Positions 1 to 61,507 are shown, numbered from the whole stretch's first letter. The stretch is 61,507 nt of DNA, filler included, from Stramenopiles sp. TOSAG23-3 (GCA_900128585.1; 22 parts of 22 records of this genome joined end to end with filler, not necessarily neighbours in it), one strand, 5' to 3'. A program made the numbers and translations. The notes: generated by a model not told the origin, from the sequence alone.

Positions 1-237
1 GCCACTCACCGTCGTTTGGAGTCTTACGACGATAAAACCTCAGCAATTCCCGTCAGCTTTGCAAAAGAACAGGATCCTGCGTCTTGCCCATCTTGTGCAG
101 AGCAAAGTGGCGATGAAGTAAAGGCCCTTTCCGACGGAGGGAAACTCGATGGTGGAATCATTGCTCTGATCATCATCTTGAGCGTGTTCGGCGCCGGAGG
201 GGGAGGATACGTATTTCACCACTTCTACGTGTCTTAG
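1..237 (+). CDS. C-terminal fragment of a single-pass membrane protein
   Basis: The ORF ends with a CPSC motif, then a hydrophobic TM segment (GGIIALIIILSVFGAGGGGYVF) and a short tail. The 5' end lies outside the window. Confidence 0.55.
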   Translation, partial: ATHRRLESYDDKTSAIPVSFAKEQDPASCPSCAEQSGDEVKALSDGGKLDGGIIALIIILSVFGAGGGGYVFHHFYVS

Positions 238-580
238 ACATGTACGAACCGGCGAGAATTTTTTCCTGACGAGGTTTTGAAGTAAGCCGGCTTAGACTTA
301 TACATATATTCTTAAATTAATATTATTTTCTTCAAAAAGTCTCGCCCTTCTTTTACGCGTGCGTTCAACAGGCGAACTCGTAGTGTGTTTGCTGTTGCAA
401 AATCAAACAGCAGAGGGTTTGTTTTTCCGGTCGGGCTTCGTTGTTCCCCAGCACGACAGGCAGTCACACAGAGATACAATCGGGGGACTTAACCGAGAGA
501 AGGGGACTTAAATGAGCGCACCCGCTGCCACAAAACCCTAGAGGCACCCAGCCCCGGCAGAATGCTTTTCATATACCTAG

Positions 581-702
581 CTGCTTCTCGAACGCCCTCG
601 GGAGATCCGCCTGGCAAGAAGCGGAGGAAGTTGCTTCTCGAACGCCCTCGGGAGATCCGCCTGGCGAGATTTGGAGGAAGTTGCTTCTCGAACGCCCTCG
701 GA
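581..702. repeat. 50-bp tandem repeat, about 2.4 copies
   Basis: TGCTTCTCGAACGCCCTCGG recurs at 582, 632 and 682. The first two units are nearly identical over 50 bp. Confidence 0.9.
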
Positions 703-1331
703 AGATGAGATACCTTGGCGTATCTTTAAAAAAAAAAAAAAAAACAACAAGAACTCATCAACATACAACTGACTCGCTTTGCTATTGAATTGAAATTTAT
801 AAAAGTATACAAATTAACAATACTTTAAATAATATTTATCTATGATAATAAACTATTAGAACTTGATCCTATATTATATAATGTAATACATTTGAAAAAT
901 AGTTTAATAATTATCCTATGTAATATATATATAGAGTATAACTTTATTGTATTCTATAGTATAATAAAAAACTTGGAATTTCGAAATTCCACTGCTGCAA
1001 CACTTTCCTTTTAGACGCTCGATTAAAAAAGGAGTTCGTTGAGTTCTTCTTCCAATAATCAAAATTATTCTACAAGGCACACAGTGTACAAAAATTGGAT
1101 GGAGAAACCAAAATTATTATTATCGATCGATCGGTTGTTGTACATTTTCAATTTCCTTCCTTCTTTCTTTCTTCTTTTCAACAACTAAACAACGAACTGT
1201 TGTCGTTTCAAAGGAATTGTTGCACAAAGTTAGAAAAGAACGAACATTTCAAAGACGTAGTTGCTTCTAAAAGAAATATTGATTGGGCTTATTTCTGGAA
1301 AACCAACGCAAAGGGACGCGGTACCCCAAAA

Positions 1332-2300
1332 ATGCCGAAAGACATTTTCACGGAACAGTCTACCATAGTAGGGCGGTCGAAAGACGATCCAGAGGGTTCC
1401 GGCGACGACGCGGATACGTATGGTATCGAAGAAGGGGCGAAAGCGACGGACGGCAGCGTGCTTCCTTGGTATAGCGACCAAATTTTTGAGAAGAGCAAAA
1501 GCGACTTTGATTATTTAAAAAACTCAGGGGGAGAAAAGAAAATAAAGTCTGCCATTTCAAAGCACTTCAGTCGCCTTGGAAAGTTGCCAAAACGGGACAA
1601 AATGAAATATTTAGTCGAAGACGTCACGGAGACATCAGAGATGCCCACGTTTTCCAATTTTGGGCATTGGCACGCCCGGTCGGTTGCAGTAGACAGAGGA
1701 AGCCGGCTTATGCTTGAAAGTGTAGCGGCGCAAGTAGAGCAGGAGGTCCGGCAGCGGGAAAAACGCTTTGAAGGTTTGCACCAGAAAATCGCGGACCAAA
1801 AATATAGTATTCATGATGCCAAGCGCCAAAACAAAATTTTAAATAAGAAAGCAGAAAAGTTGGAGGAGCAGCTGGCTGAAGCGGAGAAAAAATGCAATCT
1901 CGCTAAGAAGACGGCCGTGGAGTTTAAGAAGAGAGGGGAGGAAGAGAGAAAGAAAACTAGGAAGGTCATTTACAGCTCGTGCGTTGCCGAATTGAACCTG
2001 AAGAGGGACAGGGCAAATATGTTGGCACGCCCAATTGGGGAGAGCGTTTGGATAGAATGTTGCTGTTCATGCAATTGCAGCATTTGTGGGAAGCCATGCA
2101 AAAACCCAGATAGCTGCCTTTACAAGTGCTACTTTCGCGACGAAGTGTACGTTGAAGACAAGAGGTTTCGCACGGAGACAGTGTACGGGTGCTGGAAGTG
2201 TAAAACGCGCGTACCGTTTGACAAGCCGTGGTACCTCAACTACAGGAACGAAGCGTATGAAATATTTCAAGCACGGACTGGATTTTCAAAGTTCAGCTGA
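1332..2300 (+). CDS. Hypothetical protein: coiled coil plus C-terminal Cys-rich (putative Zn-binding) region
   Basis: Long ORF; the first ATG (MPKDIF) is at 1332. Central charged heptad region, then CCCSCNCSICGKPCKNPDSCLYKC...CWKC. Confidence 0.6.
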   Translation: MPKDIFTEQSTIVGRSKDDPEGSGDDADTYGIEEGAKATDGSVLPWYSDQIFEKSKSDFDYLKNSGGEKKIKSAISKHFSRLGKLPKRDKMKYLVEDVTETSEMPTFSNFGHWHARSVAVDRGSRLMLESVAAQVEQEVRQREKRFEGLHQKIADQKYSIHDAKRQNKILNKKAEKLEEQLAEAEKKCNLAKKTAVEFKKRGEEERKKTRKVIYSSCVAELNLKRDRANMLARPIGESVWIECCCSCNCSICGKPCKNPDSCLYKCYFRDEVYVEDKRFRTETVYGCWKCKTRVPFDKPWYLNYRNEAYEIFQARTGFSKFS

Positions 2301-2642
2301 AAAGGGCGCAATTTTTTGAGAGGAGTGATGTGTGAACCCGGGCAAGATGAGTTTCAGAGAAATCAAAATTTTTGAATACTGTAACTCCATTTTTCAAAAT
2401 AATATTGTGATATGATAACTGTGTTAAATGTGTACAGAGAAAAAAGAGAGATTAATTTCACTCGTACTGGAGAGAGTGGGTTACACTTTTACTTTAGTCA
2501 ACAGCTTGTTTAGATTTTAATTTGAAAAGGAAGCGTTGGGGCTTATATATTCGTGAGCGCATTAATTATATACGTGACTGTTACGCTCTCGCTTTGCGGT
2601 TTTCGCACTACAACAACGCAAGCTTTAACGAGAGGAAGGCAT

Positions 2643-2718
2643 TTAGTACTCTTCGGCTTCTTCTTCTCCCTCACCTTCGGCGGTCTCGGCGGCTACTTCT
2701 TCGTAGTCCTTTTCCAAG
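2643..2718 (-). CDS. TUA: Alpha-tubulin, last 24 codons (5'-truncated by the contig end)
   Basis: The minus strand translates as LEKDYEEVAAETAEGEGEEEAEEY*, the diagnostic alpha-tubulin tail ending in EEY. It is absent from the ORF track. Confidence 0.93.
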
Positions 2719-2818
2719 NNNNNNNNNNNNNNNNNNNNNNNNNNNNNNNNNNNNNNNNNNNNTTAATTAATTAANNNNNNNNNNNNNNNNNNNNNNNNNN
2801 NNNNNNNNNNNNNNNNNN
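2719..2818. other. Artificial contig-joining spacer (first of 21 identical spacers)
   Basis: N44-TTAATTAATTAA-N44 (stops in all six frames) recurs about every 2.8 kb, and the contigs between spacers shrink steadily in length. Confidence 0.98.
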
Positions 2819-3972
2819 TGGCGAACGTGTGCTGCAGTCAAGTTTTCTTCCCCATCGTCCACTAACTTTCTCTTGTGGGAGTTACCAGTGCCACTATATT
2901 TCAGTTCATCAACACGGCGTTTGCTTTTCTCCAACTCTTCCTTTAATGTCTCTATTTTGGTGCCGTTGTCTTTTGAAAGGGACAGCAGATTGTTCTGCGT
3001 GTCTTCTTGGCTTACAATCTTTTGGATCACTTCGTTGACATCTGCCACTCCGGTGGCATCCTTGATTTTCCGAAACGCTTCTTCAAACACATTCGAACTT
3101 TCGTTGGACAAGGCATCCTGCTCGGACTTTTCCTTTGCCATCTTTTCGGCCATCTCCTTGTCGAGCTCATCCGCAGCCCTTGCGATTTCGTCGCGTTTCT
3201 GCTCCTCTCGGTTTGCCATTTTCTGCGTCACCTCAACGCGACTGTTTACAATTTCAGAGCGAACGCGGATGTCGTTTTCCCTGGCTCTTTTAGCGTTTTG
3301 GTAAGTGTTTCTCACACGGTCAAGCTCGTTCTTGGCGAGGCCTTCCGCATGCTGGGCATCGTTCGAGAGAATGATGAGCTCCTGGTAATCATGGTCTTTG
3401 GCCGCAAGGGTCCGCTCCACGGCCCCCAACTGGTTGTCGAATCCAACACGCTCTTCCCGAAGACGCTTTACTATTTGTTCGTATGTCTTCTTGATGCTTT
3501 GGGCTTCGTTGTACTTAATCATGGCTTTGTCTAAACGGTTCTCGAGCAAGCGAATTCGCCTCGTCGTTGGGTTGTCTTCCTCCAAGGGCTGACGGCCTTG
3601 GTGCTCCAGGCCATAGGCGAGGTCTTTCATCTTTTCGAGCTTTGCCTGCTTCTCTTCCAGGATTCCCGCCAAACGGTCCGTCTTCCTGCGCAGCTTGACG
3701 ACAGCATTGCTCTGTTCGTGCAACTCCTGGTCATCGGTGGTCATTCCCGCAGAAGTGGCATTCTTGCTTTCTCGCTGGATTGCCGCCAACGCTCGTCGCA
3801 GTTCCTTGTTTTCCCCACGCACTTGTTGAACCAAAGCCTTATTGGACTTCATGGTGTGCATCGACATTTCATAATATGCCTTTCGGTCCCCTTCCAGAAG
3901 GTGAAACTTCTGGCGAAGGTCCTCAAGCTCTTCCTCCGTTACATTTGACGTTTCTACTCCACCACCCGGCAT
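2819..3972 (-). CDS. CCDC151: Outer dynein arm docking complex subunit, CCDC151/ODAD3-like (3'-truncated)
   Basis: Begins MPGGG...LRQKFHLLEGDRKAYYE and contains IRLLENRLDKAMIKYNEAQSIKKTYEQI and FRKIKDATGVADVNEV, motifs typical of this ODA-docking coiled-coil family. Confidence 0.8.
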
Positions 3973-5315
3973 TGTTTGAAACTCGCTGAAGGTTAATAAA
4001 AAACGAAGAACACAAACGATAAATTCAAATAAAAAATGTTCAATTCTACGTTCGAAACAATGCAGCAGAAAATAAAAGTTTTGCAACCTTTGTCTTTTGC
4101 TCGCTTTAGCACTTCAACAATCATTCGTTTGTACATAAATGCAATTCAAGTCGGAACTGGTTCACTTCTTTCCTTTGTTGTTTCCATATTATTATTGTAA
4201 ATATTTATATTATTATTTACCTTGTATTACTCTCTGCTGCAATCCATCATGATATGCTTGGCTGCTATGCCCTTGTAAATAAAAAAAGTAAGAAAAAAAA
4301 CGGCCCATTCGTAATACTAATGTTATTTATATATAAATAATATTGTAACGAAATCCCTATATATTTATACTGTACTTATAATTTATCACATCGTATACTT
4401 TTAGTTATTATTTCCGTTCAGAGAAGGTCAATAAATAGGAGGAAAGCAAGAAGGGAAATAAATCAGTATGATGACCGTTAGCCACCGGGGAGGGAGATTG
4501 GGCCGTTAATTTACTTTAGAATACATATTATATTATTTACATACCAAGTAGCAATAGAACAAGAAAAAAGAATCTCGAAGCTATAAGGATTCATTTCTTC
4601 TTTTATCCATTTATATATAGATAGCTATAATATGTATTAGTCTATGATATACGTACGGTAGTAACCTGTACCGTAGTAATTTAAGTAATCGTGTCCATCA
4701 AAAACACTCACTATCAAATTTATATAATCGTTAAACTAAATTTAGAAAGAGCTGCTGCTGCTGCTGAATTAAACTTTAACTATTTATTATNNNNNNNNNN
4801 NNNNNNNNNNNNNNNNNNNNNNNNNNNNNNNNNNNNNNNNNNNNNNNNNNNNNNNNNNNNNNNNNNNNNNNNNNNNNNNNNNNNNNNNNNNNNNNNNNNN
4901 NNNNNNTACGGTACGTAGTAACGGGTAGCAAAGATGTAGAGTAGTTTGTTTTCTAATTGAATTTATATATGATATTCACCTGCTGTTTTGTTTTGACATT
5001 ATTATATATTTGCTTCTGCTGTGCTTCGTTTGTCGTCTTGTGTTGTGTGGTGGGTTCGTGGTGTGGATGGTTATAAAAAAAAAATGCGCGAAAAGAAAAA
5101 GAACGATTAACTTATAAACGATTAGGCCAAAACAAATGCCCAACAAAATCTGTCAAGCTTTTGAATAGGCAAGAAACCAAGAGTTACTGAAAACACAATT
5201 AATTTTATTACCAATCCGATCTGCTGTCGCATTCTTCAATTGATAAATGGTATAAGCTTTACTTCCTTTTTACGACGAACAAGAGCGTTTTTCGGGTAAC
5301 AGTAGCAAGACAGTA

Positions 5316-5530
5316 ATGGATTTAGACATTATTACAAACAATCCCAGGCGCATGGTGTCGCTAAGTAACGAACACACACCAACGTCTGGCGGTTTGAAAA
5401 GTCCCCAGAATTGTAATTTCGAACGTTCTTTAAGACGAAACATTTATATGCACGCAGAAGAAAACGCCGTGAGGAGCGAATCTGGAAAGAAAAAGGTCTC
5501 TAAAAAAGTGTTGAACAGGCTATCGTCTCC
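5316..5530 (+). CDS. N-terminal fragment of a hypothetical protein
   Basis: ATG-initiated ORF after an AT-rich region, running into the contig end. Confidence 0.4.
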
Positions 5531-5762
5531 NNNNNNNNNNNNNNNNNNNNNNNNNNNNNNNNNNNNNNNNNNNNTTAATTAATTAANNNNNNNNNNNNNN
5601 NNNNNNNNNNNNNNNNNNNNNNNNNNNNNNAATAAACGAAGAATTTAATGGTATTTTGGTTTGGTTGACCGATCAATTATTTTCGTTGTTTTGCTGCCGG
5701 TCGTTGCGATCTAACAATCTCTCTCTCTCTCTAAAACAAAAAAGTACAGCCCACGCGCTCGG

Positions 5763-7799
5763 TTATTGGCGCTTGTTCCCGCGTTTGCCGCTGAAATTCT
5801 TCTTGTTGTTCGGGGGTGTCCGAACCTTCTTGTTGCGTTTCTTTTTCGTGACTAAAATAAACTCGTCGTCCCCTGCGCCCGTGTCTTTGCCGTCGCCCCC
5901 GGTGGCCTTCTCCGGCGTCGTTCTCGGGCTGGACCTCCTCTTTTGCTGCGCGGTTTGCTTCTGTTTGTCTTGCGGGGACCTGGACTTGAACCGGTTGCTC
6001 GCCTTGGCCGCGTCCTTCTTCGAGGGGGGGGACAGCCGCTTCTTCTCCTCCCGCACCAACTCTCGCAACTTCTTCATCTCCCGGCGCTCCTCGTCCATGC
6101 GCCGCAGCTTCTGGAGCTTTTTCGTTTCCCACTTCTTTCGCCGTTTCTCGACGTCGTCTTTCGGGTAGTGCAGCGTGTAGGAGTACACGTCCTGCGGCGC
6201 GGCGTCGTCCTCTGGGACCCGGTCGGACCCTTCTAAAATGCGCTCGGCGAACTGCCGCCGCGCGATCGCGCGTGCGTCGGGGTCCATGTGGACGTACCGT
6301 TCTAAAAGCCTACTAAATTCTGCATCCACGCCTTCCGGGGTCATCATGGAGTTTTTCTCCACGTTGATGCGCGAGTGGGGCGCGTTCGCGGACTCGTCGC
6401 TCATGTTCCCAAGGCTCCCTGCCCACTTTCTGCCGCGCTGGGGCGACCACGACGGGGCGCGGGGGTCCAGGCTCGACGCGGACCCGTTCTGGGAGGAGTC
6501 GGTCGACCTGGACCGGGACGACACCCGGGCCGGGATGGACGGGGCCCCGCTGGCCGCGACCTGGGGCGCCTTCGGGGGGGCGTGCGACGGGCTCTCTACG
6601 GTGACCGCGAGGGCCCTTCGGGGGGGTGTGACCATCCCGGACGGCGGCTCGGCGGGTCCGTCCGCCCCCACCTCGTCGTCGTCCTCGGAGTCGGACATCA
6701 TGTCCCCCCAGCCCTTCTTCGGGGACATCAGCTTGACCGGGCTGCCCTTCTTCGCGGCCGAGGCCGCCGTGGGGGGGGGCTTCTGGTTCGTGCTGTCGTC
6801 CGACAGGTTGGCCTGCCCGGAGACATTTTCTGCGGTGCTGTCAGTCGCCCCGTTACCGCCGGTGGCGGCATCGACCGTCGCCTTGGTCTTCTTCTTTTTC
6901 TTCTTCTTCTTCTTCTTCTTTTTCTTTTTCGCGAGGGCCTCCGCTTCCCGGTCCAGCTCTAATAGCAACGCCATGGCGGCGGCGTCCGCGGACGCGTTGT
7001 CGACCCCCGTCTTCTCGCTCTTGTGCTTCGCCCGCAGGCTCTTGATCAGCTTGCACGCGCCCAGGTTGTCCTTTCGGTAGGCGACCTGGTCGGCCGTGAT
7101 GCCGTCCTTGCCACTCGTGCTCTCGAGCAGTCTCGGGCAGGCGGCGGCGATGAGCTTGATGCAGGACGCGCGGTTGTTGCACGCGGCGATGTGCAGCGCG
7201 TTCCACTTGAAGCAGTTGTCGGCCGCCTCGACGTCCGCCCCGTGGTCGATCAACCACTTGACGCACCCGATGTGCCCCGCGGTGATGGCGTACTGTAGAG
7301 GGCGTGCGTGCTGGTCGACGTTCTTCGCTTCCAGGTCGCACCTTTCCTCGTGAAGGAAGTCTAGCAGGTGCACGTGGCCCTTCCCGCACGCGACGTGCAG
7401 GGCGGTGTCCCCGCGCGCGTCGGCTTCACGAACGCAGCCCGGGGCCCCATTCTGGGACAGCCACTTCAAGGCGTCGAGGGAGCCCGCGTTCGCGGCCTCA
7501 AGGACGCAGGTCCCGCCGCGCCCGTCCAGCGCCATGGGGTCGCACCCGCACGCAACGAGGTACTCCATGACCTCGACCTGGTTGCCCTCGGCGGCGTAGT
7601 GGAAGGGGGAGAGGCCGTCGGCGTCCCTGACGCGGCCGGGAGTGTTTATCTGGTGGGCCATAATCTTCAGCGTCCCCATGTTCCCGCTCTTTGCAGCCTG
7701 CAAAAATTCCTTTTCAATCACGTTCGGCTCTTTGTACCGCATCGATCCAGAGGAGTCCTGCGCCGACGCCGTCGTCGACGTGCTCGAACGGGTGGCCAT
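5763..7799 (-). CDS. Ankyrin-repeat protein with a long low-complexity C-terminus
   Basis: About six ankyrin repeats (GLSPFHYAA, GDTALHVAC, RPLQYAI, WNALHIAA), then ADAAAMALLLEL...poly-K and an S/P-rich tail. High GC3. Confidence 0.9.
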   Translation of the reverse strand: MATRSSTSTTASAQDSSGSMRYKEPNVIEKEFLQAAKSGNMGTLKIMAHQINTPGRVRDADGLSPFHYAAEGNQVEVMEYLVACGCDPMALDGRGGTCVLEAANAGSLDALKWLSQNGAPGCVREADARGDTALHVACGKGHVHLLDFLHEERCDLEAKNVDQHARPLQYAITAGHIGCVKWLIDHGADVEAADNCFKWNALHIAACNNRASCIKLIAAACPRLLESTSGKDGITADQVAYRKDNLGACKLIKSLRAKHKSEKTGVDNASADAAAMALLLELDREAEALAKKKKKKKKKKKKKKTKATVDAATGGNGATDSTAENVSGQANLSDDSTNQKPPPTAASAAKKGSPVKLMSPKKGWGDMMSDSEDDDEVGADGPAEPPSGMVTPPRRALAVTVESPSHAPPKAPQVAASGAPSIPARVSSRSRSTDSSQNGSASSLDPRAPSWSPQRGRKWAGSLGNMSDESANAPHSRINVEKNSMMTPEGVDAEFSRLLERYVHMDPDARAIARRQFAERILEGSDRVPEDDAAPQDVYSYTLHYPKDDVEKRRKKWETKKLQKLRRMDEERREMKKLRELVREEKKRLSPPSKKDAAKASNRFKSRSPQDKQKQTAQQKRRSSPRTTPEKATGGDGKDTGAGDDEFILVTKKKRNKKVRTPPNNKKNFSGKRGNKRQ

Positions 7800-8206
7800 G
7801 GCTGTCGTCGGGGAAGGAAAGAAAAAAAGGTGGTTTGGTGAGGGAGCGAGGGCAGGCAGGAAGTGCTGTCTGTCAGCCGTCGTCGCAGTAGAAGAAAACT
7901 AGGCGCAAAGTACCACACGCACACAAACACACACACAAACACACACAGACAGACTCTCTCTCACACACAGACAAAGGCAAAAAAAGTGGAGAGTAAAACG
8001 TCAGCCAGTAGTGATAACTAATTTAAAATGACTATATAAATCTTTCTTCCACATTCGTTTTGTTTCCATACTGTAACTTTTCAATGTTCAATGTTGTTGT
8101 TTTGATGAATTTTCAACAAGTTTCAATTTGTTTTAATTTTTATTACCTTCTGTGTAGTGTATATATAATAGGATGGAATTCTACCGTCAAAAAAAAAGTA
8201 GTAAAT

Positions 8207-8333
8207 AAGAATCAATTCAATGCTATAATTATCTTAAGTATCATTTCAACCAAACTCCTTTTTATCGTAAAAAAAAAAGAATCAATTCAATGCTATGATT
8301 ATGTTAAATATCATTTCAACTTTTTTTATCGTA
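8207..8333. repeat. About 70-bp imperfect tandem duplication
   Basis: AAGAATCAATTCAATGCTAT...TATCATTTCAAC...TTTTTATCGTA occurs twice. Confidence 0.75.
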
Positions 8334-8441
8334 TTTATTTTNNNNNNNNNNNNNNNNNNNNNNNNNNNNNNNNNNNNNNNNNNNNTTAATTAATTAANNN
8401 NNNNNNNNNNNNNNNNNNNNNNNNNNNNNNNNNNNNNNNNN

Positions 8442-8946
8442 CAAATATGCTCATGGGCAAGACGCTAAATTTGAACAGGATTCCAATCGTGTAATCAAAG
8501 CAAGTGTAAAATGCGTTGAAATTGTTCATCCATTTCATGCAGCCACAACGTTCAGCAATGGTGGGTGCGTCTTTAAATACAATATCTTCGTGTTTCTCCG
8601 TAGTTTGCAACGCAACTAGGTGATTTGTAGGTTTCTCCAAAATACCAAACGTCAAGCGTGGACCGTCCTCGTCTTTGTCTCGGTTTGCCCATACGGATTT
8701 TCTGTACTCGTTTCTAACTTGCTGGATTAAGTCAAACATCGATTCTTGTGGTCCGTCTGGCTCTCTATACTTGGCATTAGTATTCTCTTGACTGCCACTC
8801 GCCACAGCCCGGCATGCCTGTACACGGACCAGCACTGCTACCAAAGCGTCACGGATCTCTCTCTGTTCACGCGCAAGTCTGGTTTCTTCCGCCCCGCCGC
8901 CATCAACGTTGGGTGCGCCCTCATCCACAGGTATCACTGCCGACAT
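8442..8946 (-). CDS. Hypothetical, probably membrane, protein (3'-truncated)
   Basis: The ORF MSAVIPVDEG... runs into the contig end at a hydrophobic stretch. Confidence 0.6.
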
Positions 8947-9641
8947 TCCCACACTCCCGCGTCACAAAATATACAAGTCGATCGTTACTTCACACCGATA
9001 ACCTGCCGCCTATATGTTTACCCATTTTTTTGGGACGGGACGATGGTCATCCTAATTAATTTGGAATACCTATTATTTGTGTTTATATATAATGTATATA
9101 TAGAATAAACTTTATTACTTAGTCTACTTTTGAACATTAGTTGTCTAGAAAGACTACTCGTATCATTCTTCATCATCATTATTTATGTTGTTGTTTCCAT
9201 GTTTTCATCAACAAAAAAAGAAGATAAGAATATCGATCAAGAAGAAGGGAGAAGGGAGAAGATGATTTAATAATAGTCCTTGATATTGTGGTATTAGACT
9301 ATATGCGAAGGAAAGAATGGTGTGTGGTAATAAGAGTACAATAATTTTATTATAATATATATATAATAACTGAAGATGATGTGTTATAATAAGTACCGGT
9401 AAGGTTTCTTCATTATGACGATATGAATTGAAATTTTCATATTTTGACGATAATAATAATAAGGCTATATATAATATATAATAATAAAATTTCTTCTGTG
9501 AGATTATAAAACTTAATTAGTGGTGATGAGATTGGTGTGCTCGGCCTTCGACGATAAACTAAGCGAAGAAAGAGCGAATATGTTGATTTGACCAGATGAT
9601 TTCATGTGTGTTGTAGAAACCCCACGCCCGTTTTTCGTTTC

Positions 9642-10718
9642 ATGGCAACATTGCCCCTTCAAAGTAGGGCGGTTCGCCTGGATTCATTGATAGAATTTGT
9701 GGACGAATTCTCATTGTGGGAATCAACGACCCGTGATGTTATTGACAATCTGATCAAGCCAAAAACCTGTTTTTTGTCGGCCGCCGAGGCTTTTTTTAAC
9801 AGCTCTGAACTTGGAGAAGCAGACATTTACGTCACTCATAATTGGGATTCGTCATTTGGGTGCATCGTTGCGGCAGTCTCAAGTTTTCTTGCCGATTGCG
9901 TACACGGGCATAATGAATTCCAAGAGAAGGATGGCGATAAAGTGAACATCAACGTTGGCCGAAGATTGAGAAAAAGACTTGCAAAACGATCAAAACATTA
10001 CTCTGGCAATGCATCTTTTTTTGGACTCGAGCAACAAGCTTATGTGTGGATAGATGCCATAGGCCTTTCCCATTTTGAAGAATACATGAATGAGGTTGCC
10101 CAAGTTCCCCAATGCTTGTTCCCAATCTCAACTGATTTGATGCTTTTACTGGTTATCGAATATCCAGGCGATCCTAAAATTAAACTACGCGGCCAAAAAT
10201 TGACAATGAACTCGCTCCTTGATATATCCAGCATTGTAATGATGCTCGAAGAGAGGCAGAGAGAGCAAAGTGAGACTCAAAAAAACGAAGCCTTGACTGG
10301 CCTTTCGCCTTCTTCCCTGTCAAAAAACAAACATTTAAAGGCCTGCCAACCTAAAAATGTAGTTTTTGTCCGAACCGGGTATAACTCATACATGGATTAC
10401 ATAAACAACGTTAGCACAGGGATCAGGGAGAGGCTGATTCACGCGTCAACGATCGACTTCGTGCAGATGAACAGTGAACACAGGAGCAGCAAGACATTGC
10501 ACGGAAACCACGCACACCTTCACTACGGAAATAGAATAGACGACCTGGGCGCGTTGTATTTGGATTGGGCGCACGAGTCTTTGTCAAACGGCGTCATAGA
10601 GACGAAACACTTCGGGTCAGGGTATGATTCGTTGAATCGTATTGCAAAACGGTTTTTAGGCAACATGCTTTGTTTAGAAAAGGATCAGGAAAAAGGTACA
10701 CCAACCCTAAAAAAATAA
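9642..10718 (+). CDS. Protein with a divergent HET/TIR-like N-terminal domain
   Basis: TTRDVIDNLIKPKT...ADIYVTHNW...YVWIDAIG resembles the TTxDV..VKP / FVSHAW / YVWxD pattern of protist HET-like domains. Confidence 0.55.
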   Translation: MATLPLQSRAVRLDSLIEFVDEFSLWESTTRDVIDNLIKPKTCFLSAAEAFFNSSELGEADIYVTHNWDSSFGCIVAAVSSFLADCVHGHNEFQEKDGDKVNINVGRRLRKRLAKRSKHYSGNASFFGLEQQAYVWIDAIGLSHFEEYMNEVAQVPQCLFPISTDLMLLLVIEYPGDPKIKLRGQKLTMNSLLDISSIVMMLEERQREQSETQKNEALTGLSPSSLSKNKHLKACQPKNVVFVRTGYNSYMDYINNVSTGIRERLIHASTIDFVQMNSEHRSSKTLHGNHAHLHYGNRIDDLGALYLDWAHESLSNGVIETKHFGSGYDSLNRIAKRFLGNMLCLEKDQEKGTPTLKK

Positions 10719-11069
10719 AGATAGGGCGAGCACGGGAATTTCGTTTTGAAAGTGTTTGTACTCCTGGCAGTTGGAAGAAGGAAAGGGAGAAGGGATAAAA
10801 CCCTAATTACAACACCATTTAATAACCGCTCTCATTGCTTTTCTTCTACTTGGTATACCTCGTATGCTTAATATTCTATTACGGGTTTTATTTTATAGTA
10901 GGGCTTCTATTTATTTTAACTACTTGGTATAATACATGTATTAATACCGTATACTACTCGTATATTTATTATTATATAAATATGTTGAACTATTTTCTTC
11001 TTCTTCTTTCTTTCTGTCTTTCTTTCTTTCTTTCTTCTTCTTCAACATATATATAAAATATGTTGAACT

Positions 11070-11082
11070 ATTTTCTTCTTCT

Positions 11083-11150
<68 letters not shown>
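11070..11150. repeat. (TTTC)n microsatellite at the contig end
   Basis: Directly visible. Confidence 0.95.
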
Positions 11151-11376
11151 NNNNNNNNNNNNNNNNNNNNNNNNNNNNNNNNNNNNNNNNNNNNTTAATT
11201 AATTAANNNNNNNNNNNNNNNNNNNNNNNNNNNNNNNNNNNNNNNNNNNNGGAAATTAAGTTATAGAGAATGGGCTTGTATGGAGACTTGATACCGAATG
11301 GAATGGGAAACGTATCCCTGGTTCAAAAAAGGTACTGATTACATAAAATAAAACGACCTTTGGATAGCACTGCACC

Positions 11377-13569
11377 ATGCCTATGCCAAAGCCCCCCAAA
11401 TTGAAATCGCCCAGCGATGTCGCGGAGTCGGGGGATCCGTACTCGTGTCAGCGGACTGGCATATACTTTTGCACTCACAAAGGGTTTAACAATTGGTACG
11501 GGGAGCACATGGCTAAGTTTTTTGGAGAACCCGTCCTGCAGTTCCGGCGAAAAAAGAAGAAGTCCCTGGACGTGGAAAGCAGTGTGAAGGATATCATCGC
11601 CGCGTCAGCAAAACCAACGAAACGGTTGGGCTCTAGCGAAAGCCAAGGCAGGCTGGGGCGCTCCAAATCAAGATCAGACTCTCGCGGTAGAAAAGAGGCG
11701 GCCCAGGTTCCAAGAAGCAAGTCTCCCACGAAGAAAGGAAACAGAAACATCTCCTCTGCACCAGCGTCTCGCCTTGTGGGGAAGACGAAGAAGAAGAACC
11801 CTGGCTTGACAGAAAACAACAAGAAGAAGACCCAGCCCCCGCCCCCGCAACAGGCGGGCGCAAAGGCGGCGAACCGGATGGTGCAGACGTACCCGCAAAA
11901 AAGGGTGCACTCTGCAAATGCAGCGGGAAACGTGAGCAGCAGTCGAAATACGAAGGGGAAAAAGAAAAAATTGCTCCAGCGGGCGACCAAAGAGTTCTTG
12001 CCCGAGAAAAAAGTAGCTGCTAAACAAAGCGCCAAGCCAGCCAGCGCCGCGACGTCGGGGAAGCTGTTCAACTCCACCGACAACGCCATGGAGGTCTTAA
12101 AAAACTACGTTAATCAAAACGGGGATGGCGATTTAGAAAACTTAATGGAGAGTGTCGATAAAAGGGAGGTTTCCGCGGCGGTCCTCACACTGACGAACAA
12201 ATCCGCCTCGCCAGAGGTCGCGGTGCGATTGGCCCAAGCGGGTGTGGTACGGAAAGTCATAAAGCTGATGAAGCTGGAACTCTGCGGTCCGTGGGCCCTT
12301 CACGCGCTGCTTTGTATGAACAACTTGAGCGCGTTCCTGCTGCGTTCTAAAACGGCGAGAACGAAGTACTTTAGCCAGCCGATCATGGCCAGCCTGTTAA
12401 AGCATGTAGGGATGACCGTCGTGGCAATTGTGCTTGAAGCAAGTGGGAGGGACGAGGAATCGGCCGTCGCCTTGGCAAAGGCAGCGGTGCAGCTGATCAC
12501 GACCATTGCCCAAGCCAGCGCGGACGACACCGAAATGTCGGAATTGTTTCGGACCCATGGCGGCTTGCACATTCTGCTCCTTTTGTCGTACAATAAAAAC
12601 ATGAAGGAAGTGGGGAAAATGGCAAGAATTCTGCTGGGAAGGTTCAAAAACACGGAAATGGCGGCGCTCAAAGGCTCGGCCAATGTGCTCGGCAACGGCA
12701 ACGACCTGATCTCTAAAATTTTTCATGAAAACTTGGATAAAGAATTAGAAAAAAGGGAGAGTCTGAAGAGTCACCAGACGAGCGCGTTCAAACGGCAGCG
12801 TGGGGAAGCGCTCAAGGCCCACAATCTAGTAGAAGAACGGAGGAAAAAGAACCTCGAGTTTCTTAAGAGTCAAGACGAAAAGTCGAGGGAGCTCCGAGAG
12901 AAGATAATGAAACGCATGGAATCGGTCAATGAGAAAAAGCGGGTAGAAGATGAGGCCGAGCGGGAGAGAATCGCCCTCAAGGTGAAGCAGCGACGAGAGG
13001 CGTTGGTGGAGAAACGCAAAGAAATGGACTGCCTAATGCAGGAAAAGGAAGCGCGGGAAAAAGAGGAACGAAAGCGGAAAGCAAAGGAACAATCCCGGGT
13101 TGCACGAGAGAAGGAAGTACTGAACGAGGACAAAGTGAAAATGTGGCTCGAGTCCAAACGAAACGAAAAGAAAAAAAGGTATCAGGACGAAATAAGCAGG
13201 CAAAAGTCTGAGCATGAACAAAATTTGAAATCGTTGCAACAGATGAGAAAGCAAATGGATGACGTCCTCGCCCGAGCCCGGCAACCAAGATCGCCAAGAC
13301 GGCACAAAACCATATCCAGGCGGGCAGGCTCCAGGTCGCCAAGGTCAAACAGCAGGATTGCAAAGAAAGGCCTGAAACTTTTAGAAGGTGGAATCAGCCC
13401 GCCCAGAATTAACGGTAAAAACTTTTTCCCGCCGTTGAGTCTTGTCGGCTCCTCGCTGAAGGACAGCAAGTCAGTATCGTCGTCCGTAGAAAACTTTGAT
13501 CCGACGAATATCATGAGGTCTCCCCCATCTCCGATACGCGTCAAGCCACCAAGCCCGGCACGCTTCTAA
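11377..13569 (+). CDS. Hypothetical protein: basic low-complexity N-terminus, ARM-like helical middle, coiled-coil C-terminus
   Basis: 730-aa ORF with ARM-like segments (LAQAGVVRKVIKLM, FRTHGGLHILLLL) and a long E/K/R-rich coiled coil. Confidence 0.8.
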   Translation: MPMPKPPKLKSPSDVAESGDPYSCQRTGIYFCTHKGFNNWYGEHMAKFFGEPVLQFRRKKKKSLDVESSVKDIIAASAKPTKRLGSSESQGRLGRSKSRSDSRGRKEAAQVPRSKSPTKKGNRNISSAPASRLVGKTKKKNPGLTENNKKKTQPPPPQQAGAKAANRMVQTYPQKRVHSANAAGNVSSSRNTKGKKKKLLQRATKEFLPEKKVAAKQSAKPASAATSGKLFNSTDNAMEVLKNYVNQNGDGDLENLMESVDKREVSAAVLTLTNKSASPEVAVRLAQAGVVRKVIKLMKLELCGPWALHALLCMNNLSAFLLRSKTARTKYFSQPIMASLLKHVGMTVVAIVLEASGRDEESAVALAKAAVQLITTIAQASADDTEMSELFRTHGGLHILLLLSYNKNMKEVGKMARILLGRFKNTEMAALKGSANVLGNGNDLISKIFHENLDKELEKRESLKSHQTSAFKRQRGEALKAHNLVEERRKKNLEFLKSQDEKSRELREKIMKRMESVNEKKRVEDEAERERIALKVKQRREALVEKRKEMDCLMQEKEAREKEERKRKAKEQSRVAREKEVLNEDKVKMWLESKRNEKKKRYQDEISRQKSEHEQNLKSLQQMRKQMDDVLARARQPRSPRRHKTISRRAGSRSPRSNSRIAKKGLKLLEGGISPPRINGKNFFPPLSLVGSSLKDSKSVSSSVENFDPTNIMRSPPSPIRVKPPSPARF

Positions 13570-13738
13570 AACGGTTAGATTTGGGGAGATGGTAATGAAG
13601 AAAAGAAGAATCATTTTTTATCGAAAAACTATTCTAAGAATTAATAAAAACACGTTTTTATATTTTTTCAAGCACATTGTATTGTACACTAATCTTAACT
13701 TGGTTCTACAAAGGGGGTTCTGTCTCTCTCGCGCCCGC

Positions 13739-13958
13739 TTAAATGTTTACGATGGGGGCTTCCTTTGACTTTCCCAGGGTAAGGCTTTGAAGCCACCAAC
13801 TACCAAGAAGTCGCTCAAATGGGGCTCTTAGGGGTTTGTTCTTCTTCAACTGATGCATGAAGCGAATACGGTAGTGTCCAGCAGCATTTTTCCCCGTCAC
13901 GACGCCTTCGTCGCCGGCATACGGCCCAGAAGTCAATTTCACCCTGGCCCCTTCTCTC
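13739..13958 (-). CDS. C-terminal fragment with a KOW-like motif
   Basis: GARVKLTSGPYAGDEGVVTG matches the KOW consensus. The frame is open to the contig end. Confidence 0.55.
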
Positions 13959-14058
13959 NNNNNNNNNNNNNNNNNNNNNNNNNNNNNNNNNNNNNNNNNN
14001 NNTTAATTAATTAANNNNNNNNNNNNNNNNNNNNNNNNNNNNNNNNNNNNNNNNNNNN

Positions 14059-14137
14059 GACTTTCTTTTTCAATAAGGTATTAATTATGCCTTCTTCATC
14101 TCTCTTCTTCTCTCTCTTTTGCTCTTCTTTTTTTTTA
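14059..14137. repeat. Left arm of a perfect 79-bp inverted repeat at the contig termini
   Basis: Exact reverse complement of 16688-16766. Confidence 0.93.
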
Positions 14138-14426
14138 CAACAACAACTCCATCATATCCTCCCCCTCCACACTTCGTTCGTTCGCTCGCTCGCTCGTCGT
14201 CGCGTCTTCCTTCAAACTAGAATATCTGCATGACCCCTATCCTGGAGAATGCGTAGGTGGGTTTCAATAGATAGAGAAAGGGTGGTATTTAGCTTCCAAT
14301 TCTGCAATTCCATTTTCACGCTTTCGTGCTGTTTGTGGCCATAATCACAGAAGGTTAATATATTCACCTTATTAATAGGTAACCAGTGGCAATAACGCGT
14401 TCGTGGCGACCGGGCAGTAATAGAAG

Positions 14427-16370
14427 ATGCCACTCCAAGTCAAGTACAAAGGCACCTGGCAAGTGCGGGAAGCAGAACGGCAAAAAGAGAGAGACAAGCT
14501 GCAACGCATCGAAAATTCTAGGAAAAACATCGTCTACCGACAGTCTTATTCGACCTCGAATTTAAATCCTATTCGAAGGATGAAAAGTTACAATGCGAAA
14601 TTGGAGCAACAGTTTAGAAGCGGTCTACTTACGCATTTAAAGAGGCTGTCCAAGAAGAAAGAAGGCACGATAAGCACAGAGGAGCTTGCTTCTGGTTTTC
14701 AAGTCTTAGGTCATGGTGTAAGCCCCACAGAACTAAACACCATTATATCTACTTGCAAATTTCAAGAACGGAGCAGAATCAGGGCCGAGAGAAGGGTTAA
14801 AACGTACGGGAGACGGCTCAAGCAAAAGCCAACTATGCTAGACGACAAAACCCTTGCTGTTAAGGATCTGCAGGCAACGCTTGAAGTCCCAGAGTCGTTG
14901 CGGAATAATTTTGGCAAGCTTTGGGCGGACAGGGAGGCGGCAATGAACAAGCGCACCGCCCCGTTTGACATGAGGCGCAACCACATGATGGAAAAATACG
15001 TTAAACTAAGCAACGATAACATCAATAAATTTTTGACAGGCAATCTGCTTCCCACAGAAAATAGTAACGCAGGCACCAGTAATAACAATGCGGAGGACCG
15101 GGAAAGCGAGGAGAAAGTGGAAAAAAAAGACTTGAACTGCGACTTCGACTCCGCATTTCAGTTTAACACAGTCCAGAGTGGAGACCAGAGCGCGTCCGTT
15201 AAGGCGCAAGACGCCATAGAGCACAAAAAAAAGATCCGTTCAATGAAAGAGGAAATTATACGGAAGACAAGAGATGCCTTCAAACAGAAGTTTTTTGTCG
15301 AAGGAACGGCCGGGGCGCTGTTGGATTTGTTTCGTAAGTATGACATTGATGGGAGCGGCGCCTTGTCAAAGTTTGAATTTGCGCAAGTGCTAAAGTACCT
15401 CAAAATAGAACTGTCCCGCGATGAGTTAGACGCTTTAATGTCTGCGTTTGATGACGATGGTTCAGGGGAAATCGAGTACAAAGAGTTTGCCCGAGCCATG
15501 GCAAAGGCACCCAAACTGTCCAGTGGGACAAAGTTGCACAAGTATGGCATGCAATTGATATTTGGAGAAGCAACTTATGCCAGGGAAACAAACCGCCTCA
15601 AGAAATTGCAGCGAGACCAGGCTAGGGAAATGTTCCGCCCCATTGACATGGAGCACGCTGCCCTTGCCTTACAACTCTCCGTAAAGACACGAGGCCTAGA
15701 CGCTCAGACGCTCGTTAATTTCTTTCTGAAGCACGACAGTGACGGAAGCGGAGACTTGGACGCCGAAGAGTTTAAGCACGCACTAAACATTGACCTGAAG
15801 CTGGGACTGAGCGAGCAACATTTGGAAGCATTGGTAACGTTGCTGGACCGGAACAACGATGGGGAAATATCTTACAACGAGCTAAGTGAGATGCTTACCC
15901 CGTTCACGAAGAAACACCCCATCAAACCTAATCTATCCAAGTCAGATATTGACTCGCACCCATACCTCCGGCAGCGAACATGGTATGGGCCAAAATTTCA
16001 TTCCATCATAAAGTTAAGCAAGACCGGAGAATCTCACCGCTCATACGGCTATCTCCCGAATCTGACATGCAAGCGACCGCCAGAGAAACGTCGCGAAAAT
16101 CACGAAAAAATGCGCGACACGATCCATTCAAAAGCTATCAAATCGGTCCCGCCCCAGCAGTTTTTTTCAGGATTTTTGGGCACCAAATCTTTGAGGGACA
16201 AATCAGCGCAAACGCTACGAATGAAAGAGACAACGCGAAAGCAACACGCAGCCAACATGCAGAGAAAGCATGTTTCATCGGCTCCTATTTTGGGTTTGGA
16301 GAGCATTGGAGATGAATACAGAGAATTGCTACGAAGTCGTCCGAATACAAGCATGGGAGGAATTCAATGA
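14427..16370 (+). CDS. Multi-EF-hand calcium-binding protein
   Basis: Four canonical EF loops: DIDGSGALSKFE, DDDGSGEIEYKE, DSDGSGDLDAEE, DRNNDGEISYNE. Confidence 0.9.
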   Translation: MPLQVKYKGTWQVREAERQKERDKLQRIENSRKNIVYRQSYSTSNLNPIRRMKSYNAKLEQQFRSGLLTHLKRLSKKKEGTISTEELASGFQVLGHGVSPTELNTIISTCKFQERSRIRAERRVKTYGRRLKQKPTMLDDKTLAVKDLQATLEVPESLRNNFGKLWADREAAMNKRTAPFDMRRNHMMEKYVKLSNDNINKFLTGNLLPTENSNAGTSNNNAEDRESEEKVEKKDLNCDFDSAFQFNTVQSGDQSASVKAQDAIEHKKKIRSMKEEIIRKTRDAFKQKFFVEGTAGALLDLFRKYDIDGSGALSKFEFAQVLKYLKIELSRDELDALMSAFDDDGSGEIEYKEFARAMAKAPKLSSGTKLHKYGMQLIFGEATYARETNRLKKLQRDQAREMFRPIDMEHAALALQLSVKTRGLDAQTLVNFFLKHDSDGSGDLDAEEFKHALNIDLKLGLSEQHLEALVTLLDRNNDGEISYNELSEMLTPFTKKHPIKPNLSKSDIDSHPYLRQRTWYGPKFHSIIKLSKTGESHRSYGYLPNLTCKRPPEKRRENHEKMRDTIHSKAIKSVPPQQFFSGFLGTKSLRDKSAQTLRMKETTRKQHAANMQRKHVSSAPILGLESIGDEYRELLRSRPNTSMGGIQ

Positions 16371-16687
16371 GACGTGAGGAACCTCACACCGCATCCCAGT
16401 TTTTTGTCTGTCACTTACGTAAATGAGTTGAGTGTTGTGTCCATCAAAAAAAAACGTTTCTATATAAGTTACTATATATAATTGTATACTAAATTTTGAT
16501 AGTAGACGACTATCAAGTCCATCAAAAATCAAAATAATAAAATAACAACGAAGTACCAGTATAAGGACAGAGCCAGAGGCCAGAAGAGAAGAAGAGAAGA
16601 AGAAAGAAAAAGAGAATCCACATCCATTCATCAAGAAAAAAAAAGAAAGAAGAAGAGAAGAAGAAGAAGAGAGAGAACAGAGACTAC

Positions 16688-16766
16688 TAAAAAAAAAGAA
16701 GAGCAAAAGAGAGAGAAGAAGAGAGATGAAGAAGGCATAATTAATACCTTATTGAAAAAGAAAGTC
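16688..16766. repeat. Right arm of the perfect 79-bp inverted repeat
   Basis: Exact reverse complement of 14059-14137. Confidence 0.93.
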
Positions 16767-17089
16767 NNNNNNNNNNNNNNNNNNNNNNNNNNNNNNNNNN
16801 NNNNNNNNNNTTAATTAATTAANNNNNNNNNNNNNNNNNNNNNNNNNNNNNNNNNNNNNNNNNNNNCAGTTCATGAAGGAATGTAAACCTAGAATGTCTA
16901 AATCTAGATTTCAGTTCGCAGTACATTAATTTTAATTACTTAAAAATAACAGCCAATTTTCTTGTTTTTTTTTTTAGTGAACAAAAATTTTTACACAAGG
17001 GATATATTTGAACATCTCTCTCATTAAAAAAAAACTATTTCGACACACACACGACGACGCCCCTCGCTTTGCAAAGCCGACAGGGCCCC

Positions 17090-18559
17090 TTACAGCCGCA
17101 TTGTCATTGGTGGGGCATTCAGATGCGGGGATCCAACGAACTGCTGTTGGTTGACTTGGCCGACAGGTGCATAGGCAAATGGAACGCCTGGCGCGCCCCT
17201 GGTTCCAAAGGCGGCCCCGCCGTTGGGAACCATACTGTTCTGAACGGAGGGTTGACCCATGCCTTGCGGAAGTCCCTGTGGCATGGCGTTCACGTTGTTC
17301 CCCGCCTCGTGCCTGTTCCACGGCGGCGCCAGCCACGGCGGCGGCTTGTGCGGATCGTAGTATTCAAACGTCATCATCCCTGGGCTGCCAGCCTGGGCAC
17401 GTTGGGCAACTTGCTGCGCTTGTTGCGCCTGGGCACGCTGCGTCGAAAAACGGGGGATAAGGGAGGCCCGGTTTGTATTGATTGCGGCCGCGTCTAACAT
17501 TTTGGTATGTGTCGGCGTCGCTTTGGCTTTGGGCTTCTCGGCATACTTCTTGTAGAAGGCGTTGGCCGCTGCAGGCGCCAGCTTCGTCGGGGCCTTTTGG
17601 GCCTCGCTCGTCTCCTTGGCGGTGTTCGAAGCCGGCGCCGCCCCTTTCTTGGCCAACTTCTTGGCCAGCTTATTGAAGGCGGCGAACCTTTCCTTCTGGT
17701 CCTTGGACGGGGGGCTTCGCTGCACCTTCACCAAGGCCGCGCTGGTCGAGCGAAACCGTGGGGCCGCCATGGACTTTGCAAGCTTGTTGAAAGCGGCGAA
17801 GCGCTCCTTTTTGGAAGGCGCGGCGGCGGCGGCGGCGTGGGCCTTGGGCTTGGCGGTGCTCGCTTCTTTGAGCCTTGGGGCGGCGACGACGTCCAGGTGG
17901 GCGTTCTCGCGCTCGACCTGCCGCTGCTGCAGCTTCTTCGCCACTTCGTTGAACTTTGCAAACCTGTCCTTCAAGCTCTTGCCCTCTACTGTTTTGGTGG
18001 ACACCGCTACTTTCTTGAGGCCAGACACCTCGAGCTTCGGGGCGGCCTTGCCGGCCTGGGCTTCCAGGCTCTTGAACTTGGGGTAGTGTTCGTTCGGGCC
18101 GGCCGGCCGTATCTGACTGGGTGCGGTTGCCTTGAAGCTGGCGCCCGCGCCCCCCCCCCCCATGTTTGGCCCTCCGGCCGGCGGCTTTACGGCGCTGAAC
18201 TGGGCCGATGGCGCCGGCGGCGGCGGTGGGAGGGGCGGCGGTGGAGACGGCGGCGGCGGCGGGGGGGGGGGGTAGAACCTCCCTGCCCCTTGGAAACCTT
18301 GGGCCGGCGGCGGCGGGGGCGCCATGGGCTTGGGGGCCGCTGGCAAGGGAACGTCCGACATGCCGGGGGCACTGGCCCACGGCGGCTGCAAGTACTGCGG
18401 TGGGTTGGCCTCGTCGTACTTGTCGTACCACGGGGCCCTGCCCCTCAGGGCCGCCCCCCCTACCTCTGCGAAAAAAAGACTACTAACAAACAAGACAAGG
18501 GCAAGCATCGACTGGACGGGTGGAAAAAACGTCCGGGGAAGCTGCTGCCGGGTTGCCAT
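17090..18559 (-). CDS. Secreted Pro/Ala/Lys-rich protein with internal repeated motifs
   Basis: Signal-peptide-like MLALVLFVSSLFFAEVGG, a poly-Pro tract, three K(D/E)RFA(A/K)FNxxAK motifs and two YDxxxPPxxLxPPW motifs. Confidence 0.8.
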   Translation of the reverse strand: MATRQQLPRTFFPPVQSMLALVLFVSSLFFAEVGGAALRGRAPWYDKYDEANPPQYLQPPWASAPGMSDVPLPAAPKPMAPPPPPAQGFQGAGRFYPPPPPPPPSPPPPLPPPPPAPSAQFSAVKPPAGGPNMGGGGAGASFKATAPSQIRPAGPNEHYPKFKSLEAQAGKAAPKLEVSGLKKVAVSTKTVEGKSLKDRFAKFNEVAKKLQQRQVERENAHLDVVAAPRLKEASTAKPKAHAAAAAAPSKKERFAAFNKLAKSMAAPRFRSTSAALVKVQRSPPSKDQKERFAAFNKLAKKLAKKGAAPASNTAKETSEAQKAPTKLAPAAANAFYKKYAEKPKAKATPTHTKMLDAAAINTNRASLIPRFSTQRAQAQQAQQVAQRAQAGSPGMMTFEYYDPHKPPPWLAPPWNRHEAGNNVNAMPQGLPQGMGQPSVQNSMVPNGGAAFGTRGAPGVPFAYAPVGQVNQQQFVGSPHLNAPPMTMRL

Positions 18560-19494
18560 GGTCGACGGTTTCTATGCAACTAATAACCAACCTCTACTTC
18601 GTATGTGCCACGTCAGCAAAAAGGAAGTGGAAAGTAACTAAACGAAAAACGCGCAACACACACACGCACACGCAAGAGAAACAAATTAAACAGTATTCTT
18701 AATCAATCATTAAATAATTCATTGGATTACATTTTCTGTTGTTGTGTTTTCTTGTACACCAATTTAATCCAACACTAACACTAGATTGAGTAACTAAACT
18801 ATTATTTATGCTACTACAAATCTCTTTTTCATTCACCTTTCTTTCTTTCTTTCTTTCTATAAATTATTAGTATTCTAAACATTTTAATATACCTATATAA
18901 ACTAACTCCCCCTTTTATCAAATGAAGGAAAACCATCCTTCCTCATTTTAATAACTTAAACTCTTACCTATCTACCTATTGTATTAATCTAAACTATAGT
19001 TAAAAAAGGTAAAATTGGTAGTCTTTGATAGGGATGGTCTGGAAAGAGACAAAGATCGATCAGCCATTGTTTTATTTAAGCCTATTTATATGTAAAGATG
19101 TAAGAGTATTAGAATACCATAGTTGAGTAGTTTTACTTTTTATTTATTACTATTTTACGTAGTTTTATATAGTATAGACTATAATGATGTACTGATACTA
19201 TTGTTTATTTAAGATATAATATATAAAATACATTATTTAATCTGTTTCAACGGTTCAACGAAGAAAAATAAAATATTATACTTCGTTTGGTCGTCTAGAC
19301 TATTCTATGACCTACTTATTGTATTTTAAAATACCTATTTAATTAATAATAGAGATATTTTACCAATTATTCTTATGTATAACTATTAATAAATATTATA
19401 AATACAATAGTAGTATAGTAATGTACACTACTATAGTATCTATTTAAATGGGAATTTAAAATAGAAATTAATTTATAGCACAGGTATGGCTTCG

Positions 19495-19573
19495 CTTCTT
19501 TCTTCTTTCTTCTTTCTTCTTTCTTCTTTCTTCTTTCTTCTTTCTTCTTTCTTCTTTCTTCTTTCTTCTTTCT
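19495..19573. repeat. (TTC/TTTC)n microsatellite
   Basis: Directly visible. The next contig also starts with (TTTC)n at 19674-19750. Confidence 0.9.
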
Positions 19574-19673
19574 NNNNNNNNNNNNNNNNNNNNNNNNNNN
19601 NNNNNNNNNNNNNNNNNTTAATTAATTAANNNNNNNNNNNNNNNNNNNNNNNNNNNNNNNNNNNNNNNNNNNN

Positions 19674-19745
<72 letters not shown>

Positions 19746-19978
19746 TTCTTCTACCACCGACCAACCAATATTAATAATAATGAAAAAAGAAAAAAAAAAC
19801 GAAGACACTACTACTATAAATCCAATTATTACCTCAACTACTACTACTGTATGATCATTTCAATTACGACATAAACAAAAAAAGAATCAATGCAACATCC
19901 GGAGTAAACAATTGAATTAAACGATTGGTAATAGGTGATATCACAGTGTTTATACCGGACACGCACCACCACTTAGGA

Positions 19979-20359
19979 ATGGCGGGCTTGGCTGCGAGGA
20001 CGATGACGACGACGACGGCCCTGACGGCGGTGGGCCCGACAAGCCGAAAAGTAGTCGGGACCGTTCGAGGGGAAACGACGGAAGTCCTGCACATAGAGTA
20101 CAGCAACCGAGACTTTGTGGTCATAACTCAGGTTGGTAAGATTGGGACGGTCTTTGACGTTCAACGGAAAGCCTTTTCCGCCCGCGCCGTGTTCGGGCAG
20201 CGCGGTTCGGACATTATGCACATATACGTCCGAATGGTGGCCTCGCTGGTGGCCCCGACCTCGCAGAAGCCATTGACCGTCTGCTTGGCGATAAAATCGC
20301 CGTCCATGGACGACGGCGATGACCTGCGGGCGTTGCTGAACAGGCTGGGCTCGAAATAG
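19979..20359 (+). CDS. PSMG3: Proteasome assembly chaperone 3 (PAC3)
   Basis: TEVLHIEYSNRDFVVITQVGKIGTV...VFGQR...LTVCLAIK matches the PAC3 family. About 126 aa. Confidence 0.8.
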   Translation: MAGLAARTMTTTTALTAVGPTSRKVVGTVRGETTEVLHIEYSNRDFVVITQVGKIGTVFDVQRKAFSARAVFGQRGSDIMHIYVRMVASLVAPTSQKPLTVCLAIKSPSMDDGDDLRALLNRLGSK

Positions 20360-20867
20360 TAAGTCTCTCTCGCACCCCCCGCTTTCTCTTTCTCTTCCCC
20401 ACCGCACGCTATGTCAAATTCTCCACGGTGCTGACCATCACCGCTGTGAAGCCGAATGCATGCAAGAAGGACGCCATTTTCAATTCTGACGATCTCTCCG
20501 TTTTTTTAACGAAGAATGGATGACGGACGACGGAGCCGAAATTGGATTCATTGATTTCAGGGCGATGGTCTGAAAGTAACCGATCATTGCGATGTAAAGA
20601 TGAGAACATTTTTCGCAACCAACCCTGCGACCCTTTCCTTTGTTCCCCACGTCCAGCGATCGTTAGAGTTAACAACGACTAACCAGATGACTTCCCCATG
20701 CGCGCGCGGCGTTCTTTTTTATTTGTTTTTAATTGGTTTTTGTAGACAGCTGAGTTCGGTTCCGGCCAAGACCCGAGAGTGTATATATATTTCTATTTAT
20801 AAATTGTGTAAAAATTAAATGGTGTGTCATGATTATTATTATTGCTGTTGAATTTATTACAAACTCC

Positions 20868-21200
20868 CTAGTACACGTGCACGATCCCATAGAACATCGT
20901 CCAGAAGAGCAAGTGCCCCATCAGCTGGCTCATGATGTTGTCGAACACAAAGGTCCAGGGCTTCTGCCCTGGAATGTACTGCGACGGGTCGCACTTCATC
21001 TTGACCAAAAGCGCCATGGACGTGATGGCGTAGAAACCTATAAACGCAAAGAAACCGTTGAACGCGGTTATTCCTAGTATCCCCGTCGCACACCCGCTCA
21101 CAACCCCCATCAGGGTCCTCACCCAGTCAACGGCCTGCGCGTTCGACATAATCCTTCCCTGGTCGTAGAACTCCATGGACTCGTTGTCATCGTTCCCCAT
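20868..21200 (-). CDS. EMC6: ER membrane protein complex subunit 6
   Basis: 110 aa with N..AVDWVRTLMGVVSGCATGILG...GF and the C-terminal LLFWTMFYGIVHVY signature. Confidence 0.9.
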   Translation of the reverse strand: MGNDDNESMEFYDQGRIMSNAQAVDWVRTLMGVVSGCATGILGITAFNGFFAFIGFYAITSMALLVKMKCDPSQYIPGQKPWTFVFDNIMSQLMGHLLFWTMFYGIVHVY

Positions 21201-21909
21201 GGTTCGATCGAGAGAGAGGTGGGGGGGGGAGAAAACAGCAGTACAAGAAAAAAACACACACAGGCGGGCAGAGAGAGAGACACACACAAGCAACGAAGAA
21301 TCCTACATTCTGTTCTGTTTGCAGAAACAATTGACAAAATGCCAATCGTTTCGCTTCGTGTGTATCACTTGAAATACATACATTTGGAGTTATTATTAAA
21401 TATGGAATAAGAAAATAATAATACGGATGGACGGAGGAGGAGGAAGAGGAAGACAAAGATCCCGAGATGAATAAATACTATCAAATACAAGTACCATATA
21501 TTATATTCTAAATTTATTATAACATTTTTCATTTTTTCTTCAATCAATAAAATATTTTATTCCAGTCTCTATCTCTAAAAAACTCTAAAAAACTCTAAAT
21601 CTATATTTTATTAATCGAAATTAAACTGGACCGGCTCGGCGGTCGGCGTTACACCGGATGGGTGTCTCGGGAGGTCGGTTTGTGTTTGTTTGGTCTTCCC
21701 TTCTTCTTCTGTCTTCTGGGCGTCCAAAACACAAGCCCAACCAACCCCAAACCCCCGTATGTTGAAGTACATAACAATAGCATTCAATTTTCATCATCAA
21801 ATTTTTAACACTCCATTCCCTATGCTATGTACCTTCTATGCAACAGGGGCAACGAAAAAAACAAAACAAAAGAAAACATGTCGATATTATATTTTTATAT
21901 GTGTATCTT

Positions 21910-22378
21910 TCAAATGTCATTCTCCACCACCACATCCCACTGCAGAATCTCCCTTCCCGTCCCTCCCAAACTGAACAGTTTTGACCCGTCGGCGTTGAAC
22001 CTGACCCCAGTGGCCCGCAACGAATGGCCCCGGTGCTCCACCGCGGCGCCACCTGTCTCCCCCACGCAGGGCGACCGTACGAGCCAGACCTTTCCAAAAT
22101 CGTCGGCCATTGCAATGGTCCCTTCGTACATGTTTCGAGCGGTCCGACTCTTCAAGAAGTCCATCGCTCGGACGTCCCCGTACTCGGCCCCTGAGCCAAC
22201 CCGCCGCCACATGTCGCTGCTGGACCATCGGAGCGGGCAGGTCTGCGTGGCCCACAGGATCTTCCGCACGGCCTCCTTCGAATCGATCGGCGCGCCGCCG
22301 TTGCTGCCGAGCCCCCAGTACCGCACGTGGCCGGCCTGGTCGTTCGTTCGCAGCGCTTTCCCGTCAAAGGAAAAGTCG
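21910..22378 (-). CDS. EML (echinoderm microtubule-associated protein-like) WD40 C-terminal fragment
   Basis: WATQTCPLRW, ADDFGKVWLVRSPC and HRGHS...VRFNADGSKLFSLGG...ILQW are EML C-terminal motifs. Confidence 0.8.
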
Positions 22379-22478
22379 NNNNNNNNNNNNNNNNNNNNNN
22401 NNNNNNNNNNNNNNNNNNNNNNTTAATTAATTAANNNNNNNNNNNNNNNNNNNNNNNNNNNNNNNNNNNNNNNNNNNN

Positions 22479-25183
22479 TGTCAGCCGTGTCCACCCTTTA
22501 CCGGTTCCGATCTATCCGATTACGATCCAACGTTGGGAGCTACCACTTGTCAAGCAGTTGCCTGTGGTACCAACCAGTACGTTCTGAGCCACGAATGCCA
22601 ATTGTGCCCACCAACCTCGTACCGTGCGGCTGGGGACGAAATATTCGGAACCGATACACACTGCTTTTGCAAAGACAACCACAAAGTTATCAACAAACAA
22701 TGCGTTACATGCGAAGAAGGATCCAGCAATCCAAATCTATGCTACTCAGGCTTAGAAGACCATTACTGTGTGTGTCACGAAAACTACCATGTAGTCAACA
22801 ACCTCTGTACTGTATGCCCACACGGTGCTACCAGACCTGCTGGAGATTACGCGGGAAACGCCGACACGCACTGTATTTGTGGACTGGACCAACACGTAGT
22901 CAGTAACCAATGCGTCACTTGCCCATTGGGATCCTCAAGACCAGCAGGGGACGATTCCAGTGGACCCGATACCGAATGTTCATGCTCAGCAAACGAACAT
23001 GTATTGGTGGAATACACGGTAGACACAAACAAATACGAAGGAAGTACATGCGATGATGAAGCGGACTGTGAAACGAAATGCTCTGCTGATAGCGCTTGTG
23101 AGGGGTATACTAATGGAGGGGGCGCAATCACATTGACAAGATCAGACACAACATGGCCACTTGAGACCGGAAATTTCTATCATTTTGACATGTCGGCAGA
23201 CGGAACGAAGAGAGTGATGGCGGGGGGACTTGACCAGATTTACGTTTCTACCGATAGCGGTGTTACTTGGAATATGAAATCAAACGCGGCAAATGGAGAG
23301 GGAGGTTGGACAAGTGTTAGCATGTCGGCCGATGGAAGTAAGATATTCGCATGTTACTCTGCCCATACGGGGGGTTATTTCTCCACGGATTCCGGTGAGA
23401 CATGGACAAACTTTGCCGCGGATTATACTAACGGTCCGCAATATAAGTTGTGTAGAATATCGCCCGATGGTTCGAAGATGGTGGTCGCCTACGACTCCAC
23501 TGCCCCCATATGGACCTCTGACGATGGTGCCACGTGGTCTGTAAGTAACTCTGAAACCAAAAATTGGAACGATGTTGTTATATCGGCAGATGGGACAAAG
23601 ATAGTAGCTACGGAAGCAGAGAACATATGGTACTCTCATGATGGTACTTGGAGTCAGAGTGTTCTAACCTATACTACTACTCTTAATCATCTAACGATGT
23701 CAGATGACGGAATGACAGTCATCGGTACCATAGGAGGTAATAAACCCATCCGATACTCTCATGATGGAGGTGTAACTTGGGCTGAAGAAACTGGTGCTCA
23801 TTTACCAACTACATATTATCAAGGTATAGATGTATCAGCAGACGGTACAGTTGCGGTTGCTACCTCTTACAATGACAACCTACATATATCTACGGATAGC
23901 GGTGTTACATGGCTCATGGATCCAGCGGCAAACTATGGGAAAAATTGGAGAGGCATTGCCATATCCCCCGATGGGACGAAAATATTAACAGGTGGGTACT
24001 CTGTTGGACACTATAATGGAGAAATTTCATATTCAATGGAATACGGACCACTAGTAGCAGGAACTGGGGATTCCAAAGCATTGCAACAAGGATGCGAAAC
24101 ATGCCCCGCTGGAAGTACAAGATTGTCCGGAGACCTTGTGTCCAATGGTAACACATACTGCATATGCGAAGAAAACTACAGGGTACAAGACAATCAATGC
24201 GTAGCATGTGAAAATGGATCCCTACGCCCCGCTGGTGACAATGCCGCGGGAAACAACACCTATTGCGCGTGTCTAGAAGGACAACACGTTCAAAGCCATG
24301 TTTGTACCGCGTGCGCCGCCGGGTACACCAGTGTTGCGGGCGAAGATGCCACTGGAGTGGATACCAACTGTACTTGTGCGGACAACTTTTATTCCAATGG
24401 AAACGGGTGCGTCGCGTGTCCCGGAACATCTATCATTGCGGGTGGATCCGACCCCACCGTACCATCCGAATGCGTATGTCCGATCAATTTTGAACCAGAA
24501 ACATGCGATTTGTGCGACTCGTGCGCACCGTGCGATGCTACCGAAGAATCCCTTGGGGGGACAGACACATGCAAATGCAAAGAAAACCATTACTACGATG
24601 GTTCTGCATGCGTTGCGTGCGCCCCGGGAGCCACCAGACCAGCAGGGGACGATAAGAACAGCACCACGGAATGCACCGCTCAAACATGTGCAGAGAACCA
24701 TAAAGTTGTTAGCAACCAATGTCAACCGTGTATTACAGGAATGGTTTCTCCCGGAGACTTGGCCACCGGGGTAGACACTTCTTGCACCTACCAAGGCACT
24801 ACACACACCGTATCCGTTGTAGGAAACTACTTTTACGGTATTGGAGGAAGCAACAACCCGGAACTGACCATGCGGGTCGGAGAAACCCACACTTTTATCC
24901 GGAACTCCGCGGGCGATCCCTTTCGTATTGTTACAGAAGCCGAGTGCGAAGGGTTGCAATGCGATAAAGCTCAGTACACCACACTTCCGAAAGGTAGTCT
25001 AGTAGACGCGGTTCAAGATCAGTCCGTTACCGTGTTTGAGCCTACCACAGCTGGAATATACTACTATTTGAGCACAGAAACAGGGTACCGAAAAGGAAGA
25101 ATTGTCGTCGATTGGCCACTTTGTGTTATCACATACCCTGTCACCAACATTACCGCATCGTGTGAACTGTCCAGTGAAATTGT
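22479..25183 (+). CDS. Internal part of a large Cys-rich repeat surface protein with an Asp-box beta-propeller and a cupredoxin-like module
   Basis: Open across the whole contig. About 34-aa CxxC..RPAGD..DTxCxC repeats, several SxDxGxTW Asp-boxes with SADG repeats, and NPELTMRVGETHTF...PFRI...AGIYYY. Confidence 0.85.
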
Positions 25184-25766
25184 NNNNNNNNNNNNNNNNN
25201 NNNNNNNNNNNNNNNNNNNNNNNNNNNTTAATTAATTAANNNNNNNNNNNNNNNNNNNNNNNNNNNNNNNNNNNNNNNNNNNNACAATCGCTATATGCGT
25301 AAACTCCACCACCAATGAGGTACATTAATTATTGTTGAATTTTCGAGTTTGCCGACTCGCTTTACCGATACCCACCAAAAATACTACCCGCAACAACAAT
25401 TGTTGTGACTGGGAAAAGAGAGGAGAGGTGCCGCCATGATGATGGATGATGTGAAGAAGAATATCTTGGTGGGTGGTGGTATAATAATAATTATTATAAT
25501 ATTATTATTATTATTCCTCTTGCTTCGTCGTGATTATAATAATATTATTTCTTCTTTTTCTTCCTCCTCCTCCTATTAATATCGTATTAATATATATTAT
25601 ATTATCGTAGTACTTTTTAATAATTATGTCGAATTGTCGAGGATATCGACTGTACAGTTGAAAATGAAGGGATTCGTTCGGTAATTGTGAAATCAGCACA
25701 GCTATCAGCACAGCTGTTTGAAAGAACACACCTGTATAAAGAATTTCGTTTGGCTTCTCGAAAACA

Positions 25767-26867
25767 ATGAAGCTTGCAAGACTGCCCTTTCTCCTGTTTT
25801 TGGCATCGTGTGGTGGTGTTGCAGATGCTGCGCCAAAAGTTCCGTATCTTAGTGGGATCTTTTTGTCCTTATATTCGATTGACAGTTCGTACACTGCAAC
25901 GCAATGGGAAATGGAGTTTGAGGCGATGGAAAAGGTCGGAATTGAATTTGTAGGAGTCCGAGCCGCGTTGCAAGGCACGGGCAGCGAGACGCAGGGAGGC
26001 TGTACTCTGGGGCGGTACAAGGCGCTTTATCCTACGACGGTAACCCCAAAGATTTGCTACCAGAACGATATGAAGGGAGCAAACACCTTCAAGTATTTGC
26101 TTGATGCTGCCAAAAAGTTTAACATAAAAGTGCACGTGACCCCAATTATGCCTCATACCCCCTTTGCCTGGCCACACACCCCAAAGCCGGAATATTACGA
26201 CTCACTCACCAAACTTCAATCGGAAGTGTTCATGGACGTGTGGAATTTATTCCCGGAACACCGTGATACCATTGTGGGCGTGTACACGTCGTTGGAAGAA
26301 TGGAATGGCGTAAATTGGACGGACGATGAAAATGCAGTACCGCTCGCTACGCATTATTTTGAGCCCTTGGCCAAAACGCTTCGCAATCAGACTGGTATGG
26401 AATCGCTTCAATTCTGGGCAAGCCCTTACTATGTTGGAAATTTCACTCTGCACCCAACAGCACAAAATGCAACATCATATGCCAAATTTTGGTCCAAAGT
26501 TTGGAAACTAGCACCATCGTTTGATTGGATAGCTCTACAAGATTCCATGGGATGGCAAGGCAATTCGTTTGAAGAAGTCAAAGAAGTGCTAATAGAATTG
26601 AAAAAGGCTGGTAAAAGTGCAGGAAAGCAAGTTTGGAGCAACGTAGAGATTTTCGAAGGCTGGCCGTTGCCATGCATTTACCCCAAGAAATGTGGTCGGC
26701 ACCCTGCTCCAATTGAACGAATAATCAAGCAGCTAAAGAACGAAGACCCTTACGTGACCGCACATGTTGCTTGGGAGTGGATGTCCTGCCTAAGTCCACA
26801 CACTAATGCCAACACGTCTAAACTGTACAGTGAATACGCCAACTATATAGATTCGGAAAGTGCGTAA
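25767..26867 (+). CDS. Secreted DUF4434-like glycoside-hydrolase TIM-barrel protein
   Basis: Signal peptide plus motifs WEMEFEAMEKVGI, LLDAAKK, ALQDSMG, WSNVEIFE and PAPIERIIKQL. Confidence 0.65.
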   Translation: MKLARLPFLLFLASCGGVADAAPKVPYLSGIFLSLYSIDSSYTATQWEMEFEAMEKVGIEFVGVRAALQGTGSETQGGCTLGRYKALYPTTVTPKICYQNDMKGANTFKYLLDAAKKFNIKVHVTPIMPHTPFAWPHTPKPEYYDSLTKLQSEVFMDVWNLFPEHRDTIVGVYTSLEEWNGVNWTDDENAVPLATHYFEPLAKTLRNQTGMESLQFWASPYYVGNFTLHPTAQNATSYAKFWSKVWKLAPSFDWIALQDSMGWQGNSFEEVKEVLIELKKAGKSAGKQVWSNVEIFEGWPLPCIYPKKCGRHPAPIERIIKQLKNEDPYVTAHVAWEWMSCLSPHTNANTSKLYSEYANYIDSESA

Positions 26868-27404
26868 ATCATTTTGTGCGCGGAACAAAATAGATCTGGA
26901 CTGATAATCTGAATATCTATTCAGCATATGAAAAAACAAATTATATAGTATGCATATTTTATGATATATATATTTATACTAATATACTATTTTGTTTTTT
27001 TTTATTATTAAAATGTACAACAACAATAATAATAATATTATAATGTAATATTATAATATATTATTTAGTATGCTCATACTAAGCAATGTTTTCCCTATGG
27101 TATGGCCATCCAATCATCAGAGGAGGGGTTCGGTGATCATCTCATCATCAGCAGCACCACGTCGTGCGTGAATAATTATTATGAAATACCGCAGACAGGT
27201 GGGTATGGGCAAGGTACAATATTTTATTGTTGCATTGCCGATTGCAGATAGATATTACAGTGATGTAGAAAAAAAGAAAAGAAATGAAATGGGCCGGAGT
27301 TCAGTCAACCAGACATTGATCCAGTCAAAAGTCACATACCTATTCTTTAATAGTGTGTCGGGACTCAATCGAATGTAATTGAATAAATCTACTATACTAA
27401 TATT

Positions 27405-27986
27405 ATGGGGGCAAGTACTTCCATAACGACGCTATATACTCCGGGCGATGAGGCGGCTGAAAACGTCGGCGAGAATGCAGCGTTTGAAGATCTGGGTCCT
27501 AAACTGTTCTCTCAGGGGCTGATTTTGCCTCAAAGCTTACGTCGCCATACGTATTCGTTCCTGGAACCTCCTGCTATGAACCACTTTCTTTATTGCTGTA
27601 GAGTATTTTCATTTGGAGAACTTCTGTCAGAAGATAGAGAAAGCCTGAAGAAAGTCCGGGTACGTTGGGAACAAGTCGAGGAGAAAAAGAAGGAGATTTT
27701 CAGACGACGAGACATGTACTACGACGCTTTGGGAGTGATGTCATCGTACAGTAGTATTGTGGCAGAACTATGCGAAGAAATGACACAACTGAGTCCCCAT
27801 ATGGTAAAAGTATCAAAAGAACGAGACGAAATCATGAGCTTCATTACAAATGCGAAGAGGGACGCAGAGAACCAAACTGGTGAAGAGTTGAAAGCGACAG
27901 AAACTCTTCTAGTTAAATTGGCAGATGCATACAAAAATCAAGAGGACGTTTTTGTTGATTTACAGAATCATTTCGAACAAGCGAGT
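27405..27986 (+). CDS. Coiled-coil protein with a possible N-myristoylation start (3'-truncated)
   Basis: MGASTS start (MGxxxS). The ORF runs into the contig end. Confidence 0.65.
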
Positions 27987-28086
27987 NNNNNNNNNNNNNN
28001 NNNNNNNNNNNNNNNNNNNNNNNNNNNNNNTTAATTAATTAANNNNNNNNNNNNNNNNNNNNNNNNNNNNNNNNNNNNNNNNNNNN

Positions 28087-29023
28087 AGCCCAACATGCCT
28101 TCGCTGTGCCACATTTGCATTGCTACCTCCCCAAGGCCACGTGTCTTGCCGGTCGTGTAGTAGTGTGGGGAAACGCCGTCCATGATAATTCTACGCTGCA
28201 GCGTATCCAGTGGAAAAGCTATTGCCTCGGCGTACGCGGCTGCGATGCCCCCTGCCGCCATTGTTTTCCACGTCAGCCCCTCGCCTGCTCCAAACTTTAA
28301 CTTCAATTCATCGTATGCAGTGAAGGCAGTAAAGGTATATGGGATCGTCCACAGAACGGCAGGCGTAAAGCCCCGGTACAGCCCTTTCCAACCGGCACCC
28401 CCCTTTTCTATTGCATTCCGTGCACAGTGAATAGCAGATTTGTATGTATAAGGCTGATTGTGAAGAAACGAGTCGCAAACCATGCGTGTCCGTATCAAGT
28501 CCATGGGATACGTCACCAAGAGGAAAAAGAACGACGCAGAGCCGCCGACCAAGAACTTGGTAAACAGCGAGACGTCCGTCGCGGTAACGCCGGGGACATA
28601 AAGCAGTTGCTTGAACGCATCATATGACGCGAACGGCACTAAACACGTAGGGAGTGAACGGGCTATAGTGACTAAATTTCCTCGGTATAGGCCAGTGACC
28701 CCAACCTCTTTGTACAAGTCTAAGAATGACGCCCAACCGCGCAATGGTAAATATTTTCGCTGGTTTGAAATTCGAGACGTTTGCATGAGCATTCGAAAGC
28801 GTTCCAAAGGCTGCACTACTGTTTTCGAAATACCAACCCCCATGAACAGCCCAAAGGCGTGGTTCACCCAGCTCAACTCCACTTGTGGTTTTACATCCCC
28901 CTTTACGTGCGATGCTCGAATAAACTCACGAACCAAAACCTCTGCATCTTTCATTCTTTCCTTCAACACGCTGTCTACCTCCGTGCCATTCTCCTCAACC
29001 AACCCAGCGTTTTCCTTTGGCAT
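28087..29023 (-). CDS. Mitochondrial carrier (SLC25) family protein (3'-truncated)
   Basis: Three Px[DE]xx[KR]-type motifs (PLERFRM, PMDLIRTR, PLDTLQRR) and GLYRG repeats. Confidence 0.9.
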
Positions 29024-29209
29024 AGTGAGATATTATAAAATTGAATTGGTTTGAAATGAACTAGATCTAAAACATCTAAAGCGTTCACTTTCTTCTTCTT
29101 CCTATGTTGACTTTGATCAATAAAAGCACCATGACCATGACTATACCTTGTCGTTTATTCTTTTATACAAATTTAACCCTGCGTGTTCTTCTTCAAATTA
29201 AAAAAAAAA

Positions 29210-29520
29210 AGTTTTTTCTTCTCTTTTTTTTTTTTTTTCCTTCTTTCTTCTTCTTCTTCTCTTTCTTCTTCTTTCTTCTTCTTTTCTTCTTTCTTCTTCT
29301 TTCTTCTTTCTTCTTCTTCTTCTTCTTCTTCTTCTTTTCTTCTTCTTCTTCTTCTTCTTTCTTCTTCTTTCTTCTTCTTTCTTCTTTCTTCTTCTTTCTT
29401 CTTTCTTCTTTCTTCTTCTTTCTTCTTCTTTCTTCTTGTTTCTTCTTCTTTCTTCTTCTTTCTTCTTCTTTCTTCTTCTTTCTTCTTTCTTCATTCTTCT
29501 TTCTTCTTTCTTCTTTCTTC
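29210..29520. repeat. Long (TTC/TTTC)n low-complexity tract
   Basis: Directly visible. Confidence 0.95.
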
Positions 29521-29907
29521 TGGAGGATGGAAGGGAGACTTTTTGAATCGTGAGTTCAACATTCAACAGTTTAAAGTACTAATATTTTTTAAGTACGATA
29601 TTTTCATATTAAAAATTAACTGTTTTTTTACAGCATAGACAGAGCACAGAGCACACACTTCTTTTCAACTATCTACAGGTACCAGGTACCAACGACGAAA
29701 GGCTCTTAGTGGACGAAGACAGAATAACAAAATTATGCATGTGCTCAACTAACAGTTGTTTTGATTATATGTGCAAGGAAACATGTTTCATTGGCAGTTG
29801 GAACAGCCTTTCTTTAATTTCATGTTCTGCTCCGCTCTTTAAGATTTTATGCTGTTGCAACGGAATTCCTAACATTTGTAACTCATTCGTTCGTAAGAGA
29901 AAGGAAT

Positions 29908-30633
29908 ATGTCCACTGCAACACCAGACGCCGTTTATAAAATCGTACTCATTGGTGATGCGGGTGTAGGAAAAACGAGTATTTTGCAACGTTTTGCCCAC
30001 GAAAAGAGAGGCATCACTGGTATACTAGATATCAAAGCGTGTAAGCCAACGATTGGCGTAGAATTTGAATCGTTTGATATAGAGCGATTGGTAAATGAAA
30101 AAAAGTATTTGATTCGGGTCCAGATTTGGGACACCGCCGGGCAAGAGCGGTACCGTGCCATAACCAAATCCCAGTACAGACGAGCAAACGGGGCCATGGT
30201 CGTTTTTGATGTCAGCAAGAAAGTTTCGTTTGAACACGCCAAGAAGGTATGGTTACCAGAGCTGGAAGATACTGCAACGGACACGACTGGGTTGTCGAAA
30301 GCGATTGCATTTGTTTGCAATAAGACAGACTTGAGAGTTGATGCAACAGACGATCACAAAAATTTTAATTTTGTGAATCCGGACCAAAAGAAAGCATTTA
30401 CGAATGAGAGAAACGATGAGGAGAAGATAGAAGTTTTTGACACTTCTGCATTAAATGGAGATGGACTCAAGACGGAAGACGGAAAAAAAAATGTTTTCCT
30501 ACACCTCATTGACAAAATTCACAAATTCCATTTGGAAAAGAGTGGCGTTTTAGAACATGCTAAATTGGGAAACGCAATCGATTTATCCGGCCAAAAATCT
30601 CAAAATGGTTCCTGTGGAGGATCCAAATGCTAA
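29908..30633 (+). CDS. Rab-family small GTPase (divergent, Rab11-like)
   Basis: GDAGVGKT, PTIGVEF, WDTAGQERYRAIT, NKTD, TSA motifs and C-terminal cysteines (SCGGSKC). Confidence 0.92.
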   Translation: MSTATPDAVYKIVLIGDAGVGKTSILQRFAHEKRGITGILDIKACKPTIGVEFESFDIERLVNEKKYLIRVQIWDTAGQERYRAITKSQYRRANGAMVVFDVSKKVSFEHAKKVWLPELEDTATDTTGLSKAIAFVCNKTDLRVDATDDHKNFNFVNPDQKKAFTNERNDEEKIEVFDTSALNGDGLKTEDGKKNVFLHLIDKIHKFHLEKSGVLEHAKLGNAIDLSGQKSQNGSCGGSKC

Positions 30634-30726
30634 CAAAACCTCTTTTAAAAATATGAGATAATAATAAGTTAGTCTATATTTTATAATAATAATAATACTA
30701 TTATTATTATTATATCCCTCTCCTTG

Positions 30727-30783
30727 ATAACAGACAGCTAAACTGTCTGTTAATCATAACAGACAGCTAAACTGTCTGTTAAT
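30727..30783. repeat. Two tandem copies (29-bp period) of a palindromic hairpin unit
   Basis: ATAACAGACAGCTAAACTGTCTGTTAAT twice. Each copy has a 10-bp stem TAACAGACAG/CTGTCTGTTA and a CTAAA loop. Confidence 0.9.
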
Positions 30784-31709
30784 TTTNNNNNNNNNNNNNN
30801 NNNNNNNNNNNNNNNNNNNNNNNNNNNNNNTTAATTAATTAANNNNNNNNNNNNNNNNNNNNNNNNNNNNNNNNNNNNNNNNNNNNCTTTGTACTTCGCT
30901 TCCAACAGAAAAAAAGTGCGTTGTAAAATAATAGCTTCATTTCAGAAACAAGAATCCTTATTTGCGCTGTTCCTTTTTTTCCAGACGCTGTGATTCAACA
31001 CCACACATCAAAGGAATCCCGAAAGTGCATCCAGCCAATTTGATGATTACAAAAAAACTGTTTGCTGGATGCAGTTTTTGGAAGACCGAGCCCCAAGCAC
31101 CCCACCGTGCTCAATACTAGAAGCGTGTTAAAACATCTCTAGGGGAAGCCGCAGCACCCCCCACAGCGGGCGGAGGCCTACGCGAGGACAGAGAAGTTGG
31201 ACCGCCCGTATAAAATGGCGTCGAGAAGTATGGAAATGCTCCTATCAAAATGGGAGAAGCGACAGTTAAACTACCTGCATCTTTTTTAAATTTTGATTAC
31301 AAAAGATAATGTACCCCATTCTACATTCGCGGGATGGCGCCGGACGTTGGTGGATCGCAACAGGTTTCGTGATATTTCAAGCACTAATTATTCATGAAAC
31401 AAAAGACATTTTATTTGCTAGCGTTTCATTCGTTCCAACGTTTCTTTTCCATTCGTTTCAGGTGTTCGAAAGTTCCGGCGTACGTGCCAAAACGTTCCTT
31501 TCAGCGTGCGAGAAAGAATCCCAGCGCGGTCCAAGAAAGATCGAAAACGTTTCCACGGCAATATATCTTTCTGTTGTATCCTAGAGTTTGCTGCTGCTTC
31601 AAACGATTTGGGTCGGGTAGCGGTTGTCTCGTTGAAGTTGTAGAATTTTTTTAGACGGTCTGAAACGATATTTACTGGTGTTGGAACGCTTCGTTGGTTG
31701 CGCTTAAGG

Positions 31710-33584
31710 ATGCTTCGTCTCTTTCTGTTTGCCAGCTTCGTCGGAGTTGCGCTGGCGGGGGAGTGGAACTGTTCCGACACGAGTGGGGTGTTTACACTTT
31801 CAACAGACTGCACGGTGAGCAGTGAGGTAGTTGTGAGTGGCTCGTTGAACATCACTGGCGTTCCAGACGCCAACGGTGTGTTGCCAAAAATTATCGGTGG
31901 TGGGTCGAACCGTTTGTTCAAGGTCCAGAGCGGCGGAGAGCTGCTGGTGAAGTATTTGAACCTGACGGGGGGGGGTGATAAACTCTGGAGCAGATGAGGT
32001 ACAAAAGAGTGGGGGGGCAATACTTCTTGAGGGTTCAACATCTATTTTAATTGTGTCTGATTCTATATTTCATGGCAACCAAGCGGTAGATAGAGGAGGG
32101 GCAATTTATGCTAACACAAACAGTAGGAGCGTTATAAGTAATTGCAAATTCATATCCAATTATATATCGGGAGGAACCTGTGGTGGGGCTGTTAACTTCA
32201 ATGAGGCCTTCTCAAATTTGACCAACAATGAGTTCGTCTTCAACAAAGTGCAAGGTTCGCACGGAGGCAGCGCGATTGCAGCATGGTCTTACCAAAAATC
32301 AAGTGAAATTCAAATACTGAAGAGCAACTTTACGTACAATACCTTCGAGCCATCAATTACTATCAAACACGGTGCTGCTATAGCACTCTATTACTGCAAA
32401 ACATTCTATGGCTGCAAATTAGTAATAAAGGACAGTCATTTTGTGGGAAACGTTGTGTCCAGCGAAACAACAGGTGCCGCAATGTATGTTTGGGCTTCAG
32501 ACTTAATGGTTTCTAATTCTTTCATTTTTCAACCCTACGTTTTCGTTATATTACAACAAGGCAGTGACACGGAGGTAAAAAAAGGAGGGTGGTTAAGTGT
32601 TGTTAATTCTACAATTGACACGGGCACGTCAGCATGGAAAATTGTTAAAAGCGAAACCACAGGTAGTCCGTCATATACCAGACTGGTTTTTGTGAACATA
32701 AGAATGATATCCTCTAACAATGGCATTTTAATTGATGCAATAAGTCCAGAATCCTGCTCCGCCGCCCTCACTCAGTGCGAAGAGAACGGCTACCCCAACG
32801 CGATTTGTACCACCCGCGAAAATCCCGACGAAGGCGTAATATGCGCGCAAAACTGTTCAACAGGTTATCAAAAAACGGGAACATTCAACCACACGTGCGC
32901 AGCATGTCCCAGCGGGACCTATAACACTTTATGGAACCAGCACGAATGCCTATTGTGGTCCGATTGCTCCACCGGCCACCGCATCGCTACGAACGGCACA
33001 AGTACCTCGAATCGTGTATGCACACCCTGCGGAGCCGGGACGTATTCCACCACCGCCAACGCATTCTCTTGCACCGCGTGGACAACTTGCGTAGCAGGCC
33101 AAAAGATAGCGGCCAACGGCACTGCAACCACCGACCGTACCTGCGTAGCATGCCCGAGCGGGCAATTTTCTGCTGCAACGAATCAAAACGCTTGCACAAA
33201 TTGGACCACTTGCAATGCTACGACGGAAGTGGAAAGCAGCGCAGGTTCTGCGACAGCGGATAGAGTCTGTGCGGCCGCTGGAAGTCCCTCGCCATCGGAT
33301 GATGCCCCTTCGCCATCTGAGGATAGCCCGTCACCGGCAGGAAGTCCGTCGCCATCTGGTGATAGCCCGTCACCGGTAGGAAATTCGCCGTCACCAGCAG
33401 CAGATTCGCCATCCCCGGCAGCCAATACTTCCACCACTGCTATACCCAATAAATTGAGCGCTGCCAGTCGTTCAGGGCCAAGTATACACCTCTACGGAGT
33501 GTTGGTGGCATCGACATGGTTTGGAATGGAGCGTCGGCTGCGGTTTACCATGCTTCGTCTCTTTTTGTTCGCTAGCTTCGTCGG
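31710..33584 (+). CDS. Secreted/surface protein: Pmp-like GGAI/FxxN beta-helix, Cys-rich repeats, SPS-rich stalk; frameshifted at a G9 run
   Basis: The signal-peptide ORF MLRLFLFASFV...LNLTGG joins ORF 31975-33584 if one G is removed from the run at 31967-31975. Repeats include GGAI, CxxCPxGTY/F and PSPS. Confidence 0.8.
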
Positions 33585-33942
33585 NNNNNNNNNNNNNNNN
33601 NNNNNNNNNNNNNNNNNNNNNNNNNNNNTTAATTAATTAANNNNNNNNNNNNNNNNNNNNNNNNNNNNNNNNNNNNNNNNNNNNACTATAACTGTATTCA
33701 CTATTCAATTTATATATAATAAATAAATACAATACGTACTACGGGGGGATTGTTAAAATTATGAGCAGGTGCTAATATATGTAGAAGGGACTTGTGTGTT
33801 AGCTTCTCAACTGAATGCAGAGAAAGGTTTGAAAATCATTGCAGGCATAGGATAACGTATTTCGTAACGCAAAACGATTTGAAATAAACGGTATTTAGAT
33901 TCTACCCGTTCGTGTTCTGTTGTTTGTTTCGTTGGTTGAAAC

Positions 33943-35160
33943 ATGGAGGCCAGCTACAATGGCCTGTCGGAGTTGTACCAGCTCGTCGTGGCAGGGATTG
34001 GTATAGCGTACGTTCTGTACTTCTTTAAAGATTTAATTATGCCCTTTTTAGTCGCGCTGTTCCTGTTTTTCTTGGTTAGGGAACCAATGCGGTTCCTTAG
34101 GGCCCGCGTGAACGCGTTTTTGAAGTTCGCAAAGTGTTGCAGTTTCTGCACCCCCTTGAACGACGAGGACGAGGACGAGGACGAGGACGATCGTTACTGC
34201 GACGGCTCGGAGATTCCCCTTTTGTTCTCCGACGACAAGGACAGCAAGAAGAAAAAGAAACCGTGCTGCGACTGTGGGCACATCACCTCGTTTTGCGTCA
34301 TCATGATGCTCATTTTTCTCTGCGTGTTCCTCACGGGTTTCGTCATGGTCAACTCGATCCAAACGCTCCAAAGCGGAAAGCCTTCGAAGATCGAAACGTA
34401 CTCGATCCAGCTGAAGAAGCAGGAAAAGAAATTCTTGGACCACCTCGAGCACAGTGCTGGGCTGAAGGGCAACGCGGCCTTGGACAAGGTCCGTAACTAC
34501 GACTTTATGTCCCCGTTGCTATCTAGTATGATCACGATAATCCCGAGCCTGGTCAGCAGCATCTTGTTTGTCTTGCTAATCTTAGCGTTTTTGTTAGGCT
34601 TTATTAGTGCCAAGAGGAAGGAAAGCGGGGACTTCGAGAAGCAAGTCATGGCGTACATCGTGGTCAAGACCCAAGTCAGTGCCCTCGCTGGGTTGGCCGT
34701 GTGGGTGTGCTTTGCCTCTTTGAACGTCCCGCTGGCCGCGACGTGGGGCCTCTTGACGTTCATACTGAACTATATCCCTAACTTCGGGGCAATGATCGCG
34801 ATCTTGGTCCCTGCCCCAATCCTATTGCTGGATCCTACCCTGAGCACGTACCAAACCGTACTGGGCTTTTTGCTCCCGGGCATTGTGCACGGTGTCGTGG
34901 GGAACTTGGTAGAACCGTTCTGCTTTTATAACCACGACGACTTGCAGCTTCACCCAATCACCAGTTTGTTGTGCGTTGTCGTATGGATAATGCTCTGGGG
35001 AATTGGTGGTGGTATCCTTGCCGTACCATTGACCACCATGATGCGTTTGTTTCTGAATCAATTTCGTTCCAAACATCGTTTGCTAGGTGTATTTGGTGAT
35101 TTTATCGATGCCTTTCAAAAACCAAAGAAAAAGAAAGTAGAAGAAGGCAAAGCATGGTAG
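33943..35160 (+). CDS. AI-2E family (PerM/TqsA-like) transporter
   Basis: Multiple TM segments with WGLLTFILNYIPNFG, GNLVEP, LHP and WIMLWGIGGGILAVPL. Confidence 0.85.
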   Translation: MEASYNGLSELYQLVVAGIGIAYVLYFFKDLIMPFLVALFLFFLVREPMRFLRARVNAFLKFAKCCSFCTPLNDEDEDEDEDDRYCDGSEIPLLFSDDKDSKKKKKPCCDCGHITSFCVIMMLIFLCVFLTGFVMVNSIQTLQSGKPSKIETYSIQLKKQEKKFLDHLEHSAGLKGNAALDKVRNYDFMSPLLSSMITIIPSLVSSILFVLLILAFLLGFISAKRKESGDFEKQVMAYIVVKTQVSALAGLAVWVCFASLNVPLAATWGLLTFILNYIPNFGAMIAILVPAPILLLDPTLSTYQTVLGFLLPGIVHGVVGNLVEPFCFYNHDDLQLHPITSLLCVVVWIMLWGIGGGILAVPLTTMMRLFLNQFRSKHRLLGVFGDFIDAFQKPKKKKVEEGKAW

Positions 35161-36021
35161 TAGAACAGAAGAAGGGAGATGATTCATATATTTAAGATTA
35201 AAAGAGATTTTATGAAAATACTTAAATAACCAGCCAATTTTCTTGATTGAAAATAACAGAAAGAAAAACAATATGTAGTCGGTCTTCTATAACTAACAAA
35301 CAAGAATACAATATAGATATAGACAATAATAAACAAATGCTATTCAATGGAAACAAACCATGTATATTGTAAATAAGAATACAACATGTACTCTACAACT
35401 ACACTTTTCCTAATAATAAAATTATATAATAAAAAGAAGAGCTTCTTATATTTTTATTTTAGAGCCGTTTCTTCTTTCTTTCTTTCTTTCTTTTCTTCTT
35501 CTTCTTCTTCTTCTTCTTTTCTTCTTCTTTCTTTTCTTCTTAAAATATAATAAAAACAACTATAATAATTGAAGCTGGAGAAAATAATCCACAATTAATT
35601 AAGGATATTTATAATTATGCTATGTGTATGTAAACGAGGTATATTTTATATCACTTTTTAATTCTGTTTAGTTATAATTAATATTTCAAAATGATTTCAT
35701 CTAAATTCTTACATATAACATAGCTTTATCATAAAAACGGGTCTCGCATCATTATCCTTATACATATATATCCTTAATAAAGTGGACACTACGACATCTC
35801 ATCACATATATCTCAAAAAAACCCCCCACACTCCCACAAGAAAGGTTTATCTATATCTATGTGTGCTTGTTTCTTGTGAAAGAATATTGATGGAATTGGA
35901 AAAATGGGTGATTTAATTTATACATTATTTTGTATGTGAATTGAGAACTGCGGGTGCGTAGGAATATTAGTTTCTGTTTTGGGTTCATACACCGAATAGA
36001 GAGAGAGAGAGAGAGAGAGAC

Positions 36022-36381
36022 ATGTCGATTCCATGGAGAGCCGCTAGGAAGCCCCTGTTTGGCACCTCAGAGGACACCCCGGGGCCAAGCGCGTACGCGG
36101 TAGAGAAAGTTGGGCGGCCAAAATCAACTCCTCCTTACGTAGCGTTTCACACCACAAGCAATCGGTCCGACGTTACCGCCGGGACCGGTGCGTCGGGCGC
36201 GGGGGTGGCGCCAGGGACCTACCAACTAAAGGGGAGCATGAGCGCCGCCAAAGCCAAAGGGAAGAGCAACATATTTCGCTCCAAGACGTCTCGGTTCGCG
36301 CCCACTGCCCCGGGGAGCAGCGTGTACCGACCGTCGACGATCGTGGAAAACCCAGGGCCAGGGAACTACTCACTATCCGGT
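36022..36381 (+). CDS. SHIPPO/PGP-repeat (STPG/ODF3-like) ciliary protein, N-terminal fragment
   Basis: TPGPSAY, APGTY and NPGPGNY repeats with FxSxTxRF spacers. Confidence 0.75.
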
Positions 36382-37478
36382 NNNNNNNNNNNNNNNNNNN
36401 NNNNNNNNNNNNNNNNNNNNNNNNNTTAATTAATTAANNNNNNNNNNNNNNNNNNNNNNNNNNNNNNNNNNNNNNNNNNNNTATTTCCTATGAATGCGTG
36501 TTCAGCAAACGTTCGTTGTCAGCTCTCTATTATAATACTATTAGTATACATGGGCCTTGGTACAGTACGTACGTATTTTAGAGGAGGATATAATAAGTGA
36601 CTCTATCCTATTATTCTCCTAATGAATTTTCAAGTTTTGATGACTGAAGTAAAAAAAACGCGCGAAAACCTTTATATACAGGTAAATAGGCAGAAGAAAT
36701 GAATGGCGTCGTTTCATTTCATTCTTCATCTTTTTCATCAAACAAAAAAAGAGAAAAAGAGAAGTCTCTGTTGTTGTTGTACAAAAAAACAAAAAATGAA
36801 CTGAAATCTTTCTTTATTAATAGACTATTAAATGCTGTGTATATTCAATCGCCATTCTACTTTTTACTACCCATCAGAATGTTAGTTCCGGTGACGTAGT
36901 ATATAAATTATAATTTAAAAAGTAGAGTGGGGAGATGGTGTGTACATGTACTTATACTTTTATAAAATGATATAAAAAAAAAAGATACCGACGACGAACG
37001 GGGGTGGGGTGACGATATTAAATAATCAGTGATGTGTCTATATTATTATAAAATAATAAAAAAAACTGAAGAAGATATAGAAGAAGAAGATGAAAATTTA
37101 ATTATTATTTCTATATTATTATTTATTATTATTACCTGGTACCAAGGTATATTAATACCGGGCCCATCCACCACCGCCAACCGACGTCTGAAAACAATTA
37201 CCTAGGGTTTCATTACATACCCTAAATAGCTCACAAAGTTTGAATGTACACTGAACTGTAATTAACGTTATTGGATAACCGAGAAGAAACGGAGTATAAA
37301 CCGATTTATTTTTCGTATACATTGACAGCCAGTGTTGGAACGACGTACCATTGTTTTCTTTCAGTGTAAAGGCTTCCTCTTCGAATCCCTAGACGCGCTA
37401 CCCTGACCACTCCGGGGCTGCACCTAGATAGATATTGAACACGGTGACGCTGGGAGGACACCGTTAGTCGGCTTTGCG

Positions 37479-38090
37479 ATGATGTATGCGCCAATCGCAA
37501 ACTCCTCGTCTTTGAACCATAGGAAGCAATTGCACAATAGTTCGCGTCTTATTAGAAACCGGATTGAAAAGCGAGTCTCCTCCTCGGCCCCTGCCCCAAA
37601 CTGGTGCTGTTTTGCGTACTCGTATTCCCCTGTCAAGTCTTCCAAACGTCAGAGCATACAACATGACGATCCGTACAAAACCCCGCCGAGCGGGCTATAC
37701 ATAGAGGATTCACATTACAAGCCGGGGTCTCCTAGGCGACGAAAGGACCGCACGTTTAATGTGCTGTGCCAAGTAAGGGAAGTTTTGCACAAACAGTACA
37801 GGCTGCCTTTCCCCGCGACCGCCGCCCCAAGTTTTGCAAAGCGGTTCAAGGTGCTGTCACAGTTTTTTGGGATAGAGCCAGAGCCGCTGCACCCGTCCGC
37901 TGCCCCCCGTCCCAACGACCCCCGTCCCAACGACCCCCGTCTTAGTGCAAATCAGCGCACCGCGCGCCCGAGCAGCGTTCAAAACGGTGTAAATTATGGT
38001 TGGGAAAGAGAAAGAACGCCTCGAACAAGAGAAAGAAAGCAACGTCGCAAACGGCATGTGAATTTGTCGGATGAAAGCGCGGTGCCATAG
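37479..38090 (+). CDS. Hypothetical protein
   Basis: 203-aa ORF in a GC-richer island between AT-rich flanks; no recognisable motif. Confidence 0.45.
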   Translation: MMYAPIANSSSLNHRKQLHNSSRLIRNRIEKRVSSSAPAPNWCCFAYSYSPVKSSKRQSIQHDDPYKTPPSGLYIEDSHYKPGSPRRRKDRTFNVLCQVREVLHKQYRLPFPATAAPSFAKRFKVLSQFFGIEPEPLHPSAAPRPNDPRPNDPRLSANQRTARPSSVQNGVNYGWERERTPRTRERKQRRKRHVNLSDESAVP

Positions 38091-38583
38091 TCACAGTGGT
38101 ATATCATATATTCCCCTGTTTTCCTGTTAAGATAGTTGTATATGATGGCCTTCTTTGATTGCTTTTCGGCTCAACGATGAAGGGAAGATGGCTTGTCTGC
38201 AATTTTTTGTTGTTGTATTTAAAAAAATTATATAGTATTCAGTGTTTTTTAAATAACATATATGTTATGCTTTATATTTTGTTTTTTTATTAACTATGAT
38301 ATTTTTTAATAAACAGTATCATAGACTATGATATACTGATACAACTCTGAACTCTGCTTACATCTTACATCACACTCTCGCGTTTTACGCACTGACTTCG
38401 TAAAGAGTAAGAGAGTATTTGCACACACACTAAAAAGAAAAAACGTATTTCGCAACTTACGTTTTTGACAAAAACACAGTAGCATACTGCCCACCCTGCT
38501 GCAAACACATCGTTCACGACACTGCTATTGTAAAATGTAAAAATAAAAATATATCTGCAAGCTTACTGCACGTGCTGCACGAC

Positions 38584-39176
38584 CTACATTTTGTTCGTCC
38601 TGGAGAAATTTTTACTTTTTTTCTTCTTCTCTTTGTACTTGTCATATGCTTCTTGGCACTGCTGGGCGTAATTGCTACTGCGCTTTTCTTGACCCACCGT
38701 CAACTTAAATACTTGAACTACGTCCTCATCCTGCAAAACGTGCTTAAGCCCACACCGCATCGGGCTATGCCTGCAGCTCGTCCCCCACACCAAGGCGTAC
38801 TTGAATTGTTTCTCCAGGTCTCTATGTATGGCCCGGCACAAATGCTCCACGGTAACCCCCCCGGTTCTTTCTTCACTAATGATCACGGGCTCCCAGCTGG
38901 GAGGCTCCCCTCGTTTCTTCGTGTACACTCGGACTAGCCCCATGCAGCCCCATATTCGCCTTAGGACGAAATCAAAGTTCAACCTCCACATCACAGAGGT
39001 CACGATGGTGTTCGGGCGGCGCGCAATTTCGTCCACTTGCTCAATGCTTATCATGTCAATTTTGTTGTACAAGTATAGGCAACGGACGTACTTTCTGTTC
39101 CCTTCAATGACATCGATCAGTTGGTCGCCCGTAATGTCCTGCCGGATGAGCAGGTCTGCGTTGTGAATTTTGTACT
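38584..39176 (-). CDS. DRG2: Developmentally regulated GTP-binding protein, C-terminal half with TGS domain
   Basis: YKIHNAD...DQLIDVIEGNRKY...YNKID...LVRVYTKKRG...FKYALVWGTS...CGLKHVLQDEDVVQ. Confidence 0.88.
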
Positions 39177-39836
39177 NNNNNNNNNNNNNNNNNNNNNNNN
39201 NNNNNNNNNNNNNNNNNNNNTTAATTAATTAANNNNNNNNNNNNNNNNNNNNNNNNNNNNNNNNNNNNNNNNNNNNAGTGATATGAATTTTAGCAGTCGC
39301 AAAATTAGATCAGTTCTACAATTGGGATAATCTTGAGAGTCTTAAAACATACTATTTCATTAGTTTTTTTTTTAATACATGTACGTACATATAATAACTA
39401 GACGACTAGAGTTTAAAGAATCCTTGTGTGTTCAGACAATATTTTTTGGGTAAAAATAACAAATGCCACTATTTAGACGACTAAGATCACTTTTTGAGAT
39501 TTCTATCTCAATATGCTGTGGCGCGCCCATCTGCCCGACTCAAGGCTCACCCCAGCGGCACTGGCGCTCGAGTCACACGGGAACTGAGACCCGTGAACGC
39601 CGCAATTACCCCCCACCGCTCAGTCCAGCACCTACTTCGCCCAGAAGTCGATTTGTTAATTATTGTAACACATGTCATTCTCTTGTGTACATTTTAAAAT
39701 TTTACGATTTCTTCGCACCGGGCGCGGGTTTCTTCTCCGGTTTAAAAGGTTTCTGCGCCCGTAAAAAAATAGAAGCGTACTAAGAATTTCTTAATGCATT
39801 TTTTTATTTTTTAATAGAGAGGAGATAAATTCACAT

Positions 39837-41971
39837 TCACAAGGGGATGGGAATAGGGGTGTGAACATATATGTGCTTTTTCGTACATATGTGGTGGATC
39901 CAGATTCCTAAGATTTCCCCGACCCCATTTGCCATAAATACTGTCCCGGCAAAGTGTTGTGGCGCCAGCTCTCCCTGCTCCAGGGCAACGGCCCCAAGCA
40001 CTGCGAGGGCCATATAGACATGCCGATATTTCACTTTCATAATAGGAAAGGAGCTATGAACAAATGCTCCCGCCGCTTCTAGGAAAGCATACATCGTAAG
40101 GTAGAGGGTTGCAGGAAGATGAATGCAATTGAGCCAAAAATAAGCAATGAACCGAATTATCGGGACAGCGATCATGCATCGAGAATATGCCAAAGAAAAA
40201 CCGTCGAAATTCGCTGCCAAGCGTGCGCGCCAGTACCGAAAGATGACATATTCCACGGTCAACATGCAGCACTGGACAGCCAGCAACGCCGACAGGTCCT
40301 CAAAACTAGAAGGCAACAGAGCCAGCGCATACGCGAAAGATGTGCACAAAATGCATGCCAACAGAAGTTTGTTCACGCATCCAATTACATCTAGCGTTTC
40401 GTCCCTGCAGACTTCCGCTTTCTTGAGGTCAAGTGGATTCAGCACAGCACGGCACTTCTTGCGCTCGTTTTGAAGAACTAAAGCGGCCGACGTGTCCCCA
40501 CACAAATGGCCAATGCTCACGATGGCCCAAGCGAATGGTTGCCCCATGGCAAAACAATGGCTTGGGACAAAAAAATACCCTACGATAGTAACGGCATGGA
40601 ACACGTACGCGTATTTTCTTGGAGCAAGAATAGAAAATTGGTAGCTACAAAAAAAAGCCCAACAAAGTCCGAAAGGCAACGAACGCGTTTGACACGGCAA
40701 GCATATTCTTGTGCTCTGCGTTGTAATGAAATAGAAATGTGCTGCCACAACCTAGCACAAGGATAATCCGTGCTAATTGTGTACGGCCATACTTGTAGTA
40801 ACAACGCTCTTCGCACCATTTCAACCAACAGTACCCTGTAATCATGGCCAGAATGTTCATCAAAGTATCCGATCTTATTCCACCCTTCCCTTGATGGTTT
40901 TGAAAACGAAATACGGCGAGGACCGCCATTGCGAGGAGCATAGTTATACGTTGGTTCGCCATAACTGACTTGTACACAGCTTTCTGGTAAGCGACTTCTT
41001 CAGCATCGATGTCCATTCCAGATAACATTCCCGGGACACTTTCCATGCCCCCGTTTTCAATCTTTTGCTTCCCTTCCATCCCCCCTTTATTTTTCACAGG
41101 AAACAAAGGCGGTTTTCTGTCTTCGCGTGCTGACTTGTTATCAGGTAATACATTCGGGGCAGCCCTGGATATGCACGCAGAGACTTTTGTTTTTGTTTTC
41201 TGTTCAGTTCCACACTTTCTCCAGTTTTCTGCGGCGCTCATAAATTCTTCTATTTTGTCAAACTTGTTTTTAACGATGTTCCCCGTTCCCCAAAACTGTT
41301 CCGCGCAAAACATGGCGCACAATCCTACATTTGACCGAAGCATCTGTATCAAATTTCGCCTTATGCAGGATATGGGCCTGTGTTCCGTTTCCCTCTCCTT
41401 CGTATCACGTTCACTTACCCACGGAAAATTTGCTAGCTCAAACACTTGATCGCTCGGTGCAACATTAGTGGCATACAAGTCCACTAGCTTACGCGATGAT
41501 ATCTTAAACAGCTCCAATTCACACGTCTTGCAAAGTCCCCACTCATTTTCCGCAAGCACAACCTTTGGCATCGCCTTTGCCCTTTTAAGAAGAGATTTGC
41601 AAGTCAAGAGGACCGCGGGTGCGTACACACGGGGCACCGTGGGTTGCCACGTCGATAGCTTTAGTAGCCTGGAGCCAAAGTCTGTCATATCGATTCGAAT
41701 GCGCTTAGGAAAGCTATGTTTTAATTGGACATCCTCAGTCTTGGGTGTTTCTCTCTCACCTGGGGAGTCTAGAGTAAAGTTTTCTTGGAAAAAAACAATT
41801 GATTTGTAAATCTCGTCCTGTGAGAGTACCACAGGTTCAAGGCTACTAGCTCTTTTCAGCCTTTGGCGCAAACGGCTACCGATGAGTCGTAGAATTGATA
41901 GTCGCACCAAGAACAAAACGGGCAGGTGTTTCAGCAGCGGTTTGTACAGCTCTCCGTCATCGCAGTGTGAT
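39837..41971 (-). CDS. Hypothetical multi-pass membrane protein, two ORFs joined by an apparent frameshift at a T8 run
   Basis: ORF 41916-40645 (...LLGFFL*) continues into ORF 40748-39837 (FFCSYQF...) if one T is removed at about 40649-40656. Many hydrophobic segments. Confidence 0.55.
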
Positions 41972-42218
41972 NNNNNNNNNNNNNNNNNNNNNNNNNNNNN
42001 NNNNNNNNNNNNNNNTTAATTAATTAANNNNNNNNNNNNNNNNNNNNNNNNNNNNNNNNNNNNNNNNNNNNATGATAAAAAATACTAAATCATTACACAC
42101 TCCGACACTACTCCCTCACTACTCCTCACTACTTCTACCTAATTATTATTTAATATTACGACCTCCTCGACGACCAACACTAATTAAAAAACATGCTTCT
42201 CGTCCAAATCAACTATTT

Positions 42219-43133
42219 CTACTGTAGCATAACGGCCTGCTCATATGCAAAAAACATTATGGCATGGGCTGGGGTTGCCCGAAAGCACGTGACCAACAAC
42301 CCACGGTAAAGCCCTCGGATCCCTTCCTTGGCAAAAATGCTAGACAAAACGTACCGGAATCCCTTGTCCTGGAGGTGGGGGTTCGTCTGGATCTGGGTCT
42401 TGACCGTGTCGGCCACGTACCCACTGGTCCAGTACGCAACCCCGGCAATGCCGCCGCCAGCCATGTGGACAAGGGGGCTCAGGTCTTCCTTCCCATTCCC
42501 AGTTGAGCGCGAAAAGGACTGACAGATCAACTCGTACGTTCCAAACCAGAAGAAACAACCCGGAACCTCCCTCAACAACGTGCAGCAGTTCCCTCGGTAC
42601 AAGCCCTTCGCAATTCCATCCTGCTTTATGGTCTTTGCGATGCAGTCCAACGGCCCCTTGTAAGTCCATGTCTCCTTCGGCATCCCCTGCTGCACCTGCA
42701 GGCGGCACTTGATAAGTTCTACAGGCGTCAGCACGAACGGGACCACCAACCCGCCAAAAGCCCCCGCTACGGCTGACGAAAGGAGGGGGGATTGGGACAC
42801 GTCAAATTCCGTTGCCAGCGCCTTTTTAAACCGGCCCACGGCGGCAAAAAGCACGGCCACCTCGAACGTGGAGCCTAGCAGTGGGCTCAGGAGCCCTTTG
42901 TACAAGCCCGGAACGCCGGCCGTTCGGTAAGTGTGCGAAACGCAGTGCCAGACACCGTTGTAGCGTATCGTGCCAGGCGGGGCTTTCCCATCTGGAAAAA
43001 CGTTCGCATTCTGAGCCTGAAGCAGAACTTTCACGGTATCGAAAGGGTGCTCGACCAACTTCCCTGCAAAACCGGCAACAGTGCCGGCAATAAACTCCGT
43101 TCGAACGGATGCCTCTTTTCTCGTATCGGACAT
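42219..43133 (-). CDS. Mitochondrial carrier, ornithine/carnitine (SLC25A15/A20/A29-like) subgroup
   Basis: HPFDTVKV, TPVELIKCRLQ, LLREVPG..FWFGTYE and YVADTVKTQIQ. Confidence 0.9.
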   Translation of the reverse strand: MSDTRKEASVRTEFIAGTVAGFAGKLVEHPFDTVKVLLQAQNANVFPDGKAPPGTIRYNGVWHCVSHTYRTAGVPGLYKGLLSPLLGSTFEVAVLFAAVGRFKKALATEFDVSQSPLLSSAVAGAFGGLVVPFVLTPVELIKCRLQVQQGMPKETWTYKGPLDCIAKTIKQDGIAKGLYRGNCCTLLREVPGCFFWFGTYELICQSFSRSTGNGKEDLSPLVHMAGGGIAGVAYWTSGYVADTVKTQIQTNPHLQDKGFRYVLSSIFAKEGIRGLYRGLLVTCFRATPAHAIMFFAYEQAVMLQ

Positions 43134-43953
43134 TTGCTTCTCGGCCCACGCACGGCAGCAGACGAGACTCAAGCTGGGAAAAACGGTCTCGTTCTAAAGG
43201 AAATTCTCAGTCTGCTCGCCTGAAAAAAGAACCATTTAAACGTTTGGCGACAAGGGAGCATCGATATTTGAAAGTATTAGTAAGCTTCACACATTTAGCC
43301 GGATAAATTGCACTGTTATTTTTTCTTCTTCTGTGTTCGTACATATCTTGTTGTTGTTGTTTTAATACCAAGAAGGTATACGGTATGGTATAATATAATT
43401 AATTAATCTCTATAATAATACCACCAAGGTAATACCGTATATAATAATAATTATTATTTTTTTTGTTGAAAATAATAATAATAATTATGTAATAAATAAA
43501 TAGACTACACCACAACAACAACAAAAGAACAACAACAAGTGAAGAAAAAAAAGACGACAATATTATTATATTATAATTGAAGAATTTTATATAAAAAAAA
43601 AGATACTAACTAATTTAGATAATACTACAATAAAAAAATAAATAATATACAGCTCCGAATATGGAGTATACGTGAAAATCAATATAAGTACAGAACAGAG
43701 TCAAATAGACAAGATAGAGGGAACTACCTATCTAAAATACATTACACTACGATTAAATTAACGGTAGGGTGCATTTTATTACCTATCTACGTGTATTACA
43801 CTACTAATTAAAAGAAGGTGATATCTGATAATTACAACCTTAAAATACATAGCATTGTAAAAAGAAAAAGAGATATTTTGAAGAAGGGATATACACCTAG
43901 CAGGGCAAAAAAAAAATATTGAATGTATGACAACAAAATAAAGATTATACAAC

Positions 43954-43959
43954 AAAAAA
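43954..43959 (-). terminator. Pol III terminator (T6) of the tRNA-Gly gene
   Basis: After the discriminator A the minus strand reads AACAATAAAAA-TTTTTT. Confidence 0.7.
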
Positions 43960-43970
43960 TTTTTATTGTT

Positions 43971-44110
43971 TGCACTGTCCGGCTGTAATGATTTGATTGT
44001 TTATTGTTAGATTCTGTCTTCTTTCTTTTCTTTTTAAGGAATTGTACGTACGAATTGAACCCGGGGTGGGACGATGGCAACGTCCCATGTTACCACTACA
44101 CCAACAGTGC
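43971..44110 (-). tRNA. tRNA-Gly-GCC: tRNA-Gly(GCC) in two exons (44110-44052 and 43982-43971) separated by a 69-nt intron
   Basis: The joined sequence GCACTGT TG GTGT AGTGGTA ACAT G GGACG TTGCCAT CGTCC CACC CCGGG TTCAATT C|CCGG ACAGTGC A is a 71-nt cloverleaf with all four stems paired and anticodon GCC. Confidence 0.93.
43983..44051 (-). other. Spliceosomal-type (GT-AG) intron inside the tRNA T-arm
   Basis: 5' GTACGT, branch motif CTAAC at 44010-44006 and 3' CATTACAG. Exact removal restores the T-stem and acceptor stem. Confidence 0.82.
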
Positions 44111-44866
44111 GGTGAAACAGGGACGGCACTTCAAACCTTGCGGTTTGCGAGGTGCCATGTTTCTTGTATAAGTAATGAAATTTTAAGTATATATATAAAT
44201 AAATACTGTATATTAATTATGGAAAATTTGTTTTGCAACTAACCAGATTCCAGGAGGGGGTACAGCCACACATTTCTATTTTAAAATCTCTCTATCATCT
44301 CGACCCGACCGTTTTAGTGATTTAGCTTTTATAAAAAAGGGGTTGGTGGGGTAGTTAGTTGTTTATGTGGAAAATAATAAGAAAAAAAGGTTCAATAGTA
44401 TATAGTCTATATAGTCTAACTTAAAATAATAGATGGCCAATATTGAATGATATAAATATATAAAAGTCGTCCTTGAGAAGACCTGAGAACCAACGATCGA
44501 AATGGGATTAAGCAAGGAATACAACAAAAGCTTTTGAAACAAAAACAGAAAGTTGGCCTGGCCTGCCTGCTGCCTTTCTTCTTCCTGCACTCTTCATTTA
44601 TTTTTTACCAAATTACCACTATTGCACAGCATCAAATATCCAACAACATTGTTATTTTAATACTATATAATAAATAATTGAAATAATAATAATAATTAAA
44701 ATAAAAAAATAAATAATAATATAATAATAATAAAAAATTGTGTACCCCGTTTTTTATGGATGATCANNNNNNNNNNNNNNNNNNNNNNNNNNNNNNNNNN
44801 NNNNNNNNNNTTAATTAATTAANNNNNNNNNNNNNNNNNNNNNNNNNNNNNNNNNNNNNNNNNNNN

Positions 44867-46446
44867 GGAAATAGAAGCCAAATTTCAAGCAGAAACTGCA
44901 CCGCAGCAATCTGGACGTCGAGGGCTTGATTGGAGTACGACAGGTCCAGGGCAAACGTCGACATTTTCTTCAGCAAGCCGTTCTGCACCAGGCAGCGCTT
45001 GCCGTCACTATCCTTGGCCACCACCTTGAGAAATTGGTGCAAGAATGCTAGCTGCGACACGGCCGGCACATCCTGATCTTGGATTTTGCGAAAATGCACT
45101 TGCAGCAGCTCCTGAAAGTGTTCTGCAGAAAACAGTCGGATCATTTCCGTTATTTCTTTGTTCAAGGTTTGGTGATCGTGCACTGCCTGCAGCGCACAGA
45201 TCAACCCGCTATGCGTTTGGCTGCTGAACCACGTCCATGCTATATGCAGCACTCGCTCCAAGGGGGTCCGGGCATTCTCCCGAGCTGCCTCTTGCCGCTG
45301 CCTTGCCGTAGGTTTCTTTCCGCCCTTCTTGCTCGAATTCTGCTTTGCTCTCTGCTTGCTTAAGATCTCGCTCTTTCCCTTTCGAGGGTTAAAGCTTTTG
45401 GAGGACGGCACCATCCCCGTCTTCTTGCGATCACCAATCTTCGTCCGAATATCGGCCAAGAGAAGGGTGACCAGTTTCGTAGCTCGGCGTACCACACTCG
45501 GGTTTGACGTCAAAAAGCATGGGCGCAACACATTCATGAACACATACATGTCGTCCGGGCGTTTGGTGACAAGGGCGACTATCCGCTCGATGGATATTGG
45601 CATGGTAAGACCGTGCAACCACCGCTTGATGGCTTTGTACGGCCCGTCCGTGCACAGCCCCACCAGTCGCGGGGCATGCACGGTAAGCATGAGGGCGGCC
45701 CCTCTGGGGTTGACTTTAAACGCCTTGCACAGCGACGTAACGAGGAATTCTACTATTGTTTTCGACCCACCAGTGCTTTCTACAGAAGGGGCATCGGACG
45801 ATGCGATGGAACTGGCCTCTCTTTCGTGCGAGGAGTTCGGCGGGAGCAGGGGCAATACTTTCGCTAACCGCTGGGCGCGCTGGGCACCGCTGAGGGTCGA
45901 TTGAATGCTCCGCTCCTCCTCCGTGCCGTTTGCTGTTTTCCTGGCCGGTGCGACGGGGGAGGCAGGGCCTCCCGATGCTTCGCTCCCGTCGCTGCGGCCG
46001 GTAGGGAGCAAGGTCTCCTTCTTCCCCCCGTGTTGAAAGTTGTGGACTTGGTTCTTAATGTTCCTGAGCACTGAGACGAGGGCTTTCGGGTCTCCGGCGA
46101 CGATTCTGGCCTTCGTCGTGTCCAACATGGGTACACCGTGCGTTTCAAGAATCGGGCCCAGCACGTTCCAATTGTACAACATGGACGTAGCCGTCGACGC
46201 CTTTCGCAGCGTGTTCACGACGGCAGCGGACTGCCGGCCTACCATCCCGTACTTGGGGTTTGCCTCCAACCCACGCAGGAGGAGCGCGACCGCGTACCCG
46301 TTTTGGAACTTTACCCAAGTGCTTCCTTTCACGGTCAAAAGTTTCTTCTCATACCCTGGCGCGGGGTAGACTTCCGGCGCGCGCCGGGGGAGGACTTTTT
46401 CCTTCTGCAGCCATTTGGCAAGGGGCAGGGGAATGGTGGAAGACAT
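44867..46446 (-). CDS. Protein with an N-terminal SPEF1/SPEF2-type calponin-homology domain and helical repeats (3'-truncated)
   Basis: FQNGYAVALLL...LYNWNVLGPILETHGV...KARIVAGD resembles the CH_2 domain. Confidence 0.65.
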
Positions 46447-47711
46447 GGTCTGTGCTCGCGTTGGAAAAGGGAAACAAAACTTAAATACCCCTTACAAACA
46501 AGTTTATATATGTACACGTCAACTTGCGACGGACGCCAGGCTCGCACTGGAAACGATTCCGTTCTCTCCTTTATAGTATGTTTTATATACAATAATCAGG
46601 AAGAAAAGAAAATTCTTTCACAGTTTATCATTGATGTTGTTGTTCTTGTTGATGGGTTTCGATTCATTTCTTCTACATTTTAAAAATGTGCAGTGAATGT
46701 ATTGTGAAGAACGAACTAGTAACGATTATTTAGTTGTTCCAATTATCTACGTAACAATAGCTAAATGTAAAAAATAATAATTAATAATAATAAAAAATGT
46801 GTTATTAAAGATCATCATCATGATCATTCTTTTTTACGCTGTACACAGTATGTGTTAAAAATATTATTCTCTTCCTTTCTTCTTCTTTCTTCTTCTTCTT
46901 CTTCTTCTTTCTTCTTCTTTCTTCTTCTTCTTTCTTCTTCTTCTTTCTTCTTCTTTTATATTTCTTCTTCTTTTAATTATTTATTATATATAGGAATATC
47001 AAGTCAGTGGTGTTGAGTAATTATTAAGATTATTTATCAAATCTATTTATATACTTTTTTTTTAATTAAAATATAATTCTTCTTTCTTTCTCTTTCTTCT
47101 TCATTTCATCGATCAGAGATCAGAGATCGGCAACGGACAATTCATTTATAATTAAAAAAAAGAGAAAAAAAAAGAGAAAGAGAAAAATAATAAAAAATAG
47201 GTTTAATATTGCTCATCCTTGATCCCTTATACTGTGTCCTGTATAACTATTCTAACTACCTACAATACCATTACGGTTCGATTGTACATCAAGTGAGTGA
47301 CCCTTTTCGCATTTCTTCTTATTTTTTGTTCTTTACTTAAAAACATAATTATTTTTTATTTTTTAATGATAGTCCTAATACAGTATAATAATAGAGTTAT
47401 CATTCTTGATACTTGAAACTATTATAAATAATTAAGGTGATATATTATATATTTATAATTTCCAAAAGGGTTAATCAATTTGTCCCTTGCTATTTGTATG
47501 TATTAAATGTTCTGGTTTAGTTCGTGGCTAGAATTGATTGAGGAAGAAAAAGAATGTGAANNNNNNNNNNNNNNNNNNNNNNNNNNNNNNNNNNNNNNNN
47601 NNNNTTAATTAATTAANNNNNNNNNNNNNNNNNNNNNNNNNNNNNNNNNNNNNNNNNNNNTATTTATTATTTCTACTTTTCGTAAGTTTTGAAGAAGAAA
47701 CAAGTAAAGGT

Positions 47712-48190
47712 TTAGGGTACGAAGAAACTACTTTTGTAATCTTTTGTTTGAGAAGAAATATCAGAATTACCACCCAAGATAAGTGACCCAAGCCTTGGAA
47801 ACGATCCATTTCGCAATGAATCCAAGAGTGATCTACAACCAACATCACCAATTTTATTATCGGCCAACCAAAGCTTATATGCAGATATACACTGTAAGGA
47901 AGCAATACCATTGTCTCCAATATTGTTGGAACAAAAACTTACAAAGCTCAAGCTCGTCATTTTCATCAACACCGGTGCTAAGGTTTTAAATCCATTATCT
48001 CCAATATTGTTTCCAGACAAATTAAGAGAGTTCAAGTGTTTCATTGTTCTTAAGGCCGGAGCGATTGTTCGGCAGCCTTCATCTCCAATATTGTTTTCAG
48101 ACAAATCAAGAGTCCATAAGTTTGGTAAGGCCGGAGCGATTGTTCGGCAGCCTTCATCTCCAATATTGTACTTTCTCTTTTCCTTGACAT
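47712..48190 (-). pseudogene. Leucine-rich-repeat (RI-like) gene fragment without an obvious start codon
   Basis: LxLSxNNIGDxG repeats with an identical 44-bp duplication at 75-bp period (48051, 48126). There is an in-frame TAA upstream with no ATG before the repeats, so it could also be a terminal exon. Confidence 0.55.
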
Positions 48191-48355
48191 TATATTATAA
48201 TCCTTCAAAAACTTTTTTTTTAAAAACTTATACTTTCTAAGCATATAAAAGTGATGAATCGTCTCGTATCACTTTGTTCAACAACTATATCAAAATGTTC
48301 TGTTCACCACCACCATGTCTCAATTCACTCGAAGAACGACACTGGAATCCTAATC

Positions 48356-48814
48356 CTAAAACCTAAAATAATTATTAATAAAAAATGATGATGGTGCCCC
48401 CCCCACCCCTCTTTTCCTCTGTTTCGTTTGCCCCTGGCGATGTAGATACTGATGTAGATTCGGAGTATGAACCAACAGACGAAGAAATGGAACACACCTT
48501 TCAATGCACCTATTCATTTTTGATTCGAGCAGAAGGAGTCGCTGCATAATAGTTTGCAAATCGGCGGCGGTGCAGGTGGTGGACGACGCATTTGAAAAGG
48601 TCATTTGGTATTTTGAATCATTTACCTTTATCAGCAGCTCGGCCCTGCTAATAGAAGATAAGTTGCCTGGACAAACCTTCTTTTTTTTAAAATGATTTTT
48701 CAAAGAAATTTTCTGAGTAAATAAAGCTCCGCACCGCTCACATTTGAAAGGTCGTGGTTTGCTTACGTTCATAATGGTTTGTGTGTCGTTGACTATGGTC
48801 TCTGTTGATGTCAT
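48356..48814 (-). CDS. Small zinc-finger protein (CxxC...H...C type)
   Basis: PFKCERCGALFTQKISLKNHFKKKKVC followed by ISRAELL. Confidence 0.6.
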   Translation of the reverse strand: MTSTETIVNDTQTIMNVSKPRPFKCERCGALFTQKISLKNHFKKKKVCPGNLSSISRAELLIKVNDSKYQMTFSNASSTTCTAADLQTIMQRLLLLESKMNRCIERCVPFLRLLVHTPNLHQYLHRQGQTKQRKRGVGGAPSSFFINNYFRF

Positions 48815-49291
48815 TGGTTGTATATAATATATAACATATAAATTTAAATAATTATAAATCAAATTTTATAATAAAATATGTATAAAGTTAAAGAATATAA
48901 AGGATTAAAGAAAGAATCTATAAGAAAGAGGAGGAATAGAAGAGGTAAAAAAGAAACGCCAGGAAAAAGAGAAGTTTCGCTGTTTACAAATTTACAAAAA
49001 AGAAAAAAAGTTTAAGAGGATTTTGAAAATGTCAGGGAAAATTAAAAAAAAAAAAAAGTAATTGTAAAATTGTAAACAGCGTTGAACGGTCTTCAAGAAT
49101 GCAAACCATTACCTCCCGAAAAAAAAATATTAAAAAAAGATTTACATATTTTATGTTTATTTTAGTGGGCTTTATAAAAATTATCGAATATATATTATGT
49201 TTTCTTTTTCCTTTCTGATCAGTTTCGAGGGGTTCCAAATTCTTACGACTCTAATTTTGAATATTAACTGCGGCCATAACACAGTTCCTCC

Positions 49292-50353
49292 TCATCTGAC
49301 CTTCAACCTACACTCTCCCCGGAACGTATCCATCTGTGCCCTGCACTCGTAGTTCTCTGGGCACTCGCCGCCGCTCGTGCAGTGCTTCATCTCCCCGGTG
49401 GGCTCAAGGCATGTCCCTCTCATAAAAATGGCCTTGGAAGTCTCGTCTTCCACAATGTCCTGGTTCACGAAGCACTCCAAGTTTCCCTTGCAGTTCTGGT
49501 CCGTCCGGCAGAGCTGGGGCAGGGTGGCGAGGGAGGCAGTAATTTTGGAAGCGGGGATGAAACGCCCAACGCACCAGGAGCATATGAAATTGTATGCTGC
49601 GAAGCGAGAAAAGTACGAGACCTTGTTGAAGACGGGTAGATCGCAATCTTCCTTGGAAAGGAACATACAAACGGGGGGTTTGTAGATGCGGCCCCGGGGT
49701 GTGGTAACCACATTATCATCCTCATCGTCGTCCGTGTTGTCCCACATGATGGAATTCATAATGCTTTCACCGGTTGGCTTTTGAAAACCCACGTGAGAAG
49801 GTTTACCAAAGTCATCCCACCCGACTTCTTCGTCGTCTAGGGCGTCGTCGTCCGTTTCGTCCCACATGCCCTTCTCCCAGTTCATTTTGGCATATTTTCC
49901 TCTTCGATCTTCGACGCTAAAGCCACCGGCTTCTTCGTCTTCGATTTCGCCCAACCCAGGCAGTCCGTTTATTCCCAGCTTGCGAGGTGATGGATCAGCG
50001 AGCCTCAGCCTCCTCTGGATCCCACTCTCACGTCTATACAGGGCACACTTTGGATGTGAATACAGAAAGGCTGCAAATGCTTTCAAATCCTCCGGTGATC
50101 GTATCGGGCAAGCAGTTGACTCTGCTCCTGCAAATTGAAAGCAAGTTCTTGCAGCTTGTGTACAGTATCCTCCAAAAAATTCATCCGGGGGACATGTATG
50201 CAATTTACATATGGCATGATTAAAAACCGCAAATCGTTCACGTCGTTCACGGTCCCCAAAAAAATTGTCGCCGACTTCTTCGTCGTCCGTTTCGTAGTAA
50301 TTGTGCAGATCAATGAAATAGTAGTTCCAATTCCTCTGGTGGATGTTCTCCAA
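49292..50353 (-). CDS. C-terminal part of a hypothetical protein with Cys-rich modules
   Basis: Open from the contig end. CRTDQNCKGNLEC and CTSGGECPENYEC modules; acidic middle. Confidence 0.7.
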   Translation of the reverse strand: MENIHQRNWNYYFIDLHNYYETDDEEVGDNFFGDRERRERFAVFNHAICKLHTCPPDEFFGGYCTQAARTCFQFAGAESTACPIRSPEDLKAFAAFLYSHPKCALYRRESGIQRRLRLADPSPRKLGINGLPGLGEIEDEEAGGFSVEDRRGKYAKMNWEKGMWDETDDDALDDEEVGWDDFGKPSHVGFQKPTGESIMNSIMWDNTDDDEDDNVVTTPRGRIYKPPVCMFLSKEDCDLPVFNKVSYFSRFAAYNFICSWCVGRFIPASKITASLATLPQLCRTDQNCKGNLECFVNQDIVEDETSKAIFMRGTCLEPTGEMKHCTSGGECPENYECRAQMDTFRGECRLKVR

Positions 50354-50821
50354 NNNNNNNNNNNNNNNNNNNNNNNNNNNNNNNNNNNNNNNNNNNNTTA
50401 ATTAATTAANNNNNNNNNNNNNNNNNNNNNNNNNNNNNNNNNNNNNNNNNNNNACTTCTCTAAAATCAGTGGGGAGACGGTAAGTTTTTGCTACTTTCCA
50501 TACTCTGCCTTTGACGCTCTTATGCACAAACAGAACATTACATGACAGTTATATGTCGATCGTGGATTTGATCTGAACAACGTCCCTCTCTATTTTATTC
50601 TATATTTCTTTACAAACCCCAACCCATACAGACCATTCTTCGAACAAAAACCAAAAAAGAAGCAGCCTCTAAGCCTCTAAGAAGAAGAAGAAGATAGAAG
50701 AAGAAGAAGAAGAAGGGAAGAGAAAGAAGTATTATAAGAGCGAAGAAGAGAAGTTGTTCTTCGAATAATTATTTTATAATTTATGATACATAATCACAAC
50801 ATTGATATAAACTTAACGTCA

Positions 50822-52627
50822 TCAAATTCTAGTCATTGCAATTGATGCAGTTGTTTTTGCCTTCTTCTTTGTTGTTGTCCCTTTTCCCCCTCCTTCTTTC
50901 CGAGTCTTCCAAGTAGTAGCCCCACCTTCCTCACCCCCATCCTCCCGTTCAATCGTGTTCATGAAAGAGATCTGTTCAATTTGCATAAATGTTTTTCTTC
51001 GGTTGCCAACGATTTGGGTGACGGTCTTTTCAATCGCATCAGAATTGGACTTGCTAACAGTGGTGTTTCTACCTAGAAACCATTGGGCATTGTCCAACTT
51101 GCTAGGTGGAAGGAAGTACCCAACCCAGTTCCCAAACGCCATTGCTTTCTGGTAGAGCGATTCATTTTCCAGAATCTCTGAAAAGTGCATGTCATTCAAC
51201 GCTTTCTCCGCCTCGTTGATAGCTTTGGCAAGGGTGTGCTTCCCGGCGGCCTCGGACTGTTTTGCCAAGTACAACACGAAATCAGCCAACACTTCGTTTC
51301 GCAAGGACCTGTGCGCGCGCGCGTGAACGCAGGCGAGGCACTTCATCTGTTTGGCGGTACACTTTTCGTCCTCAATCCCTGCCTTGTACTCCTGCAGCGC
51401 CGTCCGGGGCGCGACACCAAGACGCAGCAGTGCGACGTCGGCAATGGCTACCAACTTTGCGTAAATAACGTTTTCCTGCATCAAGTCGTTCTTGCCTAAA
51501 TACGTAGGGACATGGAAGAGATCGTGCTCGCCTCTGGCGGACTTGCGCTGCTTCTTGTGCCCCCCTTTTACTATCATATGCCGGTACTCCATTATCAACA
51601 CGCTGGCCCACAAAATGACTGAATAAACAACGAAACTAATGCCTACCTCTGACTCTAGCACACAGGCGCACATGGAGTCAATCCCTAGGGCGATTTGTGC
51701 GGTGGCGTAAACGAGAAGAGCTTTCCCAAGCGCTCGGTGAAACCGGCGAAGGCGGGTGGCCAAAACGGGGTTTGCCACAAACCCCATCCTGTGCTGGTGG
51801 GAGGCATGGACAAACGTGCCAACGCTGCCTTGCACGGTTGCCAGGAGGCCAAAGATAAGGCCCCCTTGGCCGTGTACGGTGTTGTAGTGTGACTCTGGCT
51901 TGGTGACATAACTCAAAATCGTCAGCGGCATGGTCAACACGGTCGCGACGGACTGCAAGTACATATGGTACACGACCCAGTTTGGATTGTGACGCCAATA
52001 TCGTGCGATTATTCCGCCAATAAGCGTGCTGCCGGCCCATATGGTTGTCATAAACGAGCCGTGCAAAGTACGAAAGAGATGATTCCGAGTTTCCAAAGAG
52101 TTATCCACTGCCAACGTCTTCCAGTTTAGCTCAAACGTACCCCTTGTGGTAGTGCTGTGCTTCTTGTTGTACTCCCCAAAGGACCAGATGAGCCTTACAA
52201 CGGGCTGGTCCGCAGGTTGCAGTGCCAGCGGGCCAAGGTGGGATCCCTGGACAACGACGGTCGTGATCGACCCGCTTCGGGTCACCGTCGCTTCGGTGAG
52301 GTTCTGCACCACGGCAGGCACCCCGGGCTTCCACGACATCTTTGTGAGCTTAAAAATTTCGACGGCGTCGGACGCAAACGCGGCATAGCTTGGAACCTTG
52401 TTGACCATATAGTTTCCTGACGTGTGGCCCGGGTTGACCATTCCGAACCCTACGAACCGCTTCCCAGACGACGTGAGGGTCAATGTTATCCTTGCATTTT
52501 CAGTATCAATAGACTCCCAAGAGAACGTCAAGTCTTTGTGCAGGGACTTCTCCACCTTTCCATTACTCGCTTTCCCGTTCCGGACGGTCGTCGCAAGACA
52601 AAGGAAATAAACAATGAAGCGCATCAT
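50822..52627 (-). CDS. DOMON-cytochrome b561 domain membrane protein
   Basis: Signal peptide MMRFIVYFLCLA, a DOMON-like region (FVGFG, LIWSFG..H) and four heme histidines (LHGSFM, YHMYLQ, VHGQGG, FHRALG). Confidence 0.85.
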   Translation of the reverse strand: MMRFIVYFLCLATTVRNGKASNGKVEKSLHKDLTFSWESIDTENARITLTLTSSGKRFVGFGMVNPGHTSGNYMVNKVPSYAAFASDAVEIFKLTKMSWKPGVPAVVQNLTEATVTRSGSITTVVVQGSHLGPLALQPADQPVVRLIWSFGEYNKKHSTTTRGTFELNWKTLAVDNSLETRNHLFRTLHGSFMTTIWAGSTLIGGIIARYWRHNPNWVVYHMYLQSVATVLTMPLTILSYVTKPESHYNTVHGQGGLIFGLLATVQGSVGTFVHASHQHRMGFVANPVLATRLRRFHRALGKALLVYATAQIALGIDSMCACVLESEVGISFVVYSVILWASVLIMEYRHMIVKGGHKKQRKSARGEHDLFHVPTYLGKNDLMQENVIYAKLVAIADVALLRLGVAPRTALQEYKAGIEDEKCTAKQMKCLACVHARAHRSLRNEVLADFVLYLAKQSEAAGKHTLAKAINEAEKALNDMHFSEILENESLYQKAMAFGNWVGYFLPPSKLDNAQWFLGRNTTVSKSNSDAIEKTVTQIVGNRRKTFMQIEQISFMNTIEREDGGEEGGATTWKTRKEGGGKGTTTKKKAKTTASIAMTRI

Positions 52628-53245
52628 CTCTAGGCATACGTGAACGAGTAGGAGCCCAAATGATTGTTTTACCACGTTGAAGCGTAAAAAAATCCCTTTT
52701 GCATCGTTTTGCAGCACACAGACGATGGCGGGTTCCCTTCAAAGGATAAAATCATACACTGTCGTTTGATTGTTTAGTTATTATTAAAACAAATTCAAAT
52801 ATAATAATAATATAAATACTACAGTGTCGTAATATATAAAACAACAATTATTATTTTACTTTTTTTTTCTCAAAACCAAAAAATCAAACAACACGACACA
52901 ACATCGAATTAATTTATATTTTTTCATTTTTTATAATAATTTTTTATTCTTCTTTTTTTTTCTTTTTTCTATTTTGTTCTTATGCTATTACCTGTATTAA
53001 TATTATATAATTTTATTATTATTTTACATTTAATTTTTACTAAATTCCTACTTTTGTTATCTTGTTGTTGTAATGAAGACTATACTAAATCTATTCTATG
53101 TCTATGTTAATATATTGTTGTAGTATTAAATATGAATTTTTTACANNNNNNNNNNNNNNNNNNNNNNNNNNNNNNNNNNNNNNNNNNNNTTAATTAATTA
53201 ANNNNNNNNNNNNNNNNNNNNNNNNNNNNNNNNNNNNNNNNNNNN

Positions 53246-53944
53246 GCTGAACCAGGAATCTTTGTACGCCCCGTCCTGTTCCGTGTTCCTTCTAGTCCCA
53301 CCGTCTGCTTCTGGGAGCGGGCGAGAAGCTGACGACCTGGCGCCCTTGGAAGTAACGGTCCTTAACTTTTGGGGGGCTGGGGCCGGCGAGTTATAATAAT
53401 GCTTGATCAGCGTCTCTTCAAACTTTTGGGCCCCTTGGCTGGCCTTCCTCAGCGCAGCTTTGGACGTCCCCAGGAATTGCTTTACCAAAACCCTGTAGTT
53501 GGCAAGTGTGTAGCTGAACTCTTCGAGCGTCACGTCGCCGTCCCCGTTGCCGTCAAAGAGTGGCCACACCCAAACCAGATCGTTCATGCCTACCCCCTGT
53601 ATTCTAAGATCGTCGCAAGCTCGTATGAAGTCCCTTTGTGTAATCTGTTTTTTTCCGTTCAATACGAATTCGTTTATCAGCTGTCGTCCAAAGGCCTTGG
53701 TCAACAGAAGAAACACGTCCGCGGAGTCTACTTTCCTGGGCCGCTCGTCGTGCTGACAGACAACATCATCGCTGATTTTCGCCGATATGGAATACGTCCC
53801 ATTTGCGATCCACTTGTGCCCTTTGTTGTGTATACCATTGTGCTCTTCCAGAGTATCCGCCGCATTTCGGAATTTCGCCTGGATTTGCTCCAACCGTGTA
53901 TGGATGCGCCCTTTGATTTTATTCGTAATACCACACCGACTCAT
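53246..53944 (-). CDS. EF-hand-containing protein (3'-truncated)
   Basis: FDGNGDGDVTLEEF loop. Confidence 0.7.
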
Positions 53945-54821
53945 CACGGAACAATTCCAAATTCAATTTGTTAAGAAACACAAGGATATCGCAACTTTTC
54001 TATACGTACATACATACATTACACATACACTTTCTTTACCATTACATGTCATCAACGCTCATAGATATTTATTTTCTTGCATTTCATTCATTATCATTCG
54101 TGAAATGTTCGTTTCGTTTGAAATGAATTTTTGACATCTTTTAATACAATAATAACTAACGGCCGCCGGCGGTTTCTCTTCTGTAGTTAGGGTTAGGGTA
54201 AAAATACCTGAATATAATCGTAACAATGCTCTGACACTGTTATCCGGATATTACTATAGGAATACCAAAGGAGAAGCAAATCCATCCCTCCTTCCTAATT
54301 AGTATTCTAATTTCCTATACAATGTTGTAGTAAAATTAGTTTTCTCCTTTCTCATTTGTCATCAATAAAAGAGCAGGTGAATAGCATCAAGTAAATTGGT
54401 GGTGAAAGAACAGCCATTCATTTCGATTTCATCTTTATTTAAATGGGCATAGCATTGATTGTATTTATAATAGACAGAGCATCTATGAAAATTATATATC
54501 CCCTCTACAACAAACTGTTTAATATATACACAATATACAAATACGTTCCTTCAATGCACCATCATTTTTATTGGAGCATTCCATTTTTAGAAAATAGTTC
54601 AATGCTATGGCATGTTAATCGTGAAAGAAATCCAAATTCATCTCTAAAAATTGTCCAAAAAAGGAAAAGGCGAAGTCGAACAATGCATCGGAACGGTTCC
54701 TTCTCGGTGCATGAGAGGAGGCAACGAAAGAAAGAAAGTACTGTTGTGGACGAATTGAAAGGAACCGTTTCATACAAACAGAAAGCACATACAAATATTA
54801 AACAACGCATTTATCTAGTAG

Positions 54822-55000
54822 GTAAGTAATCAGCAACACGCCCGCCCGTGACACCATCCCACACACACACACACACACACGCTCCGCTCTCTCAAGCGCA
54901 ATATTGCATTTTTATTGCGCTTCCCCGACTGCTGTTTCGAGAAAAAGAAGACAAGACAAACGACTAACATTAAATTCTACTCTTTGTTCCCGCCCGCCAG
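54822..55000 (+). other. Probable 5'-UTR spliceosomal intron of RPL29
   Basis: AG|GTAAGT donor, GACTAAC branch site at 54962-54968, pyrimidine tract, and CAG acceptor 14 nt before the ATG. Confidence 0.75.
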
Positions 55001-55014
55001 TCTAAAATTTTAAA

Positions 55015-55206
55015 ATGGTTAAACAAAAGAATCACACAGCGCGTAACCAAACGTTCAAGGCTCACCGCAATGGTATTAAGAAGGTAAAGAAGCAACGTTA
55101 CACTAACTTGAAAGGTGTCGACCCGAAATTCCTCAGAAACCAACGCTTTGCCAAACGAAACAACCGAAGAGGGCAAAAGAAGCACGACAAGAAAAACAAA
55201 GCATAA
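55015..55206 (+). CDS. RPL29: 60S ribosomal protein L29 (eL29)
   Basis: [19 protein letters not shown]...[16 protein letters not shown]. Confidence 0.96.
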
Positions 55207-56203
55207 ATCAATTGCGGGTTAGTTTGTTAGTATCGTATATTCTTGTGGATGTGCACGTTTTTGCTCGTTTTGCTAGGAGTGTGAGCTTCGCATTTGGCCG
55301 GAGGAGTCCATTATGATTTGGAGAGAGGAAGGGAGTGACATTGCACGCATACGAACCTTGTGGTGTTTGTTTGTGGTGTGTTTTGAGTTTTAAATTAAAT
55401 CCGAATCATTAGAGTTCCAGTACAATCTGCTAGTCACCCCGTGTACGTGCCCTGGCCGTCCCCCTCGCTTACCGTCCTCGGTCAAACGAACGATCCAATT
55501 CCCTTGGTAACGAATCCACCCGTTCGATCTGTTTCAATTGTTTCTTCCGTGTTGTACTTGTACCTTGAGTTCAGCCAGTTTGTGTAGTTGTAGATAGCTA
55601 TTCGTATCCTTTACATAGGTTTATTGCTTCCTATTCTACCCTATTAATTGTATTCCATTGTATATTTTATAGGTGTTTATGAATACACAATACTGTACTA
55701 TTAAATTGGCAACTTGTCAACAGTTTTTGTACTTACGTTTGCCACTTCGTCCACTCCGGCGACAACGAAGTTAGTTCTTCGCTTTTACGTTTAATTAGTA
55801 ATTTACATACAGCGTACACGTAGTTTTCTTTTTCTCATCAGTCTGAAGTTTAGTTTTAATTACACTTTATAAAAAATCATATAGAACGACGGCTCGTTCG
55901 CTTGAAACAAACGACGAAAGAGACAATCCAACAAATNNNNNNNNNNNNNNNNNNNNNNNNNNNNNNNNNNNNNNNNNNNNTTAATTAATTAANNNNNNNN
56001 NNNNNNNNNNNNNNNNNNNNNNNNNNNNNNNNNNNNACGGAAATGTAAGTGTTTCCAATGTAATTTGAATGAACTATATCATAGTACCGTTGGATCTCAC
56101 AGGGATCCAACGGTAAATTTGCTCTATTTGGCCGTGTGTTGTTTGTAGCGCCATCCATATATAGTAAAAAAGAAATTACTACTTTCGAAAGAACGAGGCG
56201 TCC

Positions 56204-56548
56204 TTGTCGGTGCAGGGGTGCCTGTACCTGAGGCCGCCGAAAGGCTACCTGCGGCTGGCGCAGATGGTGGCCTGGCACCCGGTCAAATCGTTGACGGCCG
56301 ACGAGCACCGGATCATGGCGGACTTTGTGGGCCGCGCCCGCCTCCGTGGAGCGTGCCTGACGCACAACAACCACCGCGTCAACAAGGAGGGGGACAAGTT
56401 GGTGGGGAATTTGGCCTTTTTCAAAGCCAAGTTGGAGGCGGCGTTCCGGCTGTACACGCGGGGCTATACGGACCCCGCCCTTCTTGGTGGGAAACTGCCG
56501 GAACTGCTCGCCAGCATGTCGTGGCGAAAGCATTGTTATAGACAATAA
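56204..56548 (+). CDS. Hypothetical protein or fragment
   Basis: GC-rich ORF island; start codon uncertain. Confidence 0.4.
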   Translation: MSVQGCLYLRPPKGYLRLAQMVAWHPVKSLTADEHRIMADFVGRARLRGACLTHNNHRVNKEGDKLVGNLAFFKAKLEAAFRLYTRGYTDPALLGGKLPELLASMSWRKHCYRQ

Positions 56549-56618
56549 AAAAGTANNNNNNNNNNNNNNNNNNNGTTATATTTATCCTTTTTTCTTTCTT
56601 ACCCCACCCAACTGCAAA

Positions 56619-57984
56619 TCACGCACTGGAGTATTGGTCGTTTTGCTGGGCGACCGCGGTGTGCATTACCGACAAGTCTTTCCCGGCAGCGTGGTACTTT
56701 TCATACACGTCGTGCGCCATTTTCGAGATGGTGGCAATCGGGATTCCTTTATCCATGGCATCCTGTACCCGGCCGCACATTACTTGCATTTTGTTGGCAT
56801 TTTCTACGTCGTGGGACCAGCACGAGATGGATTTCCCCCCAATGTCCATCGTCCCCGATACCACACACGGTGTCAAGGGAATGTCCAACGTGGCTTCTAT
56901 CTGTACGATGGTCTCCCCCCCGGAAACAGCGTCCCCGACCGCTACGGCGTCCGCTCGTACCAACTTGTCCGATTCGTCGTACAGCAAATGTTCCCCGGTC
57001 AAGACGACGGTGGCGCCGTCGGAGAACGTTAGGCGTAAATGGGGGACCAGCGTAAACCCGTGATTGCGTATGTACCACACGCTTTCCCATTCCCCGTCTT
57101 TCGTAAGAACTCGGTCGCCCACCTTCAAATGCTTCAACCGAATGGCGCCTCGGTCCGTCGACAACACATTTTCACTGCCCAAACAGCCGCCGCCGCCGCC
57201 GCCGGAGGAACGACACGCACTTCCTCCTGGGGTACCACACGGACAACTCCCCCCCCCTCTGATTTCGCAGTAGCACCAATTGGAGTGTTTGCATACCGAG
57301 TTAGTTCCAAGGTCGGCACCGCACGCACACCCAGACTGGCATTTATTCGCCGCTTTAGTAGTTGTAGCGTTGCCTGCCTTTCTTGTACCATAAGAAGTGT
57401 GGACGTCTCTGTTGAAGTAACACCCCACGGTACCAACGCCTGTTCTAGTGTCGTAGTCCAATTTATCCACGCACTTACGTTCCCCGTTCCCAGCCTTTGC
57501 CGGGCAAACTTTGTCACCCGGGCAGTCGCTGTCTTCTACGCATTCCATGCATCTCCCAGCACATTGTTTGCCCGAACTACATTTTTTCGAATTGCCGTCC
57601 GTGAAACCGTGCCCCGAACACCCCACGACCACGTTGAAAGAGTTTATAATGCGTCCATTCTCGAACAACGAGCCACACGTCCCGCCGTCGCAGTAATCGC
57701 CTTTTTTATCGGACCCGTCTGCGGGATTCAAGCAATCCTGGTCGTTGCAACATTCCGTCCAACACACCCTGTCGGACTCGCAGTAGTAGGCTTGCAACCA
57801 ATCCGCCCGTTTATCTTCGCACGTTCCGCCGCAACACCCGGTTCCCGGACTGCTTGCAGCACTCCGTCCTGCACGACTCGCCAAGGTACCGGTCCGACCC
57901 GCACTTGTCCGTCCAATTTGCATGGTCGTTGACTTGAAAGTCAAAGAACTTGCACACGTCGTCTTTGGTGCATGCCTTGCTCAT
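56619..57984 (-). CDS. Cys-rich protein with a C-terminal Hedgehog-type Hint domain; apparent frameshift near the 5' end
   Basis: GGGGG|CLGSE...LKVGDRVLT...VLTGEHLLY...AVGD...GTMDIGGKSISCWS. An upstream Cys-rich frame from the ATG at 57984 is out of register near 57845. Confidence 0.8.
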
Positions 57985-57986
57985 AG

Positions 57987-58607
57987 TACTTTTTTTATGT
58001 TATATGGTATAAAAAAAAGCCCCATGGCGGACTGTTCGGGACGTGTTGCAGATATTTACTCGGGGGAAATGTCAATCCAAACGATTGCCCAGGCAACATT
58101 CAAGGCGGTTCGTCGTGCTCGTGCCTGGGGGGGTGTGGGCCTTGTGACGAACCAAATGCCGCGACCAAAAACAACGCCGCCGCCGCAGAACCAACTATCG
58201 CCGCCCCGCCGCCAACGATTGGTCGGTTGAAGCAATGGCCACGGTTCAATTTTACCGCTCTGGATGCCAATTCCTCGGTGGACTCGTACGCGGACCGGCT
58301 CGCGCGCGGGCCATTCAAAGCCCCCTGCGATTTCATCGACTGCCCGGCGACCGTGGGGAATGTCCTCAAAGCAGTCGAGCCGACAATGAACACCATCTGC
58401 GACACGGTCGACTGCCACGCCATCGCCAAGAACGCCCTCGACAGGGCGGGGGTGCCCTTGTTGGCCGACCAAATCATTCGCGACGCAACCCCCGCGGTGC
58501 ACAAGGCACTTCGCCCGTACGCCCCGGTCGCGGTTGCCGTGCTCGTCGTTCTGTCGTTTTCTTTCTGCTGGAAAAAGAACAGCCATCAAGTCGCCAACCA
58601 CAAGTGA
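57987..58607 (+). CDS. Hypothetical small Cys-rich protein with a C-terminal TM segment (start uncertain)
   Basis: Open frame GTCCRY...CSCLGGCGPC...CDFIDC...CDTVDC...VAVAVLVVLSFSFC with no early in-frame ATG. Confidence 0.45.
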   Translation, partial: YFFYVIWYKKKPHGGLFGTCCRYLLGGNVNPNDCPGNIQGGSSCSCLGGCGPCDEPNAATKNNAAAAEPTIAAPPPTIGRLKQWPRFNFTALDANSSVDSYADRLARGPFKAPCDFIDCPATVGNVLKAVEPTMNTICDTVDCHAIAKNALDRAGVPLLADQIIRDATPAVHKALRPYAPVAVAVLVVLSFSFCWKKNSHQVANHK

Positions 58608-59030
58608 TGTATATGATGTTGAACAGGGACGTGGCACAAACAGTGCAGAAACAGATAGCATAGCACTGCCAGAGGTTCAAAGTAGCGAAATATACCGTTG
58701 GAACCCTGCGAGATCCAACGGTNNNNNNNNNNNNNNNNNNNNNNNNNNNNNNNNNNNNNNNNNNNNTTAATTAATTAANNNNNNNNNNNNNNNNNNNNNN
58801 NNNNNNNNNNNNNNNNNNNNNNGGGAGGTGGCAAAGAAAGAGGAAGAAGATATGATGGCTGCGTTTGACGAAGAGAGCGATGACGACGACGGTGGTGGTT
58901 GACGGTGGTGGTCGGGGCTGATGAATGTCTTTTTTATGAAATTTGCTAAAAGAGTTGACCGAATTTTAACTGTAAACAATATACATTAAGCTTTAACACG
59001 AAAAGTCTATTCATTTACTGTTCTTCTTTT

Positions 59031-60536
59031 TCATAGACGTAAGAAGCCAGCGCCAAATGCGCTTCTCGTTACGTTACTCTTTGGACTCGAGAATTCAGAA
59101 ACAAAATCTGACGCCGTTGATTTAAATACCCATTTGGCACCAACAGTCTTTCCTATTTGTTTGGCAAATTTTTTTCCTTGTTTTGAAATCTTTCTTAACG
59201 TCTGTATGTCCGATCTAAATTTCCCTTTCCAACGGATTCCAAACTGATCAAAAAATGGTGCAACAACCTTTGTATCAAGATTCAGAATTTTATCTAGACC
59301 GCTCATCAAAATAATCTCCAAAAAAGCACCTATTAAAGAAAAGGAATCTTCGACCATTCCAATTTTGCAAGTTTTGTCACAACTTTTCGCCACAATTGCA
59401 TTTTTTAAACGAATTGCTTTATGCCAAATGTATTGGCCTGAATAAAATAAACCCAGCATCATTCCGAAGTACTTAATAATCAATGGAACCACTGCCCACC
59501 CAATAGCAACCATTGCAATATTCAAAATAAGCATCACTGCAACTACTCCCATTACAACAACAAGCATTTTCGTAGCCGGGCAATTCCACATAAATTTTAA
59601 CCCTCGTTTTATTAATGCGGTGACCGAGCGAAGCATTTCTTTGATTGCACTTCTCAAAACTGTTCGACCTTCCAAGTTCCAAAGTTTTTTATGCGCACTC
59701 TTCATCGCAAACCACATACTTTTCGTCGTTTTGATCACACGTTTTAGACGCCTCGATAGATCATTTTTCCCGTTTTGGCATCGTTTATCTTCAAAGGCTT
59801 TTTTGAATTCATTCACAGATCCCGACAAAAATCCGTCAAGAAGACCAAACAAAGCTGGGCCAATAACGTCCGTAGCATCAAGAGCATTGTCAAGTTTTTT
59901 GGATTTGCGAAGAATTCTACCTAAATCAAGGGCCTTGCACTTGCATTCCTTTAAGCCACTAGTAGCGCATACGCATTCTCCCTTACATGGATTGTGAGGA
60001 TCTGATCGACATACACTTGTTTTCCTATAAAAATGCCCTCTGCCAAAAACGTTTTTTAAAACCTTTTTGCATTTACCTAACTTCTTAACAGTTGAGTTCA
60101 CACTGGAAATGCCGTTGTTGTGCTGAAGCACACTCATAGCCTTCTCCAGCAAAGAGGACACTTGCCCACGATGTGATCGAAGTTCTGCCTCGGTAAGGAG
60201 CCTGTCATATGGAATATGCTCCAATGCTTGTAGTTCTTCCAATACTGGACTATTCTCGAAACCAAAACCTTCCTTCAGGCTTTTATGTATCTCCTTCATC
60301 TCATAGGTTGCATATGCCTCCACGGTCATACCCTGACGGGTTTCTGTCTCTAAAAAACTACTGTCCAGCTCATCCAAGTTCGCCAGTTCCGTTAAGTCCT
60401 GAAGGGACTCTTGAAGTTCTACATTTTTCCTAAGAATTTTAGTTTGGCGAATATTGTTTGCAAGGGTGATCCCTTCATGCGACACTAGTAGCACCAAAAG
60501 AAATAGCGCTGCGCGATAGCTCTGACTTGTGTTCAT
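59031..60536 (-). CDS. Hypothetical secreted/membrane protein
   Basis: Signal peptide (AALFLLVLLVS), SSFLETE motif, Cys cluster and a long hydrophobic hairpin (MLVVVMGVVAVMLILNIAMVAIGWAVVPLII). Confidence 0.8.
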   Translation of the reverse strand: MNTSQSYRAALFLLVLLVSHEGITLANNIRQTKILRKNVELQESLQDLTELANLDELDSSFLETETRQGMTVEAYATYEMKEIHKSLKEGFGFENSPVLEELQALEHIPYDRLLTEAELRSHRGQVSSLLEKAMSVLQHNNGISSVNSTVKKLGKCKKVLKNVFGRGHFYRKTSVCRSDPHNPCKGECVCATSGLKECKCKALDLGRILRKSKKLDNALDATDVIGPALFGLLDGFLSGSVNEFKKAFEDKRCQNGKNDLSRRLKRVIKTTKSMWFAMKSAHKKLWNLEGRTVLRSAIKEMLRSVTALIKRGLKFMWNCPATKMLVVVMGVVAVMLILNIAMVAIGWAVVPLIIKYFGMMLGLFYSGQYIWHKAIRLKNAIVAKSCDKTCKIGMVEDSFSLIGAFLEIILMSGLDKILNLDTKVVAPFFDQFGIRWKGKFRSDIQTLRKISKQGKKFAKQIGKTVGAKWVFKSTASDFVSEFSSPKSNVTRSAFGAGFLRL

Positions 60537-61507
60537 GGTTGACACTTATGACATTTATTATTTGTGTCAATGTACACACAATCACGCTTTTTCTTTGCTA
60601 TGGGTAATCTCCTAGAATGATGTTTTCTAGCTATAGTAAATCGGCACGATATGCAAAGTAAGTAAGTGTATAGATCCATCTGAAAACATAACTTAAATAG
60701 AAGAGACGACTTTATAATACATATGTAGTAATGTAATAATAATAATGCATTTGCGTGTGTGGTGTATGTGGGTGTGTTATTTATTATATCTTTTCTGATG
60801 AATATATGAAGAATTTTATTATTATTTTATAATTACGATTATTATTTTTATTATTATTATTCCTCCATCCATCTTCTTTCTTCTCTGGTGGTGTTTTGTC
60901 GCCCAGGCCAGGCCCTCCTTCCTTCCTTCCTTCCTTCTATTCCTTCCTTCTCTTCCTCCCCTCCTTTTTTATTTTTTCCTCGTACCGGTACCAGGTACGA
61001 ACTTTCCTCATGTTCTTCTTCATCTAACTTGTGTTGTTGTATTATATGTGTATGTGTGTGAACCTTTTATTAATTAAAAAACTAGCAGGGACTTAGTGCT
61101 ACAAAAAATAACATTGAATAACAAAGAAAATGACGAAAACACTTAAAAATTTTAACCAAAAAAAAAAGTTCTATTTTTTTATTTTCACTCCTACTACGCA
61201 TTTATTTACAAGTACAAAAAATCCATTGAATTTTATTTATCGCAGAAAAACTTAAAAATATTACTCTCGGTTTCGGAGGCTTGGCCTTTTCCCCCACTCT
61301 TTGTTCCGGCCATATACACCTTTTAAATTAACAGCCAATTTTTTGTTTTTTATTAAAATTTATATTGCTAACTTGGCTCTGTTGTTTAACCAAATGCTTT
61401 CTATTTCGTGATGTGTTGTGTGTTGACATTAGCTGCTCCCCCCACTAAAAATTATCTGCAAGACCGTGAAAAACGTGATTGGCAGGCAGAACAGAAACAA
61501 GACCCCA

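What the first reader, a model, noticed from the sequence alone, without database searches (positions are those of the whole stretch)
43971..44110. tRNA-Gly(GCC) gene interrupted by a spliceosomal-type (GT-AG, branch-point) intron in the T-arm
Seen in sequence: exon 1 (44110-44052) is tRNA positions 1-61 and ends ...CCGGGTTCAATTC. The missing 3' strand CCGGACAGTGCA lies 69 nt further on (43982-43971). The insert reads GTACGTACAATTCCTTAAAAAGAAAAGAAAGAAGACAGAATCTAACAATAAACAATCAAATCATTACAG, i.e. a GTACGT donor, a CTAAC branch motif with its A 24 nt from the 3' end, and a CAG acceptor. Removing it exactly at GT/AG gives a fully paired 71-nt cloverleaf with no sign of decay. Established knowledge: eukaryotic tRNA introns normally sit at 37/38 and are cut by TSEN. 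Non-canonical ones in archaea and red algae need a bulge-helix-bulge, and I see none here (the would-be central helix CAAT/TTAC does not pair). Spliceosomal introns are known in fission-yeast U6 snRNA and in some ascomycete rRNAs, but I know of none in tRNA. Inference: this organism may mature tRNAs through the spliceosome, and standard tRNA finders would miss or truncate such genes.
Basis: partly seen in the sequence, partly recalled or inferred. Interest (0 to 1): 0.93.

Follow-up and report, generated by a model that had tools for sequence, protein, structure and literature searches.

The report
Spliceosome-type intron inside a tRNA gene
A glycine tRNA gene of an uncultured marine protist is split by a 69-base insert carrying the main signals of an ordinary messenger-RNA intron, something I found described for no tRNA gene, but whether the cell really splices it is untested.

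Summary
On the minus strand, 59 nt (44110-44052) and 12 nt (43982-43971) flank a 69-nt insert. Removing it gives a 71-nt tRNA-Gly(GCC) (ARAGORN). The unspliced locus escapes ARAGORN and Rfam.

The insert starts GTACGT, has CTAAC with its branch A 24 nt from the end, and ends CAG. Of 115,278 69-mers in the window, only the insert shows this combination. Of 37,900 GT..AG deletions, tRNA calls across the junction arose at this locus and at one spurious site. No bulge-helix-bulge motif is present. The A box is intact, 10 of 11 B-box bases are kept, the insert has no T run over 2, and a T6 run follows exon 2.

By sequence this is an mRNA-type intron in a tRNA gene. My searches of the held papers found none described. 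Function is untested:
- No genome is held.
- The window is 22 short contigs joined by spacers, and the tRNA lies on a 2.7-kb contig.
- Reads and contigs gave no cover, and four collection scans gave nothing.

I put about 0.45 on real spliceosomal maturation and about 0.35 on a recently disabled copy.

The parts
44052..44110 (-). tRNA-Gly(GCC) exon 1: tRNA positions 1-61 (acceptor 5' strand, D arm, anticodon arm, 4-nt variable region, T-stem 5' strand, T loop, C61)
   Evidence: ARAGORN cloverleaf after joining; sub-threshold Rfam tRNA match 44110-44043
44093..44103 (-). A-box-like internal promoter element (tRNA positions 8-19, TGGTGTAGTGG)
   Evidence: read. The match to the Pol III A-box consensus is from recalled knowledge, not a tool test
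44052..44061 (-). B-box-like element (tRNA positions 52-61, GGTTCAATTC). The 11th base (C62) is displaced by the insert and replaced by G
   Evidence: read; consensus recalled
43983..44051 (-). 69-nt insert with spliceosomal-type signals. Composition A37 T13 C11 G8, G+C 28%, longest T run 2
44046..44051 (-). 5' splice-site-like GTACGT
44006..44010 (-). CTAAC branch-site-like motif; predicted branch A at 44007, 24 nt from the insert's 3' end
   Evidence: counted from the insert printed
43983..43985 (-). 3' splice-site-like CAG
44038..44044 (-). CAATTCC at insert positions 8-14: a direct repeat of the spliced junction sequence (last 6 bases of exon 1 plus first base of exon 2)
   Evidence: read; significance not tested
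43971..43982 (-). tRNA exon 2: positions 62-73 (T-stem 3' strand CCGG, acceptor 3' strand, discriminator A)
43954..43959 (-). T6 run, 11 nt after the discriminator base: Pol III terminator-like
   Evidence: direct reading
44114..44163 (-). G+C-rich 50-nt hairpin ending 3 nt before tRNA position 1 (possible structured 5' leader or separate small RNA)
   Evidence: -21.5 kcal/mol, z -4.46, 0 of 200 shuffles fold as well

Best explanation
This is a nuclear, cytosolic-type tRNA-Gly(GCC) gene. It carries an mRNA-type (U2-type GT-AG) intron between tRNA positions 61 and 62, in the 3' strand of the T stem.

Proposed working:
1. The gene is transcribed from its internal promoter. The A box is intact and 10 of 11 B-box bases are kept. 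Transcription runs through the T-poor intron to the T6 run after exon 2, most likely by RNA polymerase III.
2. The precursor cannot form a T arm or a bulge-helix-bulge, so it is not a substrate for the tRNA splicing endonuclease.
3. The spliceosome recognises GTACGT, branches at the A of CTAAC (44007), joins C61 to C62 and releases a 69-nt lariat.
4. Only then can the T arm and acceptor stem form, allowing RNase P, RNase Z and CCA addition.

The intron probably entered by reverse splicing of an excised intron into a tRNA transcript, followed by reverse transcription and recombination. This is the route proposed for U6 introns.

Shown: the anatomy and signals, the lack of a BHB, and the intact tRNA after excision. 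Inferred: transcription, the polymerase, splicing, the order of steps and the origin.
For: - Exact restoration of a 71-nt tRNA-Gly(GCC) cloverleaf by removing GT..AG. The standard invariant positions (U8, A14, G18G19, U33, G53 T54 T55 C56, A58, C61) can all be read in that drawing.
- The full set of splice signals is found in 1 of 115,278 69-mers of the window, the insert itself.
- Junction-crossing tRNA calls among 37,900 GT..AG deletions arise only here, plus one call elsewhere that I take to be spurious.
- No BHB: 1 of 4 pairs in each helix.
- The splice position is unique, with no target-site duplication (direct reading).
- The insert has no T run above 2. Only 14.1% of low-G+C 69-mers of the window lack TTT, and 5.6% have 13 or fewer T. 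A T6 run follows exon 2. This is what read-through by Pol III would require.
- Exons and splice signals show no decay, although they lie in a contig of 39.6% G+C beside a 28% G+C insert.
- Precedent: spliceosomal introns exist in U6 (a Pol III transcript), U1, U2 and U5 snRNA genes and in rDNA (PMC5855946, passages).
I did not test it.
Against: - There is no evidence of expression or splicing.
- This is a single locus on a 2,695-nt contig (42072-44766) of a fragmented assembly.
- It is unknown whether intronless tRNA-Gly(GCC) copies exist.
- There is no polypyrimidine tract: 9 of the 21 bases between the branch motif and CAG are pyrimidines, with a longest run of 2 (direct reading).
- Exon flanks do not resemble a proto-splice site (TTC|GT, AG|CC).
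- I could not certify a single spliceosomal intron in a protein-coding gene of this window. The genes I inspected are single ORFs, so the insert could not be compared with the organism's own intron consensus.
- The T-poverty argument is weak: 38.6% of low-G+C 69-mers lack TTTT.
- A review states that insertions in the D or T arms of eukaryotic tRNA genes are mostly in one of many synonymous copies and are presumed pseudogenes (PMC4090602, passage).
Confidence: 0.45

Rival explanations
1. A disabled gene copy. A genuine spliceosomal-type intron (or intron-derived DNA) landed recently in one of several tRNA-Gly(GCC) genes. The copy is silent or its transcript is never spliced, other copies supply the tRNA, and the locus has not yet had time to decay.
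For: - A review notes that arm insertions in eukaryotic tRNA genes usually sit in one of many synonymous copies and are presumed pseudogenes (PMC4090602, passage).
- No expression data could be obtained.
- There is no polypyrimidine tract and no proto-splice-site flanks (direct reading).
- Selection effect: this locus was picked out of a very large scan, so a rare accident can surface.
Against: - Zero decay in 71 nt of exon and in all three splice signals, although the surrounding contig is only 39.6% G+C.
- The insert is T-poor and lacks any Pol III stop.
- No source copy of the insert is in the window: the best other match is 21 nt of purine-rich low complexity. The window is only about 59 kb of real sequence.
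Confidence: 0.35
2. The insert is removed by a protein enzyme, not the spliceosome. This would be a relaxed tRNA-splicing-endonuclease substrate, as in Cyanidioschyzon merolae or nucleomorphs, or some other endonuclease plus ligase. The GT-AG look would be incidental.
For: - Non-canonical tRNA introns in the T arm exist in nucleomorphs and in C. merolae.
- Some of those in nucleomorphs are excised by unknown rules (PMC4090602, passages; PMC3728597, abstract only).
Against: - At the canonical geometry the central helix pairs 1 of 4, the outer helix 1 of 4 and the inner helix 1 of 4. With bulges relaxed to 0-4 nt the best central helix is 3 of 4 A-U pairs.
- The predicted fold of the precursor puts neither cut in a bulge.
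- The full splice-signal set is very improbable by chance.
Confidence: 0.05
3. An artefact: a mis-assembly or amplification chimera placed 69 foreign bases inside a normal tRNA gene.
For: - The assembly is highly fragmented. The window is 22 pieces of 2,685-2,718 nt joined by spacers.
- The one independent DNA run laid (X2) gave no piece bridging either junction.
Against: - A chimera would not be expected to fall exactly at GT and AG, carry a branch motif at the right distance and leave both tRNA halves in order and orientation 69 nt apart.
- Several marine metagenomes from different studies hold half or more of the sampled words of the surrounding 2.66 kb. Which part they hold was not resolved.
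Confidence: 0.07
4. A chance look-alike: unrelated filler DNA (for example from break repair) that only happens to resemble an intron.
For: - The middle of the insert resembles the purine-rich GAAA-type low-complexity DNA common between genes in this window.
- A 7-nt repeat of the junction sequence lies inside the insert (direct reading), which could be a repair scar.
Against: Only 1 of 115,278 69-mers in the window (the insert itself) shows the signal set, and 349 of 115,278 even start GT and end AG.
Confidence: 0.03

Closest known systems
mRNA-type (spliceosomal) introns in non-coding RNA genes: U6 of Schizosaccharomyces pombe and other fungi; U1, U2 and U5 of Rhodotorula hasegawae; rDNA of ascomycetes (as listed in PMC5855946, passages read)
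   Same: - A GT-AG intron with a branch motif sits in a gene for a structural RNA.
- For U6 the host gene is a Pol III gene.
- The insertion falls in a conserved part of the RNA without a proto-splice site.
- Reverse splicing is the favoured origin.
   Different: - The host here is a tRNA, which that review does not list and my searches did not find.
- A tRNA is not part of the spliceosome, so proximity to the active site cannot explain the insertion.
- There is no experimental proof here, whereas S. pombe U6 splicing is established.
Non-canonical (ectopic) tRNA introns of Cyanidioschyzon merolae and of cryptophyte and chlorarachniophyte nucleomorphs (PMC3728597, abstract; PMC4090602, passages)
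   Same: - The intron lies outside position 37/38, including in the T arm.
- Standard tRNA finders miss such genes.
   Different: - In C. merolae they depend on bulge-helix-bulge motifs cut by the tRNA splicing endonuclease, and the nucleomorph ones described are short (3-24 nt there).
- This insert is 69 nt, has no BHB and carries GT, CTAAC and AG.
Engineered yeast tRNA gene carrying a pre-mRNA (actin) intron, reported to be spliced by the pre-mRNA pathway (Kohrer, Vogel and Domdey, EMBO J 1990; recalled, not found in the held library)
   Same: A Pol III tRNA precursor with a spliceosomal intron. It would show the mechanism is feasible.
   Different: It was artificial, and the intron replaced the natural one in the anticodon loop. 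The reference is from memory and unverified here.
Introners: transposon-derived spliceosomal introns of marine algae and other protists (PMC11282704, search listing only; details recalled)
   Same: Recently gained introns in aquatic protists that carry their own splice signals and can land anywhere.
   Different: - No target-site duplication (direct reading).
- No similarity between the reverse complement of the insert's end and its start, by eye. No tool test of terminal inverted repeats was run on the insert.
- No second copy in the window.
   Same: The same kind of claim in another marine picoeukaryote.
   Different: A different lineage and isotype. I saw only the summary and could not inspect or test it.

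Membership tests
U2-type GT-AG spliceosomal intron | 5' end GT with extended consensus (GTRNGT) | tested here: met
   GTACGT at 44051-44046
U2-type GT-AG spliceosomal intron | Branch motif (CTRAY) about 10-50 nt before the 3' end | tested here: met
   CTAAC at insert positions 42-46, branch A 24 nt from the end. The combination is unique among 115,278 69-mers
U2-type GT-AG spliceosomal intron | 3' end YAG | tested here: met
   CAG at 43985-43983
U2-type GT-AG spliceosomal intron | Polypyrimidine tract between branch and 3' splice site (not required in all lineages) | tested here: not met
   9 of 21 bases are pyrimidines, longest run 2 (direct reading of the insert printed)
U2-type GT-AG spliceosomal intron | Agreement with the host's own intron signals and lengths | tested here: inconclusive
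   The frame-joining scans gave no certifiable intron. The genes I inspected are single ORFs
U2-type GT-AG spliceosomal intron | Removal by the spliceosome with a 2'-5' branched lariat | not testable with these tools
   No RNA reads or contigs over the locus
tRNA intron cut by the tRNA splicing endonuclease | Canonical position 37/38 (eukaryotic ruler mechanism) | tested here: not met
   The insert lies between positions 61 and 62
tRNA intron cut by the tRNA splicing endonuclease | Bulge-helix-bulge: two 3-nt bulges holding the cuts, 4-bp central helix, flanking helices | tested here: not met
   Central helix 1 of 4, outer 1 of 4, inner 1 of 4 pairs. Best relaxed central helix 3 of 4. The predicted fold shows no such motif
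Pol III type 2 tRNA gene | Cloverleaf with invariant nucleotides after excision | tested here: met
   ARAGORN tRNA-Gly(gcc), 71 nt
Pol III type 2 tRNA gene | Internal A and B boxes and a downstream T run | tested here: met
   TGGTGTAGTGG at positions 8-19. GGTTCAATTC keeps 10 of 11 B-box bases. T6 lies 11 nt after the gene. The consensus is recalled
Pol III type 2 tRNA gene | Transcription and aminoacylation | not testable with these tools
   No data
Introner / transposon-derived intron | Many similar copies in the genome | tested here: inconclusive
   No second copy in the window; the rest of the genome is not held
Introner / transposon-derived intron | Target-site duplication at the ends | tested here: not met
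   A boundary shift of +1 or -1 already fails

The most novel reading that the evidence does not exclude
A marine stramenopile-like protist matures a nuclear tRNA-Gly through the spliceosome. A Pol III pre-tRNA that cannot fold its T arm is first spliced like an mRNA, with a lariat branched at 44007, and only then processed by RNase P and RNase Z. This would be the first natural spliceosomal intron in a tRNA gene. Together with the untested note on an Ostreococcus-like alga, it would hint at a hidden class of tRNA genes in marine picoeukaryotes that all standard tRNA finders miss.
Probability: 0.4. Interest if true: 0.9.

Novelty: new variant of a known kind. Interest (0 to 1): 0.68.

Why it matters
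tRNA introns are the textbook case of protein-enzyme splicing, and spliceosomal introns the textbook case of mRNA splicing.

If this intron is functional, a natural tRNA gene with a spliceosomal intron would:
- cross that divide;
- extend the short list of non-coding RNA hosts (U1, U2, U5, U6, rRNA) to an RNA with no link to the spliceosome;
- show that Pol III transcripts other than U6 can be natural spliceosome substrates.

If the copy is dead, it is still a clean footprint of intron gain. The insertion is precise, has no target duplication and lies in a non-coding gene, which points to reverse splicing into an abundant RNA rather than to transposon insertion.

Practically, such genes are invisible to ARAGORN and Rfam. 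'Missing' tRNAs in protist assemblies may partly be genes of this kind.

Tried and rejected
- **Whole genome.** None is held, so I could not search for other interrupted tRNAs or for intronless Gly-GCC copies.
- **Sequencing runs.** 24 were listed: 20 hold part of 42100-44760, 9 hold half or more, and 6 are RNA.
- **Laying runs on 43400-44760.** I laid X2 (DNA) and X15-X17 (RNA).
  - The three RNA runs laid nothing.
  - X2 laid 18 short contigs, mostly on a repeat at about 43692-43810. Depth was 0 over 43952-43997 and over 44090-44760, 0.21 over 43998-44043 and 2.3 over 44044-44089.
  - No piece bridges either splice site by 31 letters. This says nothing for or against contiguity or expression.
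  - One X2 contig joins 43922 to 44042 (skips 119 nt, side 24, likeness threshold 92). I read this as another organism or low-complexity DNA and do not use it.
- **Exact-pattern scans.** A 25-nt stretch of exon 1 gave 0 hits in metagenome contigs, genome contigs and viral contigs. A 30-nt stretch of exon 1 gave 0 hits in metagenome contigs. No relative's locus was obtained.
- **Earlier notes of this scan.** Nothing by place, by sequence or by relatives.
- **Host intron consensus.** The frame-joining scans produced 105 and 114 candidates and none I could certify. The apparent intron at 29550 lies in low-complexity spacer before a single-exon Rab gene.
- **DRG-family GTPase gene.** I hoped it would give a real intron. 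It is simply cut by a contig end.
- **Coding exon reading.** After removal of the insert, one frame is open for 55 + 67 codons. It has no ATG upstream and reads as low-complexity AT-rich sequence. Rejected as chance.
- **Possible second, decayed copy of the locus at about 44520-44620** (repeat families D7 and D11). Local alignment score 26, against a shuffle mean of 20.3 and maximum of 35. Rejected.
- **'Upstream gene' 44815-46446.** I first took it as a possible host transcript. It lies on a different contig, so the idea is dropped.
- **Kohrer 1990 precedent.** Not found in the held library. It stays a recollection.
- **Supplements.** Supplementary files of papers are closed. tRNA gene tables of protist genome papers, which could list such a gene, were not seen.

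Full report
**What is there.** On the minus strand the sequence reads exon 1 (44110-44052, 59 nt), a 69-nt insert (44051-43983) and exon 2 (43982-43971, 12 nt).
- Joined by a script from coordinates, the exons are called by ARAGORN as tRNA-Gly(gcc), 71 bases, with every stem paired (one G-U in the D stem). The usual invariant nucleotides are in place.
- The unspliced 301-nt locus gives nothing, with or without ARAGORN's anticodon-loop intron option.
- ARAGORN finds no tRNA in the whole window.
- Rfam finds nothing at gathering thresholds or at E up to 5 over the whole window (3 weak matches, none tRNA).
- On the 301 bases alone, the Rfam tRNA model gives a sub-threshold match of 14.8 bits (gathering score 29) to exon 1 plus nine insert bases.

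**The insert looks like a spliceosomal intron, and not by chance.** It begins GTACGT, has CTAAC at positions 42-46 with the presumed branch A (44007) 24 nt from its end, and ends CAG.
- Of 115,278 69-mers in the window (both strands), 349 start GT and end AG. Only one, the insert itself, has GTRNGT, CTAAC 8-45 nt from the end, and YAG.
- As a control on the cloverleaf, I deleted every GT..AG segment of 30-151 nt on both strands (37,900 deletions) and ran ARAGORN. Four calls crossed the junction. Three are at this locus (the exact cut and two near variants). One is a 97-nt tRNA-Gly(ccc) call at 18431-18340, which I take to be spurious and did not examine. Two further calls, also at this locus, came from plus-strand deletions.
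- The cut positions are unique: shifting them by one base either way breaks the T stem. So there is no target-site duplication.

**It is not a tRNA-endonuclease intron.** The outer helix pairs 1 of 4 and the inner helix 1 of 4. With bulges relaxed to 0-4 nt, the best central helix is 3 of 4 A-U pairs. The predicted fold of the precursor (-37.9 kcal/mol) instead extends the acceptor helix into the insert's 3' end. The position in the T arm also rules out the eukaryotic ruler mechanism, which needs the folded mature domain (established knowledge; PMC4090602, passages).

**Features that bear on function.**
- The A-box region (positions 8-19) is intact, and 10 of 11 B-box bases lie before the insert. 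Only C62 is displaced. This is a direct reading, with the consensus recalled.
- A T6 run lies 11 nt after the discriminator base.
- The insert is A-rich and T-poor (A37, T13, C11, G8; longest T run 2). Among 27,338 low-G+C 69-mers of the window, 38.6% lack TTTT, 14.1% lack TTT and 5.6% have 13 or fewer T. This fits read-through by Pol III, but only weakly.
- There is no polypyrimidine tract: 9 of 21 bases after the branch motif are pyrimidines.
- The exon flanks are not proto-splice-like.
- Exons (57.7% G+C) and all three signals are undecayed, beside a 28% G+C insert in a contig of 39.6% G+C. That means either selection or a recent event.

**Context, and a correction.** The window is not one stretch of chromosome. 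It is 22 segments of 2,718 down to 2,685 nt, in strictly descending length, joined by 21 identical 100-nt spacers (44 N, TTAATTAATTAA, 44 N).
- The tRNA lies on the 2,695-nt segment 42072-44766. It sits 837 nt upstream of, and on the same strand as, a single-exon mitochondrial-carrier gene (42219-43133).
- The ORF at 44815-46446, which I first took for an upstream neighbour, is on another contig.
- This also explains a DRG-family GTPase gene that stops at a spacer. A 412-aa protein from other data sets (P0121) is 100% identical over its last 196 residues, and its first 216 residues are nowhere in the window.
- Named relatives of the carrier (about 40-53% identical, mostly diatoms) and of the GTPase (about 51-58%: Blastocystis, Nannochloropsis, oomycetes, Cafeteria, Triparma) place the organism among stramenopiles, without a close named relative.
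- The surrounding 2.66 kb is held by marine metagenomes of several studies.

**What could not be obtained.**
- No genome is held.
- The one read-laying run gave no cover of the splice sites in one DNA run and three RNA runs.
- Four exact-pattern scans of public collections with two stretches of exon 1 found nothing.
- The insert has no second copy in the window. The best other match is 21 nt of purine-rich low complexity.
- I could not certify any spliceosomal intron in a protein-coding gene of the window. The scans gave 105 and 114 candidates and none convincing. The genes I inspected are single ORFs.
- So the insert could not be compared with the host's own introns. Expression, copy number and conservation are all open.

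**Literature.** Eight searches of the held library found no paper describing a spliceosomal intron in a tRNA gene.
- PMC5855946, the U6 review (passages read), lists such introns in U6, U2, U5 and U1 snRNA genes and in rDNA. It says the determinants of insertion into non-coding RNAs are unclear.
- PMC4090602 (passages) does not contain the word stem 'spliceosom'. It notes that arm insertions in eukaryotic tRNA genes are usually taken for pseudogenes.
- PMC3978253 (passage) uses 'spliceosomal' once, for protein-coding genes only.
- PMC13578239, a 2026 review of tRNA gene repertoires (term search), does not use the word stem at all.
- PMC11146597 (passages) discusses reverse splicing by the intron-lariat spliceosome as a possible route of intron transposition.
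- An engineered yeast tRNA gene with an actin intron, spliced by the mRNA pathway (Kohrer et al. 1990), is recalled from memory and was not found.
tRNA tables in them could hold a precedent I did not see.

**Earlier notes of this scan.** One note (e1-4091646) says a follow-up agent found a tRNA-Ala gene of an Ostreococcus-like alga split by an mRNA-type intron. I saw only the summary and could not test it. It is a lead that the phenomenon may recur in marine picoeukaryotes, not support.

**Verdict.** By sequence this is an mRNA-type intron in a tRNA gene. I hold that part at about 0.85.
- The most likely working is transcription through the insert, spliceosomal excision with a lariat branched at 44007, then normal end processing. 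I put about 0.45 on this.
- The main rival is a recently disabled copy (about 0.35).
- Minor rivals are assembly artefact (0.07), protein-enzyme excision (0.05) and a chance look-alike (0.03).
- Either of the two main readings implies that a spliceosomal intron entered a tRNA gene precisely and without target duplication. This is best explained by reverse splicing into a tRNA transcript and copying back into DNA (inference).

The finding is a new variant of a known kind: spliceosomal introns in non-coding RNA genes. It deserves the cheap decisive tests listed, above all a scan of the full assembly and junction or lariat reads in total RNA.

Noticed in passing
whole window; spacers at 2719-2818, 5531-5630 and so on to 58723-58822: The window is 22 separate pieces (2,718 down to 2,685 nt, strictly descending) joined by 21 identical 100-nt spacers of 44 N, TTAATTAATTAA and 44 N. 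Neighbourhood across a spacer is not real, and ORFs that end in X runs are cut by contig ends.
   Followed up: yes
window 44114-44163 (-): A G+C-rich 50-nt hairpin with a GCAA loop ends 3 nt before tRNA position 1 (-21.5 kcal/mol, z -4.46, 0 of 200 shuffles as stable). A TA-repeat (TATATATATA) lies about 25 nt further upstream. It could be a structured 5' leader or a small RNA released by RNase P. No Rfam match.
   Followed up: partly
window 44038-44044 (-), insert positions 8-14: CAATTCC, the sequence of the spliced junction (end of exon 1 plus first base of exon 2), is repeated inside the insert 7 nt after the 5' cut. It may be a scar of the insertion event. Significance not computed.
   Followed up: no
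window about 43692-43810: A roughly 100-nt stretch about 170 nt downstream of the tRNA attracts many short, slightly different contigs of metagenome run X2 (summed depth 57-73 against 0-5 nearby, with loose ends on both sides). This suggests a short dispersed repeat.
   Followed up: no
window 38587-39174 (-): This is the C-terminal 196 residues of a DRG-family GTPase. A 412-aa protein from other public data (P0121) is 100% identical over them, and its first 216 residues are absent from the window. The gene runs off the contig end.
   Followed up: yes
window 29180-29550, 19680-19745, 11000-11150, 35470-35545, 46880-46950: Long purine-rich GAA/GAAA-type microsatellites fill spaces between genes. 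The middle of the tRNA insert resembles them.
   Followed up: partly
window 43782-44216 (-): With the insert removed, one frame is open for 122 codons across the tRNA (55 before, 67 after), with no ATG upstream and low-complexity content. Judged a chance effect of T-rich sequence.
   Followed up: partly
window 1-61507: Every protein-coding gene I inspected is a single uninterrupted ORF: two mitochondrial carriers, a Rab GTPase at 29818-30633 and an EMC6-like gene at 20868-21302. The genome looks very intron-poor in this sample.
   Followed up: partly
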